A DNA stretch of 64,000 nucleotides from Octopus sinensis. Its lineage: Eukaryota. The notes below the pieces were generated by a model. It had not been told where the DNA came from and ran no database searches. It was given only the letters and a program-made list of their open reading frames with translations. Made by a program: the position numbers and the translations under genes. Shown in pieces: positions 1-64,000 of the stretch (its first letter is position 1; each line of letters opens with the position of its first letter). The DNA is taken from positions 99,200,001-99,264,000 of the forward strand of contig NC_042997.1 of NCBI RefSeq assembly GCF_006345805.1. Reading direction: 5' to 3'.

Positions 1-550
1 TCAAGACTCTTTGTGGTGTAACACATTCACATGACATTCTAAATTATAAATAGCATTGTAGGAGAGTTCAGAAAAATTTAATTTTTTTCTTCAATAACCT
101 GCTTGTTTATTTTTAAAGCATCTCTTTTTAGTGGATTTTTGCATAACCAAAGCATTATATAACACTTTATTATTGAATCCCTGTAACAAGTGAAATTGAT
201 TGAGGTGTTTGATGCCACAATAGATTGTCATTTTGTAGCGTTTTTCAATGATTTATATTAGGACAAAATGAATTTTTGCGTCGTCTTTGAGTGAAGAGCA
301 TCCATTTCAGATTCGTTTGTGAAGTGGGAGTTTTAATTTCTTTAAAACGCTTAATCAAACACGTTATGGCAGGTGAACTGAAACGAAAATTATGAATGTC
401 ATTGTTCTATACTAATTATGTTTAGTGAAGTATGTATATGTGTACGGGTCCATATATGCAGATATATATATATGTGTGTGCGGTGTGTATGTATGTATGT
501 ATGTATATAATAATTATATATATATGTACATAACTATACATACACAAATC

Positions 551-611
<61 letters not shown>

Positions 612-612
<1 letters not shown>

Positions 613-999
613 CTTATATAAAATCCGTTGTTCTGTCTGTGTGTGTGTGTCTTGTAGGATCTCGGGCATCTTCCATCCGATTGCGCTCAAATATGATACT
701 GACGATATCAGGGCGTGTATAAGTCTTTAAAAAATTACAAAAATCGATTCCAGATGATAATCCGAACGATAAAGCCGTGCGAACGTGCATTTGTACGCGC
801 AAGTAGATCAGCTCTCGCGATCGAGAAAAATGCACGTGCAGTTTGCGCAAAAAAAACCGGCCTGTTTGGTGTCTTAAATTTAGATTAAATCAGTGTTTCT
901 CAAAGGAGAGGCCTATGGGACGGTCGGACAAGTTTTGAGAAAATTTGGTTTAAATATTTTACAACTCAGCACCGTCTATTGGACGGGGGTGTTTTGCTC

Positions 1000-1001
<2 letters not shown>
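612..1001 (+). mobile_element. Non-autonomous Helitron-like element
   Basis: Begins TC(TTATATAAAA) followed by a TGTC-type microsatellite. Ends with a GC-rich hairpin (CCGTC-TATTG-GACGG) and CTCGT, a variant of CTRR-T. Sits in (TA)n. Same layout as 44385-44779. Confidence 0.5.
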
Positions 1002-1047
<46 letters not shown>

Positions 1048-1093
1048 ATATATTTTCGCCTGACAATGCTAAGGATTGTGCTAGTTCACTGCC

Positions 1094-1143
<50 letters not shown>

Positions 1144-1175
1144 TAATTATTTTATTATTATTATTATTATTATTA

Positions 1176-1234
<59 letters not shown>
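1094..1234. repeat. (TAA)n directly followed by (TTA)n, self-complementary microsatellite
   Basis: Read directly from the sequence. Confidence 0.9.
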
Positions 1235-1237
<3 letters not shown>

Positions 1238-1489
1238 TAGTTTTATTTTTATAGCGTGCTTTCACTTCACTACCGAGCACAGCTCTGTGTGCCTTACCTG
1301 TGCATATACCTGTGAGTATGTATTCAGTACTTTAGGAGTTATTTCCCATAACTTTACACCTTATATTTTGACTTTGTTCTGTCCGTTTATTTCTTCAATG
1401 TAAATGTATGTGGTTGTCCCGAATAATTTATAATCGTTTATACTTATTCTTTGAACCCTTTATGATTTTAACCCCCACGGAGCTGCAAC

Positions 1490-2540
1490 AAGACAAGCAG
1501 CTGAGTTGTTTTTGTACAATCACTACTCAGTAACTACTGCGGTGTTAGGTCAGTAACTCTTGAATTCTATCATTACAATAATCATTGATTACTACAATCT
1601 TACAGCTATTTCATATTAGAATCACCATTGAAATCTCATTTACAAGCACCTTATTGCGGCCTCATTACAACTAACACTGATTTGTGTCATTCTGACTACA
1701 AATGAGTTGGTGTCATTACTACTGCTATGCTGTATCATTTGCAACATTTGCTAGTGCTGAGATGCTTTCATTACCACCACATCTGATTGTGCCATAATTA
1801 GCGACTTCTGAAGTATTCAAAGCAACCATCATTAAGCTGTGTCATTTGAACCTCAACTGAGCTGTTTATTTGTAATCACTACCAAACTGATTTATTGCAA
1901 CGTTCATTGGGGTTGTCATTGTAATCACAGCATAGTCATATCATTACGAACCCTATAGATGTATATCACTATAAAGCCACACTGAATTTATAAAGGCTGT
2001 CATTAAAAGTATCACTGGTCCTTTTTTTAAAAAATCATCACAGGGTTATGGTTGCTACTGATGACTTACTCACTTACATTGCACCCTATGGGGCACAAGT
2101 TATCGATCGACGACTTTTCTCCTCTTCCTTGCACCCTCCTTTCGGATTTTGCTACACGGCGTCATATAGTTCTCTGAGGGAGTATATTACTTTCCAAGGT
2201 TTTGAATTGTCGTCGATGCTTCTGTAAATTTAATTTTTTTCTAGTAAAGAGTGTTGGCCCTACGCATACCCAGTCTTACCTCTAGAAGAAGATAGTCCAT
2301 ATTACATCATATTAATGACTTCACTGTTACATAACAAGCAACACAGGGATTTGTCATTGTAGCTATCACATAGAAATATAAGTGCATCTAACACTGAACT
2401 GGATAATGATATTAGAACTATTAAGCTTTGTCATTACAATAATTGCTTAGCTGTGTCATTGTTACTTCAACCATAACTTTAGCTACGTTATTACTACCAG
2501 CAGCACTGGACTGCGTCACAATTAACATTGAACAGCCTTT
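1490..2540. repeat. Highly degenerate ~25-bp minisatellite (consensus ~CTGAGCTGTGTCATTACAACCATCA), interrupted at ~2060-2310
   Basis: Recurring units such as ttaagctgtgtcatttgaacctcaa, ctgagctgtttatttgtaatcacta, actgatttgtgtcattctgactacaa and cttagctgtgtcattgttacttcaa at ~24-26 bp spacing. Confidence 0.65.
2064..2140 (-). mobile_element. RTE-type LINE 3' end fragment
   Basis: Minus strand reads ...gataacttgtgccccatagggtgcaatgtaagtgagtaagt: an LCPxG-like C-terminus plus a TAAG-type tail typical of RTE elements. Confidence 0.45.
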
Positions 2541-2915
2541 CCCCCAACTGATGCCTTCGGTACGGTGTTTCGACTTTCTAGGATTGGCAACTAATTTTCC
2601 CTCAAATCACATATTAAAGTAGGAAACGACACATTGAACAAAACAAAGAGTTATGGGTAGTGTGGTGCGGTGGGGCAATTTGTAGTTTTCTAGAAGTGTA
2701 GACTACGAGAGCATGAATGGACACCGATGTGAAATAGAAAACATTGTCATTGGTTAGAGAAATCAACAGATTGTATATGTATGTATGTATATATATAAGA
2801 GCACTTATAAATTCGTGCATACATATGGGTAGTCATCCATCTGTACATATATGAATACAAACAATCCTGATTGACGTACTACAATACGACAATAGTAATA
2901 ATAATAATAATAATA

Positions 2916-2985
<70 letters not shown>

Positions 2986-3394
2986 CGACCAACGTGATAA
3001 ATATACAGCTTGTCTTAGCCGTGGTATATATATATATCCCATGGGGTCTGTTCAGATTGAGATTCTTTCAGCATAAATGGATTATGGAGAATTAATTGCA
3101 TCAACATAAATATATTGGCTTATAAATTGTCTCCCAGGAAAATAAATACATACATAATATATGTGTATTCATGTGTGTAGATAAGATGTAAGTGTGTAAG
3201 AATGCATACATACATACATATGTGTGTGTGTGTGTGTATGTATGCGCACATATGCACACACAGATACACACAAATATATGTATGTATATTTGTGTATGCA
3301 TATATATAGGGGTTTGTGTTCAGGAGTGTGTGAATTTTCTATATCATCATATGTATCTATTTATATATATATATAATATCATATTTTAAGAATA

Positions 3395-3560
3395 GCTATG
3401 TGGTTACGAAATTCGCATCCCAAGCATAAGCTTTCAGGTTCAGTTACACTGTGGGTTGTGTGTATTAGTTTCTTCTGTTATATCGCCAGGCAGAGAAATA
3501 TCTTGTGAGTAAATCTGATAGACAAAAAACGTGTGAAAGCTGTCATAGCCTTTGTCACTC
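3395..3560 (+). mobile_element. Degenerate tRNA-derived SINE head, family B
   Basis: gctatgtggttacgaaattcgcatcccaagcat...ggttcagttacactg, homologous to 48385-48750 and 10690-11112. Confidence 0.55.
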
Positions 3561-3679
3561 ATTACGTAACAACCGGTGTTGTTTTGATTCAAATACAAAA
3601 GAAAACAAGAAACAAACGTCCTTCGCTAATCATAGGCTCATCAGACCGGTTTCCCAGATTCTGTGGCGTATATATTCGC

Positions 3680-3805
3680 CATCCCCTCACTAGACTGAAG
3701 CAACGTGAAATGCAATATTTTGCTCAAGAACGCAACGCGTCGCTCGGACGAGGAATCGAAACCACAACCTTACGATTATGAGAGCAACAACCTAACCACT
3801 ACATC
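3680..3805 (-). mobile_element. tRNA-derived SINE head, family D (CORE-like)
   Basis: Minus strand gtagtggttag...ggtttcgattcc (A/B boxes), then ttcttgagcaaaatattgcatttcacg. Homologous to 50750-51066. Confidence 0.6.
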
Positions 3806-3814
3806 ACCTACCTT

Positions 3815-4048
3815 GTTAAGGCCGGTTACTGATGAGAATTCGCCTAGCAAATTATCTTATTTGCTAAAGGAATTTGAAACCTAGGTATAACAGCAAAAAT
3901 TAACAAGGTAAAAGTTTTCATTTTTCATTTCCTTCGAAAATTGCTATTAAATGTGGTCGTGGTCGTTTTGGCTGCTTCTTCTAGCGTGTAAAAATTACTT
4001 GTTAAAGGGTAGTTTTCTCTTATGTTTCAATGTACACTATTTTATATT
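3815..4048 (+). mobile_element. Penelope-like pseudo-LTR fragment ending in (TA)n
   Basis: Carries a hammerhead, is homologous to 60730-60975 over ~230 bp, and ends at a TA microsatellite. Confidence 0.6.
3821..3894 (+). ncRNA. Type I hammerhead ribozyme motif in a Penelope-type terminal repeat
   Basis: Stem I gtta/taac; CTGATGA 3829-3835; extended stem II gaattc..tagcaaa/tttgcta..gaattt; GAAA 3876-3879; palindromic stem III ACCTAGGT; cleavage triplet GTA 3885-3887. Confidence 0.75.
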
Positions 4049-4078
<30 letters not shown>

Positions 4079-4079
<1 letters not shown>

Positions 4080-4269
4080 CCCTGGAGAGAGACATCATGC
4101 TGGGAATGGTCAGTGGCAAGAGAGGAAGAGGCTGACCAAGAACCCGCTGGCTTGACACCATCAAGAGTGATACCGGAATAGACATAATCAATCTGAAAGA
4201 AGCGGCCCAGGATAGAACTGACAGGAGGACACTGATCCATGGAGTAACCGAGAGTCGATTTCGACTGGG

Positions 4270-4273
<4 letters not shown>
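4079..4273 (+). mobile_element. RTE-BovB-like LINE 3' end (5'-truncated) inserted in (TA)n
   Basis: Translates SLERDIMLGMVSGKRGRG*PRTRWLDTIKSDTGIDIINLKEAAQDRTDRRTLIHGVTESRFRL, matching the BovB-type C-terminus (LEKxxMLG..G.R.RGR.R.RWLD...DR..W...HGV.KSR.RL). One in-frame TGA is consistent with a CGA>TGA change. Confidence 0.85.
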
Positions 4274-4311
<38 letters not shown>

Positions 4312-4967
4312 TATATATATATATGTGTGTGTGTGCGTGTGCGCGGTGAGGGCTTTAAGTACATTTTCCATTACTCAAATGTATGGGCAATAGTATAATG
4401 ATATATTTTATTCACACACACTCTCAGATCGATAAATAGACAAACAAAAATGTACAGAGATTACTACGGTACATATATGGGATGGACATACAAATAAAGA
4501 AAGACCAACATATGAATATGAGAGATAGTTTAACTTCCTAATTGAATCAGACGAAAAGATTGTTTTCTTTCATTCATAGTTGCGTTTCACTTTCAATGGT
4601 TACGCCGAAATATTGCGAAATTATAGGTTAACTTCATACACATTAAACGCTCCTTTAACTTTATGCTTATATATATGACTTCACCCATATATATTCATGC
4701 ACAAATATACATACTCGCCGAACTTACATATATAAGTATAGATAAATGAAAAAAAACTACATTCAGGAATGGATAAATGTACTGATATGTATCTATACAT
4801 GCTAATATATATATATACGAATATCTCAATACATGATACAGATATAGCTACATGTATAGCTAACAGATAAATAGATAAATATATAGATTTATACCTGTGG
4901 GTGGGGATGACGTTCGTGTGTACAAGTAAATAGATTACGATATATATACATATATATATATATATAC

Positions 4968-5029
<62 letters not shown>

Positions 5030-5209
5030 GGGGGAGAGAGAGAGAGAGAGATAGAGACTAATGATAGGTTTATTAATTGATTGGTCGACTTACTGATTTA
5101 TTGATTCTCTGATATATATATATGCATATACATTTATGCACAGATACATACAACCCAATCTATATATTATATGTGTAGTAAATTTTATCCTTTTTTGTAG
5201 GTAGTTAAT

Positions 5210-5700
5210 CAGAAGAGGAGGGTAGCAACAATGACCTTTGCAAGCTCTTCTAGGTTTCTGATATTGAATCATAAACATTCGCTTTTAAAACCTCCTCGGT
5301 TGACTTTCGCAAGAGACATGATCGTGGTGCGGGAATTGCAGGAGTTTGCGGTTCTGTGACTGTTTATAATATCTAGTACGGAAGTTGCGGGTAAGACACA
5401 ATAGATCGAATAAGACGAAAGGAGTGCGGACACCGCATGAACCCGGAGGAGAAGCTAAGAACTTGTGGTTTCAGATGAACGGAGGACTGTGGGGTGGGTA
5501 CAGAAGCACAAGGAAGAAACAACGTGTATTATTGTGCTCTTCACAGTATTGGCTTATCAGTCAGAAATTCTGGATTGCGTATGACCAAAATTATTTGTGC
5601 GTATAGATGCATCACATTCCAGATATGTCAGAGGTGCTCTCGTGTGAGCCCGAGAACACACTTGAATGTTGTAGGGGACCACCAAGTGATTTCAATTTTC
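5210..5700 (-). mobile_element. Very degenerate CR1/L2/Jockey-group LINE C-terminal remnant
   Basis: Loose resemblance on the minus strand to post-RT motifs (HIW, RIQ..A, NSF..RT); many stops and frameshifts. Confidence 0.35.
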
Positions 5701-6137
5701 TTCCATGAGGAAGGTTAATTTTTCACATGCGTATATTTTCATGTAAGCATTCGTGTATATATATATATATGTATATATATATGTGTGTGTGTGTGTGGTG
5801 TGTGTGTGTGTGTGTGTGGTGTGTGTATGTATTATGTATGTATGTATGTGTGTGTGTATATATATTTATATATATTTATAAATATCTGTATATGCGCGAA
5901 ATTTTGGATCACTGAGGCTGATATAATAAGTCTGCTACCAGTATAATTTAACGTGAAACCATTGGTATCATATCGACAGCACAGTATTATTGAAGGAATT
6001 TATTTATTCAACAATGCGATCGTTATTACTCATTTTTTTAGTTCAATAGTATTGCACTACATAGACACATGCAAACACAATACATGCACATACGCATTTA
6101 TATGTGTATGCATATACATGTACATACATATATATAT

Positions 6138-6170
<33 letters not shown>

Positions 6171-6381
6171 CGAAAAGATAGATAGATAGATAGATAAATA
6201 TATAGATAAACACGCATGCATATAGGTAATTATATATATATATATAAGTATATATATGTTTTTTATCCGTGTGTCTATAAATATATATATATATATGTGG
6301 TTATGTATAAATATATATATATATATACATATATACATGTAGATATTATGTATGTATGTATCTATTTTTCTATCTATCTAT

Positions 6382-6465
<84 letters not shown>

Positions 6466-7131
6466 GAATGTATGTATGTATCTATTTATCTATCTATATA
6501 TATATATATATTATATATATATAGATATGAATTATGTATGCATATAAGAATGTAGGAATGTATGTCTGTGAGCACATGTACATGGGTACACATATGCATT
6601 ACGTTGGTATGATTCCAAGTAAAATATGTTTTCGTTCTCTCTTTAATATCGCTGCTGCTTATAACAATAACAATGAGCAGTGACATTAACGAGAGAAGAA
6701 AACATATTTGTTTTGCTTCTGTATGATAGTACAGGTTTATTATTTTATTTTGGTTCCTCCATACGGTACTTTATGGGGGTTAAGTATAATATTTATTATA
6801 GGAATATACTCTTTGTTAAGAATTATAGATTAACGGTTTACGGATTTACATTACGTAACAAACACACATATATATATATATATATGCATATGGAATGGTA
6901 TACATACAAGTAAAATTAGATTTCAACTTATGTAGTTGAAGCTGTAAGTATTTAGCAATGCACTCGTAGTTGAATGCTCGTGTATCACCCTATAGCCTCA
7001 TCGGAGCTTCAAACATGAAGTGCACTTTATATTAGACGTTCTGGGGAAGCTATAGCACTTAACTATGATTGCAGATGCAGATATAAGCTAATAAAGCTCA
7101 TAACATAATTGTTTATTTTCATAGTCATTCC

Positions 7132-7173
<42 letters not shown>

Positions 7174-7539
7174 ACACACACATAATATATATATCTATAA
7201 TATATATTATATATATATATATATATATATTATATGAACTTTCGCTCACAAACATACACTATACATATACATATTATTTCGTCACAGAAGCACACAGATA
7301 CATACACCACCTGGACAAGCACACATCAACTGCTACACACACGTTGGTTTCACAAATATACACACGTCCGTACGCACGCGCAAACAAACACTCGCTCACA
7401 CATACGTACTCATATACTCGCCCCTATTCACACATGTACACTCACACACACCACTCTCACATGCACTTGTGCACTTTAGTTCGTTGGGATCACCTTTATC
7501 GTTATTATTATTATTATCTCCCTTTAATTCAGTCTCTTT

Positions 7540-7775
7540 TTTCCAGCCAACTTGTCATGTTGGACATGTACACTGCACACATTTTCTCTCACGGTTTATT
7601 TTCCCTTATCTCTCTGTTCTCGTTTCATTCTCTATCAGCTTTCTTCCTATTAATCCTTTCTGTCGAAGAGCGTGGACTCGAAACGTGAAAGACTTTTTCC
7701 ATTCTTCCCGAGCGTTAAACTAATACACCACCTTGTTGTTCCTACACCTGCCTTCGTCTTTTGTTTTCTGTATAT
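7540..7775 (+). mobile_element. Penelope-like terminal-repeat remnant with a decayed minimal hammerhead (7660-7687)
   Basis: CTGTCGA-AGAGCGTGGACTC-GAAACGTG; same architecture as 47619-47645 and 61795-61821; ends in (TA)n. Confidence 0.5.
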
Positions 7776-7801
7776 CTGATATATATATATATATATATAC
7801 A

Positions 7802-7990
7802 TGGAGGCGCAATGACCCAGTGGTTAGGGCAGCGGACTCGCGGTCATAGGACCGCGGTTTCGATTCCCAGACCGGGCGTTGTGTGTGTTTATTGAACGAA
7901 AACACCTTAAAGCTCCACGAGGCTCTTTCACCACTCTTTCTCTCACTCTTTCTTCTGTTGGCCTGGTCGGTCACGGGATCACGTGACGTG
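7802..7990 (+). mobile_element. tRNA-derived SINE, family C (partial)
   Basis: ggaggcgcaatgacccagtggttagggcagcggactcg...ggtttcgattcc (A/B boxes); homologous to 58162-58461. Confidence 0.8.
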
Positions 7991-8009
7991 ATATATATAT
8001 ACATACATA

Positions 8010-8630
8010 TATTATGAGATTCTGAGGTAATGCTTGAACACGTGGAAAAGCATTTGATCAGCTACAAGCGTAAAAATAATTTTAACATATAAAACAAACA
8101 CAAATCTTGTAACTACAGTTACCTAGAGATTCCTGGTCGAAATAATAATCTATTAAGCTGAAAAGAAGACCACTTGTGAGTTGATTTTTGAGAAGTAAAC
8201 ATTTGAAGAAGAGGCACTTGTAATGAAGAAGATAAGAAGAAAAACACAATGGAAAAAAACCAACATGACAATAATTTGATGTCAAGTATCTGTAAAACAG
8301 ATGTTCATGGTTTAATAAGTGTCCGGTATTCTACTTTTAAATTCCGACAAGATGTATTTCTTGAAATGCGAACATAGAGAAAAAAATCTCGTTGCTCGAA
8401 ATTTTGATAGATACAATTTTTGAAGAGAACACACAGAACATTTTTTAGATCCGTTAATGTAGGATCTGGATTTAGAGAATATTTTCCATTTGACGTCGAA
8501 ACTGGTTGCTTCGTCTTTAAGTTCCCAGATATATTGCTCGTAGTGGTTGACAGACTATATGTAGTCAGGTGCTTGAGAGATACAATTTATTTAGTAATTA
8601 TTACCTCTAAAACAGTGACGAGCTGGTCTT
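8010..8630 (-). mobile_element. Penelope-like element 3' part: GIY-YIG endonuclease C-terminus plus terminal region (copy 1)
   Basis: 8536-8330 on the minus strand translates QYIWELKDEATSFDVKWKIFSKSRSYINGSKKCSVCSLQKLYLSKFRATRFFSLCSHFKKYILSEFKSR. This matches the IW.LK..I.W.I..Y..SKKC.LC..EK..C.H..K..L pattern of PLE endonuclease C-termini. Confidence 0.75.
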
Positions 8631-8926
8631 TGTGCTAAAATTTGAATCGATTAATTATTATTGCTAAAGCCTTTCTTCCCAGTTGAGGGGAAAACTATCA
8701 ACGATGGTGGACTCAATAAGAATTTTTGCTTTGTATATTATATGTGTGAGGGATGTCAGGTGTTTGGTGAAAAATGTCTCTATTGCCGAACCACTAAGTT
8801 ACGGGGACGCAAACACACTAACATCGATTTTCAAGCGATGGTGGGAGAACACATACAAACACAAAGACATGTTCACATAAAAATATACATACACACGCAC
8901 CCACATATGTATGTATAGCATGATAT

Positions 8927-8962
<36 letters not shown>

Positions 8963-8985
8963 AATATATATACATATCCATATAT

Positions 8986-9020
<35 letters not shown>

Positions 9021-9299
9021 TATGTGGCATGCTGTCATCAAGTAGAAAACACCCGATCAGCTATAAGACTAAAGTAATCTTAAAACAATCTTAATACAAA
9101 CACAAAGGACATGTTCACATAAAAATATACATACACACGCCCCACATATGTATGTATATGCATGTATATTATATATATATATATATATATATATCTATAT
9201 ATTATACATATACATATATATATATATATATTACATATACATATATATATATATATATAATATATATATATATTATATATATACATATATATATATAAC

Positions 9300-9352
<53 letters not shown>

Positions 9353-9384
9353 ATATATATAATATATATATATATATATAATAT

Positions 9385-9600
9385 ATACTAAGTAATTAAG
9401 GGTTTAGCAACGATTTGCCTCACCACACACCGAATTTAGAAATCTATTTCTAAATTCGGTGTGGGGTGAGGCAAATCGTTGCAAACCCTTAATTACTTAG
9501 TATTACTTAACCTTTCCTCGAATGGGGCTTTTACATGCCGAAATCTACTTGGTGAAATTAATGATTATTCCAAATTAATTAATTTCACCCTATATAATTA
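9385..9600. mobile_element. Short element in (TA)n with a ~120-bp near-perfect palindrome (9385-9503); probable PLE terminal fragment with inverted 5' piece
   Basis: atactaagtaattaagggttt..gcctcacc..accgaatttagaaat / atttctaaattcggt..ggtgaggc..aaacccttaattacttagtat. Confidence 0.55.
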
Positions 9601-9621
9601 CTGATAACTATATATATTATA

Positions 9622-10260
9622 TATTATGTGGCAATGCTTCATCAAGTAGAAAACACCCGATCAGCTATAAGACTAAAGATAATCTTAAAACTGAAAAAGA
9701 ATTAATCTTGCAATTACAGGTATCTAGAGTTTCCTGGTCGAAATAATTTATTCCACTATTTATTAAAAGGAAAAGACCGTTTGTCAGTTGTTTTTGAGCA
9801 GTAAACGTTTACAAAAGAGACGCTTGTAATGAAGAAGACAAAAAGAAAAACACAATGGACAAAACCGACATTACAATAATTCGATGTCAAGTAAACGTAA
9901 ATCAGATGTGAATGGTTTACTAAGTGTCCGGTAGTCTACTTTTAATTTCCGATAATATGTATTTCTTGAAGTGTGGACATATGAAAAAATCCCGTTATTC
10001 GAATTATGCATTCGTCAGAGGTTCTCAAGTTTTCTAATAGATATACTTCTTGAAGAGAACGCACTGAACATTTTTTAGACCCGTCATTATAGAGTTTGGA
10101 TTTGGGGAGAATTTTCCATTTGATGTTCAAGTTGGTCCCTTCGTCTATAAGTTTCCAGACATATCGCTCATAATGGTAGACAGAATATGTATTAATGTAG
10201 TCAGAAGCTTGAGAGATATGATTTATTTATTAATTATTATCTCTAAAATGGTGACGAACA
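9622..10260 (-). mobile_element. Penelope-like element endonuclease C-terminus (copy 2, diverged duplicate of 8010-8630)
   Basis: ORF 9942-10130 NIKWKILPKSKLYNDGSKKCSV; colinear similarity with copy 1 that continues into flanking DNA (8655-8780 vs 10450-10572). Confidence 0.7.
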
Positions 10261-10269
10261 GGAGGAAAT

Positions 10270-10445
10270 GTGAGCACGCCGGCATTTCGTCCACTTTACG
10301 TTCTGAGTTCAGATTCCGCCAAGGATCGATAAAATAAGTACTAATCAATTACTGGGGTCGATATAATTGATTTCCCCCATCCCCTCGAAATTGCTAGTCC
10401 TATGCACCAAAATTGCTGGTCCCGTGTACCAAAATTTGAATTCAT
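10270..10445 (+). mobile_element. SINE family A, internally deleted
   Basis: gcatttcgtccactttacgttctgagttcagattccgcc..gataaaataagtac..ggggtcgatataattga; absent from the duplicate copy at ~8620. Confidence 0.75.
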
Positions 10446-10689
10446 TAATTATTATTGTTAAAGCATCTCTTACCAGTTGAGGGGAAAACTATCAACGATG
10501 GTGGACTCAATGAGAATATTTGCTTTGTATATTCATATGTGTGAGGGATGTCAGCTGTTTGTTGAAAAATGTCAGTAATGTATTCGCTTGGTTCTTGGGA
10601 TTGAATAATGAATATCTGGGAGTGACCTGTCTCTAACCACTTCTGGGCTCAGTAAAAATTTTTGCATTATGTTCTTTTATCCTATTATT

Positions 10690-11112
10690 TTTTTTACTTG
10701 TTTCAATCATTTGATTGCGGCCATAATGGGGCACCGTCTTAAAGGTTTTTTTTAGTCGAAGAAATTGACACCAGGACTTATTCTTTGTAAGTCTAGTACT
10801 TATTCTATCGGTCTCTCTTGCCGACGCGCTAAATTAAGGGGACGTGAACACACCAACACAGGTTGTCAAGCGATGGTGGGGGAACAACCGTAGATACACA
10901 GACATACTCACATAAACACACACACATACACATATATGTATATATATATATATATATATATACAACGGGCTTCTTTCAGTTTCTGTCAACGAAACCAATT
11001 CATAAGGCTTTGGTCACACCGAGACTATAGTAGAAGACATTTTCCCAATGTGCCACGCAGTAGGGCTGACCCTGGAACCATGTGTTTGGGAAGCAAGTTC
11101 CTTACCGCACAA
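10690..11112 (-). mobile_element. Full bipartite SINE family B (tRNA-like head, TA/TG microsatellite middle, conserved tail)
   Basis: Minus-strand head ttgtgcggtaaggaacttgcttcccaaacacatggttccagggtcag; tail ccccaccatcgcttgacaacc..accgatagaataagtactag..ttgaaacaagtaaaa. Confidence 0.8.
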
Positions 11113-11574
11113 TTGAAGAAACTATACTCTTTTTCAGTGGACAGAGGATTAACAGATCCCAGAGTAGCATTCAAGAGAGCTAAATTTGTGTCAATGTCAT
11201 ACGTTGTCAACAACTCTTGGTTTAGTTATCTTCGATGGTATAGGTTTATTGTCCGTGTAGGAAGCTACGAAATTCTTACATTCATTTATTTGTAATTCAA
11301 ACCGCCTTATGGTTCCAGCAGACAAAATGGAAAAGGCGTTGATGCAGAGGATGGTGGGGGAGAGGTGCTGGAACACCCACTCCTACTCACGAGGATCGCA
11401 CTTGCAGATATCCATCTCCGCCCCGACTGCGGTGAGCAGAGATATGGTCCGGGAGTCGGGAATCAGCTCCTTAAAAATGTCATGAATTCAAGTATTTTTA
11501 GTAAATTGTGTTCTTGGCTCTGGGGGTTGGATAAAAAATATTTGGGAATATTTCGTTGTCTAACCACCTATTTG

Positions 11575-12340
11575 TTGGTTTCAATCTGTATGTATTTGTG
11601 TGGTGGGTGGTGAATGCTTAAACAAAGAAAAAAGAAAAGAGCGAGAAAACAATCTATTTGGAGGATTGCCTAAAAAGAGCCAGCCGTTTATTGATTTTAG
11701 TATATATAAAAAATCTCAGGTGATTACGAGAAAATGGGACAAGGAAAAAGGAATTCAAGTTGGTTGTTTTGATGACAAGTCTGAACAGAAACGTTCAGCT
11801 GTTTATTAATTTCGCCACGACTGTTGAAGGTGCTCTCTTTGGTTGTGAAGTCCGTTTTGAAACTTATAATAATGAGGTTATTGTTACTGGAGTTAGTAAA
11901 ACAAATTACTGAAAGAAATTTAAAACCATCGCCACACACGTACAAACACAGACAGACTTACAGACACAAAAACACTCACAGACAACAAACAAACACAGAT
12001 ACATGCAACATACATTCAAATTCAGAGAATTAAAAAATCACATATCCCGCAACCAGTCAGCTATTTAATGACTATCCCAGATCAAACCCAATCATCTTTT
12101 AAAATTAATAAACAGCTGGACGTTTCTAGACAGACTTGTCATCGAAACAACCAACCAGAATTCGTTTGTTCCTCGTCCCATAAATACCTGAATTTTTTTA
12201 TATATACCGAAATCAATAAACCGCTGGCTCTTTAGACCTATCCTTTAGCTTTTCTTTTCTTACTTGTTTCTTTTTCTTTATTTAATCATTTGCCACCCTC
12301 ACCCAACCCACACACAAATACATACAAATTCAAACGAAAT
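11575..12340. mobile_element. Inverted pair of ~240-bp Penelope-type terminal repeats (11575-11811 and 12102-12340) with decayed minimal hammerheads
   Basis: Arms are diverged reverse complements. TTGATGA..GAAACGTT at 11769-11795 (+) and TCGATGA..GAAACGTC at 12119-12145 (-). Confidence 0.55.
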
Positions 12341-12342
12341 TG

Positions 12343-12442
12343 NNNNNNNNNNNNNNNNNNNNNNNNNNNNNNNNNNNNNNNNNNNNNNNNNNNNNNNNNN
12401 NNNNNNNNNNNNNNNNNNNNNNNNNNNNNNNNNNNNNNNNNN
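12343..12442. other. Assembly gap (100 N)
   Basis: Run of N. Confidence 1.
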
Positions 12443-12600
12443 AGAAGAAGAGAAGAAAGAGAAGAAGAAGAAGAAGAGAAGAGAAGAAGAAGAAGAGAAG
12501 AGAAGAAGAAGAGAAGAAGAAGAAGAAGAAGAAGAAGAATAAGAAGAAGAAGAGAGAAGAAGAAGAAGAAGAAGAAGAAGAAGAAGAAGAAGAAGAAGAG
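12443..12600. repeat. (GAA)n microsatellite
   Basis: Read directly from the sequence. Confidence 0.95.
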
Positions 12601-13370
12601 AATCCTTTCTACTACAGGCACAAGACCTGAAATTTGGGAGAAGGGAGTAGTCGATTACATCGACCTCAGTAGTCAACTGGTACTTAATTCATTGACCCCG
12701 AAAGGATGAAAGGCAAAGTCAAACTCGGCGGAATTTGTACTCCCAACGTAAAGACGGACGAAATGCCGCTAAGCATTTTGTCCGGCGTACTAACGATACA
12801 GGCAACTCACCGACTTATTAATAATGGTAATCTTTTCCACTAAAGGTACAATGCCTGAATTTTGTGAGGAGGAGATTTGTTGATTAAATTGTCCCCAGTG
12901 TTTCACTGGTACTTAATTTATCGACCCCGCAAGGATGAAAGGTGAAGTCAATCTCGGCAGAATTTGAACTCAGAATGTAGCGACGGGCGAAATACCTATT
13001 TCTTTACTACCCACAAGGGGCTAAACACAGAGAGGACAAACAAGGACAGACAAACGGATTATGTCGATTATATCGACCCCAGTGCATAACTGGTACTTAT
13101 TTAATTGACCCCGAAAGGATGAAAGGCAAAGTTGATCTCGGCAAAATTTGAACTCAGAATGTAAAGACAGAAGAGATACCTATTTCTATTTCTTTACTAC
13201 CCACAAGGAGCTAAACACAGAGAGGACAAACAAGGACAGACAAACGGATTAAGTCGATTATATCGACCCCAGTGCGTAACTGGTACATATTTAATCGATC
13301 CTGAAGGATGAAAGGTAAAGTCGACCTCGGCGGAATTTGAACTCAGAACGTAACGGCAGGTCGCCGCCTT
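12601..13370 (-). mobile_element. Cluster of four SINE family A units, partly as a concatemer
   Basis: Repeated gaccccgaaaggatgaaaggcaaagtcgacctcggcggaatttgaactcagaac; gaaatacc|tatttcttt-type junctions at ~12993 and ~13178. Confidence 0.9.
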
Positions 13371-13395
13371 AACAATAACAATAATGATTATAATA

Positions 13396-13434
<39 letters not shown>

Positions 13435-13438
13435 TAAC

Positions 13439-13490
<52 letters not shown>

Positions 13491-13735
13491 GGAGGAGAGG
13501 GAGTAGGGGAAGAAGTGGCGGCGGTGGTGGTGGTGGTGTTGGCGATGCTGGTGGTGGTGCTGGTGGTGCTGGTGCTGGTGGTGCTGGTGCTGGTGCTGGT
13601 GGTGCTGGTGGTGGTATGGTGGTTGTGGCGGTTCGGCTGCTGTTGCTGGTGATAATGGTGGTAATGCTGGTGATGATGGTAACGGTGGTAGTTGTGATGA
13701 TGGTGATGATGATGATAATGATGATAATGATGACA
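13370..13735. repeat. Compound (TAA)n,(GGT/GCT)n,(GAT)n microsatellite
   Basis: Read directly from the sequence. Confidence 0.9.
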
Positions 13736-13920
13736 TGAGAACAAAAAGTGACAGAAAATAGTGTCAGAAATAATGTTTATGAAGACAATAGACATAAATA
13801 TTTCTTTAGTCACTTTGACATTCGGAGGAAATAACAAAAGAAAGAAAGAATTCTAAAAAGACAATAGAGAGTGAAAAGACGGCTGGAAACTTTTTGGCTT
13901 GCTGTTTTATATACATACGC

Positions 13921-13956
<36 letters not shown>

Positions 13957-14002
13957 GCGGGCGCGTATGTGTATTTGTATATATATAGTTATACAAAAAG
14001 AA

Positions 14003-14964
14003 GCGGCGAGTTGGCAGAAACGTTAGCACGCCGGGCGAAATGCGTAGCCGTATTTCGTCTACCGTTACGTTCTGAGTTCAAATTCCGCCGAGGTCGACTT
14101 TGTCTTTCATCCTTTCGGGGTGGATAAATTAAGTACCAGTTACGCACTGGGGTCGGTGTAATCGGCTTAATCCGTTTGTCTGTCATTGTTTGTCCTCTCT
14201 GTGTTTAGCCCCTTGTAGATAGTAAAGAAATAGGTATTTCGTCTGTCGTTACGTTGTGAGTTCAAATTCCGCCGAGGTTGACTTTGCCTTTCATCCTTTC
14301 GGGGTCGATAAATTAAGTACCAGTTACGCACTGAGGTCGATCTAATCGACTTAATCCGTTTGTTTGTCCTTGTTTGTCTGTGTTTAGCCCCTTGTGTGTA
14401 GTAAAGAAATAGGTATTTCGTCTGTCGTTACGTTCTGAGTTCAAATTCCGCCTAGGTCGACTTTGCCTTTCATCCTTTCGGGGTCGATAAATTAAGTACC
14501 AGTTACGCACTGGGGTCGGTGTAATCGACTTAATCCGTTTGTCTGTCATTGTTTGTCCTCTCTGTGTTTAGCCCCTTGTAGATAGTAAAGAAATAGGTAT
14601 TTCGTCTGCCGTTACGTTGTGAGTTCAAATTCCGCCGAGGTTGACTTTGCCTTTCATCCACTCGGGGGTCGATAAATTAAGTACCATTTACGCACTGAGG
14701 TCGATCTAATCGACTTAATCCGTTTGTCTGTCCTTGTTTGTCCTCTCTGTGTTTAGCCCCTTGTGGGTAGTAAAGAAATAGGTATTTCGTCTGTAGTTAC
14801 GTTCTGAGCTCAAATTCCGCCGAGGTTGACTTTGCCTTTCATCCTTTCGGGGTCGATAAATAAATTACCAGTTTCGCACTGGGGTCGATGTAATCGACTT
14901 AATCCCTTTGTCTATCCTTGTTTCTCCCCTCTATGTTTAACCCCTTGTGGGCAATAAAGAAATA
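14003..14964 (+). mobile_element. SINE family A concatemer: one head plus five tandem ~180-185-bp bodies, flanked by a ~20-bp TSD
   Basis: Bodies restart at gtatttcgtc near 14050, 14234, 14413, 14597 and 14782. B box GTTCAAAT. The core gactttgcctttcatcctttcggggtcgataaattaagtacc resembles the Deu/Nin domain (recalled). TSD atatatagttatacaaaaa(a)ga at 13981 and ~14964. Confidence 0.92.
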
Positions 14965-15403
14965 TATATAGTTATACAAAAAAGATTCACGTCTATAACA
15001 AAACAATGTTTAAAATAATCATTCTAAATTGAAACATACTAAACAATGTAGAAAAAAAAATAAAATATACGAAGTGGAATCTATGGAAAGGAAGACAAGA
15101 AGAATGTATAATAAAAGCGAATTGAAGGAATGCTGAGAAAAAGAAGGAAAAAAAGAGGAATGCAAAACCAGAATGATATTAAAATGATTTCAACTGAGAG
15201 AACCTTAATACCTGTTGAAGAAGAAATGTGAAATCAGCAGCAGCGGTAGTTATGTGCTTAGTGCTCCAACTTCAGTCAATATAAAACTGTTGTGTGTGTC
15301 GAGGAATAAACATTAGATTGTCACGCTAAGGTGTGTAATGATGATGACGACGGCGATGCTGCTGCTGCTGCTGATAATGATGATGATGATGATGATGATG
15401 ATG

Positions 15404-15434
<31 letters not shown>

Positions 15435-15585
15435 GGTTTTATTAGAATAAGGGTATGGCAAAATATAAAGTCTAACTTGCGATGTGCACACACAAACACA
15501 TAATATCCACATATAAATATATATATATATGATTATTTTTGTGTGTTTGTGTGTATATATATGTATATATATTATATTATATAAT

Positions 15586-15616
<31 letters not shown>

Positions 15617-15709
15617 CATATACTTATACATATACATATATATGTATATATATACACACATATATTATAGTTATATACCTATGTATTTACCTATATATAT
15701 ATTATATAT

Positions 15710-15741
<32 letters not shown>

Positions 15742-16082
15742 CCTGTTGAATGATGAAGCATCACCGATAGCGGCATCCGCAATGACTACGAACCTACAGG
15801 AGTGAGCGGGCTCTACCTACGTGGCTGGTCGAAGCGTTAGAAATAGCAGCTAAATTTCTCGGATATTGTATCCACGCCCTTGAAAACAAAAGACAGCAAA
15901 ATCAGAATAAGAAACGGGAAGAGAAAATGGACAGATGGACACATTAATGACAAAGTTACATAGATATATATACATATATATACATATATATATCTATATT
16001 ATATAATATATATATATATATATAATTGCTATGTATTGAGTACCTTATTTACTGTGGTTTAACCCCGAATCACACCCGGACC

Positions 16083-16165
<83 letters not shown>

Positions 16166-16461
16166 TGCTTTCACAATGAGGCAGATGGTCACATCTGGAA
16201 TCGCTCTGATCATAGGTCAGTTCCAATTTCAAGTCAGATTTACCTGAAGCTAGACACAACAATCGTAGCAATAACTACGATAAATACTATAGCAACAACA
16301 GCAGAAAGCACCGCAACAACAACATGAACAGCAATAATGATACCCTGCCCTCCTACACCCACTAACACAACTTCTACTACTACTACTACTACTACCACTA
16401 CTACTAATACTAATACTACTACTACTATACTACTACTACTACTACTACTTACTACAACTAC

Positions 16462-16499
<38 letters not shown>

Positions 16500-16567
16500 T
16501 ACTATTACGGCTACTATTACTACTGTTACAACTACTGCTGCTATTATTACAACAAAGGGCTTCTTAC

Positions 16568-16615
16568 CTGCTTCGAAATCCGTTTTCGTTCACCTTTAGT
16601 GTAATCGGTAGGATC
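16568..16615 (-). other. Candidate 48-nt internal exon
   Basis: ttttaatcacag|GATCC...AAGCAG|gtaaga; unique sequence between microsatellites; two open frames (DPTDYTKGERKRISKQ or ILPITLKVNENGFRS). Confidence 0.4.
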
Positions 16616-17862
16616 CTGTGATTAAAACATCGAAGGAATTGCCTTGTGTGATGTATTTTGTGTGTAGGCTGAATGTTGTGTGTGGGAGGGGTGCGTGTGT
16701 GTGTGTGTGCGTGTGAGGGGGGGTTAAGGGGGTGGCGAAGAGGAAGAAATACGTTGTATGTGTTGTGTGTGTGTGTGTGTGTGTGTGTGTTTACGTTTAA
16801 GTGTGTCTATGCGTGTGTGTATGTGTGTGAATGTGTGTGTGTGTGTGTGTGTGTGTGAGTTACGTTTAAGTGTGTCTATGTGTGTGTGAATGTGTGCCTG
16901 TTTGTGTGTGTGTGTATGCGTGTGTACGTGCATGTGTACGTGCATATGTGTGTGTGTGTGTCTGTGCGCACGTGTAAGTGTGGATATTGAGCGCTGTGTT
17001 GTGTTGTTGAGTCTGTCGTGACGGGGAGACACTGTGAGACTGTGTATGTATGTGCGTGCATGTATGTATGTATGTACGTACGTATGTATGTATGTATGTA
17101 TGTATGTACGTATGTATGTATGTATGTTTGTATGTATGTATGTATATATGTATGTGTGTATGTATGTATGTATGTATGTATGTATGTATATTTGTGATAG
17201 CAGAGAATGATCTCTGTTATACGTACGGTAAGCAACGTTGCACAAAGAAAAGAAGTAGTAGGATGATAAAGTCGCTCTAATTTTTTTTTATCTTCTCTTT
17301 TATATTTTCTTTCTGTCAATTATTTTTTTTTCGCGTATATTTTACGTGTTGATGATAAATATGCAGTCATATAAACTATATATTTATATACATCATACAT
17401 ACACACCAAACACACAAATATAATATAATATTATATTATATTACATTACATTATATATATACATATGTGTGTGGGGGGGTGTGCGTGAAGGACAGCTGCT
17501 CTGAAGCTAGATAGAAAGACAGTTTCGTTGATAACGGAATGGATAGCTGACTGGATGGGTGGACGGGTGGATAGTTTGATGACAGGGCAGCTGGCTAGCA
17601 GGGTAGATGGACGGACGGACGGACGGACGGACGGATGGATGGATGGATGGATGGATGATGGACGGATGGATGGATGGATTGATGGATGGATGAGGAACGC
17701 ACGGAAAGACAATCAGTGAAATTACTATTAAGTATTAAGGTTGTACCAAGGTATAAGTAAAGGGTAGATTGCTTGATCGGCGAGATACCTGGATGGCTAA
17801 GAGACATTAAGATCTGCGTGAGAGAGGTAACGCAAGGTATGCTTTGTTAGAGTTGGGAATAT

Positions 17863-18330
17863 TGTAGGTATGCATCACATTGAGGTACGTTTATGTTCTT
17901 GTGTCGGTTTGACAATATATATATATATGAGTGTGCCCGTGTTTCACCTGTATATATGTGTATGTGTGCGTGTGTGATCCTGTATGTGTATAAGCTTCTT
18001 TATGTATATATATATATGTGTATATGTATGTCCATTTGCAATTGTGTATATGCAGCGTGTGTTTCGCTCTTTAAACCACTTTGTGTAGGTGTGCATCAGA
18101 TTCAGGTTTGTCTATGTTCTTGCGTCGGTGTGATAATATATATTTATATGTCTGTGTGTGTGTGAATTTGTTTGTATGATCCTATATCTGTATAAGCATC
18201 TTTATGTATGTATGTATGTACGTATGTATGTATGTATGTATGTATGTATGTATGTATGTATGTATGTATGTCCATATGCAAGTGTGTATGTGTGTTTGTG
18301 TATTCGCTCTTTAAACTTCATTATGTGTAA
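17863..18330. repeat. Diverged tandem duplication, ~220-245-bp unit
   Basis: tgtaggt(a/g)tgcatca..tatgttcttg..gatcct..tataagc..tatgtccat..ttcgctctttaaac occurs twice. Confidence 0.7.
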
Positions 18331-18799
18331 GCCCGTTTATAGAGAAGAGTGAGTGCAGGTGCGTTTGCGTGTGCACATGTCTGTGTGCGCGTGTGCGGTC
18401 GTTCTACTGCCTGTGTGTGTGTGAGTGTGTTGTTTGCATTGATATATGTGGTCGTATTACTGCAATATATAAATAAATGAATAAGTGAATAAATAAATAC
18501 ATAAAGGTGTCTGTATTGATCGCAATCAGTGTGTATTACATATTTTAAGTGTCTATGTGCGAAGTCGCACACCTGTGTATGCGAGTATGTACGTGTATGT
18601 AGGTGTGCGCGCGCGCGTGTTAGGGAACTAGTTTCGGAGTATGTCACTGTGTGTGTGTGTTTGTGCGCCTGTCGTTGTGGTTGTGTCGGTGTGTGCTTGT
18701 GTGCAAGTCAAACGTATGTGCATGTATATGTACGTTTACGTTTGGCTCTCGAGTGAGTTTTGTCATTGTATACATACATAGAGACTACATACATATATG

Positions 18800-18880
<81 letters not shown>

Positions 18881-19423
18881 ATATATATATATATATATAT
18901 GTATGTATATATATATATATATATATATATTTAAACATGCATAAGGTCACATATATATTATGTATATATGGATATATATGAATGTCAATATATATATGTT
19001 TATATGTATGTTTTTATAATACACACACATACATACGTGTGTGTGAGTGTACGTATATGTATATATGAATTCATGCATGTACGCATGTACGTATGCAAGT
19101 GTGTGTGTGTGTATTATATATTCTTATGTGACATACGTGTCAAATGTTTTCACTGAATCGTCACTTACGTGTATAGCAGGGTTTTTGCATATGTTAAGCA
19201 TATTTGCAAGAATGTATACATACAAAAATACATGTGTGGATGTGTGTGCGTGTGTGTCCATATGACCCATGCATGTATGCATACGTGCATGTGCACGGAC
19301 ATACCTGCGCATCCATCTCAATGAGTGTGTATATTGATACGTATTTATGTAATTATATTATTTTTGCTCTTAAAAATGAGTCATATAATACATACATTTA
19401 TGTTGTGTATATGTATGTATACT

Positions 19424-19470
<47 letters not shown>

Positions 19471-19640
19471 ATATATATATAACACATACACACATACTCA
19501 AGATTATAAATAAAGGCCAAAAAATAAAGAATTTTCTTTGCCAATATGCTGAAAAATAGACGCTGAAAAAATTTTTTTAAATAAAATCTTATCCTTGTAT
19601 TAGAAGTGTGTGTGTGCGTGTATATATATATAATATATAT

Positions 19641-20154
19641 ATACATACATACATACATACATACATACATACATACATACATACATACATACATAGATAA
19701 ATACATACATACATACATATATACATACATGCATACATGCATACATACATACACACATACATACATACATACATACATACATACATACATACATACATAC
19801 ATACATACATCATACATACATACATACATACATACTACATACATAGATAAATACATACATACATACATACATATATACATACATGCATACATGCATACAT
19901 ACATACACACATACATACATACATACATACATACATACATACATACATACATCATACATACATACATACATACATACATCATACATACATACATACATAC
20001 ATACATCATACATACATACATACATACATACATACATACATACATCAGACATACATACATACATACATATATACATACATACATACATACATACATACAT
20101 ACATACATACATACATCATACATTCATACATACATACATACATATATGCATACA

Positions 20155-20188
<34 letters not shown>

Positions 20189-20264
20189 CATACATGCATA
20201 CATACATACATACATACATACATACATACATACATACATACATACATACATACATACATACATA
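19641..20264. repeat. Long (CATA)n microsatellite
   Basis: Read directly from the sequence. Confidence 0.95.
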
Positions 20265-21018
20265 CGAAAATCAGTATTTTCGAGTTTGCCGATTATAATA
20301 TACGAGTATGTTTCTCTACATTTGTGTATGTATGCATGCGTGACTACGTATGCGTGGGTACCTATGTCTGTATGTGTGCGTGTGTATAATTGCACATGTA
20401 GCTGCATATGTATGTGTATAGATGCATGTAAATATGTATGTACATATGCACATATGCGTGTATCCATTTGTCCCCATATGTAGACGAGTTTTCATATGTG
20501 TCACTATAACCGCGTATATGTGTTTGAATGAGCTATCTCCCTATACATTATTACTGAGTTCACCTGTATAAGCTTCTCTGTATATGCTCGGTGTATCTGC
20601 GTTTAAGTGTCACAGTAGGTGTGCATAGGCATGTCTGTATGAGTCACTAAGAATGTGGTTGTATAAGAGATTATGTTAGCTGTTTATGCTTTGGCAGTGT
20701 TTGTACGAGCGTCTTTCTTTAAGTGTTGTGAATTTAAGCATGTGCGTGTCAATGATATTACATGCGTGTGCGTGGTTGTCTATGCAGACAACGACGACGC
20801 ACACGTATACCGGTCTGTTATTAGAGCTGCGCTTGGCTCAGGGATAGACAGACAGGCAGACAGGCATGCAGGCAGGCAGGCAGACTGAGAGACAGACAGG
20901 CAGATAGACAGACTGATAGATAGTTATATAGATAGAGTGATAGATAGATATATAGATAGATAGATATAGAGAGATAGATAGATAGAGAGATAAGAGATAG
21001 AGAGATAGAAGATAGATT

Positions 21019-21059
<41 letters not shown>

Positions 21060-21075
21060 TAGATAGAATAGATAG

Positions 21076-21239
21076 ATATGTTTTCTATTAGCCACACGGG
21101 CTGCACACAGATAGAACAAATTACAAGGTAGAGCTTTTCTTTTGAGTATTAAAAAAAAAAAAAAAAAAAAAAAAAAGGAAGGGGAGGTTCGATCAAAAGG
21201 GATCGTAAAAGGAGAGAAAGAGGACAAAAATAAGGGGGG

Positions 21240-21273
<34 letters not shown>

Positions 21274-23461
21274 GGAGAGGAAAAAAAACAAATGATCAAT
21301 AGGGATCGTTATCACAGAAATGTCAATATGAAGTGTAAAGGGGAGGACAGGTCAGGTTTACCCGTGGAAAGAAAAGCCTGCGGAAAAGACCACGGTAACC
21401 TCGGTCAATGAAGTCACATTTTATATTTCTTTTTTTTTTTTTTTTTTTTTTGCAAATAAGCAACTCTCTGTTTTCGATTTCTGGGTTCATAGGACTATGC
21501 TCAAGGTGGCTTCGTCATTCATACGTGCCATTCTTGCTACATTCACCCATCTTTTTTTAAAACATCGCTAGACAAAACTTGCCTCTCTACTCTCACTTTC
21601 CTTTTCAAGTGGTACTTGAAGAGTTGATGAGAGATTGACCAGAGAGGAAAGTGTTTGTCTCCAATCCTTTCAGACGCGTCCACCAGATACATTCTTTCGT
21701 TTCCCACAAGGATGATGAAAATAGCTTTCCTTCCCGTTTGAAGGAAGGAGGCGTGACAATATTGACGATAGACTCAGCTGATAAACCGACTCGTCCCACA
21801 CGTGACAGCAGTTGTTCACATAAGCCCACAGGTCGGAAATTGTTGACACTGAACGAGTGCGTGCAGAACGGTTTCGTCGCTCTGACCGCATCTCGGGCAG
21901 GTCGGCCCCGTGTTTCTCGAGCCGTGTCTGTAGAGCTTATCCCGAACGGGTAGCGCTTCTCGGTTAGCACTGCCAGGCCAGGGATCTCTGGAAGTTGTCC
22001 ATGGGCCCTGGCCCGAAGTCGTCCCGAACAGGCGGGTCAGGTACTCCTCGTCGACGTCCAGGTTCGCCCCGAGCTCGTCGTCGTACCTCCCCTCCACTAA
22101 ACCCCTATAGAATGCTTTGGTTGTGTTGAAGTCACTTAAGGTCGACCCAGGACGGCAGAGTTGCTTGAGAGCAACGCGACACTCGCGGTGCCATTCGCCC
22201 TCCTCGCCTCTTTTTGATCCACGACTGCAGTTCGGTCATGGAGACGAGCTGCGGGAAAGCGTGCCTCACAAACGGCGAACCACACCTGTTCACCGTCGTC
22301 TACATAGAGCCAGAGATGTCGCAGTCTCAGCGCGTGTCTGCGCATCATCAACCACGGCATGCCCAGCCCTCCTTTTAACGGGTGTTGACAGCAAATGGAT
22401 CGCCTGACCATCGGGACGCATCCTTTCCACAAGAAGCGAAAGAGGATGCGTTGTAGTTTGGTGATGGTAGGGTCGGGACAAGGTACGACGGTCAGGCGGT
22501 AGTAGATGACGGACGCGATTTACGTGTTCGTCACCTCCGCTCGACCTTTTAGGGACAGTTTCCTCTCGGCCCATTGCCGGGCGAGAGTGACCACCCTACT
22601 CGTTATCTCGTTCCAGTTCTTCTCCACTTGGAGTCCGGACCAACCAGACCCCGAGCAACTCAACCGGGCCGTCGGTCCAGCGTCCCACGACGGAGGCGCT
22701 GGTGGACGGCATGGGCTTGCTTCTTCCAGGTGCCTAGTCGCAAGCCCACTGACTTTTCCGGTTGATTTTCGCTCCTGTCACCGCTTCGTAGTTTTTCAGT
22801 GTCTCGCCGACCAGCTCGATGTGCTCGTGGCTAGACACTATGACGGTGACGTCGTCCGCGTATGCAGACACGCTCGTCCCGCATCCCAATTCTCGCGGGA
22901 TGCCCCTTAGAGTCGCCAGCTTCCGCCGCAGTAGTGGCTCAAGAGTCAATACGTATAGAAGCGCCGAGAGGGGGCATCCCTGACGGACCGAACGTGCAAT
23001 GTCGAAAGGTCTCGATAGATGTCCATTTACGCGAATTACCGAACGGATGCCTCTGTACAAGGCAGCTATCCAGCCGCGGAAGACGGGACCGAAACCAGCC
23101 GCTCTCAGGACTGCCTCCAAGTATCGATGGTCCTACCCTATCAAAGGCTTTTGATTGATCCAAGTTGATCAGGGCCCCACCCATGCCAGGTTCGTTAACT
23201 ACCCTGTCTATGATGTAGCGCATCAGATGGAGGTTTTCATGGATGGTCCGGCCTGGCACGGCGCATGTTTGCGCCTTGTCGACCAGTTTCTCGATGACAA
23301 GCGCCAACCTCTTGGCTAGCACCTTGGCCAAAATTTTCAAGTCTGCATTAAGCAGAGTGATGGGCCTAAAGTTATCTATTACATTTCCTTGTTTAGATCT
23401 TTCTTCAGCAGTGTTACGGCTCCTCGGCTCACAAAACCAGGAATGCTCCCGTTTTGCTGCC
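21076..23461 (-). mobile_element. 5'-truncated Tx1/L1-clade LINE (RT, CCHC finger, 3'UTR) embedded in (GATA)n
   Basis: [61 protein letters not shown] and CPRCGQSDETVLHALVQC. Stop at ~21487. GC-rich with several frameshifts. (TAGA)n on both sides. Confidence 0.93.
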
Positions 23462-23759
<298 letters not shown>

Positions 23760-23844
23760 TTATGGACATATACCTATGCATATACAATTATTTCCACATA
23801 CATATATGCATATTATAACTATGTACATATATATATCTCCATTT

Positions 23845-23990
23845 ATTCTTTTGCTTCAGACATTTTACTGCGGCCAATCTGGAGCACCGCCTTGAAGTGT
23901 ATTAGTCGAAGAGATCGACTTGTTTTTTAAGACTTGTACTTATTCTCTCGGTCTTCTTTTGCCGAACGGGGCCGTAAACACTGACACAAG
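23845..23990 (-). mobile_element. SINE family B tail fragment
   Basis: ctgcggccaatctggagcaccgccttg..agtcgaagagatcgac..tacttattctctcggtc..gccgaac. Confidence 0.7.
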
Positions 23991-24067
23991 CACTAACACA
24001 CACACAGATATATGTTTATCTGATATATTCAACTTTGCAAATATGGCATTACATATTTTGGTATTAC

Positions 24068-24121
<54 letters not shown>

Positions 24122-24209
24122 ATATATATATAATCATATGCGTATATCTATCAATGCATACATGCATACATACACACACATACATACAATACACACATAC
24201 ATACATACA

Positions 24210-24241
<32 letters not shown>

Positions 24242-25295
24242 CATACATACATATACATACATACATACATACATACATACATACATACATACATACATAC
24301 ATACATACATACATACATACGTACGTACGTACGTATGTATATATGTATGAAAAGTGTATGCATGTCAACGTCGTTCTTTGGCTAGGTTTTTGAACACGAA
24401 TGTTATGTATGTCACCAAACGCCGGTATGTGTGTAACCACCAGGGTATAATTGTGCAGCTACTGTGCATTAGCGCAGATACAGACATCACTGTGATAATC
24501 TATATGGCATATGTGTTACAGATTGAATGTATGAACTGTAAATGTGTGTTTGTGTGCGTGTGTATGTGTCTTATTGTAAACATGTAACTATATGCAAATT
24601 TTTGTATGCTTTAAAGTGTAACTACATCTTCATGAAAGAAATGTAGGGTTTATAGGAGTATTTGTGAATATATTTTGTGTATGTAGATATGTGTATAAGT
24701 ATGTTTATATTTGTGTAAGTTTGGTTATATGTCTCTGATGTATTCTACTTTGCAAATATGGCATCACATATTTTGGCCTGAGTGGGGATCAGTATCAGAA
24801 AACACTTAATCCCCTTCAACAACTAACTGTCTCTAAAGTTCAAATGATACCTACATTGAATTACAGACCAAAACAGACTATCCGATCGATTTCCAGGAGC
24901 TAGATCACCAGTGCACCCAGGCCCTGCCCCATAGATGTACTCCCCTTCCACATCTCACTATCTCTAGCATTTCAATGTCCTTTGTAACCCAGGGTTGGAT
25001 ACCCATGTACCTCGTCTATTCAAACGTTTCTGACTCTGATTTCTGTTTCTCATATCGCCTTATTCTATCATCCACACTCAGCGGTACCCTTAATTCTATC
25101 TTCCTGGAACGTGACCTTCAAGAAATCCCGCTCTGTAACGTGTTTATCTTGCAATTACTAATTTAATTCTATTCACGAGGAACGCAAATAGCGTCTGGAC
25201 GGGAGGGCGGGTGTTTGATGGTCATGGGCAGAACGTCCTCGTCGAGACCAATCAAAAATAATAACACCACTAACAACAACAATAATGTTAATAGT

Positions 25296-25510
25296 CCTTT
25301 CTACTGAAGACAGAATTCCTGAAATTTTAGGAGAGGGTATTAGTCAATTAAATTGACCCCATTGTTTCACTAGTACTTAATTTATTGATCTCGAAAGGAT
25401 GCAAGGAAAAGTCGTACCGGATGGAATTTGAACTCAGACCGTAAAGACGGACGAAATATCACTAAGAATTTTGTCCGGCGTACTAACGATTCTGCCAGCT
25501 CGCTGCCTTA
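25296..25510 (-). mobile_element. SINE family A
   Basis: gaaaggatgcaagg..ggaatttgaactcag..gattctgccagctcgctgcc. Confidence 0.8.
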
Positions 25511-25523
25511 ACAACAACAATAA

Positions 25524-25882
25524 TAACAAGAGCACTCAGACCTCCTCCAAGGCAACACCCACGTCCTCTCAACGATTAGCCGGAGAGGATTTTTAAAATA
25601 AGAATATCTGAAATAAACTCGACTGCTCTCACAAACGAGAATACTAAGAATGAATCCGACCGCTCCCAAAAATTAAGTAAGGAAAACGGAAAAATAATTA
25701 AGAATCCTTGTCCGGTATCGGATCGATGCCAAAATCTAATCACTTCGTGGCAGGTATGAGGCCAATCATCTCTGAACGTTTCATCCGAATCCATCCAGCG
25801 GTTCATGAGATATCTTGTTCACGATCAAGCAAGCAAACACGAATGAAAACAATACTTCCGCCTTCGCTAAGGCAGAGCTAAT
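25524..25882. mobile_element. Helentron/DINE-1-like non-autonomous element
   Basis: Starts aacaagagcactcag, has an internal (CAAG)n-type run, and ends with hairpin cttccgcctt-cgct-aaggcagag followed by taataa. Confidence 0.45.
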
Positions 25883-26279
25883 AATCCTTTCTACTACGGG
25901 CACAAGGTCTAAAATTTGAGGTAGGGATATGCAGATTATATCGACTTCAGTACTCAATGGTACTTAATTTATTGACCCCGAAAGGATGAAAGCTGAAGTC
26001 GACCTCGGCGGAATTTGAACTCAGAACGTTGCGGCAGACGAAATACCTATTTCTTTACTACCCACAAGGGGCCAAACACAGAGAGAAAAACAAGGACAGA
26101 CAAACGGATTAAATCGATTACATCGACCCCAGTGCGTAACTGGTACTTAATTTATCGACCCCGAAAGGATGAGAGGCAAAGTCGACCTCGGCGGAATTTA
26201 AACTCAGAACGTAACGGCATACGAAATACGGCTACGCATTTCGCCCGGCGTGCTAATGTTTTTACCAGCTCACCACCTT
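25883..26279 (-). mobile_element. SINE family A, head plus two bodies
   Basis: Same internal junction gacgaaatacc|tatttcttt at ~26047. Confidence 0.88.
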
Positions 26280-26333
26280 AACAACAACAACAACAACAAC
26301 AACGACGACGACGACGACAATAATAATAGTAAT

Positions 26334-26394
<61 letters not shown>

Positions 26395-26397
<3 letters not shown>

Positions 26398-26705
26398 GCC
26401 TTGATGCTGTACCAATGCCCTGATGTTGTACCTATGCCCTGATGCAGTACCAGACAGTGGCTCTCATGGCTTCTGATCTTAACTGATTGGAACTGTTATC
26501 ATGTACATTGTTTTGTCTTGGTATAAAAGATGGGCTACAGCAAATATTCTACTCAATACCACAGATTTGCTTGTCAGTTGTTTGACCTTAACCAGTTGAC
26601 CATGTTCCTTAGTGGCTAACGATATGTGCATCTCTGACCGCGAGCAGAAGTAGTGGGGGCGCATCATAGCCGTGTGTTGAAAGGAATTCTTGGAGGTTTG
26701 GATAA
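26395..26705 (-). mobile_element. Non-LTR element 3' end with (TTA)n tail and triplicated 19-bp terminal motif
   Basis: aatgccttgatgctgtacc / aatgccctgatgttgtacc / tatgccctgatgcagtacc abuts (TAA)n at 26320-26394. Confidence 0.45.
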
Positions 26706-27462
26706 ACCTTCTAAGCGAAGGCTACCTAGACTTTCGAGAATAATATTATTCAATACCCATCCAAGTTTTTTTGTTATACCCACCAGGTTCATAGTGTCTG
26801 ATTTAACGATAAAAAAATGTCACAATTTCGACAAGGAAAATAATTTACATAGCATGAATAATATATGAAGTAATTAAAGAAATATGTTGATTTCCTTACA
26901 AAATAACAATACATGGTTTATATACTGTAATATTACAATTTATGATAGCATTCTCTCCTTCGTTCTGGTGGACATGTTTCTGTGGTGGTACACTGTACGT
27001 AATATTTGGAATTTCCTAATCCTTGTGTCAAATATTAAAATCTCACCCATAATTTAATTACTGATGCTCCTTCTATATTCATCAAATTTACAATTATAGT
27101 TACAATTATATATATCACTTCGATGTTCTGTTTTTAAGTGACAACTCATTAAGCTTCCTCCTTTTTCTTTGATAAATCATCATATTCTGTGCATTGGCTG
27201 TTACATTAACCTTCCACGAATCCCATACATTTGCATACTTTCATGGGAGTCCAACTCACTCAATGCTAATTTTATTAATTTTCATTCTAGATATTCTGAT
27301 TTTGGTCAGTCTGCCTCGGGACTGACATTGCGAGACTATTGATCGCAATAATCTCGTTCTGCGATTTCAATTAAAACTTCAAAGCGTCGCGTATTCGAGG
27401 ATAGGATGTGTTTGTGATGTTTTCTTTTCCCATGGTGTGTACTGGATGTTATCACTTCAGTA

Positions 27463-27574
27463 ATAACCACGACATTTGTACACTTTCCTCATCACCAAGT
27501 TATTTGTGCAATTTTCTCATAACCAACTTATTTGTACACTTTCCTCATCACCAACATGTTTGTACAATTTCTTC
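27463..27574. repeat. 28-bp minisatellite x4
   Basis: ataaccacgacatttgtacactttcctc / atcaccaagttatttgtgcaattttctc / ataaccaacttatttgtacactttcctc / atcaccaacatgtttgtacaatttcttc. Confidence 0.85.
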
Positions 27575-27749
27575 AGTTAACATTATGCTGGTTTCTTTCA
27601 TATGCCTGAATATTTCCTGACTTAAGCACTCCTGACTTGTGTGTCACGACAACAAATTGATGTTTGTGTATCCGTTCAAATTGTACATATTCGTAGAGTA
27701 TTACTTACTCTATAGCAACTCATATTTCGTGTTCTTTATCGCAGGCAAA

Positions 27750-28490
27750 TAACGGATTTCAAGTAGAAGCAACGTTCTGTCATGTAGTTTTTAACAAAGG
27801 AGAGATGTAGGATAGCTGACCTACTCAGAAGGCTATCGATTTGTTTCAAAAAGTGGTACCATTAACAAGAGCAGTGCGCATAGATGGATGGAAACATTTT
27901 AAAAAGGGGAAAGAGTATTGACGGGATACTACACAAAAGGAGACCAATGACACGCAGCGAGTGGACGAATTGATTCGCGTGGGCAAATGAGTCACAATCC
28001 ATGAACTTCTTCCGCTATTACACCGAGGTCACAATGTATTACAGACCATGGTGGAAGACTTAGGACTTCGGAAAATGTGTGAAACGTGGGTATCTTGGCA
28101 GTTGATACCAGATGCAAAATAGAGAAGGCTGGAACTCTGCTCTGATCTACTTGAAGCGTTTGAAGACAAAAATTTTTGTTCCGATCTGGTTATACGACGT
28201 GGAATAAGGGCATATGTGCAGGATTCGGAAAGATCCATAGAAAAGCACCATACAACTTTTCTAAAGCCTCAGAAATTCAAGATCCACCGATTTTCAGAGA
28301 AAGTTTTCGTGACTGCTTTTTGTGATTACAAAGGCGTCATTCTCCTTCATTTTCTGAAAAGTGATTCAACTGTCAACAGCGAGCTGTAGAGGAGGACACT
28401 CAAAAAGCGTAAAGAAGACATTAAAAGAAAGAAGCAAAACAAGAATCGGAAATTGATCCGCGTTCACCGTGACAATGCGTGACAACACGC
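27750..28490 (+). mobile_element. Mariner transposase remnant
   Basis: KQRSVM.FL, GLRKMCETWVSWQL (WVPxxL motif), KVFVTAFCDYKGVILLHFLKSDSTVNS and HRDNA*QH (HDNARPH), with stops. Confidence 0.8.
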
Positions 28491-28590
28491 AGGCTATCAG
28501 TAAATTGAGCTGCCCAGTGATCACACACATACACATGCGCGCACGTGAACATAACAAAAACACGTACATATGTAAATATATATATATATA

Positions 28591-28622
<32 letters not shown>

Positions 28623-28793
28623 ATAAATATTAGGGAATAAATCCAAATTTACAGGGAAAAAATCAGATTTATGATTAAATCGATTTATAGTAAAATATTA
28701 TAAAATATTATTCGAGACAAAACCACTATTTTGCAAAACAAACAAGGAAAGACTATTAATACATAAAATTTTAATAAATAGTCAAAAAAACCG

Positions 28794-28836
28794 CCACTAC
28801 AATCGTTTCTTGTCTTGATCGACAATCTTCAGGTGG
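28794..28836 (-). ncRNA. Minimal type I hammerhead ribozyme motif
   Basis: Minus strand: CCAC-CTGAAGA-TTGTC-gatcaa-GACAA-GAAA-C-gatt-GTA-GTGG. Confidence 0.8.
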
Positions 28837-29289
28837 ACTTCCAATCTAAAAAATCAATATTTTAAAATATAAAAATAATAATTTTAAAATAATTAAAGTA
28901 TGAATGAAAAAATATAAGTATATAATCCATATATAACCTATCTATAATCCATATATAAACAATATATAAACAATATAAACTAAAAAAACCTATCAACAAT
29001 TAAATATAAAATATAAAATATAAAATATAAAATATAAAATATAAAACAAAACAAAAAAAATAATAATATAATAATAAACTATATATACACCCATACGCAT
29101 ATACCTAATTATATATAACCATATCTAACTACATACACTAAATCACACACCTATATATATATCCCTATACATACACATAAAAATGTCTAGGCAACTATAA
29201 ATAAATAAAATAGCTAAATACTTCAACACAATACTATTCATACTCCCACACACACACACATACAACCCACATTCACGCTCTAGAAAACG

Positions 29290-32200
29290 GACATCACTCA
29301 AAACTATGAACGGAGAAATGGAATAAATGGAATTAAAAATTATATACACTTGGTAAAAACAACACTACTTAAAAATTATGAATGAAACAATGCAATAAAA
29401 CAACAGACATCGCAATATACACAAATTACTACAAATTCCTTATCAAACCTACCATGATAACCAAAATTCATAAAAACATATAATGATAAAATCTCCCTTT
29501 ACTAAACTCTATAACAAACCTATATAGCAATCCCCCTAACCTAAACATTCACACACGTAAACCACACACCCACGACATATACAAATACCCACACCACTTA
29601 CACATACCAATACATACATATAAACCTCAACATATACTCCAAAAACCCACTCAACCCCACACAGACAAATAAACACAAAAATTATGAATGGATTCATTTA
29701 TAAAACTACCATGATAATCTAAAACTCACAAAACAGAAATGATAAAACCTCCCTTTACTAAACACTAAAACATACTTATATAGCAATTCTTTTAACCTAT
29801 ACATTCACACACCAACCCACTCGTAAACCACACACCCATAACAAATACAAACTCCCACCCCACTCACACACACCCACAAGTACATATAAGCCTCAACATA
29901 TACACCAAACAAAATTACTTTACCAAGGAACTTAACATATATATAAAAAGTATAACCGCTCTGGAAACGAACATCTCTAAATTAATGAATGGAGAAATGG
30001 AATAAATGGAATTAAAAATAAAATTCACGTGGCAAAACGAACACCACTCAAAAATTATGAATGAAACAATATAATAAAACAACCAACATCGAAAATAGAC
30101 AAATTACTACGAATTCCCTAAAAAAACCATGATAAACCAAAACTCTTAAAAAACATATAACGATAAAATCTCCCTTTGCTAAACTCTATAACAAACCTAT
30201 ATAGTAATCCCCCTAACCTAAACATTCACACACAAACACACACGTAAACCACATACCCACGACTTATACACATACGTAAACTAACTTATAAACCTCCATA
30301 TACACCAAAACCCACTCCCTCCCACACAGACAAATTAACTCATACATCCCAAAACCTAAATAACAAACCCATATACACATTCACACACAAACACACACAC
30401 ACGCAAAACACACAAACACAACATATACATATACTCCCTCACATATACGCATATACATACTCACTAAACTCAATATATACAACATATTTACACACCCACA
30501 CTCATACAGATAAATAAATTATACAACTAAAAACTCGCACACAATCTCATATACATAAACACTCCTATGAAAACAACATTAAATACATCGTAATTAACCA
30601 GAATATCAAAATAACAATATGACATAAAGGTAAATAAAATACATACTTACAATTCAGTGTCAAATTATGAAGTGAAATTAAATTCTTAGCCGTTAAAAAA
30701 TCAAACCAAAATTACGTTACCATAGAAATAACTTATGTAAAAAAAGACTAACAATCAACTTACAGTAACCCAAACCCATTCTCTATGCCTACCTCACTAC
30801 TACACTATTCCATTCACAATTCCAAACAACGCTAGTCCACCTCCCGGTTATTCACGTGGCAAAACGAACACCACTCAAAAATTATGAATGAAACAATGTA
30901 ATAAAACAACCAACATCGAAAATAGACAAATTACCACGAATTCCCTAAAAAAACCATGATAAACCAAAACTCCTAAAAACATATAACGATAAATCTCCCT
31001 TTGCTAAACTCTATAACAAACCTATATAGCAATCTCCCTAACCTAAACATTCACACACAAATACACACTCGTAAACCACAGACCCACTACTTATACACAT
31101 ACCTATACTAATTTATAAACCTCAATATACACCAAAACCCACTCCCTCCCACACAGACAAATTAACACATACATCCCAAACCTAAATAACAAACCCATAT
31201 ACACATTCACACACAAACACACACACACGCAAAACACACACACACAACAGATACATATACTCCCTCACATATACGCATATACATACTCACTAAACTCGAT
31301 ATATACAACAATATTTACACACCCACACTCATACAGATAAATAAATTATACAACTAAAAAACTCGCACACAATCTCATATACATAAACACACCTATGAAA
31401 ACAACATTAAATACATCGTAATTACCAGAATATCAAAATAACAATATGACATAAGGATAAATAAAATACATACTTACAATTCAGTGTCAAATTATGAAGT
31501 GAAATTAAATTCTTAGCCGTTAAAAAAATCAAAGCAAAATTACGTTACCATAGAAATAACTTATGTAAAAAAAGAATACGCGCCATGGAAAGTAAACGTC
31601 ATTTAAATTATGAATGGAGAAATAGGAAAATGGAACTAAAAACTATATCCACGTGGCAAACCAACACTACTTAAAAAAACTTTTATTATGAATGGATTCT
31701 TTAAAAAACTACCATTAAAAATCATTATATACATCTATGAACTTTAGCTCACCTTAGCATCTCTAACAAACAACTTGCAGTAACCCAAACCCATTCTCTA
31801 TGCCTACCTCACTACTACACTATTCCATTCACAATTCCAAGCAACGCTAGTCCACCACCCGGTTATTCACGTGGCAAAACTAACACCACTCAAAAATTAT
31901 GAATGAAATAATGTAATAAAACAACCAACATCGAAAATAGACAAATTACCACGAATTCCCTAAAATAACCATGATAAACCAAAACTCATAAAAACATATA
32001 ACGATAAAATCTCCCTTTGCTAAACTCTATAACAAACCTATATAGTAATCCCCCTAAACATTCACACACAAATACACACTCGTAAACCACAATCCACGAC
32101 TTATACACATACCTATCCTAATTTATAAACCTCAATATACACCAAAACCCACTCCCTCCCACACAGACAAATTAACACATACATCCCAAACCTAAATAAC

Positions 32201-32875
32201 AACCCATATACACATTCACACACAAACACACACACACACAAAAAACACACACACACACAGATACATATACTCCCTCACATATACTCATATATATACTCAC
32301 TAAACTCGATATATACAACAATATTTACACACCCACACTCATACAGATAAATAAAATATACAACTAAAAACTCACACACAATCTCATATACATAAAACTC
32401 CTATGAAAACAACATTAAATACATCGTAATTAACCAGAATATCAAAATAACAATATGACATAAGGATAAATAAAATACATACTACAAGTCAATTTCAAAT
32501 AATGAAGTGAAATTAAATTCTTAGCCGTTAAAAAAACCAAACCAAAATTACGTTACCATAGAAATAACTTATGTAAAAAAAAGAGAGAATACACGCCATA
32601 GAAATTAAACGTCATTTAAATTATGAATGGAGAAATAGAATAAATGGAACTAAAACTATATCCACGTAGCAAACCAACTCTACGTAAAAAAATTTATAAT
32701 GAATGGATTCTTTAAAAAACTACCATGAAAAACCATTATATACATTTATGAGCTTAACTCACCCTATCAGCTCTAACAAACAACCTACAGCAACCCAAAC
32801 CTATTCCCGATACCTACCTCACTACCACACTAATCAATTCCCAATTCCAAGCAACGCTAGTCCACCACCCGGTTA
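29290..32875. repeat. Four tandem C/A-rich, G-poor units of ~0.7-1.0 kb
   Basis: cacgtggcaaaac(g/t)aacaccactcaaaaattatgaatgaaa at ~30026, 30853 and 31868, with a diverged copy at ~29347. atgaatggagaaat..aaatggaa at ~29305, 29984, 31610 and 32623. Confidence 0.9.
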
Positions 32876-32984
32876 CAATTCCCAACTCCACCCATTAATT
32901 CACAATTTCAACGACATTCGCCTCCACAACGCTACATATAAGCCTCAACATATACACCGGAGATACACTTACACATCCATGCGG

Positions 32985-33480
32985 ATGGGTGAGAGTATAC
33001 ATTGAGTGTAATGATGGGGCTCTCATTACTATACACATTTGTACCTATGTGGTAGTCTCCATGTGTATATTACGCACGGGTATAAATAACTGCAGGGGGT
33101 ACACGCGCACGTCGTTTACGTGTACCCCTCACATGTACATATGCATGCTATTTGGGCTCGATATATGCAACAATGTAATCGCGCCCGCATACATGCATAT
33201 GGGCGAATTGCACAATCAAAAAACGCACACGTGTGTGTGTGCGTTCCCTAGTTGTGCAATTCACCCATCTGGGTGTGAGTGGGTGTAATCTTATCACTAT
33301 GGATGTCAAGCTTAATACGTATTTATATAAGTATGTATTAGGGGGTTGTACGTATTAATTGTGTACATGTGCTTCACGCACTTACGTCCATATATGGATG
33401 AATATATTGGGATTACTATGTGGGTGTAAATTGGGTATGGAGGGGGGAATTTTGTCATTGTATGGGTGTGGGTTTCATTT
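32985..33480 (+). other. ~500-nt imperfect hairpin centred at ~33234, rich in G.U pairs on the + strand
   Basis: atgggcgaattgcacaa pairs with ttgtgcaattcacccat. 33039-33066 pairs with 33402-33429 (17 Watson-Crick, 10 G.U, 1 mismatch, counted by hand). Confidence 0.8.
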
Positions 33481-33819
33481 ATGATAGTGGTTAGTTGGTG
33501 ATTTTTAGTATGTTCTATATATTTGGGTTAGTTATGTATTATTCTAAAGTGTATAATTGTATACATATAGTTTGTGTGAATGGGATTACGCCCATTTTTG
33601 GGGATGTATGTGTTTATTTATCCATGTGGGGCGGGAGTGGCCGTTAGGTGTATATGCCGAGGCTCACATGCAATTCCAGGTATTGTTTATATATTGTTTA
33701 TATATGGATTATAGATAGGTTATATATGGATTATATACTTATATTTTTTCATTCATACTTTAATTATTTTAAAATTATTATTTTTATATTTTAAAATATT
33801 GATTTTTTAGATTGGAAGT

Positions 33820-33862
33820 CCACCTGAAGATTGTCGATCAAGACAAGAAACGATTGTAGTGG
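33820..33862 (+). ncRNA. Minimal type I hammerhead ribozyme motif
   Basis: Stem I CCAC/GTGG; CTGAAGA 33824-33830; stem II TTGTC/GACAA; GAAA 33847-33850; stem III AC-gatt-GT; predicted cleavage after A33858. Confidence 0.8.
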
Positions 33863-34369
33863 CGGTTTTTTTGACTATTTATTAAAATTTTATGTATTAA
33901 TTAGTCTTTCCTTGTTTGTTTTGCAAAATAGTGGTTTTGTCTCGAATAATATTTTATATATATATATATATATATATTATATATTATATATTATATATTA
34001 CATATTATATATTATATATATGAGATGTCTTGGGATCCAGAACCCAAAATGCAGGAAAGGTTATGTAATTGCTACGGAAGGACCGTTGTTAAACTCTCGG
34101 TTCAATAATAGCATGAGTGAGGAATCTAAGACAGGTAGTGTGTGAGCGTGTATATGTTAGATAAAGTAACATAACAAGGCCAAGGCAATTTGATATTCCT
34201 ATGACATTTATAAATAGAAAGGTGGTCTTACAGTTTTTTTCAGGAAAAAAATGATATCCCATCATCAGAGACGAGTTAACAGAGCTTCAGTAGAAAGAAT
34301 TAGTAGAGTTCGTTTCTTTTCAGAGTTATTCTGGAGAGGGAGAGATATACACGTATCCGGACGATATAA

Positions 34370-35257
34370 TATTTCTGAATATTTTAAAACAGGAAACATT
34401 CGCTATACACTAAGTAAGTAAGTGTTTTCGACTTTTCGACATCCACAGTACAGTAGTATTCGATATAACAACAGACTATCATCCGTGCTAAAAAGAAAGG
34501 AAAAGGAAAAAAATGGCTTACTCATTACTTGAATTGGGGGTGGTAACTGCGTAAGAATAAATGGCAGTGTGAAATCATAGGGTTTCAGTTTAAGTCTTGG
34601 CAGAATGACCTATAATGATTACTTTCTGTAGCAATGCTGCTTTCAGTCGTGTTTATATAACTAGAATATTCGAATTCTTATTCCATTAGAAAACGCATTA
34701 GCCTTATTTAAATTTTCTAATAGGATTACAACAATCCGTTTTGCGAGATTAAATTATAGGGAAACTCCATCAAAATTACAGGTGCTGCTTACAAACTCGT
34801 TTGGATAATTGTACATATTGTCTTCATCATTGCAGTGGTTGTTTCTCCATCAAATGTGTTGAAAATTTTCTCATTTGTAAAATCAACATCATTGGCTGGG
34901 GACAGTATTGCACTCAAGGAACTAGTAAGCTAGCCGAAACTTGCGTTATCATTCAACATTTATTCGATAAAATTTCAAAATCATCTAGAAGGTTAATCTT
35001 GCCATCCTATTGTTTGTTCAACATGTGAATTAAAAATCAGTATTTTTTTATGAAATCTCATAATCTTGAAAAGTATCAATTTCGTCAATTTCTTACAAAT
35101 AAAAAAAGACTGTTCGTGATAGAACTTTGTGAATTGTCTTTATGGGAGCAAGTGTTAGTCGAAAATCGCCTAGAAAGAGTATGAGCTTGCCGCAGAAAGA
35201 TATCCTTTTGAAAAACTATCGAAATTTGAGATGGAAAGCTTCCTTTACATACCTAGA
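34370..35257 (-). pseudogene. Helitron PIF1-family helicase remnant, C-terminal part
   Basis: FCGKLILFLGDFRLTLAPI (cf. FGGK..L.GDFRQ.LPV), VILLENLNKANAFSNGIRI (cf. LLRNL...GLCNGTRL) and VILPRLKLKPYDFTLPF. Confidence 0.75.
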
Positions 35258-35259
35258 TA

Positions 35260-36693
35260 CAATGTGGTATCAAACGGTTCCCGGAGTAGTTATGTTTAAC
35301 AAACAAATAACTTATTTATCTAAGTTTTAACATCATCCCCTTCGAAGTAGTCTTCTTGCGCAGCAATACACCGGTTCCAGCGATCCAGCCACTTTTGGAA
35401 TCCGGCCTGAAAGTCGTTTACTGTAAGTGAGTCGAGTATCTTCTGCGATTTTCTCTGGATCTCGACAACGATGTTAAAACGGCGATCTTTGAGCTGCATT
35501 TTTACATTGGGGAAGAGGTGCTAATCTGTAGGTGTTAAATCTGGCAAATGGGATGGGTGCCGAAGCAAAACCATGCTGTTTTTGGTGTGAAACTCACGAT
35601 TGAGGAGAGCTCGTGAAGAATTCAATTCTTCGCAAACCATAGATCCGGTCGCTTTCGCCGAATGTCCTCCCTCAAAGCTTCCAAATATCGTGATAGAAAT
35701 CTCGATTGACGGTTTGACCCTTGGAAAAGAATTCTCGATGCACAATACAGCGTATGTCGAAAAATCAATGAGGATGCTCTTGATTGAACTGCGGTCGTGA
35801 AGATGAAGGGTTCTTCCATTGTGACAGCTACTGCTTCGTCTCAGGGTCTTACCCGTAGACCCAACTCGCGTCACCGGTAATGATCCTCGATAGATTTCGA
35901 CGCGATATTCCTTCTGTTCAGAGGAACAAACTTCGTAGATACACGCCACTTGTTCAATTCAGACGTTACGATTGCCTACATGGACACATACGGCTGACCA
36001 ACAACGGTTCTCATGCACAAGCTGATGAATTTTCTCCACATTTGCGGGGGTAACGCTCGTGGCAGGTCTTACAGATCGCTCATCGTCTTTGAGGAACTTT
36101 CTCCTGCTCTTGAAGCGCCAGTACCCCTCGAAACATTGTTGTTTTTTGGCGAAAAACTCACGAGTGAGAAGAGCTCAGCAACAGGATGTATTTTCATCGT
36201 GAAGAATCCAATTCCTCACGCTCCACAGATCCCGTTGTCTTTCACCGAATGTCCTCCCTTAAAACGCTTCAAGACGTCGCAGAAGAACTCTCGATCGACG
36301 GTCTGGTTCTGGGAGAAGAATTCTCAATGCACAATACCACATTTTCAGGGATCACGTTCGTGGCAGGTCTTTCAGATCACTCATCTTCTTCCAATGACGT
36401 TCTTTCGCTTTTGAAGTGCCCGTGCCACTCGTAACATTGCGTTCGACCTATTGCCTAGTCGCCGTAAACTTGCCAAAGCATGCTGAATGTCTCTGTTTTA
36501 CACGCTGGCTCTTTGTTCTGTCTATGACAAAAATCGCAGACTACAGCATACACGTGATCGCAAAAACACAAATTTCACAACCTGCGATGTAAACACAGCG
36601 GTGTCACTCGGCGCACTGCCTCATGAAAATCACTGTGCTGCCACCTGTTGGCGCACTATAGAACTAGTCCGGGAACTTTTTGATGCAACCGCG
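35260..36693 (-). mobile_element. Mariner DNA transposon, decayed, with TIRs and TA duplication
   Basis: TIRs atcaaacggttcccggagtagtt / aactagtccgggaactttttgat; TA at 35258-59 and 36694-95. LREDIRRKRPDLW, HPSHLPDLTPTD (YSPDL motif) and WLDRWNRCIAAQEDYFEGD. Internal duplication 36140-36340 vs 35580-35750. Confidence 0.9.
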
Positions 36694-36695
36694 TA

Positions 36696-37200
36696 TTTAC
36701 AGTGTTCCATTCCAACGGTTGAAACCACTGTCTGTTTTTTTTTGTTTTTTTTTACTGTTTTCATTGGGCTTTTTCCTTTGCGTTGACAAACAATATTACA
36801 AACAGGATAGAAGTCAACGGAAACTGAAATATGGAATGTTGAAGGAATCGTAGAATCTCTTTCTTTAATAGAACAATGCGGCCATTCCTAAAGGTGCAAC
36901 AGCGGCATCTGGTTGATTAAAATATGCTTCCACGTATTCAATATGTGTTCCATTGAAATATGTGCTTCTGAATGCAGTACGACCATTAACAAAGGAAATA
37001 TTTTGACTTAGGTTATAGCTTTACATGGCATTCATAATAGTATCCAAAACATGTTGATCTTGCTTTAACGTTCCTTTCCGATGGTTCGATTCAGTTCTTT
37101 AAGGTTATAGTTGGCAATATCTGAAGGTGATTGAAAAGAAATAGATATGGTACAGACAACCTAATTAAGGAATTGATGAAGGGAAGTTCCATTTCGGATA
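36696..37200 (-). pseudogene. Helitron PIF1-family helicase remnant, N-terminal part
   Basis: QHVLDTIMNA, FVNGRTAFRSTY (decayed Walker A, cf. FVDGPGGTGKTY) and AVAPLGMAAL..SFNIP (cf. AVASSGIAA.LL..GRT.HS.FKIP). Confidence 0.7.
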
Positions 37201-37603
37201 CAGGAAGTTTGTAAATCAGAGATAACACATTTTTCATTTTACAATTCATTTATTATCATCGGTACGATGTTGTAGTGGATGATTTTCGACTGCAGAAACC
37301 ATGTAATTTTGAAACGAGTCACAAAACCTGTTGCCACAAAATCCATTAATGTCCAATATTTGATTGTAGATATAATCTGCCTATCGGCTCATTTTCCATA
37401 TTTCCCCTTTCATAATTAATTTTTGCCTGGGCTTCTACTTATTCAAACTTTCTCCCCACCCTCTCTTTTTCTCTCTCTCTCTCTTCTTTCTCCACCTCTC
37501 TCTCTCTCTCTCTCTCTCTCTCGCTCTCTCTTTCTCTCTTTGTGTATACCTAATGTCAAAACCGAAGAAGTGAGCAAAATAAGCTACAATGTTGTTGGTA
37601 ATA

Positions 37604-37820
37604 ACCCTTTCTATTAAAGGCACAAGGCCTGAGATTTTGGAGGAGGAGCCTAGTCAGTTACATCGACCCCAGTGTTTCATTGGTACTTAAATTTTTCGAA
37701 CCCGGAAGGATGAATGGCAAAGTCGAGTTCGGCGGAATTTGAACTCATATCGTAAAGATGGGCGAAATGCTGCTAAGTATTTTGCCAGCCATGCTAACGA
37801 CTCTGCCAGCTCGCCGCCCT
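37604..37820 (-). mobile_element. SINE family A
   Basis: Family consensus from ctttctattaaaggcacaagg to ctgccagctcgccgcc. Confidence 0.85.
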
Positions 37821-38039
37821 GTTGGTGATTACAAAGACACACATTATGGCTTAGTTCAAGAAAGAGTGGATAACACTGACCCGGGATATTGACCTATGTT
37901 TCTTGTATCAATCTCAGAGTGCTGAAACGATAAATGGACCTCAAATGTTACTGTGAGGTTATTTGGGATGAAATCGATCTGTACTGATATGGTATTTTAT
38001 AGTTTCACCCCATGGGATATACAGCCTTACAGGGTAGTT

Positions 38040-39600
38040 TCTTGTTAACCGAAATATTATAAAAGACAGAAAAAAATTAAGAAAACAGACATTAGCATAG
38101 CATAAATCGATTACTGGAAAGCATTTGATAGCATCCCAGACTTTTGAGTACGGAAGTTATTCTATATAAATATTGCAGTTCCAATGACAACAAAGTATAT
38201 TAGCCGTGTTATATTAAAATTAGAGCAATCATATTACTATAAGATAAAAACAATTTAATTAAACCCAATCCTATGTTCATAAGCGGAGAAATATTTCGGA
38301 AATATACTCCTTAACCAATGCCTTGCCAAACCCCATCTGCTGAACGAAACCTGCAAAGGTTTCAGATGTTACAGGCAAAATATGAGCCGTAATCTCTATG
38401 GTGATGACGTAAAACTATTACAAAAGGACAATACTTATCCGGGGAAAGTATCGAAATCCGCTTAAAATTCAGGATGTAAATTTGAACGTGAGAACACACG
38501 TATCAGTCGCAACTGCTACAAGACGAGGGAATGTAACTAAAACTGAGACCGTTGGATTAGATCTAGATTCTTAAGTCAGAGAATGAGAAGAGAATGAGTC
38601 ATACAAATATTTGAATAACTGGTAATATAGTGTACACAGGATGTAGGCAATGAGAAAAGTGTACGACAGAAGTGTCAGAGTGATATTAAAATAGAGAATC
38701 AATGCTACATGTAATATAACAGATGTACGTACAACTGAAGTCCAAGTCATAGACTACAGCTGCAGCATAATAAAATCGGAAGTTAAGTAAATTGAAGAGC
38801 ACAGACAGAATACGTGGCAAACTACAACCTCTGTACTAAAGCTAATATATATAGGATACAAGACGGTAAGCTGGCAGAAAAATGCTTAGCTAATATATAC
38901 ATAGGATATAAGGCGGGGGAAATTCTTAGCGGCATTTTTTCCACATTTACTTCTGAGTTCAATTTCCGCCGAGATCTTCAATCCTTTCGGACTCCATAAA
39001 ATAAATACCAGTTGAGCACTGGGGTCGACATAATCAACTAGGCCTCTTTCCTGAAATTACTGGCCTTAAAACCAATATATGTAGGATATGTCTACATCTG
39101 ACCGAAGTCGATCAAGTTTTGATACAAATAGAGAATTACTATAAAGTAACTAAAATGGAATCTGAAATATACCATGAGGCAAACGAAGGAAAACTAAATA
39201 TATAACTAGAAGATAACTACACTGACAACAAATGTCTAAGGAACAAGAACAGAAAATAGTTTAAAAGAAAAAATAAAATGATACAATCATAACGGAATTC
39301 TAAGATATATTAAAATATAATTGAAGACAAAAATGATGCAATGACAAATAAATCGCAAAACTCGACAGAGAAGAATAAGCTTCAGGAGAAGCCAATAATG
39401 GACTGAAAGTAGAAATGAACAGTTTGAATTTACATGAACATGATCAAGACCTAGCCAGAATCGACTTCAACAATAAAAATGATGACACAATACGGTAGCG
39501 TAAGTGCTGACTGTGTAATTAGTACAAACAAAGCAATTAACCATATTGTTCCAGACTGACCTCTCCTTGCAAAGTCGTAGAATGTCTAAAGATATGACTG
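38040..39600 (+). mobile_element. Decayed R4/Dong-like (REL-endonuclease clade) LINE RT, interrupted by a family A SINE (38865-39075)
   Basis: ISIA*IDYWKAFDSIP (38091-38138), MSRNLYGDDVKLL (38382-38420), YKYL and INHIVPD*PLLAK (decayed CCHC). Confidence 0.7.
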
Positions 39601-39679
39601 AGTCGGTGATATGTCCTCTGCTAAATATACCTGTATATGGCAACACACGCACACACAGGTGAGCACATAAATGCAAAAC

Positions 39680-39885
39680 GAGGCGGAAAAAAATACTACT
39701 CGAATACCAAAGGTAGACTAATGTGCTTTTTATTAAAGCTGCAAAATTATCTCAGAACAGTTCCTCAGGGTTTTCCGTTTCCGTTCGTCGGACAGTAGTG
39801 ATAAATACTTATTTAAATATTTATCACAACTGTCCAAGGAACGGAAACGTGAAACTTCGAATAAGAATTCTCTGATAAATTTACG
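39680..39885. mobile_element. Inverted pair of PLE terminal fragments with decayed hammerheads
   Basis: Minus strand actgt-CCGACGA-acggaaacgg-AAAAC-cctga-GGA-actgtt; plus strand aactgt-CCAAGGA-acggaaacgt-GAAAC-ttcga-ATA; palindrome centre tgataaata..tatttatca. Confidence 0.5.
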
Positions 39886-40089
39886 TCACAAACCGTAAAC
39901 AACATGAAATACGAAAACAAATGAGTTGAATATGCAAACGAGAGAAACAAATGTAAAACAGTACAAATAATATAAAGAACGATCCTTCATCAGTTATCGG
40001 TGTCCATCTGCTCGTCATTTCGAGCATTGGTGCTGGAGGAGTAGAGACTCTTCGAGGTACTCTATTGCATCAGTTTGCTTTGTTATGGA

Positions 40090-41095
40090 GTTTGGCTTGA
40101 GACTTTTGTTGTATTAGTGTGTGTATTGTGTTATGTGTGTAATGCGAGTTGTGTCTCTTTTGATGGGCAGAGTACATATCGTGAATATTGTATATCTTAT
40201 TGGATATTCACTGTATAGAGTGTCGTGTATTTGGGGATTAATTTATTTGGTTTGTTCTATTGAATTGATAGTGATTTGCGTAGGATGTGAACTGTCTGTT
40301 CTTCTGTAATATTCTCTTCAAATTTTTTATTTCATTTCTGTGTGATGTATTTTAGCTATTTGGTCAATTACTAGATATTTGTAAGGGAAATTGTGGTTTA
40401 ATTCCTTGATTTTTCCATCTATGGCAAGTGCAGTCTTTTCAGTTTTGATTAATTTGCCACTTTCCAATGTCATTTTAGTACATATATCCAATAACATTCT
40501 GATCCTGATGTTCTTACTGAGGCTAAGGACAATTTTGGCAAAGCTTTGTAATCAGTGTTCTTCGCAAAAAAATTTAAGTCATCCATATATATATGATTTA
40601 TCGTTTGTCCATAGCATCTGTAACCCATAAGTGGCTCAACGAGTCTCCTGGGAAATTTCCTTTTCTTATGGCAGGTTTTAATGGCTTGTGACTATTGATA
40701 TGGTTTTCTTATTTACGTTTCTGTAAAATGTGTTTATTTTAAGTCCTGTATTTTGTTGGAATAAGCGTTCGTCGTGTGTTCCATACCGCTGCGTGCGGCA
40801 AGATTTTGCTGGTTGTGCACAGCTTGAGTTTTCCTTTCACCTACCTGGTGTCTTTTTTTTTTATCTTTTATGTTGTATTTTTATGTTACATAGATCTTAT
40901 TTTCTTTTCCATTTCCTCTAATTCACAAAGTAGGGATATCTCTCTTTTGTTTTTTATATTTTCTTTCCGTTTTGGGGTTTGGGATTTCGCTGGGGTTTTT
41001 ATCTTTATAAAGGTTGAGTCAAGTTTCCCTGCATATTACTGCAGCTACTCAATAGATCAGGTCGTTTTGTCTGTTGATATCCAGGGTTTCTCTGC
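40090..41095 (-). mobile_element. Decayed R4/Dong-like LINE RT
   Basis: IRKGNFPGDSLSH (cf. GIFQGDSLSP) and INH..YMDDLNFFAKN at ~40560-40670. Confidence 0.65.
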
Positions 41096-41239
41096 ATGTG
41101 GTCATTATTTATTGTTGTTGCTGCTGCAATTGCTGTGACGAAAAAGTAGTTTGAATACGAGCAAAGGTTGTAATAGTGATTGACAATAACAGCATCATTT
41201 TATGAGTTTTCCCATAGAGACTGATTATTCTGTTAAAGC

Positions 41240-41525
41240 AGTGGGACCAGGTATGATAGGGGAACCGGGAAAAAAAACAATGTATGATCATAGACTCCGC
41301 AAAACTATGACAGTAGAGTGGATATCAAGAAAATTGAAAAAAATGATAAATGTCTGAGGTGACGCCATTGCGAAACATAAGGTTAAAAATTGCTCCTGTG
41401 GAAATTCGTGCGTTTGACACTAAAGCCGAACTTCTATCTCAGACGCTCAAGTTTACCGTCGATCTGAAAAAAAGCTCTATCCTGTATATTGCAATAATCA
41501 TAAGAAGGATTCTTAATATTTGAGG
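41240..41525 (+). mobile_element. REL-type LINE C-terminal (endonuclease) remnant
   Basis: CMIID..D.RV..K..EK..K, PV.I.A and IIRRILNI* patterns. Confidence 0.45.
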
Positions 41526-41577
41526 AGAGTTATCAAATCTTAGATTAACATCCCTATTAATTAAATTAACTGTCAAC

Positions 41578-41744
41578 AGAAGAAGAAGAAGAAGAAGAAG
41601 AAGAAGAAGAAGAAGAAGAAGAAGAAGAAGAAGAAGAAGAAGAAGAAGAAGAAGAAGAGAAGAAGAAGAAGAAGAAGAAGAAGAAGAAAGAGAAGAAGAA
41701 GAAGATGAAGAAGAAGAAGATGAAGAAGAAGAAGATGAAGAAGA
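41578..41744. repeat. (GAA)n microsatellite
   Basis: Read directly from the sequence. Confidence 0.95.
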
Positions 41745-41961
41745 ATGGTTTCAAATTTTGCCACAAGGGCAGCCGTTTTTGGAAAGGGGATAAGTCGATT
41801 ACATAGACCCCCAGTGTTTCACTCGTACTTAATTTATCGATCCTTAAAGGATGAAAGGCAAAATCGACCTCGGCGGAATTTGAACTCAGAACGTAGCGAC
41901 GGGCGATATACCGCTTAACATTTCGTCCAGCGTGCTAACGATTTTGCCAGTTCTCCGCCTT
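41745..41961 (-). mobile_element. SINE family A
   Basis: Family consensus. Confidence 0.85.
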
Positions 41962-42388
41962 AGATAATAATAATAATGATGATGATACAGAATCGAATAA
42001 CACTTTATAGATTTGGTTTGATATTTTATTGATTTCTACTTTATATTAGCAATTTATTTCAAATATTAACACTAGTCACTGATTTGCTACAAAGTTCAAA
42101 CAGTCATACAAAAGAGAGGCCGAATTGAGAACAGAAAATATTGACCCAAAACAATAAAAGATAAAATGATGGAAATGAAACCCGTATCATTCGACTAGAG
42201 GCTACAAGAATAATCACTAATTTGATACATAAAATACAAAAAAATGAAATCTCTCTAGAATTAATCTGGTACCGATTGAAAGATAGCTATGAAAATAAAG
42301 GTTTTGATGTTACTCCTGAAGTCCAAGAAATAACACAGAAAAGGCAGAACTGGTGATGAGAGGAATAGGTTTCTATACTACATGCATA

Positions 42389-42933
42389 CAGTAATACCTC
42401 ACTTTACGAGGCCCCGCTTTGCGAGACCCTGGGGTTGCGAGTTTTATATTTCAAGTACAAGATCCAAATTTTGAACGAAGTGCGAAAGTTTCAACTATCA
42501 ATACAAATGCATCTGCATGTTACCAAGAAATGTATAGAGACCGAAAAACAAAGGCTTCTTCCGAGCAAATAACCGTAGACTTGTATTTTAAAAAGAAGTT
42601 TACAAGTCCGTCTACGAGTGCTTGTAAATGGGCGATCGCGTCTACAAGTGAAGGTGTGCGCGAGTATGTGCGAGTGAAGGGGATTCAGAATACGGTAATA
42701 ATGATAATAACTTTTTATATGCGATCTTGATATTCTCTTTACTTTACATAAAATATTCTTTACCTTCTACTGTTGTTTTATTGCAATTTATTTACGAGTA
42801 TTATAAATTTTATTGGTAAAATATTTTTCTGGGAACAGATTACATTTTATAACATTGCTACTATGGAAAATTATTGCTCTGCTTTACGAGTGGTCTCCGG
42901 GAACAAATTAACTTGAATATCGAGGCATTTCTG
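42389..42933. mobile_element. pogo/Tigger-like MITE
   Basis: TA|CAGTAATACCTC ... CGAGGCATTTCTG|TA termini; subterminal ctttacgag repeats. Confidence 0.6.
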
Positions 42934-43079
42934 TATTTGAGGGATATATTTTATTCTAAAAACGTACGCATCACAATATACACATGTAATTTCAAAAGAA
43001 AAATAAGCTATGATAAAAAATGAATCGAGTATCATAATACTAGCTAATTTAAGAAAATGCGTTATCAAAGCAATAAAGT

Positions 43080-43692
43080 AGATTTCAATTTTTGGCACAA
43101 GGCCAGCAATTTCGAGTGAGAAGGTACGTCGATTGTATCGTCCTCAGTTTTTAACTGGTACTTATTTTGTCAACCTCAAAAGGATGAAAGGTGAAGTCGG
43201 CTTCGGCGGGATTTGTGCTCAGAATGTAAAGGCGAATGAAATGCTGTTAAGTATTTTGCTCAGCGTGCTAACGAATCTGCAAGTTCGCTGCTTTTTAAAG
43301 GCCAGCAATTTCGGGGGTGGCAATAAGTGAATTACATCGACCCCCGTGCTCAACTAGCACTTATTTTATCGGTTTCGAAAGGGAGACAGGTAAAGTTGAC
43401 CTCGGTGGAATTTGAACCCAGAATGTAAAGACGGACGAAATGCCGTTAAGTATTTTGCCACTTCACCGCTTTATAAATAATCCTTTCTACTAAAGGCACA
43501 AGGCCTGAAACTTTAGGGGCGGAGCCTAGTCGATTACATCGACCCCAGTGTTACACTGGTACTTATTTTATCGACCCCGAAAGGAAGAAAGGCAGAGTCG
43601 ACTTCGGTGGGATTTGAACTCAGAATGTAAAGACGGACGAAATGCCGCTAAGCATTTTCCCTGCATGCTAACGATTCTGCCAGTTCGCCGTT
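43080..43692 (-). mobile_element. Cluster of three SINE family A copies
   Basis: Repeated family consensus at ~43080, 43298 and 43478. Confidence 0.85.
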
Positions 43693-44384
43693 TTATAAAT
43701 AATAATATTGAAAATATAAGTAATGAAAAACACAAACAAAAAGTTAACACCAACAATAAAAACATTAAATACATCAACAATGAAAACCAAACTCAAGTAA
43801 ACCAAAGTAAATGGCGAAACAAATTCCTGGCTTACCTTCAGAATACCGATGCAAGTGAAACAATAACCACATAAACTAAAATATGAATAAAAGTGAATAT
43901 GAACGCCATTGAAATATCAAAAATTCTAAGATGGATATTTTGAATATATCAATAATCTAAAAGAAAAGAGAGTTGAATATATTAATGGACAGATTTTCAT
44001 ATGGAGCAAAGAAATTCCCTTCGAAAGATAAAATTCTTAACGATAGAATGGCATCAGTAAAAGATACAAACTAAAAGTAATAGCAGTCTGAATGGAATTT
44101 GATAACAACGTTATTGTCAACCGAATAAATGAAATGTAAGAGGTGCAATAGTAGGTATAACAAAACGAAAAATTTACTAAACCACTCAGGTAGAAATGTA
44201 GATGCGTTTACGCGAGTGTATGTGTGTAAGTGAGTATGTGGGGGTGGCGGTATATACCCAAACCAGCAAAGTGAAAAACAAAAAAATATAGGAAATAAGT
44301 TAAGCGATCCCTTAATCCCCAGTTAAATCAACAAGGGAATATTTGAAAGAGACAGACAAATACAGCAGACATATAAGATATTAT

Positions 44385-44779
44385 AAATATATATATAAAC
44401 CTGAAGTTGTCTGTGTAAGGCAGGTTTGGTAGCCTTCAACTAACAATATCTCCTCCGAGACCCTGCGGCGCAAGTTGACCAAAATTAAGAGTATGATAGA
44501 AGAAGGCTTTTCCTTCCGTAGAAGATAAAATTCAAATCGGACCATGTTAACACCAAAAATTATTTACATCAAAAAGGTGCTTTTATTTCTATGAAAATCC
44601 CTTTTTTTACGGTTTTTTGACTGCTTTGTCGCCATTTTTCGGTGTATTTCAACCAGGAAAATGTTCACTTAAAGAGAATAACAATCTACATAATGCAAAC
44701 ATTTTACTTTTCAAAAATTTCAATTCTAAAGGGTCGAAAAACGAAAAACACCCAAGCAACGCCGGGCGACACTGCTAGT
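44385..44779 (+). mobile_element. Non-autonomous Helitron-like element
   Basis: 5' (TA)nAAAC..ttgtctgt; 3' gcaacgccgggcgacactgCTAG|T; TA-rich flanks. Confidence 0.65.
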
Positions 44780-45393
44780 ATATATATATATATTTGAACA
44801 AATGCCAGAAATTATATAACATATACGAAGGTAGTGTTAGAAATCAAGGAACTTCTTTGAAAAAATTGTCCTCATTAGCTCAGAAACAGTCATTATAGTC
44901 GTTTAGTTGTCGTTATAGCAGCTAAAAATACGTCTTAAGCAAAAAGAACGATCTGATCCCGATCCAAAACGGGTTTAGAACGATTTTGTCGAAAAATAAG
45001 AACTAAGAAACAATGTTGCACCAATGTAAGTAAAGTAGCAAGATATGGTGCAGGGGAAGAAATAAAGCGAATGAATTACTTGAGAAGATAATTTTCAAAA
45101 CATTTGTTACTTTTAAAGAGTCGTGGAAACGATTACCAACACAAGAAGTAACACACCCACAAAAAACATAAACAAGTGGGTGAGGAGTAAAATGACCTAC
45201 TAAAAGAGCCAGCCACAGCTGCTGAGTAGCCCAGTGAGAGAAAATCACTTCAAACTGGATCAAGAACACAGCGAATATCCAAATCCGTTAATCCATAATC
45301 TACTTATATGCAAGATAGGATGAATAAATCTGCAATAGCATCGCACAGAATGATTTGCTGGAAAAAGAAACTCTGCTGTGCGTGTTACTCCGT

Positions 45394-45455
<62 letters not shown>

Positions 45456-45460
45456 ATCTG

Positions 45461-45495
<35 letters not shown>

Positions 45496-45594
45496 GTAAT
45501 TTGCTGATGACAAAATAAACGAAGACTGCAGAAAGAACCCCTAGATTCTGAGATCATTAGCCATGAATAAGGTAACACCTCTGACAATAAAAGA

Positions 45595-47360
45595 AACATT
45601 CCAAGCGGGTCTCCTCTCTACGCTTTGTTTGTGCTTAGCATTAACACTTTTAACTAACACTACAAATTACGTAATCCTCGAGTACAAATGCTGTACAAGG
45701 ACAACTATATTTTACAAATAGATAACATTCAGAAGCACGGTGCATATAACAAACTAGAAACAGTAATAGCTAAAGTGCACGTCCTGGTAATCATAAAGAG
45801 AGAGAAAATATTAAAACTATCAATATGAGAGAATGCCACCAAACACAAGCTTTCAAATACTTAAGTATTAATGAACTAAACAGCAAATGTTTACACGATG
45901 TAAAGGAAATGTTAGGAAGGAATATTAGAGGCACATTAGGTTAATACTTAAAATAGTGCTATGTTACAAAATATGGTGTTCAACTTGTTCTAGTAATAAA
46001 TTGTCATAATATTCTCAAGTGGACGGTAAATGAATTAGCAAGGCGAGACAGTAATACAAGAAATGTAATAACTACATTTAAAATACGCTACCCAGATACC
46101 GAGAGCTTTTCTGCAACAATATCATAAAATATGTACTGTACTGTAGAAATATCTGTAACGAATATAGGCAGTCTAATGCAACTAGCTTCAAAACATGGAT
46201 AAAACCAATTCTGTTTTATGTTTTCGTAGAAGCCAATAAAATTAATACAGAAATTGTGGCTAAAGAAGAGTTGTGTAGAGAAAGGAAGACACAGTGTATC
46301 TGAGCGGTTATAGTGTATCTGAGCATTGTATAAAATAAGCTCATTATTATATTACATAGAAAATATTTAAAACAAAACACTAATACGTCAGTCGATAATG
46401 GAATTGCATATCACGTTAAGACGGAGGCAAGAAATGCACCGACAAAGCGCATATCCTATACATGATACCGCAAGTCGGCAAGGAAAACTAATTAGCCTTG
46501 TGTTAAAAGTAGGGGATTGTTTTTTCTGGGGGTTTTTTTTTGTTTTTTTTTTTTTTGAGGACCGAAATTAAAACCAAGATCCCACATCATTAAAACATAG
46601 TCGATCTACCAGCCAGAAATATTGTCAAATCTTTACGCCAACTTAAAATGAGCATTAGTCAAGGTACTAGTACATATACTGTAACTTTAAAAAATAGCAA
46701 CGGCTCAAATGCCTATTTCTTTATTGCCCACGAGGGGCTAAACACAGAGGGGACAAACAAGGACAGACAAACGGATTAAGTCGATTACCTCGACCCCAGT
46801 GCGTAACTGGTACTTAATTTATCGACCCCGAAAGGATGAAAGGCAAACACGACCTCGGCAGAATTTGAACTCAAAACGTAACGGCAGACGAAATAAGTTA
46901 GCATTTCGCCCGGCGTGCTAACGTTTCTGCCGCTTCGCCACCAACGACTCAAATACCTTTCATTATAAGTTCACTGAATCAATGAACTGGAGCTTAACAA
47001 TAACAACGAAAAACATACAAGACAGCAGAATACAATAATTTATTGCAAAATATAGGAAAGATGTGAAAACATTATCCATCATATTGTCTGGCAGATCAGA
47101 TTTACCAAAGGGATACACACACAAGTACATATAAATGTATGTATATACAATCTTAAACCGAGTTCCGTAAACTACATTTATATACCTGAATCATTTTAGG
47201 TAGCACTCACGCAATTAGTTTGAGACAAGACTGTGTTGAAAACAACAGGACGACCTTTCCGTGAGAGTTAAGAAAGCTATCAAAAATACAAACGAAGTTT
47301 GCATGATATAAATGGAGATAAACAATGATAGACAGTCCAATTATATGTCTGCTGGAGCTA
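45595..47360 (+). mobile_element. Decayed R4/Dong-like LINE
   Basis: FQAGLLSTLCLCLAL (cf. FQGDSLSPLLFCLAL), FKYLSINE (cf. YKYLGI.E), and decayed HII.GC..L.K..Y and K.SKY motifs. Confidence 0.5.
46714..46942 (-). mobile_element. Full single SINE family A with ~16-bp TSD
   Basis: Flanks caacggctcaaatgcct and caacgactcaaatacct. Confidence 0.88.
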
Positions 47361-47569
47361 AATTAGGTAACATGGAGTGGTGGGTCGCTTTGATGTAATG
47401 GTTTTCGCGATCAAGCATTATTCCACAGCTGAGAGATACACTTCCTGTGAGTGATCTTGTCCGCTTCCCCCCCCCCCCCATCTAATGCCTTGCTGGTGAA
47501 TGTACTTAAATGTCAATCGCTTAACACACGCAAACACGTACTCACATACAGAGACATAAATATAAATAT

Positions 47570-47755
47570 ATATTTCCCTCCGTCTTCCCTTCCTTGGATC
47601 TTTCCTTTTTCTATGATTCTGAAGAAGAGCTCCACTCGCAACGTTAAATCCTCCTTCTTTCTTTCCTTTCCTGAGCGTCCAATAACACTATACTTGTTCC
47701 ACGTCCTCGCGTTGTTGTGTTTTCTCTTTGTGTTTTCATGTTTGGATTAACTTCA
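47570..47755 (+). mobile_element. PLE terminal-repeat remnant with a decayed minimal hammerhead (47619-47645)
   Basis: CTGAAGA-AGAGCTCCACTC-GCAAC-GTT; the downstream ctgagcgtccaataacac resembles 7707-7730; ends in (TA)n. Confidence 0.5.
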
Positions 47756-48056
47756 TATATATATATATACATAAAGGTGGATAGATGGTAAAACAATGGG
47801 AAGGAAACAGACCATGACAAATTGACATGGAAGCAATTGACACGGAAGCAATTCTGCGTATGTTTGGCTAACTGATTACAAAGACAGAAAGTATTCCGGA
47901 TCATTCAACTGGAAGCTAAAGCTACCCATACAGAGTTTAACAGTTGTTTATTGGTCCAGAGTATCCTACAAATCTGTTTATGTATCACTAGTACAATTAG
48001 CACATATTACGCAGTGTATCGCTTCGTAAACAAAAAGGGTAGCTGAAAACATTATA

Positions 48057-48270
48057 ACACGGGTTTCAACATCGTGGTTATTTATTAACAATAGGAAGTA
48101 CATTGTGTAACATATTGCAAGACTCCACACTGTTACGTATCTAGGCCGATTTTCACCGTGATATTCGACTGTCGTCCGACGAAGTGCAATGCGAATTTAC
48201 GTAATCTGCAATATGTTATGTAATGTACTTTGTATTTGTAATAAATAACCATTACCATTGAAACGCGTGT
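48057..48270. mobile_element. MITE-like foldback with ~63-bp imperfect TIRs
   Basis: acacgggtttcaa..tggttatttatta..aagtacatt..taacatattgca / tgcaatatgtta..aatgtactt..taataaataacca..ttgaaacgcgtgt. Confidence 0.7.
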
Positions 48271-48384
48271 AGTTGTTTTAAGCTAAGCGGTCTTTTTGTT
48301 AATTTATTATCCCTCTCTCTGACACACACAGGCTCCTTCTAGCTATCCCTATCTAACTCTGTGTGTGTGTGTTTATGTACACAT

Positions 48385-48750
48385 AGGCGCAAGGGTGGCT
48401 GTGTGATAAGAAGACTGTTTCTCATCTACATGGTTCCAGTTCCAGTCCCACTGCGTGGCACTTGGAACAACTATCTTCTACTACAGCCTCGAACAGACCA
48501 CAGCCTTGTGAGTAGATTTGTTAGACTGAAACTCAAAGAAGCCCGTTCTACATGTGTGCGTTTGTTTAAGTGTGTATGTGTATGTGTGTGTGTGTGTGCG
48601 TGTCTGTACGTGTCTGTGTCTTTCTGTCTTTCTGCCCCACCAACTACTGACAACTGATGTTGGTGTGTTTACGTCCCCGTAACATATTGGTTCGGCAACA
48701 AAGACCAATAAAATAAGTACCAGGCCTTAAAAAATGCAGCAGGGTCGATT
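48385..48750 (+). mobile_element. SINE family B
   Basis: ggcgcaagggtggctgtgtgataagaag..catggttcc..cagtcccactgcgtggcac, then (TG)n, then ggtgtgtttacgtccccgtaac. Confidence 0.8.
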
Positions 48751-50569
48751 CAGAAAAATACTTAAAATTACACTATACAGGGGTTTACTGCCAGTTTCAC
48801 AGATTTGTACATTTATTCCTTAGTAACTTCGTCTTTTCTTTAGCACCTAAAATACCGCTGTCGTTGTTCAGGGAACATGATCTTCATATAAGTTTGGGTA
48901 GAGATATTTCGCTGTTAATTGGTTCAGGGCTCCTTACTATATTCAATTTCCTTTGTGAAATGAATAACTGGGCGCTAGTTCAAATGCAGTGAACGGTTTC
49001 AGTTACGTCTTCGCAAACATAGGAATACGGAGTGGATTGAAATATTTGTATGAATCGCATATATTCTATGTTATATTTATACTTGTATTCATGCATACGT
49101 TCTATATACACGCATACACGCACAGACACACATGCCCATATCCTGGCGGCAGCTATCAACATGTACGTAATATACGCACGTACATACATGCCCACAGCAC
49201 TCACACACAGACGCACATAAACACACACTTATACACATATACATACACACATTTAATTCTGTTTATCGATTTGTCTGTAGGTGTAATAAATTTTCGTCAT
49301 AGAGATCATCCTACTGACCACGTTGTCACTATGAGGAAGATGTTCAGGCCTGTTGGAGAAATTTATTTTGATTACTTGGCTTATAAGCTGTGTACTAATG
49401 AGCTGATAGTATAAATTAACATTTACATTTTGTTTTTCTGCTAGTTTGATGTATACGCCCATGAAGCGATGATAATTCTAGCATTTACGAATTCATCTCA
49501 TAAGTTGATTGTGTATCAAATTATGTCTGAAGAAGTGAATGAACTCTTAAATTCACAGCATAAAATTGATCAAATTTTATGTCATAGGAAATACATGGCG
49601 GTCGTTTATCAAAACGTAAGTAACAATAATAATTTCTCTTTTTCTTCCATTAAAATGATTGTTATTCAATGAATAAAGATTATTACATACCTATTTGAAA
49701 TACATGCCTATAAATACATGTCCCATAAAACTTGACCAATGTATAAAGGATCATTCTTTTGTTCATCAAAAAGTCTAATCTTTACACAGCTATTACTTGC
49801 TTGCCAGGTTCCCACATGAAGTGCCGCTGAGATGATTGCTTGCATTTTACTTATTACTTCAATTATCATAAAGACACATACATACATGCACACACATATA
49901 GAATACATATATGGGTGTGTGTGTCAATGAATGTATGTATGTGTGCATGAATGTATATGTGTGTGTGCGCGTGCGTGTGTGTAGATAGACAGATGCTTAC
50001 ATGCATACATGCATACATACATACATATATACATACATACATTAATAGTAGAGTCGTTGCTACTTCGCATAAGGTGACGATGACTAGAATACTTTTTAAT
50101 TGATTTCAATCACAAACATTAGCGTTAATGAATTTTCTTCTCAAAAGAGGCAAGAGGGGCAACTTTCAAAATTTTAATTTATGTAAAATACATATGGAGA
50201 TATTGGGAATTTGGTAATCATATATGGCAACTTTGGACACGTCTCAGTATAACTGAGTCTTCTCAACACAGTACAGACAGCTTACAGATTATTGCGCGTG
50301 TGAGAGTGTGCTTGTGTATGTGCGTGTGTGTGTGTGTGATGGGCATCAGCGTGCGTGATAGTGGAAATTAATCCCTGATTAGCCATATTATGCTAACATT
50401 GGCATTTTTCATAAGAAAATCTGCTGCATAAATAACATATAAGTAAGGCAAGGTGACCGCAGTTATAGCAGTGAGGCGGAATTTATATAACAATTATAAC
50501 CAGAAACATCCTTAGCGGTAGTCACACATTTTATGAGAAGGGACAGGTAGAGAACTCTTAGTAAAATAA

Positions 50570-50764
50570 TTGACGAAATGTGAAATGGAAAAGTGCAAAT
50601 AACGAAAGGGATTCTAATATATTTTATAACTGCACATGCAAAACGTATTATAGGCAGTGGTTAGAGTTGACGAAATGTGAAATGGAAAAGTGCAAATAAC
50701 GAAAGGGATTCTAATATATTTTATAACTGCACATGCAAAACGTATTATAGGCAGTGGTTAGAGT
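50570..50764. repeat. Perfect 97-bp tandem duplication
   Basis: ttgacgaaatgtg...ggcagtggttagag starts at 50570 and again at 50667. Confidence 0.92.
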
Positions 50765-51066
50765 GTCGGGCTCACAGTGTAGTGAGTTCGATTCCCAGAC
50801 CAGGCTGTGTGTTGTGTTCTTGAACAAGACACTTTATATCATGTTCAAGTTCATTCAGCAGTACAAGTGAGTTGCGACGTCACTGGTGCCAAGTTGTATC
50901 GGCTTTTACTTTTCCCTTGCATAACATCAATGGCATGAATAGGGGAGGCTGGTATGCATGAGCGACTGCTGGTCTTCCATAAACAACCTTCTCTGGACTT
51001 GTGCCTTGGAGGGGAACTTTCTAGGTACAATCTCAAGGTTATTTATGACCGAAGCGAGTCTTTAAC
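50750..51066 (+). mobile_element. tRNA-derived SINE family D (CORE-like)
   Basis: agtggttagag..gagttcgattcc boxes, then ttcttgaacaagacactt. Confidence 0.75.
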
Positions 51067-52582
51067 CTATCAGTATGTGAATTGTGTAGCGAGGTTTTCG
51101 ATCTACAATAAGGGAGATCTAACTAGATTGATCACAGATCCTTTAAAGTAGTTCATATTATGAAGTAGCTTCGTTTTGTTCAAAGGAAGACGAAACTAAC
51201 GAAAGAACAACAAATTGGTTTGAAATACAGTCATTTTTCATCATAAAACACACTGCCTGCCAGTGAACAGTTATCTTATATGTATATTTCTTATACATAT
51301 GTATATGAAGACGTACGTATATCATGCATACACATATAGTCACATTCACATATATACATATATATACAACACACTTATATCCACAGACATATTGATCTCT
51401 TGGTTTTCTAGACATTTTTATTGTTGTTTAATTAACCTTAATTTGTCTTGAGCTTTTTATGAAATTCTGACAACAGTTATTATTTTAATAATCATTTATC
51501 ATTTACCACCACAAAGATGATTATTAAAGAAATATTTAAAGAAAAACTTCTCAAAATAATATCTTTATTTTCTTTTTATAATTAAATGGTATTTTGTATT
51601 TTCTATTCTATTTCAATGATTTTTAATCTAAAAAATGAATTTATCTTTGGTTAGAAATCATATATATAACCTCCTGCCAACACATATATTTTATTTTATT
51701 TTAAAATATCTTTCAGATTTTCTCTTTGTTTCTTGGAAATCTATCATCATCATCATCATCATTAATGTATTCCTTTTCTCATTTCGTTGACATTTCTTCT
51801 CCGTACACATTTTACTCACATCAACGGATCAATATTAAACATAAATTAAGAAATAAGTACATAAAAATTCCACTATCCAGCATCGATTTTATTGTTTCGC
51901 AGTCGTTCATTTATTATTTAATTTTCATTACGTCTTAACAAATCAGATTTGATGATTTTTAAGCAGAACCATATATTTATACACCTTGAATGTTCCGTAT
52001 TCATGGAAAATTAATTTTCCAGTTTCCTCTGTTATAAATTGTCATTAGGTTATAGAACGCATCACGTGGAGCACACATTCATTAGACGAAACATAATAAG
52101 CTAAAAACTTGAATATCTGCAATCATCACCTGTTTCCTCAGTTCAGTAACTATGGATGTGTTAGGCTGTGTTGTAAGGACTGAAACATTCATGGGGCTGG
52201 TGAAGAAAGGAAAAGACACGGATGCATTCAGAAACCAGTGTTTGATATTTTGAGAGAGAATAAATTTCTTGTAATCTATCCAAATCAGAGACAACTTAAA
52301 GAAATATAAATGGACGCCGAAAGCAGCAATTTTTAAAAGAAGTGAGCTACAAGGCAATATAAAATCAATTATGCTATTATAAAGGATATATCATCCGATT
52401 CGTGTAATATTACATACAATCAAATCCATTCTAATGGATGCATTATGTAATGTAAGCTACATTGTAATAAATAAAACAAAACTTAAGAAATATTTCATTA
52501 AAAAATAGACCCTACTGCAAGATATGTGTGTGTGTGAGTATGTGTGTGTGGTGTGTGTGTGTGTGTGTGTGTGTCTGTGTGT

Positions 52583-52644
<62 letters not shown>

Positions 52645-53639
52645 ATTAAAAACATTTCAAACATGCGATGTGGGATAGGATGCAACAGGCATTGTGAGGT
52701 ATACAGAAGTGTATAAGAGATGCATTAAATAACTATATGAGATATATATTGTTTTTTTTATTGATTTCTGTCACTGAACTGCAGACTTGTTGAGTTAACA
52801 TTAAAGAGATTTTAGCCAATTAAATCGACACCAATACTTAGCCCCATACTTATTTTGTCGATCTCTATTAACGTTAGATCTTTTTAAAGCGCTACCGCCA
52901 TACACTCTTATCAATGTCAATTTACACACTTTCGTTGGTATAAGTCCCTTAAAATATTTTTCACTGGTTTGCTCTAAGACAGGCTATTAAAGAAACAATT
53001 ATATTTCTATAAAGTATTGCTACTACAGCAACTTTAGAGTTACTATTAAGAATTATATTAGAAAATAAAGGGCTGCAGCACAGATTCCGTCAAGTAACTC
53101 TCAATTCATTATTAAACTCAAGGCTACGGTAGAAAGAGAAAAGTACTACACAGTGGGGTCGAACCTAGAAGTATGTAATTTCGAAGAGAATCTTTCAACC
53201 ACGCGTCCAGCAGAAGCCACTTGGCATACTTTAAGAAAATACAGTACACGGAACAATTAACTCAAACTTAGGTATATATAAGATGCAGCTTCGAATTTAA
53301 TCTAAAATAACGCTTTAATCAATAATATATATAGCCTCAATAATTGCTTTTTCATCATTGTTTGACGAAATAAACATGGATCACATGCAATATATTGTAA
53401 CGTTGCACACTCATTTATTTTCATGATGCAGATGAAACATGCATCGTTGAAACGATCGTAATGGAGTCATAAATGTAATAACATCTCCTGGATTCACTGT
53501 ATTAAATTCCGCGACTAATAATTTATCCTTGGAGTTTCAGTTTGTTTTCTTTAAAGAAAATGTTTCACTACTACACACTTTGTGAGTCGGTATTCACTGG
53601 AGTCTGCTCGAATTTCTAGATTCCTTTTCATATATATAT

Positions 53640-53855
53640 CTTTACTCTTTTACTTGTTTCAGTCATTTGACTGTGGCCATGCTAGAGGACCGACTTTAGT
53701 CGAGCAAATCGACCCCAAGACTTATTCTTTGTAAGTCTAGTACTTATTCTATCGGTGTCTTTTGCCGAACTGCTAAGTTACGGGGATGTAAACACACCAC
53801 CATCGGTTGTCAAGCGATGTTGGGGGAACAAAAAGATACACAAACATATACACAC
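53640..53855 (-). mobile_element. SINE family B tail
   Basis: tttactcttttacttgtttcagtcatttgactg..gtcgagcaaatcgacccc..ggttgtcaagcgatgttgggg. Confidence 0.85.
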
Positions 53856-53860
53856 ACACA

Positions 53861-53904
<44 letters not shown>

Positions 53905-54234
53905 CTCATTAATTAATTAACAGTTATATCAATATATAAGAGAAAATAATTGAACAAGAATCAGGTGTGTTAGTCTCAATATCTGATATTCTGGAGTTAT
54001 TGTAATTTGAAAAGTCAACTTTTCATAGATATTTCAAAGCAGCTAGGTGTGATTTTTCTAAGCAATTCTGTGTTACAAATAATCTTTTTTTACATACAAT
54101 ATATTATTTTCTGTATAGAAACGCTTTGAATGTCACAACATTTCACACTAGCTCCGTTTGTAAAATCTAATATCCTAGAACGTTTAAATTTGCTACTATT
54201 ATTAAAATCTTTCTGCATTATACTGTTAAAAATA

Positions 54235-54922
54235 ATGCGACCTGGCTAAATCGTTAACACACCAGGCAAAATGCTTAGAGGCATTTCGTCTGTCTTTAAG
54301 TTCTGAGTTCAAATTCCGCCGAGGTCGACTTTGCTATTCATCTTTCCGCAGTCGATGAAATAAGTATGCGTCAAATACTGAATTCAATATAATCGACTAT
54401 CGCCCACACACAAAATTTCAGGTATTTTGTTTATAGTAGAAAGGACTATTAAAGTTTCTTCGTATTATATGTAAAAAGGAGGCGAGTGGGCAAAATCGTT
54501 AGCACAACAGACGAAATGCTTGGCGGTATTTCGTCCGTCTTCACGTTCTGAGTTCAAATTCCGACTTTGCCTTTGATCCTTTTGGTGTCAATAAAATAAG
54601 TACCAGTTAAGTACTCGGACCCATGTAACAGACTATCCCCTCCCCAAATTTCAGTCATTGTGCCTATACTGAAAAGGATAATCACTCCATGTAATTTTTA
54701 AAAAGGCTGTGAGGTGGCAGAATCGTTAACAAACCGGGCAAAAAATTTAGCCGTATTTCGTCTGTCTTTACGATTTGAATTGAAATTCCGCGGGGGTCGA
54801 CTTTGCTTTTCATCCCTCGGGGTCGATAAAATAAGCACTGGAAGGGAGGTTCAGTGTAAGTGATTTAACCCCCTCGCCCGAGGGAGTTAAATTGCTGGCC
54901 TCGTACCAAATTTGAAACCATT
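54235..54922 (+). mobile_element. Three head-to-tail full SINE family A copies
   Basis: Heads at ~54236, 54478 and 54705, each followed by the family core. Confidence 0.85.
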
Positions 54923-55652
54923 ATTACTCCATGTAAATGCTTGATACCTCGTCTAAACACCTTAGGTCTTACGTGCGTGCATTTCCTGGCATCACATTTC
55001 GTTAATACAACCTGTTGTACAGAGTAATATTAAAACGCTGTTGAAAATACCTGAATATCAGAATAACTTTTCTTCTCTATAATAATCAGCGGCTTTTATT
55101 TTCCCTTTGCGTTTCGTTTCTGAATACAAATTGATTTATGCTTGACTATATCTATACATTACCAGGCTGCTGTCTTCCAGTGATTAAACATATGTTGTAC
55201 AGAACATTTTCACAGAAACCAATATTACAGAAGAGAGAGAGAGAGAGAGAAAGTGATTAAGCAAGAGGGAGGGAGCGAGCAAGCGAGAGATGCTGCAAAC
55301 GCAGTCGTTTAACTCATATAAACATCGAGCTAGCGAATTAACACGGTCCTGTCATTGACTATTTCTTGCATCACCTCAATCACAAACTATCGATTCTAGC
55401 GTTGTCGATGAAGCTTTAACTTTATATCTCATAGGATGGTTTATCAATTCCTTTCAAAGATTTCAAATATCTGTGTTTATATAAGTGTGTATTCCTTCGT
55501 AATGTCTACGCTACCGTCCTTACTGTCAGCTATGCATGCAGTAAAATAACTTGGTATATCTTCATTATACGTATTTCTAATCACTTACATTACAAGATTA
55601 CAAGCCATCTCTCTCTCTCTCTCTCTCTCTGTATGCGTATCTGCCTGTCCAT

Positions 55653-55764
<112 letters not shown>

Positions 55765-55865
55765 GCATATATATATATATGTATCTCTCTATCTTTCTAT
55801 ATATCTATATATCTATCTGTCTATCTATCTATCTATCTAGCTAGCTAGCCAGCTAGCTATCTAGG

Positions 55866-55905
<40 letters not shown>

Positions 55906-56378
55906 CATACAAACAAACATACATACATACATACATACATACATACATACATACATACATACATACATACATACATACATACATACACATAGACACGAAC
56001 ACACACACAAAGGTATACGTACGTATGTAATGTTTATGTATGTATATATGTGTGTATGTAAGAACGTATGTACGTATATACATGTATGTGTGGGTGTATG
56101 GTGCCTTGAGTCTGTGTTTGTCCCCCAGCACCGATTGACAACTGGTGTTGGCGCGTTTACGTAACAGTAACCGATAGAATAAGTACCGGGCTTAAAAAGA
56201 AAATTGGTACAGCGGTCGATTAGAAACAGACCCACCCCTTTAACTAATCTGCTGGCGTAAAGAATTCGGGTATTCTGCAAGTAGATTAGTGAGTATCATA
56301 AGATGTTCTGGACCACCAAGGTAAAGACAGTCGGTGTTATTCCAGTATATGCATATTTATATATGCAAAGAGATAGAT

Positions 56379-56489
<111 letters not shown>

Positions 56490-56688
56490 AGATATGCGGA
56501 AGGATCTATTGAGAGGCGTCTATATGCATCTATGAGTGCCACTCGTTGAAAAAGGGCGTTTCTCTTAATATCAGTGTCAGCTAAAATCAATTTATTAGAC
56601 ATTTATGCATATATATTCTTACCGACAAAATTACGTACACGCCTGCATACATAAGTATATGTGAATGTATATAATTCTAATAATGTGG

Positions 56689-56747
<59 letters not shown>

Positions 56748-57044
56748 GCCCATCTTCCCTTATGCCCCATTCCTGTATAAATTCCATTATGTACAAAGCT
56801 TCTTTCTCTTTCCATTTGCTTCTCACACTCTCGCAATATATATATATATATATATATACACAAATACATACGTTTATATATATATATATATTACATTTAT
56901 AATTGTATGTATAAATATATGTGTATACAGATATATACATACACACACACATACACATATACACGCGCGCATACAACCAGCTATTACAATTACATTCGTC
57001 ATCATTATCACTTTCAGAGGTATGATTGATGTTGCTTTCCTTTT

Positions 57045-57118
<74 letters not shown>

Positions 57119-58161
57119 GTACTACTACCACTACTACTACTACTACTACTTCCAGGCTAGTATTAGAATTATATTAGAAAATGTCTAATAGACATAAGAA
57201 AAAAATACTTTTCACTCCGATTCTGTATTTAAATTAACTGTATAGAACGAAGATTACTCAATACGTGCAATCTACTGGACTTGCATTCCTATTGTATTTC
57301 ATTGTGCACCCATAACAAAGGGAGAACAACAGTTTCTATCAGTGCTACAACGCAAAACAGAAAACAATCTACGAAACGCTTTTCTTACACGAAAATTCGT
57401 TACCTTGAACGTTATATGAGCGCGCATGCGTATAAACAACACACACATCTGTATGCAAGCACACACACACAGACACACTTATTCTGAAATTAAAGATAGT
57501 GTTATATTCACGGGTTAGAGAATTGGGAATTTGCGTTGTTTACGTCTTTCTCGAAAATATTAAATCTATTAGTGGTGTGAGAGTGGTGCAATTGGCTTGC
57601 CTAATTCTGGCCCTTGCTGTCAAACGCGCACCAAGGAAAGAATAATTTGTAGGTTTTCACAAATTCCAAATGTATTTTAGAAACATTATGGAAAAGGATG
57701 TAGTGTAGTCCATAGCATGTACGTTATTAATAGCAGTCTAGTTGAACTGATGTTTACCAAGAAAGCTGTGACCATATGTTTTCCAATAAGATTAACGGTG
57801 TAGTTAAGCTAAGGATCGAAACGGAACGCCAGCTAAGAATAATTAAGAAAAACCAGGTAAGTTTTGGCACGCCAAAAGCTCGCCTCGCCTTTCTCTACGT
57901 CGCTCAAAGCGACAGAGATCAATAATGATTTCTTTTGACTATTCACAATGTCAATTATTGACGAACTATACCTTCTAGAAAGAGAGTAAAACGTTAACTT
58001 TGGAATGATTATTATAACGTAATTAAGATGTCGAATAAAGAGTAGAATGCAGAGACATGTCAAATTATGGCTGAACCTAGCTTGCTATTTACTGTTAATA
58101 TCCTGCTATGTAGGAAAGAAAGGGCATCGCAAAACTCCATTTCTTTTCTTCAAAATGCAAG

Positions 58162-58461
58162 TTCGTTCCTTCTCGAGCTACGCCTGGCTCATTAGGGCCG
58201 GTTTCCCGGTTTCCATAGCGTATAGGTTCCCCACCTGGACGGGACGCCGGTCCGTCGCAGGTAAGCTGCAAGATGCAGGAGGTAAAAGTGAGTGGAAGTT
58301 GTGGTGAAAGAGTCAGCAGAAGTTCGCCATGACCTTTTGCCGGAGCCGCGTGGAGCTTAGGTGTCTCGCTCATAAACACACACATCGTCCGGTCTGAGAT
58401 TCGCACCCGCGATCCCTCGACCTCGAGTCCGCTGCTCTAACCACTCGGCCGTGTGCCTCCA
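58162..58461 (-). mobile_element. Full-length SINE family C with a perfect 14-bp TSD
   Basis: TSD cttcaaaatgcaag at 58148-58161 and 58462-58475; tRNA-like head; 3' cctgcgacggaccggcgtcccgtccagg resembles the V-SINE domain (recalled). Confidence 0.9.
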
Positions 58462-58639
58462 CTTCAAAATGCAAGAGATTTATACCTAAATAAAATAGGT
58501 CCAAATATATATGTAATCTTGTGTTTCATTTAGAAGAAAATCCCCTTACAGACTCTTATTTAATCGATTCCCGAATGGAAGAGAAACGAAGTTGAGTTGT
58601 ACGATATCTCAGCTCCTAAAACTCGTGGTGTCAAATTAA

Positions 58640-59096
58640 CTGTCTTAAGTCCTCCAGCCCTATTCATTGCTACTGCCTGCACTATTTATCATGGGATATC
58701 AAATTAGTTGTCATAGAATATCTAGTCCCAGTAACTGCTACAGCTTGTACTATTTAACGCGCCAACATTCGCTGGCCCAAAAGATGTGCCGTCTTCTCAC
58801 CCTGCCTTTTCTATCCCATCTACAGTGACCTCACAGTCGAGTAACACTTATCATCTCAACGCATCGAAACAGGCCCATCGGTGATGTAAAGAGATGAGAT
58901 TTTCATGCATGGGCAACAGTTTCTGAGGTAGATCCATACTCTCATTAGATTTAAGGACACTTTTATACATGTCAAGGAATATTTCATTACATTCACTACA
59001 ATAATTCTATGGTACCGACGAACATCTTAGAACAAGAGGTAGCCAACCGGCGAGCCGAAAATGTCTCACTTTTATTTTTCTACTCGCTGCGAGTAT
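58640..59096 (+). mobile_element. Possible very old mariner C-terminal remnant
   Basis: Loose GI...EYL and L.HP..S..L.P-like traces only. Confidence 0.3.
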
Positions 59097-60735
59097 TTCC
59101 CTTCCTTTTTCTTATGTCACTAATGTAGTTATTCACTAAAGAAATAGAATAACAATGTGCTATTTTCTTCTTTCTCCAAAATATTGTCGATAAAAGGAGG
59201 TATGAATATTTAGTTTAGAAGTACGCTTCCCAATCTTGTTTCGATTACACCGCCATTCTAAACAAATATTTTCCAGTGTAGCCTTGGTTTGATCAACACT
59301 TTATTAGTAGACAGAAATTGCACGTAATCACAACATATGTATGTATATGCGTATGTATGTATATTGCATATATATATGTATATATATATATACATATATA
59401 ATATATATATATATATATGCATGCAATATACATACACACATATATTACATGTGTATATATTACATATATATATATATATATATATATGCGGTAGAAGTGA
59501 ATGTGTGTATGTGTGTGTCTGCGTCTGTGTGTGTTTGAGAGTGTGTATGTGGGTGTTTACATCACGTGGTTAGAAAACCTGTACATAAAAGCAAAAGTAA
59601 CATGTGGTATTAGTCCCCACCCTTTTTATCTCTGTTCACACCAATCTTGTCTTTATACTTCGTTTCTCACGATAAGGTTGAAACAAGCCCCTGACAAAGT
59701 AGTGGGGTACGATATGATTGATTAAACCCTTCTCTTTAGGGAGATAACCCAGCAAGTCCGCTTTCCAACCAGTAAAGCAAGTAAAATAACATGAAATGAA
59801 ATGAAACTATGAAACAAAAATAATCAACAAATTAATCAATAAAAGATTATGAAGTTGGGAATCTAATAGAAAAAAGACCATCGAAAAATACCAAGATTTA
59901 GCTGAATGTCTTAATAAAGAGGTGGTAGTTTTGTTTTAGTTATTCTGCAGTCTTCTGTTGAGTAGATCAGACAATGAAGCGGAAATAATTTCAGGACCTG
60001 ATTTGTAAATATATTGTTCAGTTGGGAAAACTAGCTTTTAAGGAATCAATCTGAAAGAAAATAAAAGCTTTATTGGTTGATAACGACTGACTGTACTAAA
60101 TATTAATGTTTGTTTGGAAAAAGATGCAGATGATTTCTGAAGAAATTATTCATAGAAGTAACTCAGAAGCTAAACTTAATTAAGAACTATGTGATAACAA
60201 GTTATGACTATTCACCTTTATATATAATCATACTAAAGACAATAGTTAGCTTTGTGAAAGAAATCTATTTGGTTTTTAGAATTAAATAATTTAATAGTTT
60301 TATAATGTTGTAGAGGGCAAAGATTTCTGAACTTTCAATGGTGTATCTAATAAAAGGAATTCGTTTGTAATATTGTCTTTGATATATGTGATTTCTTAGA
60401 ATTATATTTCCATTGGTGAACAAATAATTATTAAATACATATTAGTTTTTCATATTTGATAAGTCGTGGAAATGTTTATTCCTACGACTTTTGAAATCCG
60501 TTGCTTCATGTATATTTACATCAGAAGTGATTGTCCCACCATAAGTCACAAAAGTCTTCACTGGATATGATCAGTTATAAGTCTCTATAATTCTTTCAAG
60601 AGAAACAATATATTGTACTTAAACCCAGTATATTTCCATGTACATTTACTGAAATACAGAAACTAGAGTTTCTATATACCTGTTATATATATAAAACGTG
60701 TTATTTGTCTCTAAATTATATGTTAATGTTATGGC

Positions 60736-60808
60736 GCGGTTACTGATGATTATTTCGCCTGGCAAATTATCTTATTGCTAAATAAGCTCGAAACCCATGT
60801 ATAACCGT
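60736..60808 (+). ncRNA. Type I hammerhead ribozyme motif (second copy of the 3821 family)
   Basis: Stem I gcggtta/taaccgt; CTGATGA 60743-60749; GAAAC 60790-60794; GTA 60799-60801. The base of stem II is partly disrupted. Confidence 0.65.
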
Positions 60809-60973
60809 AAAAGAATAACAAGGTACAAGTTTTTTACTTTTCATTCCCTTTGAAATTGCTCTTAAATGTGGTTTTGGTCGTTTTGACTACTTCTTTTAGC
60901 GTTTAAAACTACATGTTAAAGGTAGTTTCTCTTGAGTTTAAATGTACACTATTTTATATTGAGAATATGCCTG

Positions 60974-61048
<75 letters not shown>

Positions 61049-61559
61049 TTATACTACAATGAAGTATAAATCGGGAATCGAATCGAATAAGGACTATGTT
61101 TCTATATCATCATAATACAATTCATTAACAGCTAAATAACCTACTGCAAGTTATTTTCATATACATTGATTAGATCGACAGAGCGATATAAAGAGTAGAA
61201 TGCCGGATTAAGTGAATTGCAGAATCCCGTTAAGTGTTATGTCCCTCTGCGATGAGCTCCAACATCGCTAATGTTAGCGTTGTAATTCTTTCTTCAGAGC
61301 TTGATAAAATAATTACCAAATATGCATTCGGTTGGTTCCACTAAATATGAACAGAACAGGTGTTTATGTAAAACAAAAATCAATAAATAATTATTACATC
61401 GTTGTATTATCAATACAATAGTTTTTGTTGGAATACTAACATATATATCTATACAGAAAAGCAGAATTATTGAGCTAATAAATGAACCAGAAAACCAAAA
61501 TTTCTACCCAGCTTTCTTCAAACAACCGCAATTTTTGTTACATAGTCTTCTTTCATTCT

Positions 61560-61727
61560 TTTGCTTTATACTTTTGCCTCTTTACAGTCTTTGGACTGCG
61601 GTCATGCTGAGGCACCGCCTTGAATTGTTTAGAAGAACAAATCGAGCTTACAAGTTATTTTCTTTAAATTCTGTCAGAACCACTATTTGATGTAAACAAA
61701 CAAACACCAGTTGCCAAGTGGTGGGGG

Positions 61728-61758
<31 letters not shown>

Positions 61759-61924
61759 AATTCAAATAAACGCTCAGTAAAAAGTAAGAGTTTTGATGTT
61801 TCGAACATAGTTCTTCGTCGGAAGGAAGAAAGGGAAAATTCCTAAGAAGGAAAACAAATGCCCAACAGCACATGTGTAGTTACATTTTATACACACACAC
61901 ATGCACACACACACACACACACAC

Positions 61925-61992
<68 letters not shown>

Positions 61993-62292
61993 TGTATATA
62001 TATATATATATTTATTTGCATGTGTGTGCGTGTGTTTGCGTTTCCCCACCTACTTGGCAACCGATATACATATATGGAAACCCGATGTTTTTGTGTATGT
62101 GTGTGTCTGTCTGTGTATATGTATGTATGCATGTTTTCATGTATGTACACATCCGGTTTCCATCTACGAAATTCACTCGGAAAGCATTGATCAGCCCGGA
62201 TCTATCACAAAAGACACTTTACCATAGTGCTGGGCAGTGGCACTGAATCCGGAAACGTTGTTGCGCAAAGAACATCTTCAATACAGAGCCAT
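61560..62292 (-). mobile_element. Degenerate SINE family B, with a PLE fragment (61755-61870, decayed hammerhead 61795-61821) inserted in its microsatellite
   Basis: Tail at 61560-61727 and head at 62150-62292. The insert's minus strand reads CCGACGA-AGAACTATGTTC-GAAAC-ATC. Confidence 0.55.
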
Positions 62293-62969
62293 ATCTATAT
62301 TTAATTTTTATCGAAGCTAATTAACGTTTCATTAGGGACTAACTTTATATTTCGACTTTAAGATTACAAATTAGGTATTAGCCAGCAATTTTATTTGATT
62401 AATCCTAAAGAATTCCAAGCTGGCGTTTTTTAGGTTTATATTTTTGTTATGAATCATGATGAAGTCATATTTGGCATCTGCAAAAGAAATTATATCAATC
62501 TTCAATTATTAGTTACTGCTGAACAGTAATTTGTAATTCTAATCAAGCTTCTTGTAAAAGCTGAGGGGTAAGATCTAGTACAGATTTAAACATGTAAACA
62601 TATTGATTTATAGAGTTATATTAATGAGTGAAACAAACTTAGAGAAAGAAACAAGAAATATTTTTTTACAGAAGGAAAAATACATAATTGTACCGTTTAT
62701 GTATTTTTTTCCAAAGGCATTAGCATAATGGTTTCAAGCGGCAGTTTCAACTGAGTCATAATTCAATTACAGATGAGTGTTGTTTTTTATTATTATTATT
62801 AGTTTATTATGGAAAAGGTTTGCTATATCTGAGAATGAGTTGTAGTATCAGTTACAATAGTATTTTTGGAATTTCAACTACATTGTTTTATACTTTTCTT
62901 GGGCATATATGTTGTTTACGTGGGTATGACTTTATACTGCATTCAGTGTTAGAGAGAAAGGGTATAGAG

Positions 62970-63770
62970 TTAACTATATTACTAAATCCTTTCGATCCAA
63001 CAGGGAGTCCAGGGTTTGGCAGAACTGAACTATTTCTGTACAATATAAATGAACTTGTAAATATGGATGGTAAACAACGATTATAACAGGGAAAAGCACC
63101 GAACCAATGGCCAGAATAGCGCAGGAAATAAGACAAGTTGATAAAAGGGTGTCAAAACGTTTGACAAAGTGTCCGGTATGGTCATGGTAGCATAGCAAAA
63201 TTAATCGGTCATTTATACCGCCCTTTTTTAAGGATTTTTACCGTCTGAACTTTTTAACGTTGTAGTTTATCAATTATTTACGTAATTTAACTTCCTTAGT
63301 ATAATGTTATATGATCCTGGATGGAAATTACTTTTAACATATTATTATTTACAACCAATAACCAAAAAATATCAAATTATTGAAAATGCAATATCCTTCG
63401 CTCTATCACTGATCAGTGGAACTGCTGCTGTGCTATGCTGAATTCTATATCAGTAATAACTTTATCCCGTTAGCACCTCAGTCAACATGAATGAGAAAAC
63501 AGCAAATATCACCGAAAATATTGTTCTTTGAACCACCTCAGTTGTGTCATGCCAAATTCTTACCATAGCATGTAATCCCAGGAGAGGCGAGCAATAAATG
63601 CTGTTACTACACAAGATACTGGCAGAGTGTATTAATGTCAATGCAATTGTCCAAATCATCCGTTTCTTTATTCACGTTTGTGAAACGTGCTGACTGCTGT
63701 GTTAAATCTAATGTGTAGGAAAATAGAAAACAGAAGCACTCTGAGTTCCACAGAAGAGATTGTACGGATG
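62970..63770 (-). pseudogene. Possible rhodopsin-class GPCR-like remnant (TM4-TM7)
   Basis: Ordered hydrophobic segments MIWTIALTLIHSASIL, TIFSVIFAVFSFML..SYY and FPA/ILAIGSVLFPVIIVVYHPYL, with stops and frameshifts. Judged by eye only. Confidence 0.25.
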
Positions 63771-64000
63771 CTGAAAGTTTTAATAAAAGTACTTCTATTT
63801 ATTTGCCCTAAGGTTTAGCAGAAACTTATATGTAATAGATTTTAAAATCCTTCAACAATTCAGTTATACACTTCAGTTACACACTTCATAAATTGTTTAA
63901 GTTTTTATTATTCATAGAAAAAAAATATTTTAAGTTACGAGTTGTTAACCCATAATTGTAAGCTACCTAATAGTATATACGTTGAACTGCTTAGATCGGT

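Follow-up and report, generated by a model that had tools for sequence, protein, structure and literature searches.

The window analysed here (64,000 nucleotides of Octopus sinensis DNA; NCBI RefSeq assembly GCF_006345805.1, contig NC_042997.1, positions 99,200,001 to 99,264,000 of the forward strand) contains a 5.3-kb segment with near-identical inverted ends, each with a complete hammerhead core. Is such a segment a mobile element in its own right, with structured RNA as cargo, or the trace of something more familiar? The initial annotation, made from the letters of the window, considered it a recent non-autonomous Penelope-like element (PLE) or a retrozyme-like element. We report that the stretch is very probably one truncated, ORF-less insertion of an autonomous ~8-kb PLE with Hydra-clade motifs. 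It lies in a TA microsatellite and has two parts, a sense copy of 5.05 kb and an inverted one of 278 nt, which meet at their truncated ends. Its features, in window coordinates, are:

28568..28619, no strand: (TA)n target microsatellite, left side; TA-rich sequence also follows the family ends elsewhere (see below).
28620..33682, minus: sense copy of the ~8-kb Hydra-type PLE, 5'-truncated; 97% identity over 5.0-5.1 kb to L028, L049, L055 and L062, which run into the ORF.
28620..28694, minus: "tail" extension, present at the long end only; left boundary approximate (AT-rich).
28794..28836, minus: predicted type I hammerhead motif on the sense strand, with cleavage expected after the A at 28798; layout as in the Hydra hammerhead table (accessible part of the PMC8557442 supplement).
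29276..32875, minus: tandem array, G/U-rich (sense G 0.25, T 0.46, C 0.06).
32750..33682, plus: inverted ~1-kb hairpin module, apex 33230-33237; boundaries approximate; the truncation removes ~45 nt.
33681..33682, no strand: junction of the two copies, with a 2-nt overlap (TA).
33681..33958, plus: second copy of the element's 3' end, inverted, 5'-truncated and tail-less, 278 nt.
33820..33862, plus: duplicate hammerhead motif on the inverted copy; predicted cut after A33858.
33955..34021, no strand: (TA)n target microsatellite, right side, a TA array.

The inverted ends (28699-28975 and 33681-33958) are 99.6% identical over 278 nt with a single 1-nt gap, and TA arrays lie on both sides of the element (28568-28630 and 33955-34021), as originally described. 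The left start had been placed at 28632, but the family sequence runs on AATATTTATTAT up to the TA array and reaches ~28620. The ends are unequal, with an extension of ~65-75 nt on the left and none on the right. We also agree that the element encodes no RT or endonuclease: the five frames of at least 80 aa that overlap it (87-129 aa, stop to stop) read as low-complexity or non-coding. The sense copy comprises 3' non-coding region only and is truncated roughly 0.35 kb past the stop codon. A mariner-type remnant is present to the left of the element.

The complete cores at 28794-28836 and 33820-33862 are identical in sequence and, as first noted, of opposite polarity and outward-facing, with the GUA ending at A33858 in the plus-strand copy; they are the only hammerhead cores inside the element, the tandem units having none. 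The motif at 28794-28836 has a helix I of 4 bp, a helix II with an extra base after A9, and a short, self-complementary helix III. Core and helices are kept across subfamilies, helix III being ACGATTGT, ACAATTGT or ACGATCGT, and this between-subfamily variation, which preserves the helices, supports the predicted hammerhead identity. A short helix I, an extra base after position 9 and a palindromic helix III suited to dimers are likewise features of minimal type I hammerheads in metazoan PLEs, as given in the accessible part of Cervera and de la Pena 2014 (PMC4209133); the differences are that the helix II region measures ~45-70 nt in older subfamilies of the present family, and that what is described here is a motif. 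The four weak Rfam matches (E<=1) included no hammerhead family, and the monomer folded no better than shuffled sequences (z 0.05, 0.40 and -0.27).

Ends and interior co-occur across the genome as a family. The best 40 scored of 1773 candidates for the end were all at 97-100% identity, and family copies share a common 3' end and differ on the 5' side; first-look candidate counts were 1773 and 924 for the end, 591 for the hairpin and 349 for the ORF start, and the family loci discussed below are top-scoring matches rather than a random sample. Past 33682, all eight copies examined (seven loci) share the same continuation into an ORF of RT/GIY-YIG type, and the ORF of the autonomous relatives begins just beyond the point where the window copy is truncated. 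An autonomous PLE sharing the end therefore exists among the ORF-bearing relatives: L059 has a natural 722-aa open frame from ATG with LYRDD and VVY...YIG motifs, and 69 homologues were recovered at E<=1e-3. In most ORF copies the frame is broken; an open frame >800 aa was present in one of 127 scored candidates, a copy without a natural N-terminus. It is likely that ORF-less copies outnumber coding ones. The unit is ~8.0 kb in the youngest subfamily and ~4.9 kb in older ones. Substitutions between the window copy and its nearest relatives amount to 0.6-1.9% (20-145 gap bases per alignment), in keeping with the recent insertion originally proposed.

Judged from their sequences, these relatives would be EN+ PLEs, with a single ORF that combines a PLE-type RT and a GIY-YIG domain, which the window copy lacks. 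The probable clade is Hydra, an assignment by motifs rather than by a tree with reference elements. The protein motifs agree with the Hydra description and, by eye, motif by motif with the published Hydra alignment. Comparison with the C-terminal EN+ PLEs of this clade, e.g. Hydra-1_Obim and Penelope-13_HM (accessible parts of Craig et al. 2021, PMC8557442), revealed the following as common: a single ORF, DKT in place of DKG (SDKTRN), the CxCX5C linker (CTCRDKSNC), no CxxC within the GIY-YIG core (i.e., CCHH is absent), CxxC (CYLC) and CxH (CRH; CRN in L059) near the C-terminus around a conserved E and N, a canonical hammerhead near the 3' end, and (TA)n targets. In contrast, the N-terminal RWK position reads RIKWK in our family (KWK for RWK; RW(K/R/I) in homologues), the protein carries an Asn-rich insert of ~80-90 aa, the 3' region is 2.3-5.3 kb with tandem units and a long G.U hairpin, and the hammerhead and protein sequences differ from those of Hydra-1_Obim. 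The 27 Hydra families in that source span 1080-3045 bp compared with ~8 kb here, the general length below 3 kb being descriptive and not diagnostic. When 14 aligned proteins were compared with a GIY-YIG profile, two matched (best E 0.0005), one of them with a score below the curated cut-off; Pfam gave no family in the L059 protein, whole or as ORF pieces, and PDB sequence searches with the family protein gave no significant match. In the paper listings searched, which took in few subscription titles, we found neither a long-UTR Hydra element nor a strand-flipped G.U hairpin in a retrotransposon, and a consensus of the family may already be present in Repbase, Dfam or the library behind PMC13282606.

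How, then, did the fold-back arise? Among 102 distinct 3' ends, 46 were long (among them L078, which probably represents read-through in an older subfamily), 41 short and 15 read through into the ORF, and TA-rich sequence followed 41/41 short and 44/46 long ends. The two fixed 3' ends are ~65-75 nt apart, and each fold-back has one of either kind: of 20 outward-facing end pairs, 16 were long plus short, four involved a read-through end, and none was long plus long or short plus short, while junctions and spans (155-8075 nt) differed in every pair. Such long and short pairing corresponds to the published footprint of PLEs, an inverted 5'-truncated copy together with a one-sided tail. Penelope-13_HM is an example, with an inverted 5'-truncated copy and hammerheads listed on both strands (accessible part of the PMC8557442 supplement), and hammerhead pairs on opposite strands have been published for Schistosoma (accessible part of PMC4209133). 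Partial tandems (pseudo-LTRs) are frequent, the 3' end of another copy preceding 30/30 ORF starts; in tandem copies the tail leads into the ORF start ~55-65 nt further on. The sequence upstream of these 30 ORF starts extended past the hammerhead in 27, began at the predicted cut site in one and after it in two. Moreover, family insertions end 100 or ~178 nt past the predicted cleavage site, which implies that the copied RNA was uncut there.

By analogy with the protein of PAc, a Poseidon element of Anolis carolinensis studied in vitro (accessible part of Frangieh et al. 2024, PMC11167929), the element's RT-endonuclease likely cuts both target strands, and two cDNAs would likely be primed from two fixed start sites on the RNA. 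Read-through RNA with internal initiation may be used, and uncut RNA would be the main template, with cutting and extension of both strands. Both systems have AT-rich targets and a pair of RT start sites by which an optional tail is delimited; the cutting and extension of both strands and the use of uncut RNA are likened to PAc here from sequence alone. PAc differs in belonging to another clade and in its tail, which is 30-40 bp inside the ORF versus ~65-75 nt ending upstream of the ATG here.

That the 5.3 kb form a separate non-autonomous fold-back element or retrozyme, which multiplies as one unit, has structured RNA as cargo and uses ribozymes in both polarities, appears very improbable, even though the window copy is non-coding with a complete core on each arm and ORF-less copies likely are the more numerous. 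The junction occurs once in the genome (searched within two mismatches), so the 5.3-kb form itself has never been copied; elsewhere junction and span vary pair by pair. The interior, proposed as structured-RNA cargo, is colinear with the 3' UTR of coding copies. Hence the Penelope-like link of the initial annotation stands, whereas its non-autonomous or retrozyme-like part does not, the interior being the 3' UTR of an autonomous element. Animal non-LTR retrozymes, as presented in the accessible part of bioRxiv 10.64898/2026.07.22.740005, have in common with the window copy a type I hammerhead, a PLE origin and no protein; however, they consist of 51-972-bp tandem units, each with a hammerhead, while the present element is far larger, its units lack one and its family is coding. 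Short tandem units each with a hammerhead and no coding parent were thus rejected as a description: there are two cores, none of them in the units, and a colinear coding element. The same holds for a viroid-like ambisense RNA with ribozymes in both polarities of one replicating unit, since the family unit carries its hammerhead on the sense strand only and the second polarity comes from an inverted duplicate with a unique junction.

That the inversion is an assembly fold-back artefact we regard as still less probable. The junction was seen only once and the small indels relative to relatives are typical of long-read consensus error; yet it is no palindrome (33682 meets a copy of position 28975, at a distance of 4.7 kb), the flanks are unlike each other, the inverted arm terminates where the second fixed end of the family lies, and 15 further loci have the same long plus short geometry with different junctions. 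A fold-back DNA transposon or MITE-like element with terminal inverted repeats, which the near-perfect 278-nt inverted ends in a TA site and the neighbouring mariner-type remnant could bring to mind, is practically dismissed by unequal ends, arm lengths that vary between copies, 5' truncation in most copies and ends that run on into an RT-type ORF.

Returning to the insertion of an autonomous PLE, its non-coding region has a history of its own. The tandem units and long hairpin first noticed in the interior are readily recovered: array cores of ~730 nt (30023-30750, 30850-31578 and 31865-32581) are 94-96% alike, older partial units are also present, and units are spaced by 0.83-1.0 kb. UTR lengths placed on the RT tree show a ladder-like lineage in which the 3' non-coding region expanded from 2.3 to 5.3 kb. 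In its ancestral orientation the hairpin module has a predicted RNA stem of 299 bp, with 185 Watson-Crick and 114 G.U pairs, on the sense strand only (sense -395.7 kcal/mol, z -20; antisense -143, z -4). Its longest Watson-Crick run is 12 bp, which makes it hardly detectable as a DNA inverted repeat, and its ~20 mismatches are not clearly below the expectation for neutral drift. The 5' arm (C74 A61 G80 T84) and the 3' arm (T131 G118 A40 C10) differ in composition; the outgroups L069-L073 have the 3' arm only, in the ancestral orientation. The five longest DNA-level inverted repeats listed for each of the UTRs of L063, L069, L071, L075 and L078 were TA-rich low-complexity pairs. The hairpin was likely born when a G/U-rich repeat unit was duplicated in inverted orientation. 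A>G and C>U changes in the new arm would then have replaced DNA complementarity by G.U pairing, which holds on the RNA strand only. An inversion of 994 bp subsequently moved the module to the other strand, and one-way drift of the same kind is now under way on the new sense strand; the old G.U-rich stem of the window copy is now on the antisense (plus) strand.

Of 32 copies, the four shorter than 780 nt were left out of the module tree. Since the inversion, 87/531 A/C sites but 0/206 G/T sites have fixed changes on the new sense strand (p 8e-14). Across the 28 inverted copies, near-complete ones being compared, G.U pairs went from 105 down to 65 on the old strand and from 9 up to 39 on the new one. 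In the lineage of ancestral orientation the bias is reversed, with 20 C>T versus 2 T>C on its own sense strand. Copy-private changes were symmetric (p 0.56 and 1.0); the analysis shows that the bias arises during retrotransposition and not after insertion. ORF third positions, drawn from branches older than those of the UTR count, were symmetric (A>G 9/428, T>C 23/900, p 0.70), and four-fold sites of the ORF are not G-rich (G12, C11, T89, A52). A>G changes were as frequent in a non-inverted repeat (11/149 versus 23/286, p 0.85). Compensatory repair of the stem after the inversion gave no significant signal, former G.U sites having changed no more often than Watson-Crick pairs (A>G 14/101 versus 8/88, p 0.37; C>T 18/101 versus 11/74, p 0.68).

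ADAR editing has a neighbour-base preference. Changes were found at 0/20 sites after a 5' G versus 22/251 otherwise (p 0.39), and at 0/14 sites before a 3' G. None of the 24 sequencing runs listed as containing the sequence is recorded as RNA. Contigs from four runs (three guessed to be RNA and one DNA) cover the L060 ORF and most of its UTR, in pieces; among the 15 joints listed for these contigs none had GT..AG ends, and A>G/T>C differences were no commoner in the presumed RNA runs than in the DNA run.

Taken together, our data suggest that the new RNA strand likely gains G and U by selection or by editing while the element is RNA. Of three explanations we favour, at about even odds, selection that acts on the RNA and keeps its 3' UTR rich in G/U and poor in C; UTR-directed editing or deamination, fixed by reverse transcription, is rather unlikely, and an element-wide mutation bias more unlikely still. 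For the hairpin, there is a real possibility, if somewhat short of even, that the G.U stem is a neutral by-product, since RNA pairing would persist in any G/U-rich repeat duplicated in inverted orientation when mutation favours A>G and C>T on the sense strand, with no function needed. The arm compositions fit the arithmetic of such a bias, former G.U sites are repaired no faster, the lineage thrived after the stem moved to the antisense strand, and older subfamilies lack the 5' arm. Against this, only the UTR shows the bias (T>C 0/457 versus 23/900 at ORF third positions, and four-fold sites as given above), G/T sites of the module are more static than those of the repeat control (0/206 versus 16/505, p 0.005), and A>G within the module is concentrated in the stem (22/189 versus 1/97 outside it, p 0.001). 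Only tentatively do we propose that the UTR with its ~300-bp G.U-wobble duplex is under strong selection or targeted editing that favours G/U-rich RNA, successive subfamilies having rewritten the duplex on the new sense strand after the inversion, possibly through host ADAR edits fixed by reverse transcription.

Hammerheads in both polarities are thus the ordinary footprint of a Penelope-like insertion, and viroid-like biology is not needed to explain them. The family exceeds every Hydra family in the accessible parts of PMC8557442 two- to threefold in length, and because of this length its truncated copies resemble non-coding fold-back elements and will be mis-annotated. Its dated ladder of subfamilies, from before and after the inversion, constitutes a natural experiment on a strand-specific, UTR-confined substitution bias. 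If RNA-structure selection or editing fixed by reverse transcription is the cause, the ladder would provide a direct handle on the RNA shape that PLE copying demands, and also on how host editing shapes transposons.

The initial annotation had described near-identical inverted ends inserted in a TA repeat, with hammerhead cores in both polarities and no reverse transcriptase or endonuclease coding sequence inside. All of this stands: TA arrays border both sides of the element, its interior holds no such frame, and the ends and cores are as follows.

28699-28975 and 33681-33958, inverted arms, 278 nt at 99.6% identity
28794-28836, minus strand, hammerhead core
33820-33862, plus strand, hammerhead core identical to that at 28794-28836

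The left end is approximately 65-75 nt longer than the right end. The cores were not recognised by Rfam and the hammerhead monomer folded no better than shuffled sequences, both of which are expected since helix III is very short. Across subfamilies position 7 varies, helix II is altered yet paired and helix III is self-complementary; the hammerhead is conserved as a structure, and such features suit the dimer model of PMC4209133. The older-subfamily hammerheads L073:5556-5635 and L075:5275-5375 have a helix II region of ≈45-70 nt, and that in L075 lies ≈600 nt from the end (as against ≈110). Two further hammerhead-like cores of another family, at 3829 (plus) and 60743 (plus), are similar to each other and have a longer helix II.

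Other features in the window are:

28123-28500, left of the insertion, mariner-type transposase remnant (Pfam Transposase_1, E 0.0014, below cut-off)
35521-35958, minus strand, which we take by motif to be a second probable mariner-type remnant (no Pfam match)
21608-23132, minus strand, GC-rich stretch with frames resembling LINE reverse transcriptase, which is how we read their VRQGCPLS motif
12882-13353 (2.5 copies) and 14050-14964 (5 copies), a 184-190-nt repeat in tandem, the two arrays in opposite orientations
50570-50764, a 97-nt segment duplicated exactly in tandem

A search of the genome (2.7 Gb) with the left end gave 1773 candidates, and all 40 scored matches were 97-100% identical. 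Copies in the 38 stretches around the matches have a common 3' end and differ in where they break off on the opposite side; the interior co-occurs with this end in the genome copies, so ends and interior belong to one family. The autonomous Penelope-like element (PLE) that the initial annotation expected to share the end was also found: all eight copies examined beyond 33682 have one shared continuation, which runs into an ORF lying on the minus strand of the window. A protein search revealed one natural open frame, 859 codons long, that encodes 722 aa from the first ATG. In a homology search one named match, an Octopus bimaculoides model, covers 14% of the query. The family unit is ≈8.0 kb, with an ORF of ≈2.5 kb, a 3' region of ≈5.3 kb, the hammerhead and a tail, and the window copy lacks the ORF by 5' truncation. 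The window copy differs from its nearest relatives by 0.6-1.9% substitutions, and a genome search for its junction that allowed two mismatches gave a single occurrence. The loci L041, L042, L043 and L050 have an identical truncation point (30680) and are probably duplicated segments rather than independent insertions, since a flanking frame is common to three or more of them. In a side lineage (L133, L145, L148, L150, L152, L153, also L067 and L068) a deletion that has become fixed brings the repeat array next to 28966.

The loci examined provided 102 distinct 3' ends, 46 long (with the tail), 41 short and 15 running into an ORF, and 20 outward-facing pairs, 16 long with short, four with a read-through end and none long with long or short with short; these loci are top matches, many selected by the long end, and the proportions are therefore not genome frequencies. 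Beyond the end, the sequence is TA-rich for all 41 short ends and for 44 of the 46 long ones. The inverted-copy layout with a one-sided tail is known for PLEs, and Penelope-13_HM, like the window copy, carries hammerheads on both strands together with an inverted copy (PMC8557442). For another PLE, PMC11167929 shows cutting and extension of both target strands, a tail defined by two internal start sites and uncut RNA as the main template; by analogy, insertion in the present family would involve all three. In agreement with this, sequence upstream of ORF starts extends past the hammerhead in 27 of 30 cases, and in one it begins at the cut site. The element is neither a retrozyme nor a viroid-like RNA: the fold-back with hammerheads on both strands is a known PLE insertion footprint.

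In PMC8557442, Hydra PLEs are defined by RWK, DKT, a CxCX5C linker and lack of CCHH, together with CxxC plus CxH close to the C-terminus, insertion into (TA)n and a canonical hammerhead. The family protein has all these motifs except that RWK reads KWK, and it matches the alignment published there by eye; it was not recognised by Pfam or PDB sequence searches. Motifs and alignment together suggest a Hydra-type element. In the same source the 27 Hydra families measure 1080-3045 bp, in contrast to ≈8.0 kb here, and the hammerhead of Hydra-1_Obim differs from ours. Residues ≈330-415 of the protein of family copy L059, lying between RT thumb region and linker, form an Asn/Lys-rich low-complexity insert, which is missing in most homologues and is the site of most frame breaks in the copies. 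In Octopus vulgaris, 31 recently active Penelope-like families are counted (PMC13282606).

In 25 copies placed on an RT tree, the 3' region, measured from the stop codon to the end, is 2.3-2.6 kb on the outer branches and 2.9-3.5 kb on the next, but 5.1 kb in L071, followed by 4.9 kb (L063), 2.9-3.1 kb, 3.6 kb and 4.5-5.3 kb (window subfamily). Growth, which is not monotonic, has occurred via duplicated G/U-rich units. In tandem copies the 3' region lies ahead of the ORF as well, so these units could act in the manner of the promoter monomers of mouse L1. At L060:7340-7365 (about window 29280) many contigs of sequencing runs are joined to other sequences, which suggests a short segment common to other repeats. 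No report of such a UTR came up in literature searches of papers, judged from the search listings.

Within this region L063-type copies (n = 4) and the lineage that led to the window (n = 28) carry a 994-bp module in opposite orientations. The L063-type sense strand is predicted to form a 299-bp stem with 185 Watson-Crick and 114 G.U pairs (fold z -20 sense, -4 antisense; longest Watson-Crick run 12 bp). The older subfamilies L069-L073 have the 3' arm only, in the L063 orientation, and L074 and L078 have neither arm. This makes it likely that the 5' arm was added later by inverted duplication and that the L063 orientation is the ancestral one. Near-complete copies after the inversion form a ladder in which old-strand G.U pairs fall from 105 to 65 and new-strand pairs rise from 9 to 39, folding energy moving accordingly; the window module folds better as antisense (z -6.3) than as sense (z -4.7). 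Among the copies seen, the L068 module is the most altered.

Scored on the new sense strand, the substitutions fixed from the inversion to the youngest clade comprise A>G 23, A>T 11, C>T 43 and C>A 10; they affect 87 of 531 A/C sites and none of 206 G/T sites. In the ancestral-orientation lineage, drift has the same direction when its own sense strand is read. The bias arises in the replicating lineage, as changes private to single copies are symmetric. ORF third positions are symmetric on older branches, and the ORF end on the same branch shows A>G at 1/294 and T>C at 3/259. In a test of ADAR neighbour preference, 0 of 20 sites with a 5' G had changed, against 22 of 251 with other neighbours (p 0.39). 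To our knowledge, ADAR cannot account for C>T, and run contigs lack an A>G excess. A functional stem is opposed by several observations: repair at former G.U sites was no quicker than at the remaining pairs (p 0.37, 0.68), a non-inverted repeat has an equal A>G rate (alignment of paralogous units may distort this control), and the lineage flourished once the stem lay on the opposite strand. The stem itself may have a role, while drift toward G/U limited to the UTR has good support. As an element of Hydra type the family is new and oversized, and its UTR history is informative.

Follow-up and report, generated by a model that had tools for sequence, protein, structure and literature searches.

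The window, a 64,000-nucleotide stretch of the Octopus sinensis genome, contains a long hairpin that is rich in G.U pairs and carries clustered A-to-G differences from the repeat units beside it. How did such a pattern come to stand in DNA? The original prediction was that ADAR editing of a non-coding, RNA-replicated element had been fixed, from both polarities, through reverse transcription. The hairpin has the following parts, in which changes are assigned to a first episode of substitution or to a later one that followed inversion ("flip") of the hairpin block:

32938..33232, plus strand: left arm, an inverted duplicate of an ancestral unit, with first-episode A>G.
33231..33236, no strand assigned: loop, from fold and repeat analysis.
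33237..33682, plus strand: right arm and its extension (X), with first-episode plus-strand A>G and post-flip plus-strand T>C (sense A>G).

Recounting the stem formed by 33039-33066 and 33402-33429 gave the reported 17 Watson-Crick pairs, 10 G.U pairs, 1 mismatch and no A.C pair, and the centre at 33231-33236 agrees with the predicted ~33234. Plus-strand A>G changes in the right arm, and T>C changes near 33245-33265 and 33640-33670, are present as described. Also as predicted, the left arm shares homology with the tandem units of the element; A>G is the chief difference from the three closest units (43-49 changes), with C>T at 21-23, T>C at 5-6 and G>A at 0-2. Plus-strand specificity of the fold, likewise claimed, held for the outer stem and failed for the hairpin as a whole: folding of 32950-33520 against shuffled sequences gave z-scores of -6.68 for the plus strand and -6.61 for the minus strand, and the 218 aligned columns of the arms comprise 124 Watson-Crick pairs, 49 G.U pairs on the plus strand, 24 G.U pairs on the minus strand and 21 other columns. 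The plus-strand G.U fold in the window is a decaying relic. We found no assembly error; all 40 scored genome matches cover the stretch at 94-100%, and contigs of four public runs (assembled, none recorded as RNA) lie on the stretch and carry the subfamily alleles. These 40 matches were scored from 576 first-look candidates, a number that is not a copy number.

We next considered what kind of element carries the hairpin. Its features in the window are:

28573..33682, minus strand: 5'-truncated copy of a Penelope-like retrotransposon, as it reads from sequence; 3' part, 5.1 kb, non-coding.
28568..28630, no strand assigned: (TA)n flank, repeat reading.
33955..34021, no strand assigned: (TA)n flank, repeat reading.
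28794..28836, minus strand: putative hammerhead ribozyme motif, with a CUGANGA ... GAAAC core read from the sequence.
28980..32570, minus strand: tandem units of ~0.4-1 kb, G/U-rich on the RNA strand.
33681..33958, plus strand: inverted copy of the element 3' end, 278 bp, matching 28699-28975 at 100%.

Rather than belonging to a non-coding element, the hairpin lies in the 3' non-coding region of an ORF-bearing one. Fuller copies continue beyond the equivalent of 33682 into an ORF with reverse transcriptase (RT) and GIY-YIG parts on the same, minus strand. When six copies were extended to 30 kb, the stretch ran into this minus-strand ORF, and in five of the six, further copies of the 3' region, inverted or in tandem, came after the ORF. 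About 7.7 kb is common to full copies, with the repetitive 3' region accounting for 5 kb. The ORF translation, read by eye, has RT-like motifs and C-terminal GIY-YIG-like motifs, DKT in place of DKG, a CxCX5C linker, endonuclease CxxC and CxH motifs, and KWK at the position corresponding to RWK; a Pfam search with three pieces of the ORF returned no informative family. The Hydra clade of Penelope-like elements is marked, in the cited part of Craig et al. 2021 (PMC8557442), by a C-terminal GIY-YIG-type domain, to which the motifs read by eye would correspond, by the same DKT, CxCX5C linker, CxxC and CxH, and by the same hammerhead motif, (TA)n insertion and partial tandem and inverted pLTR structure. 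It differs from the window family in having RWK rather than KWK and in being generally <3 kb, a size that is typical rather than defining, as against 7.7-8 kb with a 5-kb repetitive 3' region; editing is not among the features described there. We therefore read the window element as a Penelope-like retrotransposon with Hydra-type motifs. The 278-bp inverted ends had also been considered as those of a foldback element or DNA transposon, a reading that was dropped given the ORF, the hammerhead motif and the variable inverted parts.

The hammerhead motif at 28794-28836 lies on the ORF strand, with a 5-bp helix II, a 4-bp helix I and a 2-bp helix III, and its architecture is as described in the part of PMC4209133 cited here. 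A second motif occurs at 33820-33862, within the inverted copy at 33681-33958, and related loci also carry the motif on the ORF strand. Rfam reported no family at threshold over 28000-34500, hammerhead included, and minimum-energy folds of the isolated region gave no hammerhead shape. The length of helix II differs among L102, L113, L099 and L136: in L102 it has changed on both sides, and L099 and L136 carry a long extension. Because the ORF and the hammerhead motif are on that strand, we take the RNA strand of the element to be the minus strand of the window, which would make the reported G.U fold antisense. The plus-strand composition of the tandem units is A 0.47, C 0.25, G 0.06 and T 0.22. 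Elsewhere in the window, tandem arrays with a 184-190-base unit lie in opposite orientations at 12882-13353 and 14050-14964, and diverged direct and inverted repeats with transposase-like-looking sequence lie right of the element at 35254-36699.

Relatives were collected from the 3' regions behind 40 ORF matches and from five further searches. They form subfamilies with nearly the same ORF: A, which includes the window copy, B, C, F (nine copies, L290-L298), E (three copies only) and the older O. Subfamily O has no hairpin, and one O unit is the source of both hairpin arms. Subfamily E carries the whole ~1-kb hairpin block in the opposite orientation. A tree built from 1.3 kb outside the hairpins (26 rows, after 5 of 31 candidates were dropped as short or without cover) placed O at the base with 100/100 support and C, B and A nested above E/F; E and the early flipped copies (F) were not separated.

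Several loci stood apart within this collection. Copies of subfamily B (L104, L118, L122 and L124) have a 44-base deletion at the hairpin centre that removes the inner left arm; this centre-deleted subfamily is young and abundant, with at least 40 copies at 98-100%. L130, which has a plain unit instead of the left arm, was considered as an ancestral subfamily and rejected as a single insertion; at 7500-7530 of this locus (G000:C4:140.97 Mb) the inner left arm and a tandem unit meet at positions that are homologous, likely by template switching, and the junction is present in both halves of the insertion. L313 (G000:C3:146.58 Mb) is truncated, lies near E and has differences of its own in both arms; it possibly represents a sister state from the first episode. 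G.U-biased palindromes in the distant subfamilies of L101 and L107 proved to be microsatellite artefacts. Eight distant loci (L099, L100, L101, L112, L135, L136, L097 and L109) have a TG-rich, microsatellite-like sense stretch in the first 1 kb behind the ORF, with a skew of -0.7 to -0.9 on the other strand; editing of (UA)n repeat RNA into (UG)n could account for these stretches.

To polarise the substitutions in the arms, we compared E with the majority of 13 O copies, on the sense strand of E and over alignment columns 172-412 and 140-412, which were picked by eye and omit the distal left arm. In the left arm of E, A>G had occurred at 57/98 sites, T>C at 0/50, C>T at 7/61 and G>A at 0/8; in the right arm the counts were 29/57, 0/112, 0/10 and 1/67, respectively. 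For both arms together, sense A>G at 86/155 sites compares with 4/255 in unpaired non-coding controls (p = 8e-40) and with C>T at 7/71 (p = 1e-11). On the same branch, A>G was seen at 0/420 sites in the ORF and at 3/113, 0/35 and 1/107 in the three unpaired non-coding stretches; a fifth stretch, the right-arm extension (8/32), was excluded as a control on account of its resemblance to the distal left arm. On long perfect duplexes, ADAR edits roughly half of the A residues, a level like that seen here. E folds on the sense strand as one rod of ~290 bp (z = -20.3, versus -3.9 for the other strand; 20 shuffles each), and its arms have 85 G.U pairs and no A.C pair among 220 columns. C has most of these changes as well (47/87 and 25/53), which places them before the flip. 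The left arm at 32938..33232 was thus substituted A>G while the plus strand was the RNA strand. Polarised by the outgroup, the window left arm has A>G at 41/98 sites and C>T at 9/59. When the window's own tandem units had been used as the reference, C>T seemed as strong as A>G, and this reference was rejected once the true outgroup was found.

The same comparison bears on whether G could be the ancestral state, lost from the tandem units by G>A decay, as the original prediction had allowed, and on whether the pattern could be an assembly artefact. The units are extremely G-poor, and the direction of change is unreadable from the window alone. However, the basal subfamily O, in the 13 copies used, has A rather than G at these sites, which refutes ancestral G, and segment S1 (below) is unedited in both E and O; the alleles, moreover, are found again in tens of copies and in the contigs from other runs. 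Either explanation can be given next to no weight.

We then examined the sequence to the left of the reported hairpin, where the following features lie or have copies:

32745..32937, minus strand: segment S1, a piece of an A-rich unit, inverted by the flip and then subject to sense A>G.
32588..32744, minus strand: partner arm of a second hairpin, a direct unit segment adjoining the flipped block.
30735..30860, minus strand: duplicate of edited S1 in a tandem unit, with the same A>G pattern.
31700..31875, minus strand: second duplicate in a tandem unit, of edited S1 with flank.

The direction of the flip is given by S1, which in E is oriented as in O and free of edits; every flipped copy has it both inverted and edited. 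S1 and its direct homologue form the second hairpin, which folds on the minus strand only (z = -3.2 versus -0.5). This hairpin, at 32570-32950 on the minus strand and directly left of the reported one, is younger and holds a cleaner ADAR-type record. Among the nine early flipped copies, at nine loci, 385 of the 392 differences from E in S1 are sense A>G, with 31-53 of about 102 A residues changed per copy; summed over cells, A>G stands at 385/915, C>T at 3/207 and T>C at 0/445. S1 of the window copy has A>G at 55/97 A sites. The edit count then climbs: C-like copies have 44-48, and four of five A copies, among them the window copy, have 55. The right arm gains up to about 32/200 A>G across flipped lines. 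In the partner arm, sense A>G affects 4-7 of 21-27 sites in flipped copies and 0 of about 50 in E; set against the sequence just beyond it, the arm has 4-6 of 26-27 in flipped copies, versus 0-1 of 38-59. The second hairpin is thus lopsided, with about 45% editing in S1 and about 18% in the partner. Duplication later placed copies of the edited S1 within the tandem units of the window (30735..30860 and 31700..31875).

The edits in S1 are partly nested. Ninety-eight S1 sites could be scored in every one of the nine copies; 19 of these carry the edit throughout and 25 in no copy. All 29 edits of one copy fall within those of four others, which have 33-46 edits, and another four are missing part of this set; the four-gamete test is failed by 333 of 595 site pairs. 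The pattern is one of editing that accumulated over successive rounds and struck hot sites repeatedly, or of edited lines recombining with one another. The early flipped copies are ancestral to the window copy. Both polarities of change were correctly recognised by the original prediction; in place of editing of two complementary RNAs, they come from an inversion of the hairpin block between two episodes. The two polarities are, as judged from these alignments, the product of editing, flipping and editing again on one RNA strand.

Structural selection, in which mutation is ordinary and a functional hairpin retains only those changes that form G.U pairs, had been offered with the original prediction as an alternative. 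The E arms fit it in that their differences are nearly all sense G.U and their rod has stayed whole. Filtering does not make changes arise faster, however, and 30-50% of A sites changed on branches with <0.02 changes per site outside the hairpins. C>U would also create G.U pairs, yet in S1 it is almost absent beside A>G; private C>T/G>A changes, by comparison, are several times commoner per site than A>G/T>C. The sparing of A residues preceded by G (below) is left unexplained, and the hairpin was flipped, lost its centre in subfamily B and decayed while amplification went on. Dense A>G without C>T in nine independent early copies largely refutes structural selection, which we consider very unlikely.

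Neighbouring bases were used to compare the changes with the known preferences of ADAR. None of 8 S1 sites with a 5' G was hit, versus 76/94 others (p = 7e-6), and 0/11 such sites were hit in X. Pooled over both episodes, edit rates were 0.64 after U, 0.59 after A, 0.34 after C and 0.21 after G (p = 2e-5). Depletion of upstream G is a hyper-editing motif across animals, and in octopus the 3' G preference is weak or reduced, according to the cited part of PMC5625713. Consistent with the first of these, the predicted 5' G depletion was found; the predicted 3' G enrichment was not significant (7/10 versus 121/232, p = 0.34). ADAR is also expected, from the cited part of PMC3091650, to prefer A.C mismatches, and this preference was not significant either (12/45 versus 4/35, p = 0.16). 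ADAR-family deaminase domains are present in this genome.

In both episodes, the substitutions are dense, near-pure A>G on one strand, the RNA strand; they are confined to double-stranded regions and affect both arms. Together with an outgroup that carries A, a one-sided spectrum and avoidance of 5' G, this bears out the central proposal that ADAR-type A>G was fixed by reverse transcription. We conclude that the one-stranded A>G changes are very probably ADAR edits of element RNA, reverse-transcribed into the genome in at least two episodes with an inversion between them; we infer the identity of the enzyme from the signature. Another deaminase, or context-dependent RT error on folded single-stranded sense RNA or DNA, would dispense with ADAR, with sense DNA exposed during second-strand synthesis as a possible substrate. 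The Hydra-type RT is uncharacterised in the cited part of PMC8557442, and the sense bias of the C>T changes that came later in subfamilies A and B suggests that an additional process may act on one strand. Against this, confinement to duplexes, the involvement of both arms on one strand, near-pure A>G and avoidance of 5' G together match ADAR, and deamination of the cDNA strand would give sense T>C or G>A, which are absent from the E arms and S1. We regard such a process as an unlikely source of the A>G changes.

With ADAR as the presumed enzyme, the history of the element can be laid out as follows. An inverted duplication, evident from comparison of the subfamilies, gave a ~290-bp hairpin in the RNA strand, in both arms of which about half of the A residues are seen to have become G, presumably by ADAR. 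The ~1-kb hairpin block was then flipped, in a direction judged from the outgroup state, which moved the G.U fold to the antisense strand and created new duplexes. The newly inverted segments then changed again on the sense strand, as is visible in the flipped copies, cumulatively over several cycles of copying and again presumably by ADAR. Edited lines continued to amplify (C, B and A), with the edited segment duplicated into tandem units, and the fold is now being eroded by ordinary C>T and transversion drift. In this scheme ADAR would act where a fresh inversion gives a near-perfect duplex, and the RT of the element would read inosine as G. Edited copies would remain active because the ORF lies outside the duplexes. 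Judging from the extended copies, the likely origin of the inversions is the way the element itself inserts, in tandem and inverted form, and inheritance of the changes points to editing in the germline or early embryo. More tentatively, it is possible that a ratchet of inversion, editing and duplication, with ADAR as a recurring author and a fresh duplex at each inversion, built the whole 5-kb G/U-rich tail, and that it is the edited, less perfectly paired variants that amplify.

We also looked for fresh editing. Private changes in the cassette, counted in the 30 best-scoring loci each of A and C, showed no A>G excess, with 5 A>G in A and 4 in C and T>C likewise 5 and 4; a count from best-scoring loci favours unedited copies. 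A scan of 256 loci for individually hyper-edited copies flagged one window, which vanished against a nearer reference, and best-hit retrieval works against seeing fresh editing here too. Among private changes, C>T and G>A have similar rates, each exceeding that of A>G several-fold. A later increase in sense C>T, to 16/64 in X on the window's branch, goes along with one in transversions, and because the private C>T and G>A rates are alike, much of the late C>T is background drift. Shared variants of subfamily A lean towards sense C>T (15 C>T versus 2 G>A in the right arm) and private ones are symmetric. ADAR is no explanation for the build-up of sense C>T in A and B, and a second strand-specific process behind the shared C>T in A is possible.

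Related phenomena are known from other systems, here compared on the cited portions of each source. ADAR-linked A>G hypermutation of retroviruses (RAV-1, avian leukosis virus and HTLV-2/STLV-3; PMC8586724) likewise records clustered RNA-genome A>G in DNA; the present case differs in that the element is endogenous and non-viral, that the edits were inherited, amplified and accumulated, and that an inversion acts as a control. Vertebrate LTR retrotransposons "DNA-edited" by APOBEC (PMC4866542, PMC2873906) show the same kind of strand-biased deaminase clusters fixed in genomic copies, but as sense G>A arising on cDNA of LTR elements, whereas here sense A>G is confined to RNA duplexes; those sources describe APOBEC-type DNA editing as absent from 19 invertebrate genomes. 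Transcriptome hyper-editing of repeat dsRNA, including octopus and lizard Penelope (PMC5625713), shows the same dense A>G in inverted repeats with upstream G depleted, but in RNA only; in the window family the changes stand in DNA. A literature search at the level of listings and abstracts, with most subscription papers outside its reach, turned up no publication that describes fixed ADAR edits in Penelope-like elements or in any other non-LTR family. New here are edits that became fixed while the line went on replicating, an inversion that settles on which strand and in what order the events took place, and intermediate copies in which the process can be followed.

Taken together, these observations would make RNA editing a heritable, cumulative mutagen acting on an active invertebrate retrotransposon family, beyond the scarring of dead copies. 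The flipped block serves as an internal natural control that fixes the strand and the order of events, and the intermediate copies would provide a per-site record of germline ADAR preference. Near inverted repeats, divergence-based repeat ages and trees would be distorted, since 45% of A sites have changed on a branch that otherwise shows <2% change.
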